Both the position numbers and the translations under genes were made by a program. The notes under the pieces were generated by a model. That model was not told the DNA's origin, did not search any database, and worked only from the letters and a program-made list of their open reading frames with translations. 64,000 nt of DNA, from NCBI GenBank assembly GCA_951406725.2, contig OX597834.1, positions 25,234,001-25,298,000 on the forward strand, given 5' to 3'. Below, piece after piece: positions 1 through 64,000 of the stretch. The first letter of the stretch is position 1, and the number at the start of each line of letters is the position of its first letter. The stretch is from Octopus vulgaris. Lineage: Eukaryota.

Positions 1-148
1 GCAACCGGAATTGTGTGGAAGAAGAGTTGACTGAAAGAACACTTCAAATTTATAAACGGCACAACAACTAATAGATTCTTTAACCAACATATCATTAAAT
101 TCATGTGAATGGATCTAACACAAATATACCTATACATATATAAAAATA

Positions 149-301
149 GGCGTAGGAGTGGCTGTGTGGTAAGTAACTTGCTTACCAACCACATGGTTCT
201 GGGTTCAGTCCAACTGCGTGAAAACCTTGGGCAAGTGCCTCGGACCAACCAAAGCCTTGTGAGTGGATTTGATTGACGGAAACTGAAAGAAACCCGTCGT
301 A

Positions 302-303
<2 letters not shown>
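149..303 (+). mobile_element. tRNA-derived SINE family A, 5' half
   Basis: Head ggcgtaggagtggctgtgtggtaag (A box) ... gggttcagtcc (B box) ... ccttgtgagtggatttg ... gacggaaactgaaagaa; same sequence recurs about 8 times in the window. Confidence 0.85.
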
Positions 304-332
<29 letters not shown>

Positions 333-333
<1 letters not shown>

Positions 334-697
334 CTCTTTTACTCTTTTACATGTTTCAGTCATTTGACTGCGGCCATGCTGGAGCACCGCTTTTAGTCGA
401 GCAAATCGACCCCGGGACTTATTCTTTGTAAGCCCAGTACTTATTCTATCGGATCTTTTGCCGAATCGCTAAGTGACGGGGATGTAAACACACCAGCATC
501 GGTTGTCAAGCAATGCTAGGGGTACAAACACAGACACACAAACACATACACACACATACATATACATATATACGACAGGCTTCTTTCAGTTTCCGTCTAC
601 CAAATCCACTCACAAGGCATTGGTCGGCCCGAGGCTATAGTAGAAGACACTTGCCCAAGGTGCCACGCAGTGGGACTGAACCCGGAACCTGCGCCTA
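333..697 (-). mobile_element. SINE family A, near full length, deletion in the tRNA head
   Basis: Reverse complement of the 43101-43480 copy, including the 3' tail gcggtgctccagcatggccgcagtcaaatgactgaaac and an (AAAGAGT)n end. Confidence 0.9.
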
Positions 698-724
698 TAT
701 GTGTATGTATATATATATAGTTAT

Positions 725-2458
725 ACATGTTTACACTTTTTTCGCCATCAAAGTATTCTCCATTTTCCACTGTTCGAAGCAGTGCCGGAATTCTTGCGAA
801 ATGATGCCGTTTAACGCCTTCGTCGTTTTTTTTTGTTCACTTCTTCCACATCTGGAAAACCTTTTCAGTTAAGGACTTTTTTCTATTTGGCGCAGGGGCA
901 AATCGAGGAAGAAAGGAAGTACGTCTTTCTAAATAATGTTATTATGTTCTTTTCTTCTGCAAGTGTATTCTCTTCTAATTTGTGCCCTCCTTCGAAAAAA
1001 TTCCTAGGATTGCACCTGCAAGGGGAACAAGAGAATGTCATAGGAAGCAAGATCGGATGAATAAGGTCTTACAGCTGTTTCTAGGATATTTATAAATTAT
1101 ATCCCTTCATCGGAGACGGTGTGAGAGGAATGTTAAGTAATAGTTACTTTATATAGGATACAGAATAGAGAGTGAGGTGTAGGAAAGAAAATAGATGTAA
1201 GATATATAGGGTTATTAAAGTTGTAGATACAATTTTTTAGGCAGAATGGTATATATGTAAGATTCCAATACCATATACATACATACATGACGGTTATATA
1301 TATGACGACCAAGTATACAACAGGTGGATTTATTTCTCAGGAGGGTTGGTAAGCGTGGTCATGTCATTTTTGGTCAAAAACTTTCTCACATTCAAGACGG
1401 GGTGCGTAGGCGCAATGTCGTGTTGAAACCACCACTCTCCACTTGGCCGCAGGTTGGAGCGTCTCCGTTTCACAGCGCATCACATATGCTTTAGAACTGC
1501 CGAGTAAAATGTCTGGTCAACAGCTTGATCAGGAGGAACAAATTCTGTGTGAACAATTCCTTTGGCATCGATGAAACATCGTCTTAACATTGGACTTCAT
1601 CATCTTGACGTTGGACTTCACTTGACGCGTTTATTTGGGGCGTGGTGATATCGAAAGCTTCTAGTGAATGGATCTAACACAATATATACCTATACAGTCA
1701 CTCCTACGCCTATTTTTATATATGTATATGTATATTTGTGTTAGATCCATTCACATGATTGCTGCTTCGTTTCCGGGTCGTAGCCGTAGAAACAGCTTTC
1801 GTCACCAGTTATGACCTTCGAAAAAACGGTCCGGATCAACTTTTAACTGTTCTTTCAGTTCACGACACACCTTCTGTCGTGACTGCTTTCGATCTTCCGT
1901 GAGCAAGCGAGGCATAAATTTTGATGCAACACTTTTCATTCGCAATTTCTCGCTCAAAATTCGTTGGCAGGACTTCCAAGACACACCAGTCATATCAACA
2001 AGTATGTCAGTTATTCGATGATGGTCCTCCAAGATCAGTTCATGAATTTTCATGATGTTTAAATTCGTTCGAGAGGTCAATGTTTTCCCTGAACGACGTT
2101 GGTCTTCAAGCGACAAGTTACCATTCCTAAGGCATGGAAACCACCTATAAACTTTATTTTCGGTCGTGGCAGCGCCATAGAAAGCTGTTTGAAGCATGAC
2201 AACTGTTTCGGCCGCCATTTTTTCAGCAGAAAATAGAATTTCACGGAGGCACGCTGTTCCTTCATTTCAACCATCGCAATAATCGACAAGCAGGTTGAAG
2301 CACTGCAAAACAAAGACGCACCACGTGCCAGTACAACTACACTGGACGACACTGATGCCTGAGGGTTGCATCAAGTGGCTTCTAGCGTTGGAAGCTTCAG
2401 CTACAAAGGGCTTGTCTCATTGAGAGCGTTTCCGGTTACTTTTGGGTACCTCCTCGTT
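725..2458 (-). mobile_element. Decayed mariner DNA transposon, interrupted by insertions at about 870-1330 and 1664-1758
   Basis: Minus-strand peptides MKEQRASVKFYF, LSLEDQRRSGK, KFMPRLLTEDRKQSR, FIDAKGIVHTEFVPP, WWFQHDIAPTH and C-terminal EFRHCFEQWK..GEYFDG; TIR-like cgaggaggtacccaaaagtaaccggaa at about 2430-2457. Confidence 0.88.
1066..1117 (-). ncRNA. Minimal type I hammerhead ribozyme motif (PLE type), near intact
   Basis: Minus strand GTCT-CCGATGA-AGGGATAT(aatttataa)ATATCCTA-GAAAC-AGCT-GTA-AGAC: stem I GTCT/AGAC, core CCGAUGA (U4>C), stem II, GAAA, palindromic stem III ACAGCTGT, GUA site. Confidence 0.7.
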
Positions 2459-2499
2459 TATATGAATAAAAAAATATATATTGTTAACGTCAAAAAGAA

Positions 2500-2566
2500 T
2501 TATGTGTGTCCATAAATGCATGTATATATATGTGTGTGTGTGTATGTGTGTGTGTATGTATGTATG

Positions 2567-2598
<32 letters not shown>

Positions 2599-2762
2599 TG
2601 TGTGTGTATGCGTGTGTGTGTGTGACTGAATGGGTGTGTGTGTGTGTATTATACATACATGTGTGTGTGTATATATATATACGTATGTATATATATGTAT
2701 ATATAAATGTGCATATATGTATATGTATATATGTATATATGTATAACTATATATAAATATAC

Positions 2763-2816
<54 letters not shown>

Positions 2817-2910
2817 ATGTATGTATGTATATGTATATATAAATGTACATACACAAGCACCTGTTGTAAATACATATTACATGTGCTTCTATATGTATGT
2901 ATGTATGTTA
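2500..2910. repeat. Compound (TG)n/(TATG)n/(TA)n microsatellite, representative of dozens of such blocks in the window
   Basis: Read directly from the sequence. Confidence 0.95.
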
Positions 2911-3393
2911 ATTCCATTGTTGCTATATGCACTTACAAAGGAAAGGAAAAAAGAAAGTTTGAAATTCTGAATATTAGCCAGTTTGTATTCTAAAGTAAAT
3001 GTAAGTCACGTGTTGTACTAGAATACATCACACGTTCTACTAACGTTAGTATGTAAGTCTGCGAATATTCACTACAAATACTAACTTATATGTTTGTGTG
3101 TATGAGTTCGTTGCATTACTCCTAACTATAATATCTCTTATTTTGCTGAAATCTCAGAGCCAAAAGAATTCTGTCCTTCCCAGTATTTCATTACCAACAT
3201 CCGCTGTTGAATGTCGCTTTCCTGCAGACTGAAATTCTACAGAAACTTTAAGCAACGCAAAGAATAGAAAATAGAAAGAAAAATTTGTCAGAAATCCACT
3301 TGAGTAGAAAAGTGAACTTGGTTTACAGGAATATTTAAACGTGAAAGCCGTATGTATGGATGTTGCAGACATACATATAATTGTGTACGAGTT

Positions 3394-3458
<65 letters not shown>

Positions 3459-3569
3459 GTATATATATATATACATACATATGTATGTATATATTATATT
3501 ATTTATATTATATACTTCAAATATAAATTTGTATACATGAGTATATGAAGTATGTGAATGTAGATATGA

Positions 3570-3622
<53 letters not shown>

Positions 3623-3656
3623 TGTATATAAATTCATATCTATATCTACATCTACC

Positions 3657-3692
<36 letters not shown>

Positions 3693-4061
3693 TACATTAT
3701 ATTATATCATATTATATTTTGGGGGAGGATGCTAATCGATCACACTGACACCAGTACACAACTGGTATTTATTATTACTATCATCATCATCATCATCAGC
3801 AGCAGCATCATCATCATCATCATCATCATTTTAATATTGATGGTACAGTAAAAGCTCAAACAAGCGGGACATAGGATATTCTTATTTCGGATGCAAAAAT
3901 AGAGGTGTTGACGTTTCAGATAGTTTTCTTTCATCAACGTAGGAATTTTGTTATATGCTCACGTCCATATCAGTATGAAAAACAGGATCTGAATGCTTTC
4001 TTTGAAATTGCTCACTCAACCCACAAAAGTTGTAACCATCGCATTGGTGCACTACCACCAT

Positions 4062-4146
<85 letters not shown>

Positions 4147-4769
4147 TTGTTTTGGTTAAATGCTAGAGCATCTGTCACATTTACAGATGATTCGGGTTCG
4201 AATTCCATGGGCAACCTTTAACATTTTACATTCAAGAGATTTTTAACCCAATAATCTATATGCTGTTCTTTATAGCTTTATCTACAGCGAGCTCCGCTGT
4301 TAAAAATGATTTTTTTTCATTAATTAATACTTTGCGAAATCCTTCCAAATACCTGTTTTGTTATTCATAATGTCTAGGACAAATGAAATTCAATAACAAG
4401 ATGTAAATAGTAATCTATTTGTTTTATATTACTTTTTAATATATTTTATAACGGTTGCTTTCTTTATCTTTTCTAATATATTACACCTGAAGCATTCTTT
4501 TTTTTTTTATTTGATCTGTTTTACCACAAGATCAAAACAGATTGAAAGCCATTGCCCTAAAGTCATAAGTAAAATAGAGAAACCGTTGGATAAATCGTAT
4601 TTCCCAACATCGACCATATCGGGAAGATATTTCCTTGTGGCGCTGCATTCGTCATTGATCGCTTTGTTTGGGTTAAACTGCGGCTGAAGAATAAAGGGGA
4701 CAAGGACAACAGCACCGAGAAAGTATGTCACTAATCTCATTATCACTATCGCCATTAGTAACATTGGCG

Positions 4770-4770
4770 C

Positions 4771-4864
<94 letters not shown>

Positions 4865-5112
4865 GACATCATTATATCAATATTGTCATCATCATCACCA
4901 TTATCAGCATGAACGTAGCCGCCGTCATCGCCATCATTATCGTCATCGTCGTGGTCCTCGTCGTTGTCACTGCCATTGCTGTCATCGTCGTCGTCATCAT
5001 TGTCATCGTAAACATCATCACCACCTCCAGCATCATCATCGTCGTCGTCGTCGTCGTCGTTATCTCCACCACCACCACTGTTACCACCACCATCAACACC
5101 ACCACCACCACC

Positions 5113-5177
<65 letters not shown>

Positions 5178-5215
5178 TCATCATCATCATCACCATCATC
5201 ATTGCCATCAATAAG
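4770..5215. repeat. (CAT)n/(CGT)n/(CAC)n trinucleotide array
   Basis: Read directly; explains the poly-D/G/M/H ORFs. Confidence 0.95.
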
Positions 5216-5788
5216 GTCTTCGCCATCATCACCACCATACCAACAATATCTTTATGTTCAAAGAACACTAATATCATTAGTAGATGGCGCTAATATCATT
5301 GGCATTGTCTCCTCTGTTTGCGGTTTGTACATTTTAAACACCCTTCGAGGGAGATTTATTTTCCTAAGAGTAAGGATAACTTGATTAAACGAAAATTTTC
5401 AACTTGCTCTATTACTTTACTGCTTCCGTTTGGTACAAGTTCAACCTTGAAGGTCCTCATTTTAATATCGATGGAAAAATTCTGATGATTGTTCACTTAT
5501 ATACAATTAGGGTCAATTAGTCCCTTTTTTAAGGGCTGGTTTATCGGTCATTGCCTAAAGGCAGACTTAGAATGAAACTCCTCTCCATCATAACGCCACA
5601 AACAAGATTGTGAACCTTATTCTAAAAGGAAGCAATAAGTTTAGAAGTATTTGTATTTGTTACAGAAGGGAGGGTCATGGCGTTAAAACATGACATGGCG
5701 TTAAACCAGCAATCACAGACACATACACAAAACGCACACAAATGCAGACACAGACTCTCTCTATCTATCTATCTCTCTCTCACACACA

Positions 5789-5838
<50 letters not shown>

Positions 5839-6289
5839 AACAAACAAACAAACAAACACATTAATATATACAAGCAGCGCTGCTGATGATGCACAAAAAG
5901 GCAGAAATGCGCATCTAACGATTCTACTACCGCTGCTGAACAATTTTCATCAGTTACTGACATATTTTTGCCGTATTGAACGCAATACGTCTGTATGAGA
6001 TATTATCTCCGGTCGAATACCGCAATAAACTTGGCATTCCCTGAAATGTGTTTGCATTAAGTATGATAAACGGGTCGCTATTTTAACTTAATAGTGTTTC
6101 TGTTGTCGGCAACGAATTTTTTTATTCGTGTATGTAGGTAGGTATACGTGTGCGGGAGGGAGAGGGAAAGCGGGAGAAGATGGGCGATAGGGAGAGAAGA
6201 TGGAGGAGAGAAAAACACAGTAGAATGTGTGACAGAAACTCTAGCGGGTCGAAAATCGAAGTCGATCTGATGTAATGTTACTCGACAGG

Positions 6290-6460
6290 CGCTAAATGTT
6301 CAGTTTTCTAATTTCTCTTTGAGACGTATCAAATGTATCAATATGGCGGATTCCAATCCGAGACAGGAAATGAAGAGACACGCCATGTTTTTGGCTCTAG
6401 CCGCCATTCACGTCTTTGCTTTTACTGTGCTAGGATTTCTTACTGGCTGCCTGCTGCACA

Positions 6461-6465
<5 letters not shown>
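6290..6465 (+). mobile_element. Possible 5' fragment of a maT/Tc1-like transposase
   Basis: MADSNPRQEMKRHAMFLAL resembles the N-terminus MTQFALPEIWKRHAVLLGI of the DD37D element at 52.6 kb. Confidence 0.35.
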
Positions 6466-6513
<48 letters not shown>

Positions 6514-6516
<3 letters not shown>

Positions 6517-6780
6517 TGTATGAGTGTAATCAACTACATGTGTGTGTCTGTATATGTATATATGTATATATGTATGTGTATATATATATATGTATACACG
6601 CGCACACACACATTTATATAGACACACACACACACATATATATATATGTGTGTGTTGTGTGTGTGTATGTGCCTATATAAATGTGTGTGTGCGCGTGTAT
6701 ACATATATATATATACACATACATATATACATATATACATATACAGACACACACATGTAGTTGATTACACTCATACATGA
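6514..6780. repeat. Near-perfect palindrome of about 267 bp centred on (TA)n
   Basis: tcatgtatgagtgtaatcaactacatg... at 6514 is mirrored by ...catgtagttgattacactcatacatga ending at 6780. Confidence 0.92.
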
Positions 6781-7096
6781 ATATATAGATATATATACGT
6801 ATACATATACATATACGTATATATACATACATACACACACATACATACATACATACATACATACATACATACATACATGCATGCATGCATACATACATAC
6901 ATACATACATACATACATACATACATACATACATACATACATACATACATACATACATACATACATACGTGTAACAAAATATGTATAATCTAAATGGAAT
7001 TCGAACTGAAAATCAATTAAGGCTGATATAAAATAAAAAGCACATGCATATATATATATATATCATAACAATATGTGTGTATATGTATATATGCGT

Positions 7097-7130
<34 letters not shown>

Positions 7131-7285
7131 ATTGTTATGAAAGCTTCGTTTTATTGGCAGCTTTCAGTTCATTACGTATAGATTATGTATTATTTTGTGC
7201 TATTGCGCCAGTTCAGATCATGCGTGTTTAATATATATGTGTGTGTATACATACACACATAAATATGTATATATATATGTGTGTG

Positions 7286-7422
<137 letters not shown>

Positions 7423-7510
7423 GGAAAGTTGTTGAGCCCTCTCGTTCACTGTGCTGGGAATATCTTCTTGACATATTTGACGAATATTCACATATATACA
7501 TTTATAATAC

Positions 7511-7562
<52 letters not shown>

Positions 7563-7899
7563 GCGGGTGTACGTGTTCATGTATGTGTTTATATATATAA
7601 GGGTGTGTATATATTTAATGAATACTAACACATGGATGTATATGTATGTCTATATTACATGTGTGGCATATATGAGTGCTATACACATAGACTGATATGC
7701 ATGTGTAGAAGTGTGTGAGCATGTGTATGTGTATGTATGTATGTATGCTCGCGTGTGTGTGTATATGTGTGTTTAAAAGGCGCTCGGAGAAAAGTTTCTG
7801 AAAACAAATATATACGCATAAATAAACTATTATACATATTGATAGAAAGAGAAATAGAGAAAATATATATAGTGTGTGAGAGAGAGAGAGAGAGAGAGA

Positions 7900-7935
<36 letters not shown>

Positions 7936-8232
7936 TGAAGAAGGAGTGGGTAGGGTTGTGGTGCGGTAAGAGACTTATCCAATTGAAAAGTGTTTCCCTG
8001 GCGCTGAATGTTTCGGAAATTGGAATAAGTTCAATATCTAAGTGACAAAATGATTACTGAGCGGAAAGAAAATTAACAAATAATAGCATATAGAACAGAA
8101 CACATATAGACACACACACGCACGCATACACACCCACCACATACACACCCACGCACACAAACACACACACACACACACACACATATATGTAAGCCTGTGT
8201 GTGTTTATTCTTTTATATTCATATAAGTATAT

Positions 8233-8292
<60 letters not shown>

Positions 8293-8319
8293 ACGTATAT
8301 GTATATATATGTATTTGTG

Positions 8320-8353
<34 letters not shown>

Positions 8354-8455
8354 CATATATGTATATATATGTATATATATATATATTATATGTATATATA
8401 TATATGTATATATATGTATATATACATATGTATATGTATATATATACACATAAAC

Positions 8456-8487
<32 letters not shown>

Positions 8488-9236
8488 ATATATGTGCATT
8501 TTGTATATATTGCCACATAGACATACACGTGTATATATACACACATATACATACATGCATATATGTATACCCACCTAGGTATACATATAAATATAAAGCC
8601 TGGTAGTTAGGTAGATAGAAGAAGCAAAGAGACACAAATTTACCTTTAATATAACCCTAAAAACAAAACCAAGAAATAAACACAGACGGAAAATGAAAGG
8701 CCTAGATTAAGTCAACGAGAACATACGAGAGTAAAAACTAAAAATGTAAAATATAATATAAAATCACCATAAAAAAAATATAAGGAAAAAAATAAATAAA
8801 TATAGCTGCCACCAACTGAACAGTATTCTGTTGAGTATGCGGGGGTGAGTGGAAGAAGGTGAGGTAATTTCCAGTAGGAATGCTACAATAAGCTGTCTTT
8901 GGAGAAAGTCTGCCGATTTCTGTTGATTCGCTACCGTAAAATAGGTGCAACTCTTAATTGAAAATATTCTGTTGAAAAAAAATAGATTTGACGAAATCGA
9001 CAGGAAAAAAAAAACATAGATGAGGAAAAATAGGAATGACAAGAATGGTAATGTGTAATAAATGATGCCCTTTGATGGTGTTGTTGTTGTTGTTCTGCGA
9101 ATTGTTGCGATGATGGCGGAGGTGATGCGATGGCGATGGCGTGGGCGTCGTTAGTTTTTGTTATTGTTATTCCTGTTTTGTATTGTTAATATTGTTGCTG
9201 CTGTTGTTAATGTTGTTAAATGTCGTCGTTGTTGCG

Positions 9237-9267
<31 letters not shown>

Positions 9268-9824
9268 CTGCTGTGGCTGTTGTCATTCTTGTTGCTTGTC
9301 GTTGTTGAAACGCTAGATGCCGTTCCTTCCCAATCAAAATCCAAAGATTGCATCGTGAAAACAACTTTAAACTTGTTTATAATTCCATCTTCAATATCTG
9401 AAAACTAGTTCTTAGAAATGCAATTTGTGTGTGTGCGTATGCCTGTGCGTGTGTGTGTCTTAATCATATGTGTGTATATAAGCACACATACAAATGAAAA
9501 AGTTTTTATCTCCAAATGCATACAGAACTTGTTGTATTAAAGTGTATGTTTATATAAGCCTCCCATACACACACATATATGTATATATAAATATACGTTT
9601 GAGTATGCATGTATGTATGCATGTATATTATATATATATATATATGTATACATACATACATGCATACATGCATACACGCATACATATTTTTCGTACCCGT
9701 AGATAAATTTATAAAAAATTAATCCCACATAAAACGGATGATAGTACACTAATTATAGCATGTGTGTGTGTGTCTGCATATATGTGTGTATGTGTGTGTC
9801 TCTGAGTGTAGTTGGAGGCATACG

Positions 9825-9862
<38 letters not shown>

Positions 9863-9912
9863 CACACACACATATATATATATATATACACAATGTACAC
9901 ACACTCGCACAC

Positions 9913-9985
<73 letters not shown>

Positions 9986-10439
9986 CGTTTGTATCTTGAT
10001 TACAGATAAAAAAAAAAGCATTTTTTATTAAAAATAACCTTTTAATCGGCAAAAATAAAAAAGTAAAAGAAATTTTTTAACTAAAAGGGCAAAAACCAAA
10101 CTCAACGAAATTCCTGGAATGAATGCTAAACTGAATCAGAAAGAAGAAGATGTTAAAAGTGCAGTCTGGGATTAGGTTGGAGGTGTGTTAAATTCAAGGA
10201 AGTGCCGTGTGTACTTTTGGAGTGAAACTTTGGTAAGGAATCAAGAGAGACTTTCGAAACACTAAGCTGTTAACGGAACGAAATATTAGATTAACATAAA
10301 CTCTATGTGTGTGAGTAAGTAGGTATCTATATGCATGTGGGTTTGTGTGTGTATGCGTGTGTATGCGTGTGTGTGCCTCCCTCTCCACACTCTTTCTCTC
10401 TCGCTCTCCCATCTCTCTCTCTCTCTCTCTCTCTCTCTT

Positions 10440-10650
10440 GGCCTAGTAGTTAGCGTAATCGGCTTACGATCGCAAGGTCGTGAGCTCGGTTCTCAGCGGC
10501 GCGTTGTGTTCTTGAGCAAGACACTTTATTTCACATTGCTCCAGTTCACTCAACTGACAAAAATGAGTTGTACTTGTAATTCAAAGGGCCAGCATTGTCA
10601 CATTCTGTGTCACACTGAATCTCCTCTCAGAACACGTGGCTCTGGAGTGC
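10440..10650 (+). mobile_element. tRNA-derived SINE with CORE-like segment
   Basis: ggcctagtagttagc head, then tgtgttcttgagcaagacactttatttcacattgctccagttcactcaactg..aaatgagt. Confidence 0.7.
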
Positions 10651-10652
10651 TT

Positions 10653-10815
10653 CGACAACGACACTCCGGTCTCACGCCATTTCCGCTCTACCGATCACTC
10701 TTTTCAACACCTGTCTGTGTTAGGATTGTCCTTGCATAGGGGTCATCTAACTCTCGTCTTCACCGCGAGCAAGGATTAATCTTCTCTCTTCGCTCCTTTG
10801 CGCCATATGGCTTGT
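10653..10815 (+). pseudogene. Penelope-like GIY-YIG endonuclease C-terminal remnant
   Basis: DNDTPVSRHFRSTDHSFQHLSVLGL.../SRLHREQGLIFSLRSFAPYGL fits the PLE R...E..LIF.L....P.GL(N) end; overlaps in sequence with the 57912 fragment. Confidence 0.65.
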
Positions 10816-10985
10816 CATCTCTTGCTAAAATGCCTCTTTCTCCTCCACTAGGAAGGTTATTGTTGGAGCATACACGTTGACGAGGGTCTGGTGTCAGTTA
10901 TTCATGACTGGTATCCGTAGAGTCGTCTAAGACGACCGATGGAAGTTTGTGTGTGAGTATGTGTGCGTGTATATATATATATTTG

Positions 10986-11026
<41 letters not shown>

Positions 11027-11456
11027 CCGTGCTTGCATATATAAACCCGTATCTATGTATATATGTTTGTATATCTGTATAAACTCTTTCACTAGATTTA
11101 GCTAGAGGGATATACGCACATACACATGCATACACTCAGACACACATACGCATACACATTCATTCACACATACACACACACATTTCTTTCTCTCTTGGCC
11201 AACATGTATGTAATTATTTAATTACGACTTTTATCCTCGGATAATTTGGCGTCTTTTAAAGGAATCTGGAATTGGCAGAGGAGTTTCGGAGAACATAAAG
11301 TGTATAATGTTCACGTCCATACGTGCACACACACACACATACACATCTATATGCATATCTATATGTGTGCATATATATGTGAATATTTCTCTGTAGATGT
11401 TTATAGTCAGACAAACAGACAGACATGTAAGTAGATAGATAGATTGATAGATAGAT

Positions 11457-11506
<50 letters not shown>

Positions 11507-11759
11507 GCAGGCAGGCAGACAGACAGACAGATACATACATACATACATACATACATACATACATACATACATACATACATACATTGAGATTGTGTAAAAA
11601 AGAACTAGTCTTGGATAATTACACATTAATGAATATAATTAACATTAAATGTTTGCCGCTCAATCTCAAACGATGTGAAGGCAAAATAATGAAAGTGTTT
11701 TTTTTCCTTGAAGTCACTCATACACACACACATACACACACACATACACATAAACACAC

Positions 11760-11886
<127 letters not shown>

Positions 11887-11889
11887 ATG

Positions 11890-11920
<31 letters not shown>

Positions 11921-11935
11921 GTGTGTGTGTGTATG

Positions 11936-11971
<36 letters not shown>

Positions 11972-12786
11972 AGTGTGTGTAACGCATATGTTTATATGTA
12001 CGTTTCTATTCATGTTTACCCGTGTAAAACTGAATTGATTCCCAACTCAATGAAGGCTATTTAACTTACTTAAAATACCTTCCAGGGCTGACTCCCAACT
12101 CGTGTTTGGAATACATATAGAGCACCCAATGAGTCTTTCGAAAGGCAATACGAAAAATTGGCGACCCTCGCGAGCCTCCGTAGAAGACTGGCCACAGTTA
12201 TAGTTCCTTTACACGAAATATTCCGAGCTTTTGATCTTTCAGATAAAATGTTTCATATCATGTGTTTTCCTCTTCGACAAAACACTGGCAAAACACAATT
12301 TACTGTTCGTGTTCACAACCGAAACAAAATCTCCATGCATACTGCTGCAGTTGTTGTTGTTGTTATTTTTGTTGTTGTTGTTGACAAGATTTCTACTCGA
12401 CTGAGTTAAAATGACTACGCTTTCTCTCTGTTTGTACATATTATTAATATCTTATATTATAATTAAATTAGCGGTCTGTTTGTTTTGTGTCTGCTTTCAG
12501 TGTGTGATGTTGTATTACTTTGCACAATTTCAGCCTTTCATTTCTAGAATCATAGCGCGAAATGAGCGTGACCATTTAAATATTTTATAGGTGACGCGTA
12601 ATAAAAAAATTAAATTTTGTGTAAAAAACGAACTCAGATTTCATTTTTTTTTTTTTTTTTCATTTGTCATACTCTGTAAGAGAAAACTTCATATTGTATG
12701 AAATTATCTATATGTAAGTATTTATGGTAAAATCTTTTCATTTTGAAGAAAGACTTGTAAAATACATCTGCTCCATCACCAGGGAA

Positions 12787-12806
12787 CAATAATAATAACA
12801 ATAATG

Positions 12807-12887
<81 letters not shown>

Positions 12888-12915
12888 TAATAATAATAAG
12901 GATAATGATAATAAA

Positions 12916-12998
<83 letters not shown>

Positions 12999-13048
12999 CA
13001 ATGACAATGATAATAATAATAATAATAATGATGATGATGATGATGATG
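12787..13048. repeat. (AAT)n/(GAT)n array
   Basis: Read directly. Confidence 0.95.
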
Positions 13049-13740
13049 ATTTTGAAACTGTATGGCAAGAATGAAACATAAGTGAGTTCCTTGGTGAACA
13101 CGGTCCACTGTTTTAGTACTGATATTAGAATGGAATTTGGACTCAAGAAGTGCGGAATAATCTACCTAAAAAGAGGCAAGATACAGTCCCTAGCAAGGAT
13201 AGAATTACTGAATAGAGAATTGACTAAACAAATTGAAATGGGAGGATACAGATAATGAAAAAGGAAATGAAAAAGCACCTGAGGATGGAGTATTTCCGAA
13301 GACTGAGCTCAAAATTGACTGAATGCAATAAAATCTAAGCAGTTAATACGTAAGAAATATTTGATGTTGTGGGACTTTAACATTCAGACTGACAGAGTAA
13401 TAGAAGCTAGAAGGCCAGATTTAGTAGTAGCAGATAAAGGGAATGGAAAATGCCAGATAATGGACTTCACAGTCCCAAATGATGAAAAAAATCATTATTT
13501 GCAGTATAGGGAAGATAGTAAAGTACCAGGACCTAGCCATTGAATTACAGACACTATGGTGGAAAATGCGGGTAAAATGTATCCCAGTAGTTATAGGTGC
13601 ATTAGGAACTCTCTCAAAAGATTTGAACAGATGGATAGAGGAAATAGGCGGGAAACCCACTTAAGAACAGCTCCAGAAAACAGTGTTATTAGGGACAGCT
13701 AGAATTCTTAGGAGCGTTCTTGGCATCTAAGGTTACTTGT
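13045..13740 (+). mobile_element. R4/Dong-like (restriction-like endonuclease) non-LTR retrotransposon, internally deleted 3' part
   Basis: LKLYGKNE...DIRMEFGLKKC (RT), then LWDFNIQTDRVIEARRPDLVV..KYQDLAIEL..IPVVIGALG..QKTVLLGTARILR (RLE domain). Confidence 0.88.
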
Positions 13741-13992
13741 TGAAGCCCGATATTAGGAAGTTTACTTTTCCGACTGTTTAATTTGTAATGCGTATATGGA
13801 AACTTAAAGTCGCGGAATATGACTTGCTATCCAAGAGAATGAACCTAGGCCTGGGAGACAGAAACATATAATCCTTTGTACGAAATGTTGCTAAGTATTT
13901 TTCCCCGGGGGGGGGGGGGGCTAATGATCCTTCAAGCTAGCCTTATGTAATAATAATAATAATAATAATAATAATGATGATGGTGATGATGA

Positions 13993-14026
<34 letters not shown>

Positions 14027-14034
14027 GGTTTGTG

Positions 14035-14074
<40 letters not shown>

Positions 14075-14127
14075 AAGTAATGATGATGATAATGATAGAA
14101 GTAATGATGATGATAATGATGATAATG

Positions 14128-14186
<59 letters not shown>

Positions 14187-14620
14187 TACACAATTTTAGT
14201 GAATATAAAAGATTCAATATCAGACGAGATATAATCTTTCGTGAACAACAAATCTGCGAAGTATTCCTGGGATTCTGTTATTGGTGAAAATAACAAAAGA
14301 GAATTTCCATAAAAGAAATAAACTACAGTTATTTTACTAGAATCAGATAAGTTTTACAAAATAGTTTTTGGATTGGCAGAACAAAACGTCACATGGAACT
14401 AGTAATGGAATACTTTGAACACAACGGATTTTCACTTCTCGAAGTTACACGTTTTAGTACACACACACACACACACACTAACACAACACACACACACACA
14501 CACACACACTTACACACGCACACACATTCACACACACACACACACAACACACATGCACGCACCCATACATATTCACACACACACATACTCATTCACTCTC
14601 AAACACATATATGTTTTAGA

Positions 14621-14658
<38 letters not shown>

Positions 14659-14762
14659 GTGTGTGTGTATGTGTGTGTGTGTCTGTGTGTGTATGTATGT
14701 ATATATATGTAATTTATGTATGTATGTATGCATATATGTATGTATGCATATAGTATGTATGC

Positions 14763-14795
<33 letters not shown>

Positions 14796-15021
14796 TGTAT
14801 GTATGTATGTATGTATGTATGTATGTGTGTATTTAGATAGATAAGCACATGTAGAAATGAGGATAAAAAATCAAATATGTGAATATGTGTGTGTATGTGT
14901 GTGAGTGCATGCGTGTGTATGCGTGCAATACAATAACAACTCGACACAAAACATATACAAAAATCTTGTAAATGTCATAGAGGGCCCCTAAATCCGGCTC
15001 ACACATTGAGACTCTAATGAT

Positions 15022-15180
<159 letters not shown>

Positions 15181-15478
15181 TATAACATGACATTTTCCCA
15201 GAATAAGTAAAACAGCATTATGTAATGGTATACTTAGACATGCACAATAGAACAGCTGGATGCACATGAGAGACAAGAGGAAGAATTTGGAAAAATATCT
15301 ATGGTTATCAGAAATCGTATTCCATGCAATGGATTTAAAATAGGCTTCAAGAAAATTCACTCGACAGATTCTTCCAATGAAATAACCTCAACATATTCTT
15401 CAAAGAGTTTCCGAAAAATACAAACTAAATACTCAATGACATTTACGCATAAGCAGGCACACACATTTACATATAATA

Positions 15479-15992
15479 TCTATATATATAAAACTGTAGT
15501 TGTGTGAGTGTCTGTCCCCTTCGATTTAGATTCCTAACTATTCCCACATTTTGCGGTGCAGTTTAACCAAATTCGGGTACCTTATAGTCGTGATTCATAT
15601 CGAGCCCGTCTGAGTATTAGCGCGCGTCTACGATGAGTCTACGATTTTAAAAAATAATTTAACATCATTTTTTATTCCATTTTAATGCATAATTTTTCGT
15701 GTGTCGATGGCGGCGGAGTTGGCGTCCATGGTCACACCTGCACCTGTTTGCTTCTCCCCCTTCTTCCCTCCCTCATGAAGCTGTGGGGAAGGGAGTGTAA
15801 GGAAATCAACGTCGTAAAGCGTTGTCAAGGAGACCAGCGTTCTTTTAGAACAACGACTTCATGGCTTGAAGACACCAAAACAGAAATGGCTAAGAAAGCC
15901 CGAATTGGCATCTATAAGGGAAGTAACTCTCTAAAAATGCTTATATAGTTATTTCCCTTACAAGCCCGAGCAACGCCAGGCGATACTGCTAG
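15479..15992 (+). mobile_element. Non-autonomous Helitron
   Basis: 5' TC(tatatatataaaactg), 3' GC-rich subterminal hairpin cccgagcaacgccaggcg then CTAG, sitting between A and T with no TSD. Confidence 0.8.
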
Positions 15993-16006
15993 TAATATAT
16001 AATACA

Positions 16007-16098
<92 letters not shown>

Positions 16099-16249
16099 TG
16101 CAGTATGTACGCGATGAATTTGATAGTTTGCATAAAAAGAAAAGAAAATTCTATGTCCCACCTAGAAATAAATTTTAGATAATCAACTAGATTATGGCTA
16201 GGATATAACACCTTACTCAAAGTAACTGCCCTCAGCTTCTTCCACCCTC

Positions 16250-16625
16250 CGGACGGTTCTGGAAACAGGCGCATGCATTGCTTACTGTGTCCCTGGAAAT
16301 ATCTTTGAACATCTTGATCACGACCACCAGCTCGGCTTTGGTACTACAGGTTGTACTGTTGACGTCTTTCTCAAAGTCCTACACAAGACCCGGTCTTGGC
16401 TATCTCTGAAAGGGAGGGTGGAGGTTGCCAATGTGTTTATCGCCAAACCGTCAAACCGTCGTTCGTTGCCCGGATCCATGATCGATCAAGTTGGAAAGAC
16501 AGTTCCATGGCTTTTTGTCCAGTGTCCGGAAGTGTCGGAGATGTGGGCTTATGCAGAACACCTGTTGTCTGGTACAAGGAGAATACAGCTATCGACTGAG
16601 TCAATTATAAAAATTGACCACCGGA
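16250..16625 (+). mobile_element. Degraded L1/Tx1-like ORF2 C-terminal (zinc-finger region) remnant
   Basis: KTVPWLFVQCPEVSEMWAYAEHLLS resembles ET..H.F..C.....W. Confidence 0.45.
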
Positions 16626-16629
16626 TTTT

Positions 16630-16996
16630 TTATCAAATGAAGGTAAGATGCTTACACATCTACCATGTGTAAGCATAACAGATCGGTTATTGTTGGCTGG
16701 GACAGACAAGGAAAAATATGTATCGCCATAGAGGTCAGCTGGTCTGCTGATGTGGATATCTCTTTGAAAATCAAAGAGAAAGGATCCCCTCCAGTTTCTC
16801 TATCCAGATTACAAATCTACATTTATATCAATAGTGATTGGTGCACTTGGTTTTATGAGTAAATGCCTAAGTGACAAGCTAGATAAGCTTGGATTTTCAG
16901 AAAAAGAAATCAACCGACTGATATGCACATTACATATACAATCTGTAAGTGGAACTGTAAAAATATGCAAGACTTTTTCCCAAGTTTAAAATGTGA
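16630..16996 (+). mobile_element. RLE-type non-LTR retrotransposon 3' fragment
   Basis: CKHNRSVIVGWDRQGKICIAIEVSWSADVDISLKIKEK...SIVIGALG...SVSGTVKICKTF. Confidence 0.75.
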
Positions 16997-17257
16997 CATT
17001 GTTTTCGTTATCTACATTTAAACGAAGGGGCTTTGTATGATTGTTAGAAACTAGCTCCTTCTTCAGAGGAAGAATTTAAATAATTAAAACCAGAGAACAT
17101 TCACTTGTGAGCATACACGCTTTAGGAGGATTACTAAATATATTGGAGTGTACGAAGAAGTTAATCAAGCGGGAAGCCTCTAAGTAGCCAGGAATTAATT
17201 ACAACTTCGTATATGCGCGCGCGTGCGTGTGTGTGTGTGTGTGCGCGTGTGTGTGTG

Positions 17258-17340
<83 letters not shown>

Positions 17341-17552
17341 CTGGAATTCAACTGATGTCCAAGCACGACGACTTCCAGGAAAGTTATACATTTCTTGACA
17401 AGAACTAACAAGGTTACTGGCCAATTACAAAATTAGGCAAGTTATGGTTAGCTCACCTTTTCTAAGTCCTTAACTAACTGGAACTAGCACCATCCTTAAA
17501 AAGCCTGCACCGTCACTAGAGGCGGTACCAAATCTCCCCATAGTCAGGGTTT

Positions 17553-17710
17553 GTTTTGCCGTACCACTACGTTACGGGGACATAAACACTGCAACACCGG
17601 TTGTCAAGCGATGGTGGAGACAAACGCAGATACAAAACCACGCACACATACGTACATACATATGTATATATGTGTGTGTGTGTGTGTGTATGTGTGTGTG
17701 TGTGTGTGTG

Positions 17711-17751
<41 letters not shown>

Positions 17752-17905
17752 TACGACGAGTTTTTTTTCAGTTTCCGGCTACTAACCCCACCCATAAGGT
17801 TTTGGTCGATCTGAGTCTATAGTAGAAGACACTTGCCCAAGGTTTCACGCAGAGGGAATGACCTCGGAGCCATGTGCTTGGGAAGCAAATTTCTTATCAC
17901 ATAGC
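17553..17905 (-). mobile_element. SINE family A, diverged copy
   Basis: ggttgtcaagcgatggtgg..tttcagtttccg..atagtagaagacacttgcccaagg..gggaagcaa. Confidence 0.8.
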
Positions 17906-17963
17906 TAAGCTTGCTGTATATGTTTGGTGAAGGCCAAAGACACACACAAACACACACAAACAC

Positions 17964-18439
17964 ACATAGAACACAAAGAGTCCAGAGGCTGGCTACTCGC
18001 ATGGTTCATGGTCTCAAAAATTTGTCCTACGAAGAAAGGCTGAGGACGCTCGACCTTTATTCTCTTGAAAAACGCCGCCGCCGTAGTGATCTCATTCTCG
18101 CCCACAACATCATAAGCGGGAAGTGTAACCTCTCGAAAGAGCTGTTTTTCACTCCTGCTCCGGAGCGTCGGCTGCGGGGTCATTCCGAAAAGCTCTACCT
18201 GCGACGATTTCATCTCAATCGAAGGAGAGGAGCTTTCTCCATCCGGGTTGCAGATCCGTGGAACAAGCTGCCAGACGAGATGGTGAAGATGCCGACGACC
18301 GCTTTGTTCAAAGCTTCCCTGGACCTCAAGTGGCCTGAACTCTTTACATGAACACCACCCTGTACTTAACTCCATGTCCCCCTACATGGCCTTGCTATTT
18401 GCTTTTGAGCCAAATTAACTAACTAACTAACTAACTAAC
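17964..18439 (+). mobile_element. CR1-group LINE, 5'-truncated 3' end with (AACT)n tail
   Basis: RVQRLATRMVHGLKNLSYEERLRTLDLYSLEKRRRRSDLI...FSIRVADPWNKLP; short 3' UTR and aactaactaact tail. Confidence 0.9.
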
Positions 18440-19120
18440 ACACATATACATATTGATATGAAGACCTGGATGGAAGAAAAGCTATGGCTATCGTAACATT
18501 GCCAGATGAATTATTTCTCATAGATTTTGGTAATGTACAATACGATATTCGTCTGAGAGGAATAGCCAAAGAAATGCAGCTGTTTACAACCCCGAAGACC
18601 AACCAATGAGAAATTAGTCTAATAATTTATTCATTCAGCGATTTTTGCTTCTACAATACAACGTAATTGATACGTAAAGTCTATTAGAATTGTGGTAATT
18701 AAAGGGGGAGATGTGTGAAGAGTGTGGAGGGAATATATTTCAATAGAGAAATCAGGAGAGAAGAGACACTGAGGAGACTGCAAGAATGAAAGTATGTAGA
18801 GTGTTCTAAAAACAAGTGAAACTCTGGGTGTGGCAATGTCGACTTTACAATACAACATAATTGTTTGTGTGATGACTAACGAGGCAAGGAGAATGTAATT
18901 AAGGATTAATTGGGAAAGATATTCAAATTATAAAAAAAAAAGTCGGGGCATGAAGCAAAGAATATCGTTTATTATAATTGAAACCCTGGGTGTGGTTACA
19001 AATAAAAAGGGATTTGCCAAAAGAATGAAGACTTTGTTGGTTCTAAATCAGAGAATTTATTGCCTACTGTATTTAGTAATTTAGGATATTGTTTGGATAA
19101 ATTTATAAGACTTCAACATA

Positions 19121-19424
19121 GGCGCAGGCGTGGCTGCGTGGTAAGAAGCTGAAAGAAGCACATCGTGCATATATATTTCTTTACTACCCACAAGGGGCTA
19201 AACACAGAGGGGACAAACAAGGACAGACAAAGGGATTAAGTCGATTCCATCGACCCCAGTGCGTAACTGGTACTTAATTTATCGACCCCGAAAGGATGAA
19301 AGGCAAAGTCGACCTCGGCGGAATTTGAACTCAGAACGTAACGGCAGACGAAATACGGCTACGCATTTCGCCCGGCGTGCTACCGTTTCTGCCAGCTCGC
19401 CGCCTTCAAATACATATGCACATC

Positions 19425-19505
<81 letters not shown>

Positions 19506-19762
19506 TGTAGATAGACAGATAAATGTGCATGTATGTGTGTGTGTTTTTGTGTCTATGTTTTTCCCCACCATCACCGCTTGACAACCGGTGTCGTTGTGTT
19601 TGCCTCCCCGTACCCTAGCGGTTCGGCAAATGATTACGATAAGGTAAGTATTAGGCTTTGAAAAAGAAGCACTACGGTTGATTCATTTGACTAAAAAAAA
19701 TTTCAAAGCGGTGCTCCAGCATTGCCGCAGTCTAATGACTGAAACAAGTAAAAGATAAAAGA
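19121..19762 (+). mobile_element. SINE family A host copy (head deleted) containing a nested SINE
   Basis: ggcgcaggcgtggctgcgtggtaagaagct|gaaagaagc ... accgcttgacaaccgg ... gcggtgctccagcattgccgcagtctaatgactgaaacaagtaaaagataaaagat. Confidence 0.85.
19177..19417 (-). mobile_element. tRNA-derived SINE family B, full length with a TSD of about 19 bp
   Basis: Minus head ggcggcgagctggcagaaacggtagc..gagttcaaattcc; direct repeat gcacatcgtgcatatatat at 19158-19176 and 19418-19436. Confidence 0.9.
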
Positions 19763-20836
19763 TTATCTTAGAGATGTTATCAAATTGGCAGTGACCCTCC
19801 ACCCTACAAGAAAAGATCACAGCTCTTACTAGTTGTACACATGTTGCCCTTCGTTGAAAATATGCCACCACCACCTCCACTGAACTTTATTTAGGAATTC
19901 TTCGATTATTTCTAACCTTAAACTGCCCCTAAGTTAGGTTTGTGCTTTATTTTTATCGTTGTTGCTATTTTATCATTGAGATTTATCCTCTGGAGGGTCA
20001 TTGTTGGCTCACGGGACGGTCTATTGTTTGTAATACATGAATTATTTTCACCTTCAAATTATTTCCACATTTAGACTTTCTTATTCTTTAAATCTTTCAA
20101 TTTCTTTTTCTTTGTATTTCGTTTGTGTTGTTCTCGTTTGTTTTTTGTTGCGGAGCTATTCTAGTGTTTTGGAATTGTAGTGTATTGTTATATTTTTTAT
20201 TCATTCTTAACCTGATAACTCTATCTTAATGATTTATATTCTCTATATTTTTATAGTGATTTGTTATTTGTGTTTTCGTGATGTATTCTGTCTTTCAATT
20301 GTTATTTTTCATTTTCTGGTCATGTTTTCGTTTCGAGAATATATCTTCTTAAATAAACTCATCTGTTTAGATCTTGTCTTGAGACACATTTAGACCTATA
20401 CATTTCCTCCAAATTTTGAACAAATATATTATCATACTTTCATTTTCTGATCAGAGTGTTGCTGTAAAATATACATGTGCAATAAAAACATATTACTCTA
20501 GTTTTCATTTCTATCTTTACCGTAATATTTACGAGACTTGAGAAACGAAAGTTCCGCAGTTTATTTAGATTGACATACTTTTCATCGGATTACATTGTCG
20601 TCTGCTGGTATTGAGTTTTGCACGCGTGATCATTCATACGTTTCGTGCATTAGATTCAAAACACACGTTTCCCTGTTAGTAACTTTTGGCTGAACGATAA
20701 GATTTTTTCATGAATTATTTGGTTGTGGGGTTCAGTAGCGAATCGGTGCTAGGTTGGCATGGGTCGTGCTCTGTTAGTTTGTTTAAACGTGGTATGAAAT
20801 CGCCGAATTCTGTGACCAGTTTCGAGATATCAATTA

Positions 20837-21047
20837 CTAGCAGTATCGCCCGGCGTTGCTCGGGTTTGTTTCGACCTTTTAGAATTGGAATTTCTGAAAA
20901 GTGAAAATTTTGCATTATGTAGCTTGTTATTCTCTTTAAGTGAATATTTTTCTGATCGAAATACACCGGAAAATGGCGACACAGTAGTCAAAAAGTCGTA
21001 AAAAATAGGGATCTTCATAGAAAAAAAGCACCTTTTTGATGTAAATA

Positions 21048-21048
<1 letters not shown>
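20837..21048 (-). mobile_element. Helitron 3' end fragment
   Basis: Reverse complement reads acccgagcaacgccgggcgatactgCTAG, the same terminus as the 15479-15992 element. Confidence 0.78.
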
Positions 21049-21586
<538 letters not shown>

Positions 21587-22419
21587 TATTATTATTATTA
21601 TTATTTCCAATCAATTTTGTCATATGCAAGTCAAATAAATTACATTAGGACACATTTACGAAATACTACATACACCTGGCGCACACATATACATACATAC
21701 ATACACATACATACACATATATATACATACATACATTCACACAGGTTGTCACATATATTCCCATAAGCCAAAATCTAGTCACTCAAAAATTTACACACAT
21801 ACACAACACACACACAACACAAACATACACACAAACACATGCACACGTAATTTGTTACATTCTTGCATTTACCAACACATACATATTGTCACTTATAGTC
21901 TATCTCTTTCTCCCTATCTCATACACGCAACACGACGCGCGCACGCGCCCATGTACGCGCATCTGCATATGTATACATATGTATGTGACCTAACATCTAT
22001 ACCTTTAAACATACACACAGGGAATCTGTGTACTAAATGCTGACACACATGCATAGGGAACATAACACGACACAAACCAGACGTGCACATAGTGCCGAAT
22101 ACGTAATTCACATACACACACATGCCCACGCATACACACACAGACACACGCAATACGCACTCATTTATTCACATACACATACATACCAACACATGCACGC
22201 ATACAGACATGCAAACAAACCAACACATACACATATATACACACACACAATACAGACGCATTTACTCACATGCGCAAACATGCACATATCCCACACACAG
22301 ACGCACGCACACACACTCACACATACACGCTCTCTCTACCCCCTCTCTCTCTATCCTTGTCACGGGTTCACACGCTTTACACACACATAATACACATCGT
22401 GCAAAAGCACACACATACA

Positions 22420-22610
22420 CACAACACACTCATACACACAACACACTCATACACACAACACACTCATACACACAACACACTCATACACACAACACACTCA
22501 TACACACAACACACACATACACAAATAGACATACACACATAACACACATCGTACAAAAGCACGCAGATACACACAACACACTCATACACACAACACACTC
22601 ATACACACAT
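22420..22610. repeat. 17-bp minisatellite (acacactcatacacaca)n
   Basis: About 5 consecutive units plus a partial copy near 22570. Confidence 0.8.
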
Positions 22611-22650
22611 ATACACACACATAACGCACATACATGCACTAACACTCACA

Positions 22651-22692
<42 letters not shown>

Positions 22693-22942
22693 CATACACA
22701 TACACGCACATCACATTCACACGACAATTGAACAAATAACGAAATTTGAAAATGCCCAAAATAAACATCCATCAATCAACCATCAAAAATAAAAACATCA
22801 TAATCATCATCATCAGCAGCAGCAGCAGCAGCTCATCAACAACAACAACAGCTATAACAGTAACCACAACAATAATAACGGCAACAGTCCAAACTATAAT
22901 ATCGAACGCTTCATCACATCAAAGAGTAATTATACAGCAAAG

Positions 22943-22974
<32 letters not shown>

Positions 22975-23029
22975 CGGGAACGGAGAAGTAAACCAACAAA
23001 AATTATAAAGAACAACAACGTTGATAATA

Positions 23030-23298
<269 letters not shown>

Positions 23299-23464
23299 TT
23301 GCAGGTGGGTTGGTTATACAAGGAAAAGCTGTATCTAGGTTCGTCTGCTGAAGTAGGCGTTGTTGTGACGTCACAAGAACACCGTTTTCTATGTTTCTCT
23401 ATCTATTTATGGATCTGTTAAACTAATTACCTACAAAACTTATATATCTTTATATCTATATATG

Positions 23465-23534
<70 letters not shown>

Positions 23535-23702
23535 TATATATGTAACTGTATGTATGCATGTATTTACATAAACTCACACATTCATACATACATACATACA
23601 TAACATACATACATACACACGCACACACATATATATATAAAGATTAATAGACTGAAAATTATATATATATAGGCATATATATATATATATGTATATATAG
23701 GC

Positions 23703-23758
<56 letters not shown>

Positions 23759-23765
23759 GTATATA

Positions 23766-23821
<56 letters not shown>

Positions 23822-23851
23822 AGATATATATATACATATTTATATATATAT

Positions 23852-23905
<54 letters not shown>

Positions 23906-24589
23906 TAAATAGGGTAATAAAAATAAATATATATTATATATATATATATATATAATTTTCAGTCTATCGTCTTTCCCGTTACGATGATGAAAACGGTGAT
24001 GATGATGACGAGGATGATGATGAGGATGATGATGAGGATGATGATGATGATGACGAACATCATCATCATCATGACGACGACGAGGAAGAGCAGCAGGAGT
24101 AGGAAGAGGAAAATGACGATGAGGACGATTATGGTGACGATGGCGATGCTGAGGACTACAAAGACGACTGACTAAAGTGATTTACAACGACGATGGCGGC
24201 TTTCAGATGAAAGTGTACGGAAATATAGAGTTTCTGTCACATACCTACCAATTGAACAAATATTACGTGTTATGTGTTCTCATTGGCATATGCGACCGTG
24301 CGTGCATGCCTGCATGTGTGTATGCGAGTGTATGCATGTGTGTGTGTGCGTGTGTGTGTGTATGTGTGTGCATGTGTGTGTGCGTGTGTGTGCGCGTTTG
24401 TGTGTGTGTGTGCGATTATAAATGCTCTTGAGAGGTGAAATTATAGCCCAATACTATCTATTTGTTATAAGTTATTTCTACTTTCATTCTCTTATTTCCC
24501 TCTATTTTCCCTATCTTCTCGTTTCCCATAATAATTTCTTATTTCGAACTCAAACATTTACCTCTCTCACATCATCTCTGATGAAGGGG

Positions 24590-24722
24590 TATCCAAACAA
24601 ATATCCGAAATACTTAATTTTGCCTCCATATCAATACACGAGAAATATTTCATCCGCTTTTTTGATTAAATAAAGAAAATATTTTTATCAAGAATTATAA
24701 ACCACAACTGAATTCCCTATAG
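24590..24722 (+). pseudogene. Penelope-like GIY-YIG C-terminal remnant
   Basis: KYPKYLILPPYQY... then KENIFIKNYKPQLNS (KE..FI....P.LN). Confidence 0.6.
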
Positions 24723-25324
24723 CAATACACCAGAGCAATAAAATTCAATTTATTCACGAAAAACGAGAAAAAACAGGCATAAATGAAAAGCTCTAGTAAC
24801 CTTCTGTCTCTGGGATCTGAAATCTTAACTCTAGACTGTAGTATGATTACACTTTGCACCTTATCACCTTTGGTTCAAAAGACAGACGAAATTCCGTGTG
24901 AAAGGACGGCTGGATTGTAAAAAAATTAATTCAAATGCCTATGTATTGTGAGCGTGGGCGTTACCTTTTCAACTACATAACAATTAGAATTTAAAATACA
25001 ACAACAAAATTATAACGGACAAAATAATTAAGTAAATAGAATCTACAACTAGCGAAATATATTTCTATATATGTCAAATAATATTAAACCAAATTCGTTT
25101 AAGTCGAAGACAATCTTTGGCTATTATAATAACATACAACAACAATATATAGGGATAGAAGTCCCTATATATTGTTGTAGGGTCTTACTCAATCTAGAAT
25201 CTGTAATAAAACGTGTAAATAAATATAAATGATAATATACTATTATACTGGTGTAGCGGTAGCTAGATAGTTGAATGATCTCCCTTGCAAGAAAGATTAT
25301 ACAGTAACCTCCCTTCCATAAGTT

Positions 25325-25670
25325 TCTCGAAGCATCTGTGTCACAGACTGAATATCAAGGATCTCCATTCAGGCCCTTTTCTCTGCCGTTCTTACATATA
25401 CACCATAGTTCTTTAGGTCCAATCGTTGATGTTATCAAACCCGTTGATTCTGGGTATTCACCTCAAAAGCTTACCATTTATCTTTCATCTAGTAATAGTT
25501 TTTGTATTTCTGGCCCTTTTCCTATGTTAACAAAGTACTTAGCTTTCTTTTTTCTTTCTGCTATTTGTAGCACTTCTTCATTAGTTTCATGTTTCGTCTA
25601 AGATATTCTTAACACTTTTCTAGTTTGTCAGATAAAGTTCTTGTTTATATCTATGTATCTGCACCATATA
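25325..25670 (-). mobile_element. Old RTE-clade LINE 3' end
   Basis: YGADT..RKVLRIS*TKHETNEEVLQIAERKRKL...VRTAEKR..WRSLI. Confidence 0.65.
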
Positions 25671-25689
25671 AATAAATATAAATAAATTC

Positions 25690-26300
25690 AAAAATGCCAT
25701 TTCTGAAAATACCGTTCGCTATATGGCTTTTTTCTTTGGACGAATGCCGTATAGAATTTTAAATAATGGCCTGATGGATATTTGTTGTTCTTTATATCTG
25801 CTACATTTAGAATATGGCTTTCCTGAGGTTTCAACCATTTTAGAGACATTACAAAATCCCATAACAACAATATGTCTTGCCTTTTCAACTAGCATTTTAT
25901 TTGATTCGCAGATTCAAGCGCAAGCATTTGGAATTGATAAGTTTTGATGCTAAAGAAATTTACGGTAATTTCATCACAAAAAATGTATCTTCAGGAACTC
26001 AATTTCATAAATCGAATTAATGCTAATAAATTTTCACTATATCTTCGGGTAGATGACATTTATTGCGTTGTTACTGTAAAAACCATTTTTCTGAATAATT
26101 CAACAGTAATTTTTCATGAAGTACTGCGTCAATTTCAAGTAAATATTTAAGATTTCTATATTTGTTTTACAAAGCAGATATTTTTATTCCTGCAACTGTT
26201 TGCAGAGCTTAGAATTCCTAGAGGTGTTGAACTCTTCCAATATTATTAAAGGAAGGCTAGAATCAATCATCCATTAATCAGGAAATTTTCCAAACTGTTC
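25690..26300 (+). pseudogene. Highly decayed Penelope-like reverse transcriptase
   Basis: ILFDSQIQAQAFGI (like F.F....Y.Q..G), MYLQELNFI..LYLR-VDDIYCV (like RYVDDIF), YLRFLY (like lpFLD), in the expected order. Confidence 0.5.
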
Positions 26301-27026
26301 TTTGAAAAACATCATTGAAAGAATTTATAAAGTATGAAGGGACTAGTTACTCCAAGATCACTTCCAATGCAGAAAAAATACCTGAGATATTTTTCGTTAA
26401 ACATATATTAAGAAAAATATGGCGATGAATATCGCTTCCCTTTATTGTCAATATTTATGATTAATCTTCTTTCACAGTTTCATTTTCCAGCAGCTGCTGA
26501 AAAAAAAAAGCCTTTCTCCTTCCTCGGCAACATTAAAATTAAAAACGGTTCCTCTTTGAAAACATTCACATGAAGTGCATTAATAAGATCTAAATCTTTC
26601 TTCCGAGACATTAACTGCACTACGTAGAATCCACAATAGCTATGTGAGAGAGTAAAAAAAGAACTGATCTGGTAATGAGGTAGATGATAAAGAAGGTTCT
26701 TAATAAGATTTTAGGTAAATTCAATCAGTCTTGTTTTTTTCTGTTTAAGATGTTTAACGTGTAGGGGGGTCATAATTATATTTAAATTTTGATAGATTTT
26801 GTATATTTCAGTACTTTTTCCTGCAAAGTTAGGTACTATCAGGGAATGAAGTTTGGCATCTTTAGTCAGAGGAAGAAAAAGCAACAAAATTAGATGATGT
26901 GGGGACGGCTAGATGCTTTTCGTCATACGTGTTATCGAGCAGATATTTCATTGATCGGTGTAGGGTAGTATATATTACATAAGAATATAATCTTTACAAA
27001 ATATAAAGTCCCCATGACGATCTCTG

Positions 27027-27062
<36 letters not shown>

Positions 27063-27249
27063 AGCGTCTGTGTGGGAGAGAAAGAGAGAGAGAGAAAAAA
27101 GTAAACACAAAATGAGGGAGAGATAGACAAAGCACGTGACACAAACTTCTCACGTAGAGTACTGACACTCACCTCTGGGTACAGAATTGCTTTTAACGGA
27201 AACAGTTGTAAGGCAATGAATGGAATTGCGCAACTACTATTCTTTGGTC

Positions 27250-27825
<576 letters not shown>

Positions 27826-27849
27826 GTAACATGTAACCCATTACAACCT

Positions 27850-28350
27850 GTTGCATCGTCGAGTCGTAGGCGACTAAACCGGCAACACCACCAAGCTTGC
27901 TTGGTGAGGAGGGTGTTTATTGGACATCTGCGGGATGAAAAACAGAACCCGTCAAAGGGCGGATGAACTCTCGAGAGTCAACGGCCATCAAATAAATGTC
28001 TTAAGGCTGTATCATGCGCGGGGACATAGAAATAATCGGACTGAATACCCGATCGCGCGGTTAAACCATTGGGAGGGAATGACTCCTAGCCTTTGTTAGG
28101 GCATCCTTCTAGGAGAAGGTAACTCAGGTAACTGGGATAACTCCGACATAAAACCTGCGGCTCAGTGGTTACCGATGATGTTGACTTGTTCTTCTTTTCG
28201 GATTATGGCTGCTGTTGCTTAGTGAGTGGGATTGACTCAGTGCACAGCCTTTCCTCACTTTAAAAAAAATCTTGCACAGGCATTGCACGATAACAACATT
28301 GATTAAGCTTCGTGCAATGGCCATACTCGATAAAGGGTGGGCAGCCACCA
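27850..28350 (+). mobile_element. Interspersed repeat, probably RTE 5'-region derived; related to 54675-55265
   Basis: Shares ggtgaggagggtg..ttggaca..tcaaagggcgga, ctaggaga.gg.aact and gagtgggattg..cctcac..aaaaaaa.tc.tgcacaggcat with the 54.7-55.2 kb copy. Confidence 0.6.
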
Positions 28351-28489
28351 TGTATGTACATACGTATGTATGTATGTATGTATGTATGTATGTATGTATG
28401 TATGTATGTATGTATGTATGTATGTATTATGTACGTACGTACGTATGTATGTGTGTATATATGTATGTATGGTATATATGTATCGATAC

Positions 28490-28598
28490 CCCCAGGGTAT
28501 CAGTTTATGATAGTGGAATTTGACCTCAAAATAAATAGTGCAAAGAACACAAATCTTTCTTTTCCGATGCTTTAACGACTCTGCCAACTTGCCGCCTT
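28490..28598 (-). mobile_element. SINE family B fragment
   Basis: ggaatttgacctca...taacgactctgccaacttgccgcct. Confidence 0.6.
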
Positions 28599-29554
28599 CA
28601 CTGTCACATTATTTCCAATATCAGCACAACTTGAGAAGGAATTTAAAAGCTTCAAAGGATGTGCGGTGATTGGAAGAATGTGAGTTTATTTGTGTGTTGG
28701 GTGTGAGTGGATGTGTGTGGTCATGTGATTGTGTGAATGCGCGCGCCTGTACACGTGAGTGAGTGTGCGTTTCGCTTTCGTCAGATTCATCAGTAATACC
28801 GAACTTAACTCCAGCAAAATTTCGAAGTCACTATGCGTGTGTTTACACATATAGTATTCATACATACATAAATACATACATACATACATGCATGCATACA
28901 TATTTGTGTGTGTGTGTCTGTATGTATGATTGTATGTATATATATATATATATATTTGTGATACAATCACACATACGCACAGACACATACGTGCATGAAT
29001 TTTTGTGTATATGTATATATATATGTGTGTGTATGTGTGTGTGTGTTTGCGCGCGTGTGTGTGTTATGTGTATGTATATATGGATGGATGCGTATATATA
29101 TATAATTTATCCAAAAATTATGCCAATAGATTTACGTATTTTGCAATTTTGTATGTATATATGCATTATGTTCATAATGTTTGGACATACACGTGTGATG
29201 TGTGAACGTATATTTGAATGTGGGAGAGGAAAAGGATTGTAAACGGACCGGTTAAATATATAATAGATATATGGATAAATAACGAAAAAAATTTTTCATC
29301 ATAACGGCCCATTAAACCAGAAAAGTGAGCCTGTGCAGAGAAAAGATATGCTAACAAGAAGATAAAAGACAATGGCAGAATTAAATTAAACATGGCCGCC
29401 AGACGTACCTATTTTCACTAAAAGCAGACGAGTGCAATGTGCTTATCATTTCACATACGAAGATATGCATGTATGAAGGTATGTATGTGTAAAAGCACGT
29501 TTGTATACACATACACAAACACACACGACACACGTGTATACATAACATCAATTG

Positions 29555-29594
<40 letters not shown>

Positions 29595-29595
29595 G

Positions 29596-29627
<32 letters not shown>

Positions 29628-29896
29628 AATCCATATATATATATATATATATATATATTGTTTGTATAAAGAAATATTTGCATACGTGTATACATATATA
29701 TGCATATATACGTGTACATACCTACGTGTGTATGTATATACACATATAGATATACATATATATATATATAAACACACATATATACATATATATATATCAT
29801 GTGATTAATACCGAGATACTGAATCAATCGGTAACAACGACCGGTTCATAAAACAATACAAATATAAAAGCAATGGTAACACGGGAAAAAAATTAC

Positions 29897-29977
<81 letters not shown>

Positions 29978-30315
29978 GTATGTGGCAAAAACATGTAACA
30001 AAAGCAATGACAATACTAAGCTGGAGGATATGATAGAGTATAAACATTGATATAAATATAATAGGCGATAAAAAAAATTACTATACATGCATATGTATGT
30101 ATATGCGTGTGTTTGTACATATGAGCATATATACATATATATAGATATATGCCTATATGTGCGTGTACATCTATTATGTATATGCAAATATATATTATTT
30201 ATAGGCAAGTATATATATAGATACATGTTTCTTCAAAATGTGTCTCTGTGTGTGTGTCTGTGTGTGTGAATGTGTGCATGTATAGGTTTATGCATGCATA
30301 TATTCATACACTGTC

Positions 30316-30359
<44 letters not shown>

Positions 30360-30695
30360 CTTCTCTCTTTCTCCCTCTCTGTCTCTCTCCCTCTCTCTCT
30401 CTTTCTCTATCGCTCTCAGCTGCACGGACACATACGCCCGCGCACACACTCACACGCTCTCACACATACAGGCATGGACACACGCGTATGAGAAATAGAA
30501 CTCAGAATAATACAGGAATCAAAATCTGGTTCCACTAGAGAGTTCTGTCTGCCCAATTATGAGTTAATCATCTTATATATTGGTCTCAGTCATTGGAGAT
30601 TTCTGTAGACGGTGAAGAATTGGTAGCACAGCGCCGCTGCTTTGAAATCTACCGCCATTTTACCTCGCAATGTACATGTGCTGTATGTGTGTGTA

Positions 30696-30774
<79 letters not shown>

Positions 30775-30914
30775 ATGTGTATGTGTGCCTATATACACAC
30801 ACACACTCCGAAGCTTATTAATAATTCATAAACACACTTGCAGCTTCTAAGCAGGCTTCTGAATGGGATTTATATATATATAGACAGATACATGTGTGTG
30901 TGTGTGTGCATGCC

Positions 30915-30946
<32 letters not shown>

Positions 30947-30957
30947 CATGCCTATAA

Positions 30958-31031
<74 letters not shown>

Positions 31032-31185
31032 TTATTTATAATAAGAGATATATATACGTATGTGTGTGCATAAATATATGTGTACATATATCCGTGAACA
31101 TTTACTGAACATCCACTGTTCAAAGATATGTGTCGACAGGACATCTCTCTACCCCACTCTCTCTCTCTCTCTTTCTCTCTCTTTT

Positions 31186-31229
<44 letters not shown>

Positions 31230-31321
31230 GCACTCTCTCTCTCTGTATATATAAATATGCGTGTGTGTATGCATATATATATATATGTGTGTGTGTGTGT
31301 GTATGCGTATATGTATGCATA

Positions 31322-31363
<42 letters not shown>

Positions 31364-31372
31364 TATAAAAAC

Positions 31373-31451
<79 letters not shown>

Positions 31452-31615
31452 TATATGCATATATACACATATACTACTTATATGTGCAGATGTGTGTACA
31501 TATATCTATATCTATATCTCGATATATGTACATATATATATATGTATGTATGCATGTATGTATGTATATACACACGCACGTACATATAGATAGAAACATA
31601 GATAAATAGACAGAC

Positions 31616-31681
<66 letters not shown>

Positions 31682-31896
31682 GTAGGTAGGTAGGTAGGTA
31701 GGTAGGTAGGTAGGTAGGTAGGTAGGTAGGTAGGTAGGTAGGTAGGTAGGTAGGTAGGTAGATACATAGATGTGCTTGTATGTGTGAGTGTGTTTATCTG
31801 TCGGCATATATACCTCTGAACTCTAATAAATGTTGAGTTTATGACAGTTATATGTTTTTGTGTATGTATGTGCGTATATGTATATATATATACATG

Positions 31897-31980
<84 letters not shown>

Positions 31981-32191
31981 CATATATATTTATACATACA
32001 TATACATATATATGGATATATGTAAATATGTATATGATATGTACATATTTACTGGTATGTAAAGACACGCAAACATATTTATATATGCACAAAGACAAAC
32101 ATACAAACACATACCCTAACAGACATTATTATTATTATTATTTATTATTACATATATACATACATACATATATAAATATAGGTGTATGTAT

Positions 32192-32232
<41 letters not shown>

Positions 32233-32860
32233 TACATATATATTTATATATACTAATATATATATGTATATAAATATATGTATATATATATATATATATG
32301 TATGTATATGTATGTATAATGTATGTGCATGTATGTATACATGCATATACATATATAGATATATCTACATGTAAATATACATCGCGTTATGCATTCAATC
32401 TATGGGTTACATGCACAGAGATTGTTGTATGCACCGCCAAAATAAATTATACGTTAACGTTATAGATTCGTTCCAATCCCAGCCTTCGGTGTGAGCTTGG
32501 ATACGGCCAGTTCTGCTTTCTCTTTCTCCAGAGTTCCTATTCAATTAGCTCTTCAGTTTCATGTGATTAAAGAGATGAAATACGTTTGTTGCAGTGAACC
32601 AACATGGTTATTGTTATTGTTTGGTTTGTTAATGTAGAGAGAGGCGGGTATAAAGAGAGAGAGGCGGTATAGAGAGAGATAGAGATGCGGGTATAAAGAG
32701 AGAGAGAGAGAGAGAGAAAACATTGTGTGAAAACTGTTCGAAGCTGCTTGGAGGTGGTGAGGTGGTGGATATAGTTTCAGCAATCGGTCGCTTTCAGAGT
32801 TCGAGACCTGTTTTCTGTTTGAACTGATTTTTTTCTTCTTCGGAAGTTAACACTAGCATG

Positions 32861-32940
<80 letters not shown>

Positions 32941-33084
32941 AGAAAATGGAGAAATACAACTAAATCAAATATCAATTACCAGATAATACTCAATCACATA
33001 CTTTATTAAACCACCACATAAGAGACTGTAGGGTTAAACATAAAAAAAAACAGAACAAATCAGTGTACATAAAGGAATGTACAT

Positions 33085-33647
<563 letters not shown>

Positions 33648-33658
<11 letters not shown>

Positions 33659-33813
33659 TCTTTCATTTTCCTTCTACCAAATCCACTTACAAGGCTTTGG
33701 TTTTCCAGAGGCTATAGCAGAAGAAACTTAATCAAGGTGCCACGCAGTGGGAGTGAACCCGGAGTCGTGAGGTTGGGAAGCAAGCTTCTTACCACACAGC
33801 CACTCCTGCGCCT
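33648..33813 (-). mobile_element. SINE family A, 5' half
   Basis: cgatgggcttctttca..ggtgccacgcagtgggagtgaaccc..cttaccacacagccactcctgcgcct. Confidence 0.85.
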
Positions 33814-33934
33814 ATATATTAAATTGTTCGAAAATGTGTGTGTGCATTTTCTCTCCTGAGATGAAACTACTAATCATAGTGATGCATTTCAATTCCCAAA
33901 ACTTTTTTTATGAGTGTATGTATGTGTGTGCTTG

Positions 33935-33966
<32 letters not shown>

Positions 33967-33970
33967 GTGA

Positions 33971-34150
33971 GGACGCATGGCCAAGTGGTTTAGGGTGTTG
34001 CACTCACAATCGCGAGTTCGTGGTTCCAATTCATGGTTGTGTTCTGGAGCAAAACACGTCATGTCACGTTGGTCTGCGAGCACTTTGGCACCTTACGTAT
34101 GAAACAGCGTGCACCTGTTCAAGGAACGTCGATTTGATGGAGAAAGTGAG

Positions 34151-34151
<1 letters not shown>
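33971..34151 (+). mobile_element. tRNA-derived SINE family C
   Basis: ggacgcatggccaagtggtttagggtgttgcactc head; reverse-strand relative at 51050-51240. Confidence 0.7.
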
Positions 34152-34220
<69 letters not shown>

Positions 34221-34589
34221 TATATACATACATATATGTAGATACCTACATATATTTGTATATATACATACGTATATCAGTACAGGACATCAAAAAACGT
34301 GAACAAAATGAAAAACGAGAACATAAAAACGAACTTTTTTTAAACAATGACCATTATTCATGTCTCGTCTTGTATATTACTCTGCATAAAAACCAATATA
34401 ACTGAAGCACACCCATGGGTTTACAATATAGAATGAGGATGAGCTATAACCTCAGATCTTGCCACAAGAGTACACGGAGTTCTTTGCTGATCAAAACAGT
34501 ATTGTTAGCTTGGTATACAAATAGAGAGCTTATTAAGTATTTTGCCCGGATTGATAATGCCTCACTAATAACGCATATATATATATATA

Positions 34590-34765
34590 TAAAGGGAGAG
34601 TTTACGAAAAAATCAAAAGACGAAAACAGGTGGTGTACAAAACAAACAGATGTATTAGTATAACGCTCAGGAATTGAAAAAGTATTTTACGTTTCGAGCC
34701 TACGCTCTTCTACAGAAAGGGACACAGAAAACAAGGAGAGAAAAAACGTGTAGTGGTTAACGATA
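34590..34765 (-). mobile_element. Short PLE-terminus-like repeat with a degenerate hammerhead motif
   Basis: Minus ttt-CTGTAGA-A-GAGC(gtag)GCTC-GAAAC-GTA-aaa at 34685-34718. Confidence 0.5.
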
Positions 34766-34770
34766 TCTAT

Positions 34771-34835
<65 letters not shown>

Positions 34836-35146
34836 ATATATGTGTGCGTGTATGCATGTATGTATATATAATATACATATATCTTCAACAATGCTTGTGC
34901 GCAAAATGTTACTTGCATGGATGTGTGTGTATACGTTTGTATGTGTGCGCGCGCGATTGCATGGGAATATATGTATGTGTGTGTGCGAGAGTATGTGTAC
35001 GTGTGAATATGTGTTTCTATTTATGTGCTATTGTGTATATACATATTTACTTGTGTGTTTATATATGGATATAGATATATATTATATAAAGCGATACATA
35101 ATTATAGAGATGAATATTGTGTGTATGTGGTTATGTACAGGAATGT

Positions 35147-35197
<51 letters not shown>

Positions 35198-35870
35198 ATA
35201 AAGAGAGACAGACAGACAGACAAACAGACAGAGAGTGAAACAAACAGAATTAATGAAATTACAACTGAGATGAAGAAAGGAGAGAGAAGGGAGATAACAA
35301 TAACACTTTCTTTCTAAAACAAACCAAACACGAAAAACAACATCAACTGCAACAACAACAACAACAACAACAATAGCATTCTTGAAACAATCTCCAAGAA
35401 TCAATAATTAAAACTTATTATTCCAGTTACCATTGTTGGTTAGTTATTATTACAGTAACCATAGCAACAAGAACACCGCGCACACTCACAATTACCCGCC
35501 TCACCCCCACTTCTCTTCTCTTTCATCCTGCCTAACATAGTATGATCGTAGGCAATATCACCCTCAACCCAGTTGATCCACAGACTAGAAACTGTAGTTA
35601 AATTGCCCTAAAAATCATGTTTCTCCTTCATGAGAATCAAAAGGTCGTATATATTTGTGTATCCGCATGTGTGTTTCTATATGTGTGTACATACATACAT
35701 ACGTACGTACATACATACATACATACATACATACATACATACATACATACATGCATACATACATACATACATACATACATACATACATACATACATACAT
35801 ACATACATACATACATACATACATACATACATGCATACATGCATGCATGCATGCATACATACATACATAT

Positions 35871-35901
<31 letters not shown>

Positions 35902-36138
35902 CACACATGCATACATATTCGTACCCACATCTGATACATATAGAAAGATAGATAGATAGATACATAGATACATACATAAATACATATATGCATACATACA
36001 GGCATGCATATAGCCATGCATGCATACACACACTCACACATACATACATATACATACATATACATACATATTCGTACCCATAAGATACATATAAAAAGAT
36101 AGATGGATTCATACATTGATAGAAAGATAGATGGATTC

Positions 36139-36211
<73 letters not shown>

Positions 36212-37486
36212 CAGATAGATAGATAGATAGATAGATACATACATACATACATACATACATACATACATACATACATACATACATACATACATACATACAT
36301 ACATACATACATACATACATGTATGCATGTATATATGTTCAAAATTTATATAGAAGCACAACAAACGAAAAATACATAGAATGGTTCTAAATCCTCGAGA
36401 GTTATTGTCCAAAGGATCAATAGCAATTTCACGCCTTTAACGATAATTTGTTTTCACCTTTGGTGGTATCAGGGACGAGAAGTCGCCGGGAAATAATCAA
36501 CAAACAAGGAACAGAGACGAAAACAAGCACAGCAGAATGGGAACATACGAACAAAAGGAAATAAATATATATTATACACACAAAACAATATAAAAGAATA
36601 TAGAAGAAAGTTTTGCGTCTCAAGATGATACGAATAGCGAAGAAGGAACAGAGACGAAAAGAAACACGACAGAAAGGGAACATACGAATAAAATGGAATA
36701 AATATATATCATAGAAACAAAATAAGGCCCTGCGGCCGAAACACGAGACGAATATATGGGTAATTCCAGGAAAAGTGTTCTAAAGGACTAAAAACGAAAA
36801 GAACAGCAGTGAGACAAGCCGTGTGATGGAGAAGAGATGTTAAGATGACCACGGGTCACGTGGCAGTGGGAGGAGGAAGTAAAAGTGGTGGCGGGCAGAG
36901 GGATGGATGAATGCTTGTGTGTATTTATTATTGACTTCTTACAACATGGCCAGATGTTACGACTCTCGTCTCTTCGGATAAAATTCTTCGAGATGACATG
37001 GATTGCAACGTATGACCGTTTTGTAAGAACATAATAAAAGCCAAATATTAGATCTGTGGTTAAGAAGATCACTTCGAGACCGAGTGGTGTCGAGTTCGCT
37101 TCCATTGAGTAACTGAGCAACGTTCTTCTACTATAAAGCAGGTGAGTGGCTGAAGTAGAGTGAACAATGTATGAATTCATCTATCTTTCTATGTGTGGGA
37201 AATAGTTGAGAGGGTAAATGTTTTTAATTTTCATTCCTTTCGTGAATTTATTCCTTTTTTGTGTTCTAGCACAACGCTTTCCTATTTGGAAGCCTCTTAT
37301 TGTATTTCTATATGAATAATATATAGTCTAATGACTAATTCGTTTTTTGTGCTTGGCCACTGGTAATAATAATTTATTATTACCCTATTTTATTATGTAT
37401 AGATATACATATATATATATACATACACATAAATATATACACACATGTATATATATATATACATATGTACGTACATATATATTTAT

Positions 37487-37565
<79 letters not shown>

Positions 37566-37689
37566 TAAATAAATGGAGTTTAACGCAGGTGTAATCAAAT
37601 ATTTTTACTTTCGACACATGTTTCGAAAATTCCACTGATACTATTCAAAAGAATGAATGGTATAAACAAGGTAAAAATACACTCATCTA

Positions 37690-37755
<66 letters not shown>

Positions 37756-37770
37756 ATGTATGTATGTATG

Positions 37771-37810
<40 letters not shown>

Positions 37811-37812
<2 letters not shown>

Positions 37813-38052
37813 ACGAAGGAAGCAGAAGATAGATTTGGCACTAGTCTTTAGGGAATGGTCACTTATTGTTTCGACTCATCCTGCAGCTTGTGTCACATCA
37901 CCTGACGTACCTGATGTGATACAAACCGCACAGATTGATGCAACACAATTAGATGCACAAGGTCCAACCCATAACGGACAGTTGCAGGATGGGTCGAAAC
38001 GAATGTTGCACTGAATAAAAACTAGTGCTAAATATAACTTCCTTTTCTGTCA
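37811..38052. mobile_element. Back-to-back inverted pair of hammerhead-bearing PLE-like ends
   Basis: ttggcactagt..gtttcgactcatcctgcagct..gtcacatca mirrors ctgatgtgatac..gttgcaggatgggtcgaaac..actagtgctaa. Confidence 0.6.
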
Positions 38053-38209
38053 TTGGTTATTATTATCCCAACAAAGACTACGGAATTCCTGATGTAGATC
38101 CAGAGAAAATATACCCCAACCATGGATGACACCAGGTAGCCCAAACTGTGAACGTGCTTTACTCAACACACTAACTGACATATTCTCATCAGTCAAAAAA
38201 AGTTAGATA

Positions 38210-38847
38210 CAAGGGGGTACCCATAAGAAACCGAAATTTTGCAATATTTTTTTATTCACTTAGTTTTACATGTTTACACTTTTATCACCTTCAAAGTATT
38301 CCCTATTTAAAGCAATACATCAGTCCAAGTGCATTTTCCACAATTCGGAGCATTGCTGGGACTCTTGCGACATGATGCCTTTCAACGCCTCTGTCGTTTT
38401 TTTCTTCACCTCTTCCACATTTGCAAATTCCGAAGCACTAGCTTTCGTCACCAGTGATGACCTTCGAAAAAAGGTCCGGATCAACTTCTAACTGTTTTTT
38501 CAGTTCACGATATGCATTCAGTCGTGACTGCTTTTGATCTTCCATGAGCAAGCGAGGCACAAATTTTGCTGCAAACCTTTTCATTCGCAATAAATTCCTC
38601 GCTCAAAATTCGTTGGTAGGGACTCCAGGACACAATAGTCATATAAACAATTTCGACAATTGTTTGATGATGGTCCTCCAAGATCAGTTCATGAATTTTC
38701 ATGGGGTTTGCATTCGTTCGGAAGGTCGACGGTCGTCCTAAACGAGGTTGGTCTTCAAGCTACAAGTGGTAATTCCTAGAGCGTGGAAACCACTCGTACA
38801 TTTGTGTTTTGCTCATGGCAACAGCCTTCTAAGTTGTTTGAAGTATG
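38210..38847 (-). mobile_element. Internally deleted mariner, same family as 725-2458
   Basis: TA + caagggggtacccataagaaaccg TIR; MKIHELILEDHH; MMPFNA.VVFFF antisense segment shared with 800-860. Confidence 0.85.
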
Positions 38848-38926
38848 ACATAAACACACCACCATCGTTTGTCAAGCGATGGCAGGGGACAAACACACAC
38901 ACACACACACACACACACATTAACAA

Positions 38927-38979
<53 letters not shown>

Positions 38980-39137
38980 CGACGGGCTTCTTCCAGTTCT
39001 CGTCAACCAAATCCACTCATAAGGCTTTGGTTAACCCGAGGCTATAGTAGAAGACACTTGCCCAATGTGTCATGCAATGGGACTGAACCTGAATCCATGC
39101 AGCTGGGAAGCAAGATTCTTACCATACAGCCACGCCT
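38848..39137 (-). mobile_element. SINE family A
   Basis: gtcaagcgatgg..cgacgggcttcttccag..gaggctatagtagaagacacttgccc..cttaccatacagccacgcctg. Confidence 0.85.
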
Positions 39138-40019
39138 GTGTGTGTGTGTATACAGGTGTGTATATATAAAACGTAAATCCGAAAGAAGCACATTCTAAGA
39201 TATAGAGTAGATATATAGCAGTATATATTCCCGTCCCTAAGGGGTATAGCTTTATGGTGTATCATCAGATCCCAAAACCTGTTGGAGCCACGAGACCTGT
39301 TTCAATTCATTCTGTCCCTCTACTCCGTTATCAGTTGTTGTTCACATATCGTCCACTTCTTCACTACTTCACTGTCCTCAACTTTTATGAATCACCGGAG
39401 GTTTTAAGTATGATCTAAATCTCGGAACACTTCCCACATCCAATAAACTTTTAATTAGACAAATTACAATAATCAAACTGAATGGAAATGGTAAATGGAG
39501 AGACTTACTTCATTTTTGCCGGATGCTAATTTATCGAGTTGTCATTCCATTTCGCCATTTCGATACATTAACGTCACGTAGTAATTGAAGTTAATTATTA
39601 TTTTTCTCATAAATAAAATCGTTTGAGTGAATCAGATTATAACTAATATGTTACAGACACTAACTATCGTTACCCATTTCCATTAAATCAAATTGGGAAT
39701 TTCAAACACACGAGAAACATTATATTTTCTACAGTTTCTGGTTTAACCTTATAGAGTTTAGCGAAACTGCTACTACGCAAGTAAGTTAAAATTAATAGAG
39801 TCGCATTTTCAACGTTAAATCATAAAAACACATTTACATTGTATAATTAAGGCTGCGGATCGGGAAAGAATATTTAAGTTCGTTGCTTCAGTGACATTGC
39901 TGCTGTATAATGAAGTGGTGTAAATGGAATGGTATAAATGTTCTAACCTTTTAGCTTTACAGTTTTTAGCTTTGGTTGGAAACGAGATCAGGAGTAAAGG
40001 ACCCGACTATTCAAAATAG

Positions 40020-40200
40020 CCGCAGGAGAATTCTTGGCCGGAAGCATTGCAGTAAAAGTTGTTCACGTCAACATATAAAGGACTGGCTGAGAAAATAAGG
40101 CCAGTAAAGGTTTCTGACATGTGAGGGCATGGGTGGGATTGCTTGTTGTTCGTTAATAAAGGTCATTTCACTATGGATTGCCTGTTCATAAAATGTCATA
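40020..40200 (+). mobile_element. Possible LINE ORF1 zinc-knuckle remnant
   Basis: C....NKGHFTMDCL near 40140-40186; frameshifted and weak. Confidence 0.25.
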
Positions 40201-40804
40201 TATTTCTGGATCTTTTTTGCAGAGGGAGCCTTCTTTAGATTTTCTTAATGGTGGAATCTGTCCTGGGGTTGGAATCCATCATAGGAATGGGATCTGTGAT
40301 AGGAGATGGAATCTCTCAGGAAATGGAATATTAACATAATTTATGAATCTATTCCGTTGTATTCCAGGGATTAATTAACCTTGTCTCAAACACCATCGGC
40401 TAGCGGTGGGGAAATGTCAAAAGTTCTCTGTCTCTCCCTCTCTCTCTTCCTCTCCCTCTCTCTTCCTCTCCCTCTCTCTTCCTCTCCCTCTCCCTTCCTC
40501 TCTCTCCCCCACTTCATACACGCGCGCATACACACACACATACTAGTTCTAATGAAGCAACTCCATATTTGAAGGAACTATATAAACATACATACATATA
40601 TACACATATATATATACATATACATATGTGCATACACACATACATACATATTCTTTTACTTGTTTCTGTCATTCTGTATGTATGTGTTCATACGTGTGTC
40701 TGTGTTCGTATGTGAGTATGTTCGTGTGTGTATTCATGCTGTATGTGTGTGTTGGTGTGTGTGCGTGTGCGTGTGTGTGTGTAAAATTGAAAACAGACAT
40801 AACG

Positions 40805-40979
40805 GTTTCAAATTTTGGCAAGTCGATTGCATAATCCCCAATATTTGATTGTTACTTATTTTATCGACCCTGAAATGATAAAAGTCGGAATTTGAAATCA
40901 GAACATAATGAAATAGCCCTAAGAAATGTTGCTAAGCATTTTGTACGAAGTGCTAACGATTCTACCAAATCTCAGCCTT
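40805..40979 (-). mobile_element. SINE family B, diverged
   Basis: ggtttcaaattttggca..acttattttatcgaccctgaa..ggaatttgaaatcagaac..gtgctaacgattct. Confidence 0.75.
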
Positions 40980-41139
40980 TGGAAACAGAAATAATTGCCC
41001 TAGATATTACAGCGTCTTCGAAAGACCATTTCCACTTTGAAATCTCTCTAAGAACTTAAACAACAATCATTGCATTGCTATATTTTATGTCCTGCGATCG
41101 AATTTTTCAGACGTTGAGCGAAGTTCCAAGAATCTAAAT

Positions 41140-41357
41140 TCTTTTATTTTTTTACTTGTTTCAATCATTAAATGCGGCCATACTTGGATCACAGCGTTAA
41201 AGGGTTTTAGTAGGACAAATCGACCCCATGACTTATTCTTTTTAACCCTAGTACTTATTCCGTCGGTCTCTTTTGCCGAACCGCTAAGTTACGGGGACGT
41301 AAACACACCAACACCGGTTGTCAAGCGATGGCGGGGGGGGTGACAATCACAAACACA

Positions 41358-41392
<35 letters not shown>

Positions 41393-41400
41393 GCGCACAA

Positions 41401-41436
<36 letters not shown>

Positions 41437-41611
41437 ACACACACAAGCATATACGACGGGCTTATTTCAGTTTCCTTCTACAAAATCCATCCACAAGGCT
41501 TTGGCTGGCCCGAAGCTATAGTGAAAAACACTGACCCAAGATGCCACGCAATGGGACTGAACCCGGTGCTATTTGGTTGGAAGCAAACATCTTACCTCAT
41601 AGCCACGCCTA
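41140..41611 (-). mobile_element. SINE family A, full length
   Basis: Collinear with the 333-697 copy. Confidence 0.88.
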
Positions 41612-41694
41612 ATGTGAATATTATCAACAAGAAACTCTTATATATCTATCTATCTATCTATCCATAAACATACCTACATACCTACCTACCTACC

Positions 41695-41841
<147 letters not shown>

Positions 41842-41848
41842 TATATAC

Positions 41849-41893
<45 letters not shown>

Positions 41894-41894
41894 C

Positions 41895-42300
41895 TGAAAT
41901 CAAATGAATATTGATCCCGCATTCTCGGGCCAATTTGTTGAATCTTTAATGCTTCCCGCATGTTTTAATACCAAATATTCCCCTACCTTTGTTGAGAAAT
42001 TTTCTGCTTTGTCAAAACGCCAAAAGTTTTGAATCATATATCTGGATTCGTTCATCAGTTACACTTGAAGAAATTCTAAAGAAGTCGTTGAATCTTGTCA
42101 ATTCATATCCGGAACATGTTGGAGGAAGTGTTGGTGAAGAATTTGTATAGCTTATTGCAGTGTTTAAAGGTTGAAATATTTCTGATGTCGGTGCCAGGCA
42201 AGATATCATAGAGTTACAATTTTGCTGTCTGGTAAAAGACAATTCTCTGAAACTTTATTTTCCAAATGTAGAAAATGCCGGACACATCTACTTCTTACTT
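41895..42300 (-). pseudogene. Decayed Penelope-like GIY-YIG region
   Basis: QHVP followed by TFGVL...[13 protein letters not shown] (like EAL.I....P.lN). Confidence 0.4.
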
Positions 42301-42453
42301 AAGGTTTCTATCTGCAATAACGCATAACGCGCAATTCAAAACTGAACCGGATTAAAACTTCTATGTGCGGCATATGTATCGAGATATGCTTCTCTTTTTG
42401 TTCCACCAAACTTATACACACACTCAGACACACTTATATATTCTCCTCTTTGT

Positions 42454-42491
<38 letters not shown>

Positions 42492-42496
<5 letters not shown>

Positions 42497-42848
42497 CTCA
42501 GTCGAAGTCGACTCTCGGTTACTCGTTGGATCAGTGTCCACCAGTCAGTTCTACCCTGGGCCGCTTCTTTCAGATTGGCTATGTCCATTCCGGTATCACT
42601 CTTGATGGTGTCAAGCCAGCGGGTTCTTGGTCGGCATCTTCCTCTCTTGCCACTGACCATTCCGAGCATGATGTCCTTCTCCAGAGATTTTCTCCGCATA
42701 ATATGACCGAAATATGATAATCTATGCTTGGTGATCCTAGCTTCTAGCGACATTTTCGGCCTGATCTGCTTAAGAACTTCTCCATTGGTGAGCCTCGCTG
42801 TCCATGGAATCCGTAAAAGTCTTCTCCAACACCAAAGCTCGAATGCAT
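42492..42848 (-). mobile_element. RTE (Bov-B-like) LINE, 5'-truncated 3' end, inserted in (TA)n
   Basis: Open frame NAFELWCWRRLLRIPWTARLTNGEVL..LSYFGHIMRR..MLGMVSGKRGRCRPRTRWLD..RVTESRLRL. Confidence 0.93.
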
Positions 42849-42869
42849 TATATAGTGACAAAGAGGAGA

Positions 42870-42901
<32 letters not shown>

Positions 42902-42957
42902 AAACTTACTTGGAAATGGAATCGGCGTTCAATCAAATAATAATATAATATATATAT

Positions 42958-43093
42958 ACATGCATATATGGGTACAGGACGTCACCAACAGTAAACAACA
43001 TGAAATACGAAAACAAATGAGTTCAATATGCAAACAACGAGAGAAACAAATGGAAAACAGGACAAGTAACACAAAGAACGCCCCTTCATCAGT
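42958..43093 (-). mobile_element. PLE-terminus-like repeat, inverted partner of 44710-44848
   Basis: gggtacaggacgtcaccaac..caggacaagtaaca..ccttcatcagtt; matching ORF peptides MHIWV.DVTN..RKQMSSI.KQREKQ on opposite strands. Confidence 0.65.
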
Positions 43094-43100
43094 TCGACCC

Positions 43101-43479
43101 TGCGTGGCTGTGTGGTTAGTAGCTTGCTAACCAGCCACATGGTTCCGGGTTCAGTCCCACTGCGTGGCATCTTGGGCAAATGTCTTCTGCTATAGCCCCG
43201 GGCCGACCAATGCCTTGTGAGTGGACTTGGTAGACGGAAACTGAAAGAAGCCTGTCGTATATATGTATATATGTATGTGTTTGTATCTCTGTGTTTGTGT
43301 GTCTGTGTTTGTCCCCCTGGTGTGTTTACGTCCCCGTCACTTAGCGGTTCGGTAAAAGAGACCGATAGAATAAGTACTGGGCTTACAAACAATAAGTCCC
43401 GGGGTCGATTTTCTCGACTAAAGGCGGTGCTCCAGCATGGCTGCAGTTAAATGACTGAAACAAGTAAAAGAGAGTAAAG

Positions 43480-43480
<1 letters not shown>
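43101..43480 (+). mobile_element. SINE family A, near full length, young-looking
   Basis: A box gtggctgtgtggtta, B box gggttcagtccc, tail ggcggtgctccagcatggctgcagttaaatgactgaaacaagtaaaagag. Confidence 0.92.
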
Positions 43481-43521
<41 letters not shown>

Positions 43522-43540
43522 ATGTATATATATATATAAC

Positions 43541-43987
43541 TAAAGTGTTTGTTATAGGCATGTATAAGATAAAATCTTATATAAAACACACTACTAACAA
43601 TTAGAAAAATGGAGAAGAGATGCTAAAAGTTCAAATTAGAATTGAATTTCCACACACGACCGTTTCGAATGGTAATACCGACATGTAAGAAAAAACATTA
43701 ATGATAATTAAAATAGATATGTATTACCATTCTTGTCAGTGCAAAAAATTAAAGGAAAACATCAAAAAAGGTATTAACAAAAGAAAATTATGGTAATACA
43801 TAACTATTTTGATTATTATTATTATGATTGATATTTTTTTCTTTCATGTTGGTATTACCATTCGAAACGGTCGTATGCGGAAATGAAATTCTAATTTGAT
43901 CTTTTAACATCTCTTTTCCCTTTTTCATATTGTTAGTAGTGTTTTATATAAGATTTTATCTTATACATGCCTGTAACAAATTCTTTA
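43541..43987. mobile_element. Back-to-back inverted pair (arms about 190 bp) of hammerhead-bearing PLE-like ends
   Basis: Minus 43743-43651: tgca-CTGACAA-gaatggtaatac...gtattaccattc-GAAAC-GGTC-GTG-tgtg; plus 43790-43879: atggtaatac...gtattaccattc-GAAAC-GGTC-GTA-tgcg. Confidence 0.75.
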
Positions 43988-44120
43988 CTTGTTATTTTCA
44001 TATTTTAATTACTTGCTATAGCAGGCTATCGTTTTGATATGATGAATATTTAATAGAAATATATCTTTTTGGATTCCCCTCCCCCCACCCCAAAAAAGTT
44101 TGAATTGCTCTACTTGAACT

Positions 44121-44189
<69 letters not shown>

Positions 44190-44639
44190 TGTTTATATTA
44201 TTATTTGATTGAACTCCACGCATCCATTTCCAATTAAGTTTATCTTAATCCTTTTGATGCGACTCTAATCTATACTGTTTTCTCCCCCATCTTTTTCTCC
44301 CCTTCACCGTTTTCTATCTCTCTCACACTCTCTCTCTCCCGTTCTTTCTCTTTTCCTCTCTCGTTGCTCACACGTGACCATCGTCCATCTTTTCTTTACG
44401 TGATTACCTTTCTGTTCCTTCAGGACTGTCCTAAGGACTGGATGTATTCTGTCTCTCTCTCTCTTATCCTTTTTCTTTCCAAAGAAAATATTTCTCCAGC
44501 GTTCGCTATTTTACCCCCGTTCTAGTCTAACGACTCTCCATGTTTGTTTTCGTTCGGTTTCCTTGTATGTCTCCACTGTCCTGTTTTTGTTCCCAACTTT
44601 TGACCCTCCATAAATACAAAATTTTATTCTAGAATTTAT

Positions 44640-44848
44640 GGGAGCAACAGTCTTTGAAGACTCACATTGTCGGTCAATGCTCGAAATGAGGAGTAGATAG
44701 ACAGCGGAAAACTGATGAAGGGTCATTCTTTTATGTTACTTGTCCTGTTTTCTATTTGTTTCTCTCGTTGTTTGTGTATTGAACTCATTTGTTTTCGCAT
44801 TTCAATTTTTTTATTGTTGGTGACATCCCGTACCCATATATGCATATA
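44640..44848 (+). mobile_element. PLE-terminus-like repeat, partner of 42958-43093
   Basis: ttgaagactcacattg..caatgctcgaaat..aactgatgaagggtc..gtgacatcccgtacccatatatgcat. Confidence 0.6.
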
Positions 44849-44854
44849 CACATT

Positions 44855-44944
<90 letters not shown>

Positions 44945-45489
44945 CATATATATGCATATATATATATATATATCATTTATATTATATATGTGTGTGTGAT
45001 TGTGTTTGTGTGTGTGTTTATGTGTGTCTGTTTGTGTGTGTGTGTATGCATATATACATGGTTTTTTTTATGAAATGAACATTTTGATTTATTTGAGGAG
45101 AGTAAGAAAATTTTTTTAGTCAATTGATATTTTATTTTATTTAGACTTTTAGTCGCATAACGCTTTAGAATTTTTAGTCGATTGTATATACCCTCTTGAT
45201 ATGCCGTTCTATACATCTATATTTTTTATCTGCAAATATATTTTTTACCTTCTGTGTTTTTTTATATAAATGTATTCTTTATACATTGAAAGGCCATAGT
45301 AATATTTATATACGATCAAATGTTTGGAGGCGTGGTGTTATGTATAAAGTCGTTGACTCGAATCTAATGTTTGTTGTCTGATCATTGTTTTTTTTAATCT
45401 GTCTCAATTACATTTGAGCACTTCTTGTTTTGCAATCTTATAAACCCTTTTGTCTCCATAAGAAGAGGCAAAAACTATCTCTTGTCGTG

Positions 45490-45529
<40 letters not shown>

Positions 45530-45672
45530 CATGGACCTTGAACCCACAAGAATAAACAAGAGAGACAGAGAAAAGCAGAAACAAGGAAAATGCCCCTTGT
45601 ATTTGAACACTATGCAAATATTCTTTTAAACAAACTTTTTTAATTTTTCTAAATTTAATTTTTTAACTGTTA

Positions 45673-45709
45673 CAGTTGAAAAGGTCTCAAATAACCGAAA
45701 CCGGTACTG
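45673..45709 (+). ncRNA. Minimal hammerhead motif, two core substitutions
   Basis: cag-TTGAAAA-ggt(ctcaaata)acc-GAAAC-CG-GTA-ctg; palindromic ACCGGT stem III. Confidence 0.55.
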
Positions 45710-45773
45710 AAATGTTCTTTATAAAATTATTTTAGCATTTTCTATCTTGACTTGTTTTTTCATATATATATAT

Positions 45774-47014
45774 AGGGGTTGGACAAAATAATGGAATCTC
45801 CAGTACTTATTTTACTGTATTCTGTAATCAAGATTAGCCATTTTTGACCAGTTGGATTGCTTGTAAGTGATATGTAAATGCATTGCTGACGTCTAGAGCT
45901 TAATATTATATCGCTGTGTCTAATCTTTTTCAGATGTATTTATATATAATAAAATCTGTGACTTTACTGATTTTCAAAAATAGGAAAAATTGTTGGTGCT
46001 CGAACAGCTGGAACCTCAATTCACACATTTTATTATATATAAATACAACTATCTGCAGAAAGCTCCATGTTCCGAGTGTTACTCTTCCAAAATTATGATA
46101 GTATTTCAAAAACAAGGGGGAAATAAACTCTGAAAAGCGTACTTCTGGTCGGACGTCAGTACTCTCAGAAAGGGGCCGCAGAGCGTTAAAACGCATTGTT
46201 TCCAAAAATGATAGGACTACTGCAACAAAAGTGACTGCGGAGTTAACACCGTGCAAACCTAGTGTCGACCAAAACTATGTGTCAAGAGCTTTATACAGTT
46301 GAATATCATAGGAGAGTTGCAATTGTAAAACCTCTCCTATCTGCCATCAATGTAGGGAAGCGATTAAAATGGTGTTAAAGATGATCAGAATTTGACAATG
46401 GATCTTCTCGGATGTATCGTCTTTCAGGCTTTTCCAAAATTCAGGACGAGCTTCGGTCTGGCGGCAGCCTAAAGAGGCCTATCATCACATCTGCTTGGCT
46501 CCCTATCGTTAAGTATCGAGGTGTGTATGTGATGATTTCGGCAGCAACATCTTGGAATTCTCTAGATTCCGCAGTTGCACTTCAGGGCAGAATAAACTCA
46601 CGGACGTATTTATAAATTTTGGGCGACCAAGTTCATCCTGTTGTGCAGTCGTTATTTCCTAATGGTGAAGCAATCTTCCAAGACGATAATTACCCAATCC
46701 ACACTGCTACGGGGATTCATGGCTGGTTTCAAGAACGCAAAAATGGAGTGGAACATTTAAATTGGTCCGCACAGTCACCAGATCTAAATGTTAATGAACA
46801 TTTATGAAGTATTATGGAGTAACAAGTATAGAATTACTTCCATCCTCCAATGTCACTGAAGGGGCTGGAGCAGGTTTTGTTTGATGAATGCCTCAAAATT
46901 CCTCTGGCATCTTTTCAAAAGCTGTATGAGTCTATTCTTCAAAGTATCGCAGCAATGATTGCAGGGCCAGCTCAATATTAAATAATAAAACTCTTATTTA
47001 GCAAGGCGTTTCCA
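45774..47014 (+). mobile_element. Decayed Tc1-like transposon with DD36E spacing
   Basis: TIR aggggttggacaaaataatggaa; SGRTSVLSERGRRALKRIV, IFSDVSSF, FQDDNYPIH...QSPDLNVNEHL with 36 residues between D and E (hand count). Confidence 0.88.
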
Positions 47015-47070
47015 TACATACATAAATACATACATACATACATACATACATACATACATACATACATACA

Positions 47071-47124
<54 letters not shown>

Positions 47125-47149
47125 TGAATGTAAACGTATCTATGTATGT

Positions 47150-47674
<525 letters not shown>

Positions 47675-47699
47675 TTAAAGTAAATTCAAAGTTATACAG

Positions 47700-49042
47700 A
47701 CTCTCGTTTCTGTAAATTTATTTAAACAGAAGCAGTGGTTGAGAAATAACATCATATTTTGCATAATTTGCTTGCTTCTCGATGCACTTCTTGTACATAA
47801 GTTGCTTATTCCTCCGGAGAAAAGGTTTTCGGTTGGTCGCGCAGCTATTTACGCACCGCTTCCTGTACATATTTGTCCGTAGCAAACCGACAACTTTATA
47901 AAGGATGTTTGAGCGCTCCAAAGAGGTGATAGTCGGAAGGGGCGAGGTCTGGGCTCTATGCAGGGTGTTCCAGCAACTTGAAATCCAATTTTTTCAATTG
48001 TTGCAACGATGTTGATATACATTGCTATGCAACGAAAACACTTGTTTCGACAATAGACCTCGGCGTTTGGTGCGAATTGCTGCCCAGCATATCACTCTAG
48101 GCCCCTTTTCCAGGTAATGTTCCAGTATGGGCTCTTTTGCATTCCAAAAAAGGATTAGCATCATTATGAAGAAAGGCTGAAGACGCTCCACCTTTATTCT
48201 TTATGTCACGCTGGTGAGACCCATATTGGAGTACGGGATTCAAGTCTCTTCTCCTTATCTCCTCAAAGACATACAGCATCTCGAAAGAGTCCAGAAGCTA
48301 GCTACCCGCATAGTTCTTGGTCTCAAGCATTTGTCTTATGAAGAAAGGCTGAAGGCGCTCCACCTTTATTCTCTAGAAAATCGACGACGCCGTGGTGATC
48401 TCATTCTTGCTCACAACATCATAAGCGGAAAGTGTAACCTCACAAAAGAGCTGTTCTTCACTCCTGCTCCAGAGCGTCGGCTGTGGGGTCACTCCGAAAA
48501 GCTCTATCTGCGACGATTTCATCTCAATCGAAGAAGAGGGGCTTTCTCCGTCCGGGTTGCGGATCCGTGGAATAAGCTGCCGGACGAGATAGTGAAGATG
48601 CCGATGACCGGTCGGTTCAAAGTCTTCCTTGACCACAAGTGGCCTGAACTCTTTACATGAACACCACCCTGTACATAACTCCATGTTCCCCAACATGGCC
48701 TTGCTTTTTGCTTTTTGAGCCAAAAAATTAACTAACTAACTAACTAACTTCTACAGAAAGTTGTCTTGAATTTCTTTTTGTGTCGCGATTCATGGTGTTT
48801 CCACTTCATGCTCTGCCTTTTGAATTGAGGTTCGAAGTGATGGACCCAGGTTTCATTTCCTGTGACTATTCTCTGCAAAGAAAGTTTTGCCTTCACCGTT
48901 GTGACAGGGCAACCATTGTTGTCGATTAAAAACAAATATAACCACAAGATTACAACCGTTTTGGAGGCGAGCATTGAAGGCAGTGCGACCAACTTTAAGG
49001 AAGTTTGGGCGAAAATGTGGATAACTTTGGGTTCCCCTCCTC
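47700..49042 (-). mobile_element. Decayed mariner split by a CR1-group LINE
   Basis: QRIVTGNETWVHHFEPQFKRQSMKWKH..KKFKT | MLILFWNAKEPILEHYLEKG..AIRTKRRGLLSK..SPDLAPSDYHLFG; TIR-like ggaggggaacccaaagttatcc near 49020-49040. Confidence 0.88.
48163..48749 (+). mobile_element. CR1-group LINE 3' end with (AACT)n tail, same family as 17964-18439
   Basis: YVTLVRPILEYGIQVSSPYLLKDIQHLERVQKLATR..RRRRGDLI..WNKLP. Confidence 0.92.
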
Positions 49043-49096
49043 TCTGTGTGTGCGTATGTATATGTATATGTACATGTGTGTATATGTGTGTGTGTG

Positions 49097-49134
<38 letters not shown>

Positions 49135-49579
49135 AGTGAGTGTGCATAGCAAACAGGAGTGACATGCGTGCATAAGTACAAACATTGATACATACATACA
49201 TGTATGTGTGTATATATGCATATAAGGTTATAACACAAGATGAAATATAAATGCTACTAAAAGTTTCACCAGATGAATTGCATGATAATATTGATTCTTG
49301 CAGTTCATACAGCCCTCCCAAATTCCCCATCGCTTCGATTTCCATAAACCGCCATCTTGAATCGTGGTTTATGGAAATTGAATTGATGGTGATTGCCCGA
49401 GGATCCAATGAGTTGCAAGGATCAATAGATGGGATCAATAGCTTGGAAAAGATATGGAGTGATCTTGACTAGAATTCCTTTGATCATAGGTCTGCTTGTC
49501 AGTGTTGATCTCCAGATAAACAACAACAACAACAACAGCAAAAACAAATAACATTCTTACTAATTATCCTTATACCAAT

Positions 49580-50059
49580 TCTCTTTCTCTTTTCTACTCA
49601 CTGATTCTCTCTCTCACTCTCTTTAATTATGTCTCTCACCCATTTGCTCTTCTCTGCCACTACCCTCACTCTCCTTCTCCCCCTCTCCCTCTCTTTCTTT
49701 ATCCCACTCCTTCCTTTCTCTCCCCTCTACCACTCTCACACTTTCTCCCTCCTCTCCCTTGCTCTCCCTCATCTCTATCTCTCTCTTTCTCTATCTCCCT
49801 CTACCTCTTTCTCTTTCTCCCGCTCTCTTTCTCCTCTTTTCCCTCTCCTTCCCTCTTTCCATCTGTCACTCTCACTCTCCCTCTCTCTTTGTCTCTCTCT
49901 GTCTCTGTGCCCCTCTTTCACTCTCACTCTCTCCTACTTTCCCTTCCTCTCTTTCTCTGTCTCTCTGTCAGTCTGTTTGTTTTACCCTCTCTCTCCATCT
50001 CTTTCACTCTCTTTTTCCGTCTTTCTCTCTCTCTCTCTGTCTTTCCCTTCCTCTCTTTT

Positions 50060-50110
<51 letters not shown>

Positions 50111-50284
50111 TTCCCTTCCTCTCTTTTTCTGTCTCTCTCTCTCTCTCTCTCTCTCTGTCTTTCTTTCCCTTCCTCTCTTTTTCTGTCTCTCTCTCTCTCT
50201 GTCTTTCCCTTCCTCTCTTTTTCTGTCTCTCTGTCAGTCTGTTTGTCTTTCCCTCTTTCTCCATCTCTTTCCCTCTCTCTTTCC

Positions 50285-50357
<73 letters not shown>
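49580..50357. repeat. Polypyrimidine (CT-rich) tract of about 780 bp with repeated ctgtctttcccttcctctcttttt units
   Basis: Read directly. Confidence 0.93.
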
Positions 50358-50358
<1 letters not shown>

Positions 50359-50880
50359 ATGATAATACTGACTTAAATCATTACATTGCTTACACGACCA
50401 CAAATTCGTGACAGAGAACCATTGTTGTCGATTAAAAACAGATTTCTACACCAGATACTCTTAGAACCAATTAAACAAAGGAAACAGAATACAACAAAAG
50501 GGATTTGGCATATTTTGGTCTGTTTTTGTTTTTGTTTTTGTTTTTCTCAACGTAAAGGGAAGTAACTTAATAACACAATGCATCTGATTCACTCCACCGA
50601 TTCGGTAATACACCGTTCCCTTGAATATTTGCTAGCGCAGTTGCTGTGGTTGTTGTCGTTGTTGTTGCTGTTGTTATAGTTGCTGTTGCAACTGTTGTTG
50701 TTGTTGTTGTTGTTTAACCCAAGGTCGTTCCTGATTGAGAATATCTATGATCAATAGCATTGTAGCTATGATCTTATCTTCTTTTTCATAGTGGGATATG
50801 TCTTTCATTTATCTGACGTTATGATATGATCTGGTTGCTATTTTCAATGGGATTTATGTGAATGTATATAAATATATATA

Positions 50881-50937
<57 letters not shown>

Positions 50938-51049
50938 TGGATTCTCCCGTCGAAGAAGTATGAGTGTTCAGTATTTTTATGGGTTTTTGTCGAACGGCCT
51001 GCACTGATGATTTGTTAGTCATCAAATATATTTTTGCTCTGCATTAGCT

Positions 51050-51240
51050 CGCTCCCTTCATCAAATCAACGTTGTCTGAGCAGGCGTGCGGTGTGCTGTG
51101 TTTCAGGTGTTGAAGTGATCGCAGAGCAACGTGACATGGAAGGTTCTACTCAAGAACTCAACACACCACCAGGCCTTGGAATTGAAATCCCGATCTCCCA
51201 ATCAGGAGTACAACACCCTAACCACTAGGCCATGCGTCCT
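51050..51240 (-). mobile_element. SINE family C
   Basis: Ends caacaccctaaccactaggccatgcgtcct, the reverse complement of the 33971 head. Confidence 0.7.
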
Positions 51241-51461
51241 TACTGTGTATGTGTGCGTATGTTTGCGTGTGTGTGTGTTTCTATATTTATACACACGTGT
51301 GTGCATGTGTCTGTATGCGCGTGCGTGTGTGTGTGCGTGTGTGTGCAGGATAAATAGCGACGGAAGCTATATTAGTACCAAAATGCAATATTTATATCCA
51401 ACTTAATGTGGCTGTATTGTTAGAACGCCGAATACTGTGCCATTCACCTTGACAATTATTC

Positions 51462-51698
51462 CATATAGACACATGATGTATAAAAGCGAAAACATGCATA
51501 GTAGCAGACAGCAGATCGCCGGAACTGTCAAGTCACGTGATTTCAGCGTACAATGCTTCATTCAGTGACCGGACACCTACCACTGAAGAAGCGCAGTACG
51601 CTAAAATCATGTGACCTGACACTTCCGGCACCTGTACCAGATAATTCTGGTCTGCTCCGACATATGTCTGCGCTTTTTTGCACCATGTTTCTATATAG
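51462..51698. mobile_element. Back-to-back inverted pair of hammerhead-like units
   Basis: Minus gtca-CTGAATGA-agc..gct-GAAA-tcacgtga-ct-tgac; plus acca-CTGAAGA-agcg(cagta)cgct-AAAA-tcatgtga-cc-tgac; arms stay similar for about 100 bp. Confidence 0.62.
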
Positions 51699-51705
51699 AT
51701 AGTTT

Positions 51706-51795
<90 letters not shown>

Positions 51796-51967
51796 GAGGG
51801 AGAGAGAGAAAGAGAGAGATATACAGAGACACAGAGAAAGAGAGAGATAGACAGAGACACAGAGAAAGAGAAATAGAGATAAGAGTTAAGATCTTTAGAA
51901 TATTCATATTATTATTTAAACTCCTAAGATATTTATATCTATATTAATATCTTACATGATTTACATT

Positions 51968-52182
51968 GGTTTCAAATTTTGACACAAGGCCAGCAACTTC
52001 AGGGAAGGGCTAAGTCGGTTACAAGACCCCAGTGCTCAACTGGTATTTATTTTATCAACCTCCGAAGGATGAAACGCCAAGTCGACCCTGGCGGCGACAT
52101 TTGAAATCCATAATGTAAAGACAGATGAAATGCCGCTAAGCATTTTGCCCAACGTGCTAACGATTCTGCCAGCTCGCCGTCT
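51968..52182 (-). mobile_element. SINE family B
   Basis: gaccccagtgctcaactggtat..gaaggatgaaa..gtcgacc..gtgctaacgattctgccagctcgccg. Confidence 0.85.
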
Positions 52183-52241
52183 TATATATGATTCATACTA
52201 ATTTTCATAAATATATACGTATATTTATACATATTTATATA

Positions 52242-52618
52242 CACTACCGTCAGAAATTAATTAGCACCCTTGATTTGCTCTTCACTCAAGGTATGTGCTG
52301 TCACCTAGTGGCCATATCTCGAACTATTGCTTTGTTGCGAGTTCACTGTTGCGCAGAACGATGACGTAACTTTGTTTGCAGAGCAGTTTGAGAGTCTACA
52401 GCCTTATGATGTTGACATAGCAGTGCAACAACTTGGAGTGCGGATGCAGACAAATCTTCCTTTGTTTAATAGATATAGGTAGCGCCTCGCAAGGACCGAA
52501 ATCACACCATACTAAGTTTTCTCATCGCGTAAGACGTTTTGAACAGCTCATAGGTTAATTGATTTAACCTATTTAATGTAGAAATTTGAGAAGTGCTAAT
52601 TAATTTCTGACGCAAGTG
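52242..52618. mobile_element. Tc1/mariner-type MITE
   Basis: TIRs cactaccgtcagaaattaattagcac / gtgctaattaatttctgacgcaagtg, TA on both sides, no coding capacity. Confidence 0.88.
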
Positions 52619-52624
52619 TACACA

Positions 52625-53419
52625 CAGTATAGTTGGGTCAGTTGGACACCGTCTGTGAGAAAAACAGCACCATGACACAATTCGCTCTACCAGAAATTTG
52701 GAAACGACATGCTGTACTGCTTGGCATTTGCACTGGGAGCTCCAATACGAACAGATGGTGAACACACAGAACAACCATTGGCTTGCAGTGTTCTCAAAAC
52801 ATGTACTAGGAGTGATAAAAATCAAACAACCACTCACATCATGGTGTTTGGGGTGATCACTAGTAATGGCAATGTTATGCCTCCATTCATCTTCCCACAT
52901 GGCCTCAGACTCAACACAGAAGCCTAGATCAAGTGTCTGGAGAAGGTAGTGTTACCCTGGATCAAGAGGGCGGCTGCTGGAAGACCCGATGTCTAGCAAC
53001 AAGACTCTGTACTATGCCACACAAACAGGAGAACCCAGTAATAGCTGTCAGACAATTTCTGCGATCACAAAACCACTAACATTTAGCCATCTAACTCCCC
53101 AGACTGTAACCCTCTTGATTATTATGTGTGGGGCACATTTGAGCGAGAGACCAACCAAACTCCTTGTAACAGCAAAGATGAATTGAAGGCAAGAATTATG
53201 GCAGTATTCACCAACTTATACAAGGAGAAGAGTTGCAGGAGATTCTGAAGCCTTCCGGAGGCCGTGGTTTCAGCCAATGGCAATTTTATTGAATAAATTA
53301 ACTCTTTAGTATTTCAAGACATTTTTATATAATTTTGGTAAATATATCTGTTAAAATGAGATGTCAGTATTATTTTCAACATTGCATAATTTAGACGACA
53401 ATATATTCACCGCACCCTG
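52625..53419 (+). mobile_element. Internally deleted maT (DD37D) transposon
   Basis: HIMVFGVITSNGNVMPPFIF..QQDSVLCH...NSPDCNPLDYYVWG with 37 residues between the two D (hand count through stops); right TIR ttcaccgcaccctg + TA. Confidence 0.88.
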
Positions 53420-54435
53420 TACATACAGAATTAAATGATTGTTAATAATGAATTAAAGTACTCATGATTAATATTCATATAATTAATATGAATGTAATTA
53501 ATATTCATATGATTAACATGAATAGTCATAATAGCATTCACGTGATCTTTTCTCAATGGCAATTACGTGTAGAGTGAGGTTTCGCAATAATATCATTAGA
53601 GAGTTACGTAACTGATTGATTAAACATCCTAACTTCGCTTAATTAATTAAGACTTCTCACTAATTACATTCGTATCTTAGATCTTTATATCAATCAATAA
53701 GAACCAACGAAGGTACCTGTTATCACTCGATCTACTAGAAACAACAGTTAAATCTCTCTAGGATTACACTATAAGGTTTTTAAAAGAGATGACACATTGG
53801 AAAATTTAAGAAAGGGATTTACTAAGAACGAGGGTGTAAAACTTGAAATATATTTGACGGCAAGGTCCAGTGCGTATGTGTGGGTGTGTATCTGTGTATG
53901 TGTATATCTGTGTATATGTGTATGCAGTGACCCTTTTCCTTTACATAAGGATGAACAAAGGAAACATTCATGTAGCGAAGGGCCGTAACACAATTTCTCA
54001 TCACAAACAAAAGTCATTTAAGCTTTTTCGACTACGTACATTCATTAAATTTATAAATTTCTGAGGCTAATCCTCCATCTTGGTTCAGAACTGTTTAATG
54101 GTCCTTTAACCCTCATCAGCATCTGCATTACCAAACAGCTCCGCAGATATTGGCCATGTGGAACCGAATAGACAACTTCATTATCAACAATAGATGCACA
54201 ATTTGTTATCGTTCATCTCACATTTTAAGAATTCTGCCCCCAATCTATAAGTAACTCTGAAGTATCCAGACGACTTCGGAATCTCCTGCAACTCTTCTGC
54301 TTCTATCGCTAATAAAACATACATACATACATACATACATACATACATACATACATGCATGCATGCATACATACATACATACATACATACATACATACAT
54401 ACATACATACATACATACATGCATGCATGCATACA

Positions 54436-54468
<33 letters not shown>

Positions 54469-54521
54469 GCATACATACATACATACATACATACATACAT
54501 ACAATGTGCAAACATACACAC

Positions 54522-54552
<31 letters not shown>

Positions 54553-54616
54553 TATATACATACATATATATACATATATATGCATACATATGTGTGTATA
54601 TATATATAATATTATT

Positions 54617-54653
<37 letters not shown>

Positions 54654-55008
54654 CTATATATATTGTTGGATTACCTTTGACTGCTCATGAGCTCTTCCGC
54701 CCTTTGATACGTCTTATTTTTGTCCTGCAGGGTGTCCAACAATCACCCTCCTCACCATGCGGGTACGTATGCGCGGGGACGCGGAAATGCCTGCGATGGT
54801 GCCCTGGCGCGCGTTGGCCGGCTGAGAGTGGGAAGCCCCGCTGTTGTCACATCTCTCTAGGAGAGGGAAACTCTGAGAGAAAACCTGTAACACTGACAAT
54901 ATTCGATGACGTAGACTAGTTCTTCTTTTCGTGTATTATGTTGTCCATGTTCAGAGAGTGGGATTGGATTTGTGCAATTTCTTTCCTCACAATAAAAAAA
55001 AAGTCATC

Positions 55009-55091
55009 AGCACGATGGCCGAGTGGTTAAGGCGTTGGACTTAAGTTCCAATGGACAAGTGTCCGCGTGGGTTCGAACCCCACTCGTGCTA
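55009..55091 (+). tRNA. tRNA-Leu(TAA): tRNA-Leu, anticodon TAA
   Basis: Acceptor AGCACGA/TCGTGCT plus discriminator A; D arm TGGCCGAGTGGTTAAGGC; anticodon arm TTGGA-CTTAAGT-TCCAA; long variable arm GGAC-AAGT-GTCC; T arm GTGGG-TTCGAAC-CCCAC; 83 nt, no intron, no encoded CCA. Confidence 0.95.
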
Positions 55092-55096
55092 AAAGC

Positions 55097-55101
55097 TTTT
55101 T
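55097..55101 (+). terminator. RNA polymerase III terminator (T5)
   Basis: TTTTT starting 6 nt after the tRNA discriminator. Confidence 0.8.
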
Positions 55102-55164
55102 AAATGGCGGTGCCCCAGCATGGCCACAGCTCATAAGCTGAAACTAGAATCAATCAATCAATCA
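55102..55164 (+). mobile_element. SINE-type 3' tail with (ATCA)n end, fused to the tRNA
   Basis: ggcggtgccccagcatggccacagctcataagctgaaactagaatcaatcaatcaatca, homologous to the family A tail at 43423-43470. Confidence 0.85.
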
Positions 55165-56226
55165 TGCACAGGCATCGCTTGAATATAAAGTAAAGATCTA
55201 TCACAAAAATGGCTGGTCGTAGCCTTCGCATGTGTGGGACTTTCGATCAGGTGATCGTAATACTCGAACAGCTAATACGATTTTGCCCAGAAATCTTTAA
55301 TTTCTCCCTGCATTTTCAAAATTTTTAATTTCTCCACCGCAATTCCTCAATTTGTAACTTTTTCGAATTTTTTTTCATTTTTTTTTTTATCCACGTAGGA
55401 AAATACAGAAATTACGAATCTGGGAAATATACATATTTCTTTAAAGTTTAGTTTTTGTTCCCCCCACTTCACCCATCCATCACCTACACGCTTTCACAAA
55501 GCTAAACATCTCCCAATGTTCCTCTTTCGTCTGATGTTTCACGTATGCGTAGAATTGTACTGAAATAGCAGACGTGGAAATACCAGAGCACCACCAGAAA
55601 ACCCGACATGCTAGAAACAACAGGTAAATGACATTATTCCTGAAGAAACTTTCCAAAAAGCTAAAAGCGAAACATTGGGAGTTGTGGCTTTTTGAAAGTG
55701 GTGAGGTGGTGGATGGATGTTTGGGAAGGAGATTTTAGTGTTTCTAAAATGGAAGAAGAAAATTCTTAAAGATTCGTACTCTCTGTTTCTTTTTTTCTCC
55801 GTGGATTACTAAAAAAAAAAAATGAAAAAATTTTTTTTTAACTGAAGAAATTGAGGTGGAGAGGGGGAAAATAAAAATATTGAGAACGTGTTTTTGGGGA
55901 AAAATCCGAATCTCCTGAATCGAAAACATAGGGATTGGAAGAAATTTAGGAAAAAAAAAAAGTGGAGAGCGCAAATGTCAATTCGAACATGCTACAAACA
56001 ACAGGTAAAGAAGAGTATTTCTGGGAAAACTTCCTTTTAAGTTTACATCGAATGTCAGGTTTTTAAATACGCTCACCACAAACAGAAATTTCAGGATAGA
56101 AAAAGGTCATTTCAATTGGATTTAAGGTGTGATTTTGCGCCTACACACAGCAAGAAATAACATGATTCGTACAGACATCTCACCTAGTGTGTGTGTGTGT
56201 GCGTGTATGTGTGTGTGTGTGTGTGT

Positions 56227-56289
<63 letters not shown>

Positions 56290-57414
56290 TGCGTGCGCCA
56301 AAAGGAGTTATTTTATAGCATTCTTTCGTTTATAGCGGCAAAGTTATCAACTCGATCACATGGTCGATCATATGGGATCACATTGACTGTTCGTTAATTT
56401 CCGTAATTTTAAATTTTTTAATCTTTGAAGAGAGCGAATATTGAAAGAGAGGAGAAAGTGAAAATGTGAATTTGCTTTGAAGTGAGAGCAGAAAGTGAAG
56501 GAGAGGAGAAAGTGAAATATTATGTACGTGTATATGAAATGGACGCGCGCGCGCGCGTGTCGGAGTGTGGGCGCGTATGTGTGTGTGTGTATGAGAGAGA
56601 GAGAAAGTGTGTGTGAGTGAAGATGTGTGTTGTCGTGTATATATTTTTTGCATGTATGTGTGACACTCAGTCGTTCTTTCTCTCTCTCTCTCTCTCTTTC
56701 ACACCCATTATCTTTCATATACACGTACATAAATACATATGCATGCATCGTTTTTGTATGTATGTGTGCGTGTGCATGTGAGAGAGAGAGAGAGAGAGAG
56801 TGAGTGACTGTATCTCGTCATAACATACTGAGAAATGGGTATCTATGAAATTTTTATGGTTGTGGCTTATTTTAACACAATATTTATGTGTACATTTTCA
56901 TAAATGTTTGTCTGAGTAGAATTTTATGCATGCGTGAAACATCGGACGTAAGTGAAACATTGGAAGCAAATCGAAATATTGCCCGAAAATGACCTCAAAA
57001 TTGTGCTACCCGACCTCTATTCCGAGGTTATTTTAGTAGTAAAGAAGAGTTGCGTCAAAAACATAGTTTATTTGGTAAATAGATTATAAGCAGCTTTCTT
57101 TATTATAGTGCAGATGTGAGTAATTCAGATAAACATTATTCACACATCGTCATTGTCGTAATACAACACTTCGTAATTTTGGTTCAAATTGAAAGTGTGA
57201 AATTATTTTCACTTTCTAATGAAACCTGGTCATTGTAGAGAAGTGTATTTCAAATGACTATAGCTGGTTGTTGAGATAATGTAGGAAATATGTAAATGAA
57301 AATAAAGTTTATTTGGTAGCCGAAAAATTACTAAATCTCTTGATACCACAGCGACAAAACTGGCAACTCAGTTTTCGAATGCATAAGGAACATATACACG
57401 CGCACACATACAAA

Positions 57415-57588
57415 CTCTATTATATATATCGATGTTTATAACTATGTATATGTACATATATATGTATGTATGTATGTACCTATGTATGTATGTATGTATG
57501 TATATATGTATATATGTATGCATGTGTATATGTATGTATATATATGCATGTATATATATGCATGTATATATATATGTATGCTTGTGTA

Positions 57589-57624
<36 letters not shown>

Positions 57625-57760
57625 TGTATGTATGTATGTATGTATGTATGTATGTATCACTAAAACTCGAGAACTACCCAACGGATTTCATTCAAATTTA
57701 TACATGCCTTATTTAGGGCCCATGCAGTGTCAAGGGCCAAAAAACACCCACCACCATCCC
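57415..57760 (+). mobile_element. Helitron-like non-autonomous element with internal (TATG)n
   Basis: (tatg)n followed by tatcactaaaactcgagaactacccaacggatttcattcaaattt; family recognised by resemblance only. Confidence 0.4.
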
Positions 57761-57911
57761 TGTTATCACTGACTTCTTTACCTGTACCTCTAGTAATGTT
57801 ATTTACTGCATCTCCTGCTCTCTCTCTCTCTCTCTTTCTCTCTCCCTCCCTCCCTCTCTCTCTTTCTCTCTCCCCCCCTCTCTCTCTCTCTCTATCTCTC
57901 CTTCCTTATGC

Positions 57912-57999
57912 ATTAGTCAAACGGGACACCGCTTGGCTGACTGGTTCGAGGAGCACCTCCGAGACATCAGACTCTTTCTGACACCCCGGTCTCGCGCCA

Positions 58000-58005
<6 letters not shown>
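57912..58005 (+). pseudogene. Penelope-like GIY-YIG fragment
   Basis: SQTGHRLADWFEEHLRDIRL../DTPVSRHFR (like IGQTGRRL.DRF.EH). Confidence 0.7.
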
Positions 58006-58037
<32 letters not shown>

Positions 58038-58060
58038 TATATATATATATGTATATATTA

Positions 58061-58215
58061 TCTCTATATATAAAACTGAATTGCGTTTTTACCGCTTGGT
58101 TCGCTTTCAATGCCACTACATCCCGTCCGATTCGCTCCAAAATTTACAGGGACATGTAGAATGAGGTGACGATGCGCGTGGGCTACCTTACAAATCCCTA
58201 TCTTAAAAGGTGTGG
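58061..58215 (+). mobile_element. Helitron-like 5' end
   Basis: a|TCtctatatataaaactg start resembles 15479. Confidence 0.45.
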
Positions 58216-58606
58216 TTGCTAGGGGCCATCTTCCTACCTCACTCTATTTCCTCCAGTACTCTGTCACTCCTCTTCATTTGACAATGCAACTACCGTTATT
58301 TAATGTAAAGTCTTCCTCAAATCACTCTCGCTGTTTACTCTCTTCCAAGAACATTTTCACTCACTCTATCTCTTACCTTCCTATACATTTTACTCATGTA
58401 TCTATCAGCGTTCATGGACAGTAACAAATATTACATCGTCATCCCCATCGCCATCGCATTCTATTGTCTACCTGTCAACACACACACACACACACACATA
58501 TACATATATCTAATATTATATTTTTATTTTTATGTTTTTGTTTTCGGTTTTTTACTGTTTCATTTCCCTATTAGTGGTTTTCTCTCTAATTTAATTTCTA
58601 CAGCGT

Positions 58607-58645
<39 letters not shown>

Positions 58646-58891
58646 TATGTGGCCCCAGTACACCCGAATGAAATCGGGTTCTCTTCATCAAAATGTGAAA
58701 AGGGGTCTACAATTATCATCGCCACAACTTATGTATGTCTTCCTCACTCACTCACTCTTTTTCCTAATGATAATTATCATCGCCACCACCAACACCACCA
58801 GCACACAATCTGGACAATCTTTCTCTTATAACAAATCATGTTTACATTGCAACGACGTCTGCCACCTCCACCGTCTCTATTTATTCTGCAA

Positions 58892-59047
58892 ATGACCAGA
58901 ACTCGGGAAACTTGCTTGAGTGTTCTATGGTCTATGACCAGAACTCGGGAAACTTGCTTGACTGTTCTATGGTCTATGACCAGAAATCGGGAAACTTGGT
59001 TGAGTGTTCTATGGTCTATGACCAGAACTTGGGAAACTTGGTTGAGT
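58892..59047. repeat. 42-bp tandem repeat, 3.7 copies
   Basis: atgaccagaactcgggaaacttgcttgagtgttctatggtct at 58892, 58934, 58976 and 59018. Confidence 0.93.
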
Positions 59048-59731
59048 CCTCATCTTATAAAATGTGGCCCCAGTAGACCCAAATGAAATCGGGTTATATT
59101 AACCAAAAGGTGAAACGGGGTATAAATGGGGCTGGAAGGGGATTAAAATTTAAAGGAGCGGGTGTTTAGCAATTCTCTGTTACATCAAGCTAAAAAATTT
59201 GCGCCAGCCTTTTAATCGTCAATGTGCTGCCGTCCACGATGAAGAAGTTTTGAATGCTTGCCATCGTGAGTCTACTGTCGTGAGAAAGAATCAAGTCAAA
59301 ACTTGGTTTTTAGGGATTTTCTTTTACATCAAGTTCAAAATTTTACGCCAGCCGTTGAACTGTCAATACGGTGCTGTCCGTCGTTAAGAAATGCCAGCCA
59401 TGGTGACTCTACTATCCTCAAATTCTATCCCTTCACACTTTGGTTTCCAATATTTTACTATTTTTATTCAGCTCGCAAGTTCGTCTGTCCCTTTTAAATG
59501 TTAGTGTTTTGCTGTCTGTCTTGAAGCAGACCTTTCCTTTGTAACTGCCTGATATTTATGATTGATCTTTCTAAATATTTTATTTCTCAACTTACTCAAG
59601 ATCTTTTGTTGTTTATAAATGGGAGAGAGATACATAAAGATAGAGAGTAAGAAAAAGTGAGGGAGAGTCAGAGAGAAAGGAAGAGTAAGAGAGTGGGAAA
59701 GTGAGAGAGAAAGGAGAAAGAAACAAAGAGG

Positions 59732-59737
<6 letters not shown>

Positions 59738-59762
<25 letters not shown>

Positions 59763-60055
59763 GTTTAACGCCCGTTTTCCGTGCTAGCACGGGTTGGACA
59801 GTTTGACAGGGGTCTGGGAAGCCAGGAGGCTGCACCAGGCTCCAGTCTGATCTGGCAGTGTTTCGACAGGTGGATGCCCTTCCTAACTCCAACCACTCTG
59901 TGAGCGTAGTGGGTGCTTTTTTCGTGCCGCCTGCACAGGTGCCAGGGGCTGGCAGCGGCCACGATCGGTTGGTGCTTTTTACGTGCCACCAGCACAGAAG
60001 CCAGTCAAGGCGGCGCTGCAATCCGCCACGTTCGGATGGTGCTTTTTACGTGCTG
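59738..60055 (-). mobile_element. SINE with RTE-like segments, internal repeats and (GAT)n tail
   Basis: catcatcatcgtttaacg.ccgttttcc.tgctagca.gggttggac ... ggatgcccttcctaac.ccaacc; three ggtgcttttt.cgtgc units. Confidence 0.75.
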
Positions 60056-60120
60056 AAAGGAAGAAACAGAAAGTAACAACCACACTCTTACCCGCGCGTA
60101 GAGCGGGTCACCTTCAGCTA

Positions 60121-60163
<43 letters not shown>

Positions 60164-60177
60164 CATACATACATACA

Positions 60178-60208
<31 letters not shown>

Positions 60209-61501
60209 GAAAAAATATATAAACAACCGACAAAACGTATAAACAAATGTAAAATATATAAAATATATATGCACATACACATACATATTTGTATTATGTA
60301 TGTATAATGTTATTTCTGTGTATGTATAAGAACATGTTTGCAAGTATGTATATGCCTTAATAATGCCGCAATTTAACTACCAAAACCCCGAATAATATAC
60401 ATTTTCGTTGTCCGTCCTCGGAATTTCCTCCTTAAGTTTGAACACCTTTACAAAGAAAACATTTTTTTAGCGATGTTGTTGCTGTTACTGTTGTTGTTTC
60501 TGCTGCTGTTAGTGTTGCTTTTAGTCACACAAAAGACAATTATTTAGTTTGTACTTCCATTCTGCAATGTTTGCTTGTTTCTCCTTAGTACCACTTGTCT
60601 AGCTATTCCACCATTTTGTTAATATACAGGAATTATTTCTTCCATTAATTCTGTACTGTTTTTATTCCAGAATATCTCATAAGCGTATAGTAACATCATT
60701 AGAGAGCAAAGTGAAGATCAGAGAGAAGGGAAGAATAGGAAAAAGAAAGCCAAGTGTTGTTGCTGAATCATAGGAGTTGCGGTGTCAGTTTGATCATAAT
60801 ATTGTTTATCCTTGGTGTCTGTAATCAAATGACTGGTACTTCTTAGATGTACTTTATCTCTGTTAATTACTACGGCTGCTAATAAAACATAAGAACGTCA
60901 AAGAACTTCGAGGGAAAATGACATTATGTAAGCAATACGAAATACTTAAGATATCTGGTAAGAAGTTAAACATTCATGTCTCGCTGAGTTTCAAACAAAA
61001 TTATATCCAATTGTAGTTAGGAAAGCCATGGAAGGGAGAGGGTAACGATACGCTTTGGCACTGCCATTTTGGCGATGCTTATTGGACATCTCGGATTCGA
61101 CGCCGACTTATTTGACATCAGATGTTTTAAAGTTCCTCTCGATTTTTTCTTTCTCTTTCTCATTCTCTCTCTATCTCTCTCTCATCTATCTATCTATTTC
61201 TATCTCTCTCACTTCTCACTCTCTCTCCTCTCTCTTTTTCTCTATATCACTCTCTTTACTCTCTCTGTCTCTCTGTCTCTCTGTCTCTCTCTCTCTGTCT
61301 TTCTCGCTCCCTCTCTCTCCCCGTTTATGTGTGTGAGGAGTGAGAAAGTGCTATTGCTAATCGCGTTCAATTAACGAATTGTTATGTCTAACTCTTTCCT
61401 CCTCCTCTCTCTCTCTCTCTCTCTGTCCCTCTTTTTCTCTCGCTCGTTTTCTATCTATATTCTATATTTTTGCGCATGCGTAGGTGTGTGTGTGTGTTTA
61501 C

Positions 61502-61597
61502 CTCCAGCACCAAAAATACTACCACCAAAACATGCCGAACGTCCATTCGTCTGTGCCAATCCATCAGCGTCCAAACAACTGCGCTAAATCGTTTCAT
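61502..61597 (-). CDS. Candidate first coding exon with a signal-peptide-like segment, unidentified host gene
   Basis: Unique-looking sequence; ATG at 61597 gives MKRFSAVVWTLMDWHRRMDVRHVLVVVFLVLE ending at a GAG|GTAAAC donor; no homology recognised. Confidence 0.3.
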
Positions 61598-62234
61598 ACT
61601 GAGGAATGAGAATGGCACGGTGTCAGTCAAAAACAGCTTTGTACAAACGGCAGAGGGATTTGAAGTCGATGTAGTTAAGAGAACCACAGGTGTTCAATTC
61701 AGACAGCGAAGAGTCTCCTTCAGAACAGAGGGTCTAATTCTTCTATTTTTCTATCATCGGTTTTAACAAGAAGCTGGGGGCCAATATGGGGGTACAGCCA
61801 TTATATAAACACACTGTGAAATAACTCTTTCAGATAACCGTTCGAATTCTGGACAACAATTCGTAATGGTGGAGTAGATTTAATATAAGGAAGAATTAGC
61901 AAGAAAAACGGCAAATCTACGGTGCCCGGTATTTTCTATTTCTTGTTACTTGAGAAATTTTTTTATTGAATGACATGTTGTTCAAAAGGTTTTTATGTGT
62001 GTGTATATGTGTGTGTGTGTGTCCGACAATTCTAGACGTGTGTTTAACACGCGTATGTATCCCTGTCAATAAATAAAAGAACGTAAATACATATAATACT
62101 TTTTTTTTTTTTTATTTTGCCTTCCTCTGACAAGGAATTTCTTTCAGCGAAATGTGAAATAAAAAGTGAAACATTCTAATTTCGTTAATCGAGGTTTTGG
62201 TAAATTTATATACATACATACATATACATACATA

Positions 62235-62303
<69 letters not shown>

Positions 62304-63121
62304 CATATATGCATATATACATATGTATGTATATACGTAGGTGTATACATATAAGTACGCGTACGTGTATACACATATATGCATATATATATATGTGTGT
62401 GTATGTATGTATATATACATATCTACATACATATATACACATATATGTGTATATATACATATGTGTGTGTGTATGAATAAATATGAATATATATGTGCAT
62501 GTATATAGATGTGTGTGTATGCGTATGTTCGTGTGTATGTATGTATGTATGTATGTATGTATGTATGTATGTATGTATGCATGTATGTATGTATGTATGT
62601 ATGTATGTATGTATGTATGTATGTATGTGTGTGTGTGTGTATGTATGTATATCTATATAGAAGAAAAGATTAAAGAAAAGAGGAAGAGGACAGCAGCAAG
62701 AATGATAGATTGATAGATAAACGGATCGATAGATCGATAGCGAGATCGAAATTGATAAAGAATTGGTGACTTAATTACAAAACTTATTTATATTCGTAAA
62801 TATATGTATGTACATTTCTAAGTATATATATATCTGTGTGTGTGTGTTGTGTGTGTGTGTTGTGTGTGTGTTGTGTGTGTGTGTGTAGATATATACATAT
62901 ACATCCATGTATGTATGTATGCATGTATGTATGTACGTATATGCATATGTAAGTATATAGATATGTATCTATGTATCAGTATATCGATGTATATGTGTAT
63001 GTGTGTACGTATGCATATATGTATGTGTATGTCTATGTAGTAATATATGCATATACATATGTGCCTGTGCGCATGTGTATGTGCGCACAAATATATGTGA
63101 GTGTGTGCGTGTGTGTATATA

Positions 63122-63195
<74 letters not shown>

Positions 63196-63243
63196 CATAC
63201 ATACAAATATATATATATTCATATGTGCAAATATGTATGTATT

Positions 63244-63309
<66 letters not shown>

Positions 63310-63780
63310 TGTATGTATGTGTGTATATATATATGATTATGTGTATGAATGTATACATATGTGTACGTATGTACAGGTACAGCTGTATGTGAACGTATAT
63401 ATGTGCCCGGAAGCATGAGCGAGTGTATGCATGTGTGTATAAGTGTGTGTACATGTGAGTCAGTGTGTGAGGGGGGCGTGAATTTTTGCTATAATCACGT
63501 AATTGAGAAGCAAAAAAACCCCACTTGTTTGCAATATTTTAATGCGTGTATAGTCTTATGTTCATGTATATATATATATTCATATATATATATATTCATA
63601 TATATATATATATCCATACGCTGAATGTATAGTTTAAGTAGAGTGTGTAGTGTGTGTGTATGTGCACAGAACAATTTTGTTTCTTCTGCATATGTAAATG
63701 TGTATAAACACAATTGCATGTGTGTTTATATGTATAGCTTGTTACGCGTATGTGAATATGTGTTTTTTCTGCTTCTCAAT

Positions 63781-63814
<34 letters not shown>

Positions 63815-63934
63815 CGTGCGTGCGTATGTGTGTGTGTGTATTTATTGATATGTGCAATTATGTGCTTAATACGCCTGTGTGTGAGAGAAAGTGTCTGCAT
63901 GATATGTAATGCGTGTGTGCGAGAGTGTGCGTGT

Positions 63935-64000
<66 letters not shown>

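What the first reader, a model, noticed from the sequence alone, without database searches (positions are those of the whole stretch)
55005..55166. Intact pre-tRNA-Leu(TAA) with its Pol III terminator fused to a SINE 3' tail and inserted into another repeat: possible retro-mobilisation of functional tRNA genes
Seen: a fully paired tRNA cloverleaf with no CCA, a short trailer AAAGC-TTTTT, then at once about 60 nt homologous to the 3' tail of SINE family A, ending in (ATCA)n. The cassette interrupts a repeat whose relative at about 28250-28285 reads continuously (cctcac..aaaaaaaatcttgcacaggcat). Here the host reads aaaagtca|cassette|tgcacaggcat, with only a 3-4 nt tca(t) overlap. Established: SINE tails are LINE RT recognition signals; SINE heads are normally degenerate tRNAs with no terminator before the tail; U6/L1 chimeras form by joining a U-tailed Pol III RNA to a LINE 3' end. 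Inference: an unprocessed pre-tRNA was joined to a tail RNA, or a read-through transcript was copied, and then retroposed. Promoter and terminator travel together, so the new copy could be a working tRNA gene. That would be a route to tRNA gene-number expansion, or a snapshot of SINE birth.
Basis: partly seen in the sequence, partly recalled or inferred. Interest (0 to 1): 0.8.

Follow-up and report, generated by a model that had tools for sequence, protein, structure and literature searches.

The report
Unprocessed tRNAs copied on LINE tails
An unprocessed tRNA copy, still carrying its stop signal, sits fused to the last 60 bases of a jumping gene, as do many other tRNA, U6 and 5S copies in this genome, likely because the copying enzyme runs off the short tail RNA and jumps onto fresh transcripts, which would show how new SINE repeats begin.

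Summary
Window 55009-55164 is a perfect tRNA-Leu(TAA), trailer and T5, joined to the last 63 nt of an endonuclease/RT LINE (not of SINE A) and inserted into an older repeat. A B-box-plus-tail pattern finds 89 loci (control 0). In 89 loci examined, ARAGORN called 48 tRNAs (19 anticodons); none has CCA, five keep introns, many are cut inside the tRNA, and 88 heads are distinct. Tail-less parent genes with matching trailers exist for other copies, not for this one. U6 and 5S are captured the same way, and U6 and pre-tRNAs also join SINE 5' ends. The join is fixed: 23 of 71 consecutive young LINE copies start 1-3 nt before the 3' hairpin, and all 16 U6-LINE joins lie at that hairpin. Best reading: the RT runs off a short tail RNA and jumps end-to-end onto oligo-U ends of nascent Pol III RNAs. 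These are independent retrocopies, not a SINE family. No selection on the tRNA part was seen, so tRNA gene expansion is unproven. This is a new variant of known U6-LINE/SINE chimeras.

The parts
54880..55009 (+). Older host repeat, left part, interrupted by the insertion
   Evidence: 40 genomic relatives at 87-92% (39 besides this locus); 19 of 19 examined read through the site
55006..55009 (+). Left ATCA: target duplication or 5' microhomology; its last A is also tRNA base 1
   Evidence: host empty site TCATCATGCAC
55009..55091 (+). tRNA-Leu(TAA) copy, intact A and B boxes, no CCA
   Evidence: identical to cluster genes
55092..55096 (+). 3' trailer of the pre-tRNA
   Evidence: near-same trailer on an independent chimera L005 with another tail
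55097..55101 (+). T5 run: Pol III terminator / oligo-U end of the captured transcript
55102..55148 (+). 3' UTR end of the LINE; two predicted hairpins at 55105-55126 and 55127-55140
   Evidence: identical to LINE 3' ends; fold z=-2.8; ORF2 RT and endonuclease
55149..55164 (+). (ATCA)4 terminal repeat; last unit matches the target site
   Evidence: same ending on LINE copies
55165..55270 (+). Older host repeat, right part
   Evidence: continues the relatives' sequence

Best explanation
The cassette is a single retrocopy in which a LINE reverse transcriptase likely primed on the ATCA target, copied only the last ~60 nt of LINE RNA, ran off its 5' end at the foot of the 3' hairpin and jumped end-to-end onto the oligo-U 3' end of a nascent pre-tRNA, which it then copied. 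Shown: one insertion unit; tail identical to a LINE 3' end; head is an unprocessed transcript (trailer, T-run, in other copies intron and ~5-nt leader); the join is fixed at the hairpin foot; the events are independent. Inferred: that a short tail RNA with a defined 5' end exists (likely LINE RNA trimmed back to the protein-bound hairpin), and that the join is made by the RT rather than by a ligase. Most copies would be dead on arrival: the retained T-run should stop Pol III before the tail, so they cannot re-mobilise as SINEs; copies with a short T-run would be proto-SINEs.
For: 89 B-box+tail loci, control 0. Of 89 examined: 48 ARAGORN calls, 0 CCA, 63 with T-run >=4, introns in 5; 88 distinct heads on at least 4 tail subtypes. 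Heads cut inside the tRNA can only come from copying an RNA. Tail-less parents share leader, intron or trailer: L219 for L217, L027 for L004/L008, L021 for L340. Fixed 5' end: 23 of 71 consecutive LINE copies start 14-16 nt before the probe, 0 at 11-13 or 17-22; 16 of 16 U6-LINE joins at the hairpin within 1487 nt of LINE. U6 joins SINE 5' ends in 25-27 of 71 cases and pre-tRNA-like heads in 48; U6-U6 and U6-5S chains occur. Extra bases sit at 21 of 89 joins. R2-type RT jumps end-to-end after non-templated addition (10.1101/2021.04.30.442027, passages).
Against: No parent gene with this locus's exact trailer is in the assembly, even with one mismatch. The short tail RNA was not observed; no RNA data were examined. 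13 of 89 joins lack TTT. Ten of 71 copies end inside the hairpin, which a cDNA-trimming or stall model explains as well. The B-box patterns can only see joins within about 40 nt, so fixedness rests on the U6 and tail samples. No empty allele from another individual was seen.
Confidence: 0.62

Rival explanations
1. RNA ligation first: a ligase such as RtcB joins U-tailed Pol III RNAs to a LINE RNA fragment cut at the hairpin foot, and the fused RNA is then retrotransposed, as shown for human U6/L1.
For: PMC6789731 (passages) shows RtcB makes U6/L1 RNA before retrotransposition; the LINE has a C|A step just before the join; 55 of 89 joins are flush T-run to tail.
Against: That paper needs a 2',3'-cyclic phosphate and a 5'-OH and finds L1 joins at variable places. 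Here heads include pre-tRNAs and pre-5S (3'-OH by established knowledge, recalled), partners include natural SINE 5' ends (triphosphate, recalled), and 21 of 89 joins carry extra bases.
Confidence: 0.15
2. Same retrocopy, but the fixed join comes from the DNA side: the RT stalls, or the cDNA is trimmed back to its hairpin, and then switches to a U-tailed RNA; no discrete short RNA exists.
For: A second cluster of 5' ends lies at the inner stem (10 of 71); both clusters sit at helix edges.
Against: The 9 LINE copies truncated at other visible points carry no Pol III head, and U6 picks natural SINE 5' ends far more than internal points (25-27 vs 2 of 71), which points to real RNA ends.
Confidence: 0.15
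3. Truncated LINE tails insert into the terminators of resident tRNA genes (target preference), or read-through from such loci is copied.
For: This locus has no parent elsewhere in the assembly and its tRNA is perfect.
Against: The tRNA itself interrupts a repeat family that lacks it; many heads are 5'-truncated; parents have no tail and share only about 5 nt of leader.
Confidence: 0.04
4. The copies are one low-copy SINE family or segmental duplicates.
For: Seven loci on C27/C29 with a non-tRNA head do share long flanks.
Against: 88 of 89 heads differ, on several tail subtypes; no pair of the 89 shared both flanks at >=90% over 100 nt.
Confidence: 0.02

Closest known systems
U6-L2 and U6-Mon-1 chimeras of platypus, U6-LINE/SINE chimeras of Anolis (Doucet et al. 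2015, PMC4476161; section 10 read whole, other passages)
   Same: Pol III RNA joined at its U end to a short 3' piece of a stringent LINE or to its SINE; short target duplications; priming on a simple 3' repeat.
   Different: Only U6 in the parts read; no fixed join reported there. Here whole pre-tRNAs of 19 anticodons and 5S are captured, and the join is fixed at the hairpin foot or at SINE 5' ends.
Human U6/L1 chimeras made by RtcB (Moldovan et al. 2019, PMC6789731; passages)
   Same: U-tailed Pol III RNA in sense orientation upstream of a LINE 3' part.
   Different: L1 joins are variable and need cyclic phosphate and 5'-OH; here joins are fixed and include substrates not expected to have those ends.
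Human tRNA/L1 chimeras (Law and Burns 2025, PMC11838501; abstract and passages)
   Same: tRNA sequence and LINE inserted together.
   Different: 21 loci, half-length and mostly antisense; the words trailer, pre-tRNA and precursor do not occur in the main text. Here heads are sense, 3'-complete and unprocessed.
SINE birth by template switch to a tRNA (Suh et al. 2017, PMC5729268; Kojima 2018, PMC5786205; passages)
   Same: tRNA head plus LINE hairpin tail plus microsatellite.
   Different: Inferred there from finished families; here the raw single events are seen, with terminator still in place and no amplification.
[quoted passage not shown]
   Same: Continuous cDNA from separate RNAs, non-templated bases at joins.
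   Different: In vitro, another LINE clade; not shown for this enzyme.

Membership tests
tRNA-derived SINE | tRNA-related head with A and B boxes | tested here: met
tRNA-derived SINE | 3' tail shared with a partner LINE | tested here: met
tRNA-derived SINE | Many copies of one structure from a master gene | tested here: not met
   88 of 89 heads distinct; this head and trailer occur once
tRNA-derived SINE | No Pol III terminator before the tail | tested here: not met
   T5 here; T-run >=4 in 63 of 89
Small-RNA/LINE chimeric retrocopy (U6-LINE kind) | Cellular RNA copy directly 5' of a LINE 3' piece, same strand | tested here: met
Small-RNA/LINE chimeric retrocopy (U6-LINE kind) | Inserted as one unit with target duplication or microhomology | tested here: met
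   host read-through in 19 of 19 relatives, ATCA at both ends; paralogous, not allelic, empty sites
Small-RNA/LINE chimeric retrocopy (U6-LINE kind) | Parent gene elsewhere without the tail | tested here: inconclusive
   found for L217, L004/L008, L340; not for this locus
RtcB-ligated chimeras | Cyclic-phosphate donor and 5'-OH acceptor; chimeric RNA before reverse transcription | not testable with these tools
   needs RNA end chemistry
Functional tRNA gene | Intact cloverleaf, promoter boxes and terminator | tested here: met
   36 of 89 loci pass ARAGORN and have T-run >=4
Functional tRNA gene | Purifying selection | tested here: not met
   43/1687 head vs 12/420 tail mismatches in 35 Glu/Asp copies, p=0.73; low power for a functional minority
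Functional tRNA gene | Transcription from the locus | not tested
   no RNA data examined
APE-type LINE (partner) | Endonuclease and RT domains in copies ending in the tail | tested here: met
   PF14529/PF03372, PF00078
CR1/L2 group (partner) | RT phylogeny | not tested
   suggested only by recalled ORF2 C-terminal motifs, hairpin plus microsatellite end and tiny duplications

The most novel reading that the evidence does not exclude
The LINE's 3' hairpin is released as a discrete ~60-nt RNA-protein adapter that primes insertion and then loads any nascent Pol III transcript, making a standing genome-wide pipeline that copies whole tRNA genes with promoter and terminator (some would work as new tRNA genes) and, when the T-run is short, makes ready proto-SINEs.
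Probability: 0.25. Interest if true: 0.82.

Novelty: new variant of a known kind. Interest (0 to 1): 0.63.

Why it matters
How a tRNA head first gets a LINE tail has been inferred from finished SINE families. This genome holds about 80 of the raw single events for one tail alone, with parent genes, exact joins and a sharp breakpoint. That makes the question testable: which RNA is captured (nascent precursor, never CCA-ended tRNA in 89 loci), where the tail begins (hairpin foot), and why most events fail (terminator kept). It also warns that tRNA counts in such genomes include perfect-looking retrocopies, and that the heads form a fossil list of germ-line Pol III transcripts.

Tried and rejected
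Parent search for this locus's trailer: only the locus itself. Sm-site plus tail pattern: 10 matches, 4 plain LINE, 0 of the other 6 with any Rfam hit, so no Sm snRNA heads were seen by this narrow test. Rfam on a LINE 3' end showed no ribozyme at E<=0.1. The first selection test gave p=0.036 but was driven by one tail with an indel (L119); without L119 and the other-isodecoder L270 it is p=0.73. A seven-copy set on C27/C29, considered as a newborn SINE, shares long flanks and is a DNA duplication. Idea that short heads are released trailers (tRF-1): L034 and L048 keep the 3' acceptor strand (by eye), so they are truncated pre-tRNA copies. L118 as a vault RNA: no Rfam hit, fold z=0.2. Run search listed 20 runs holding part of the stretch, one at over half; not used as evidence. 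No empty-allele or expression data were obtained. L103 was dropped (no regex match); 5 of the 89 matches were not in the analysed set. Three look-ups of earlier findings returned nothing. Supplements of the papers were not opened and may list similar chimeras.

Full report
Observation. The window lies at G000:C21:25234001-25298000 in a 2.8 Gb, microsatellite-rich animal genome; I take it for an octopus from recalled genome features, which no call confirms. ARAGORN and Rfam place one tRNA in the window, Leu(TAA) at 55009-55091. It has no CCA and is followed by AAAGC, T5, a 47-nt tail and (ATCA)4. Its 83 nt are identical to genes in clusters on C3 and C4. Nineteen of 19 relatives of the flanking repeat read through the site with no cassette, 8 of them as TCATCATGCAC, so tRNA and tail sit in one insertion with ATCA at both ends. 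These are paralogous empty sites; an allelic one was not seen.

The tail belongs to a LINE. It matches the window's SINE-A tails at only 76-85%, but a 35-nt probe has 3330 exact matches, and 16 of the first 30 continue into an ORF with an RT domain; one copy also carries the endonuclease. The tail folds into two hairpins (z=-2.8). A CR1/L2-group assignment rests on recalled motifs only.

The locus is one of many. B box, 9-39 nt, tail gives 89 matches and 0 for the reversed control; with TTT required, 38. I analysed 89 loci: 84 of the matches and 5 found only; L103 was dropped. ARAGORN called 48 (19 anticodons, 12 amino acids after setting aside two evident miscalls), 63 have a T-run of 4 or more, 36 have both, and none begins with CCA. 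By eye 8 heads are not tRNAs. Five keep an intron (L091, L092, L244, L258, L276). Many are cut inside the tRNA (21-73 nt kept among 37 Glu and Asp copies). Head plus trailer plus join is distinct in 88 of 89, on at least four tail subtypes, and no pair shares both flanks. These are separate events, not a family.

Heads are nascent transcripts of real genes. L219 on C1 has the same intron, the same 5-nt leader and a trailer one base different from chimera L217, and no tail; L218 is the same pre-tRNA, 5'-truncated, joined to a different repeat end. L027 matches L004 and L008 in loop and trailer; L021 matches L340 apart from one base. Against this, no parent for the query's trailer is in the assembly; L005 has nearly the same trailer on another tail, so a parent probably exists or existed (inference). 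Full U6 and 5S heads occur too.

The join is fixed. Among the first 71 tail matches on C1, 23 begin 14-16 nt before the probe, that is 1-3 nt before the first hairpin; 10 begin at the inner stem; none at 11-13 or 17-22; 10 spread over 20-549 nt; 28 run 550 nt or more. Two pairs are duplicates, and AT-rich targets blur the ends by about 2 nt. Two of the 71 carry a Pol III head. From the other side, 196 U6 3' ends exist; of 71 examined, 20-21 join a short tail, 25-27 join a SINE 5' end, 2 join U6, 1 joins 5S, 5 join other or internal points and 15 have no partner (ranges are script versus eye). All 16 that align to 1487 nt of LINE start at the hairpin. Conservation upstream of the SINE heads ends within 2-4 nt, so these are their natural 5' ends. 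B-box heads also join SINE-A 5' ends at 48 loci (control 0). At the tRNA joins 0-3 LINE bases precede ATGG; 55 of 89 are flush with TTT, 21 have 1-7 extra bases, 13 lack TTT.

Mechanism. Shown: single insertion, LINE tail, unprocessed heads, fixed join, independence. Inferred: priming on ATCA; copying to a real RNA 5' end; an end-to-end jump to an oligo-U end, as R2 RT does in vitro after adding untemplated bases (10.1101/2021.04.30.442027, passages). SINE 5' ends being used, and the 9 internally truncated LINE copies with visible ends having no head, suggest that the hairpin foot is also an RNA end, most simply LINE RNA trimmed back to the protein-bound hairpin. That RNA has not been observed. 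RtcB ligation needs a cyclic phosphate and a 5'-OH and gives variable L1 joins (PMC6789731, passages), which fits poorly but is not excluded. A stall or cDNA-trimming origin of the fixed join stays open.

Function. The locus could be transcribed: boxes and terminator are intact. But only about 5 nt of leader travel with such copies, and heads are no better conserved than tails (43/1687 vs 12/420, p=0.73, 35 of 37 copies; with all 37, p=0.036 because of one tail indel). Gene-number expansion is unproven. The kept terminator should stop these copies from becoming SINEs; 26 of 89 have shorter T-runs, and no daughter family was found. One seven-copy set is a DNA duplication.

Comparison. U6 chimeras with short L2 ends and with SINEs are known in platypus and lizard (PMC4476161, section 10 and passages). 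Human tRNA/L1 chimeras are half-length and mostly antisense (PMC11838501, abstract and passages). Template switching onto a tRNA has been proposed for SINE origins (PMC5729268, PMC5786205, passages); PMC4494074 (passages) separates SINE families from sums of independent chimeras, and this case is the latter. Pre-tRNA retropseudogenes by L1 are cited there from Schmitz 2004, which I did not read. Ten searches showed no report of whole trailer-bearing pre-tRNAs at a fixed LINE hairpin join; the library lacks most subscription papers, including the older octopus SINE work (recalled), and I opened no supplements.

Verdict. Real, general, and a new variant of a known kind. Interest 0.63.

Noticed in passing
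window 54663-54760 versus 54904-55001: The host repeat's first part is inverted relative to its second part when compared with the copy at 27899-28269, like a 5'-inverted retrocopy.
   Followed up: no
L118:1512-1625 (- strand): A ~115-nt head with a B box and T-run, not a tRNA, joined to the tail: an unannotated Pol III-like RNA. No Rfam hit, fold not better than shuffles.
   Followed up: partly
L218, around 1500-1600: An intron-bearing pre-tRNA-Leu joined to a different repeat 3' end, which looks RTE-type by recall: a second LINE group seems to capture pre-tRNAs too.
   Followed up: no
L333, around 1500: A head resembling pre-tRNA-Sec (label recalled) with a long trailer joined to SINE A.
   Followed up: no
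L145, L152, L198: U6-U6 and U6-5S chains, suggesting serial jumps.
   Followed up: partly
L288, L118, L054: One SINE body carries two different tails, both starting at the hairpin foot: tail swapping at the same point.
   Followed up: no
G000:C3:164.72-164.81 Mb, C4:142.78-142.82 Mb, C1:139.42-139.43 Mb: Dense tRNA-Leu(TAA) arrays (about 170-nt spacing on C3) and a 7-copy U6 array.
   Followed up: partly
L351-L357 (C27, C29): Seven duplicated segments shared between two chromosomes, each with a non-tRNA B-box head plus tail.
   Followed up: yes
L038, around 1400-1510: A degenerate tRNA-shaped head with no Rfam hit joined to the tail.
   Followed up: partly
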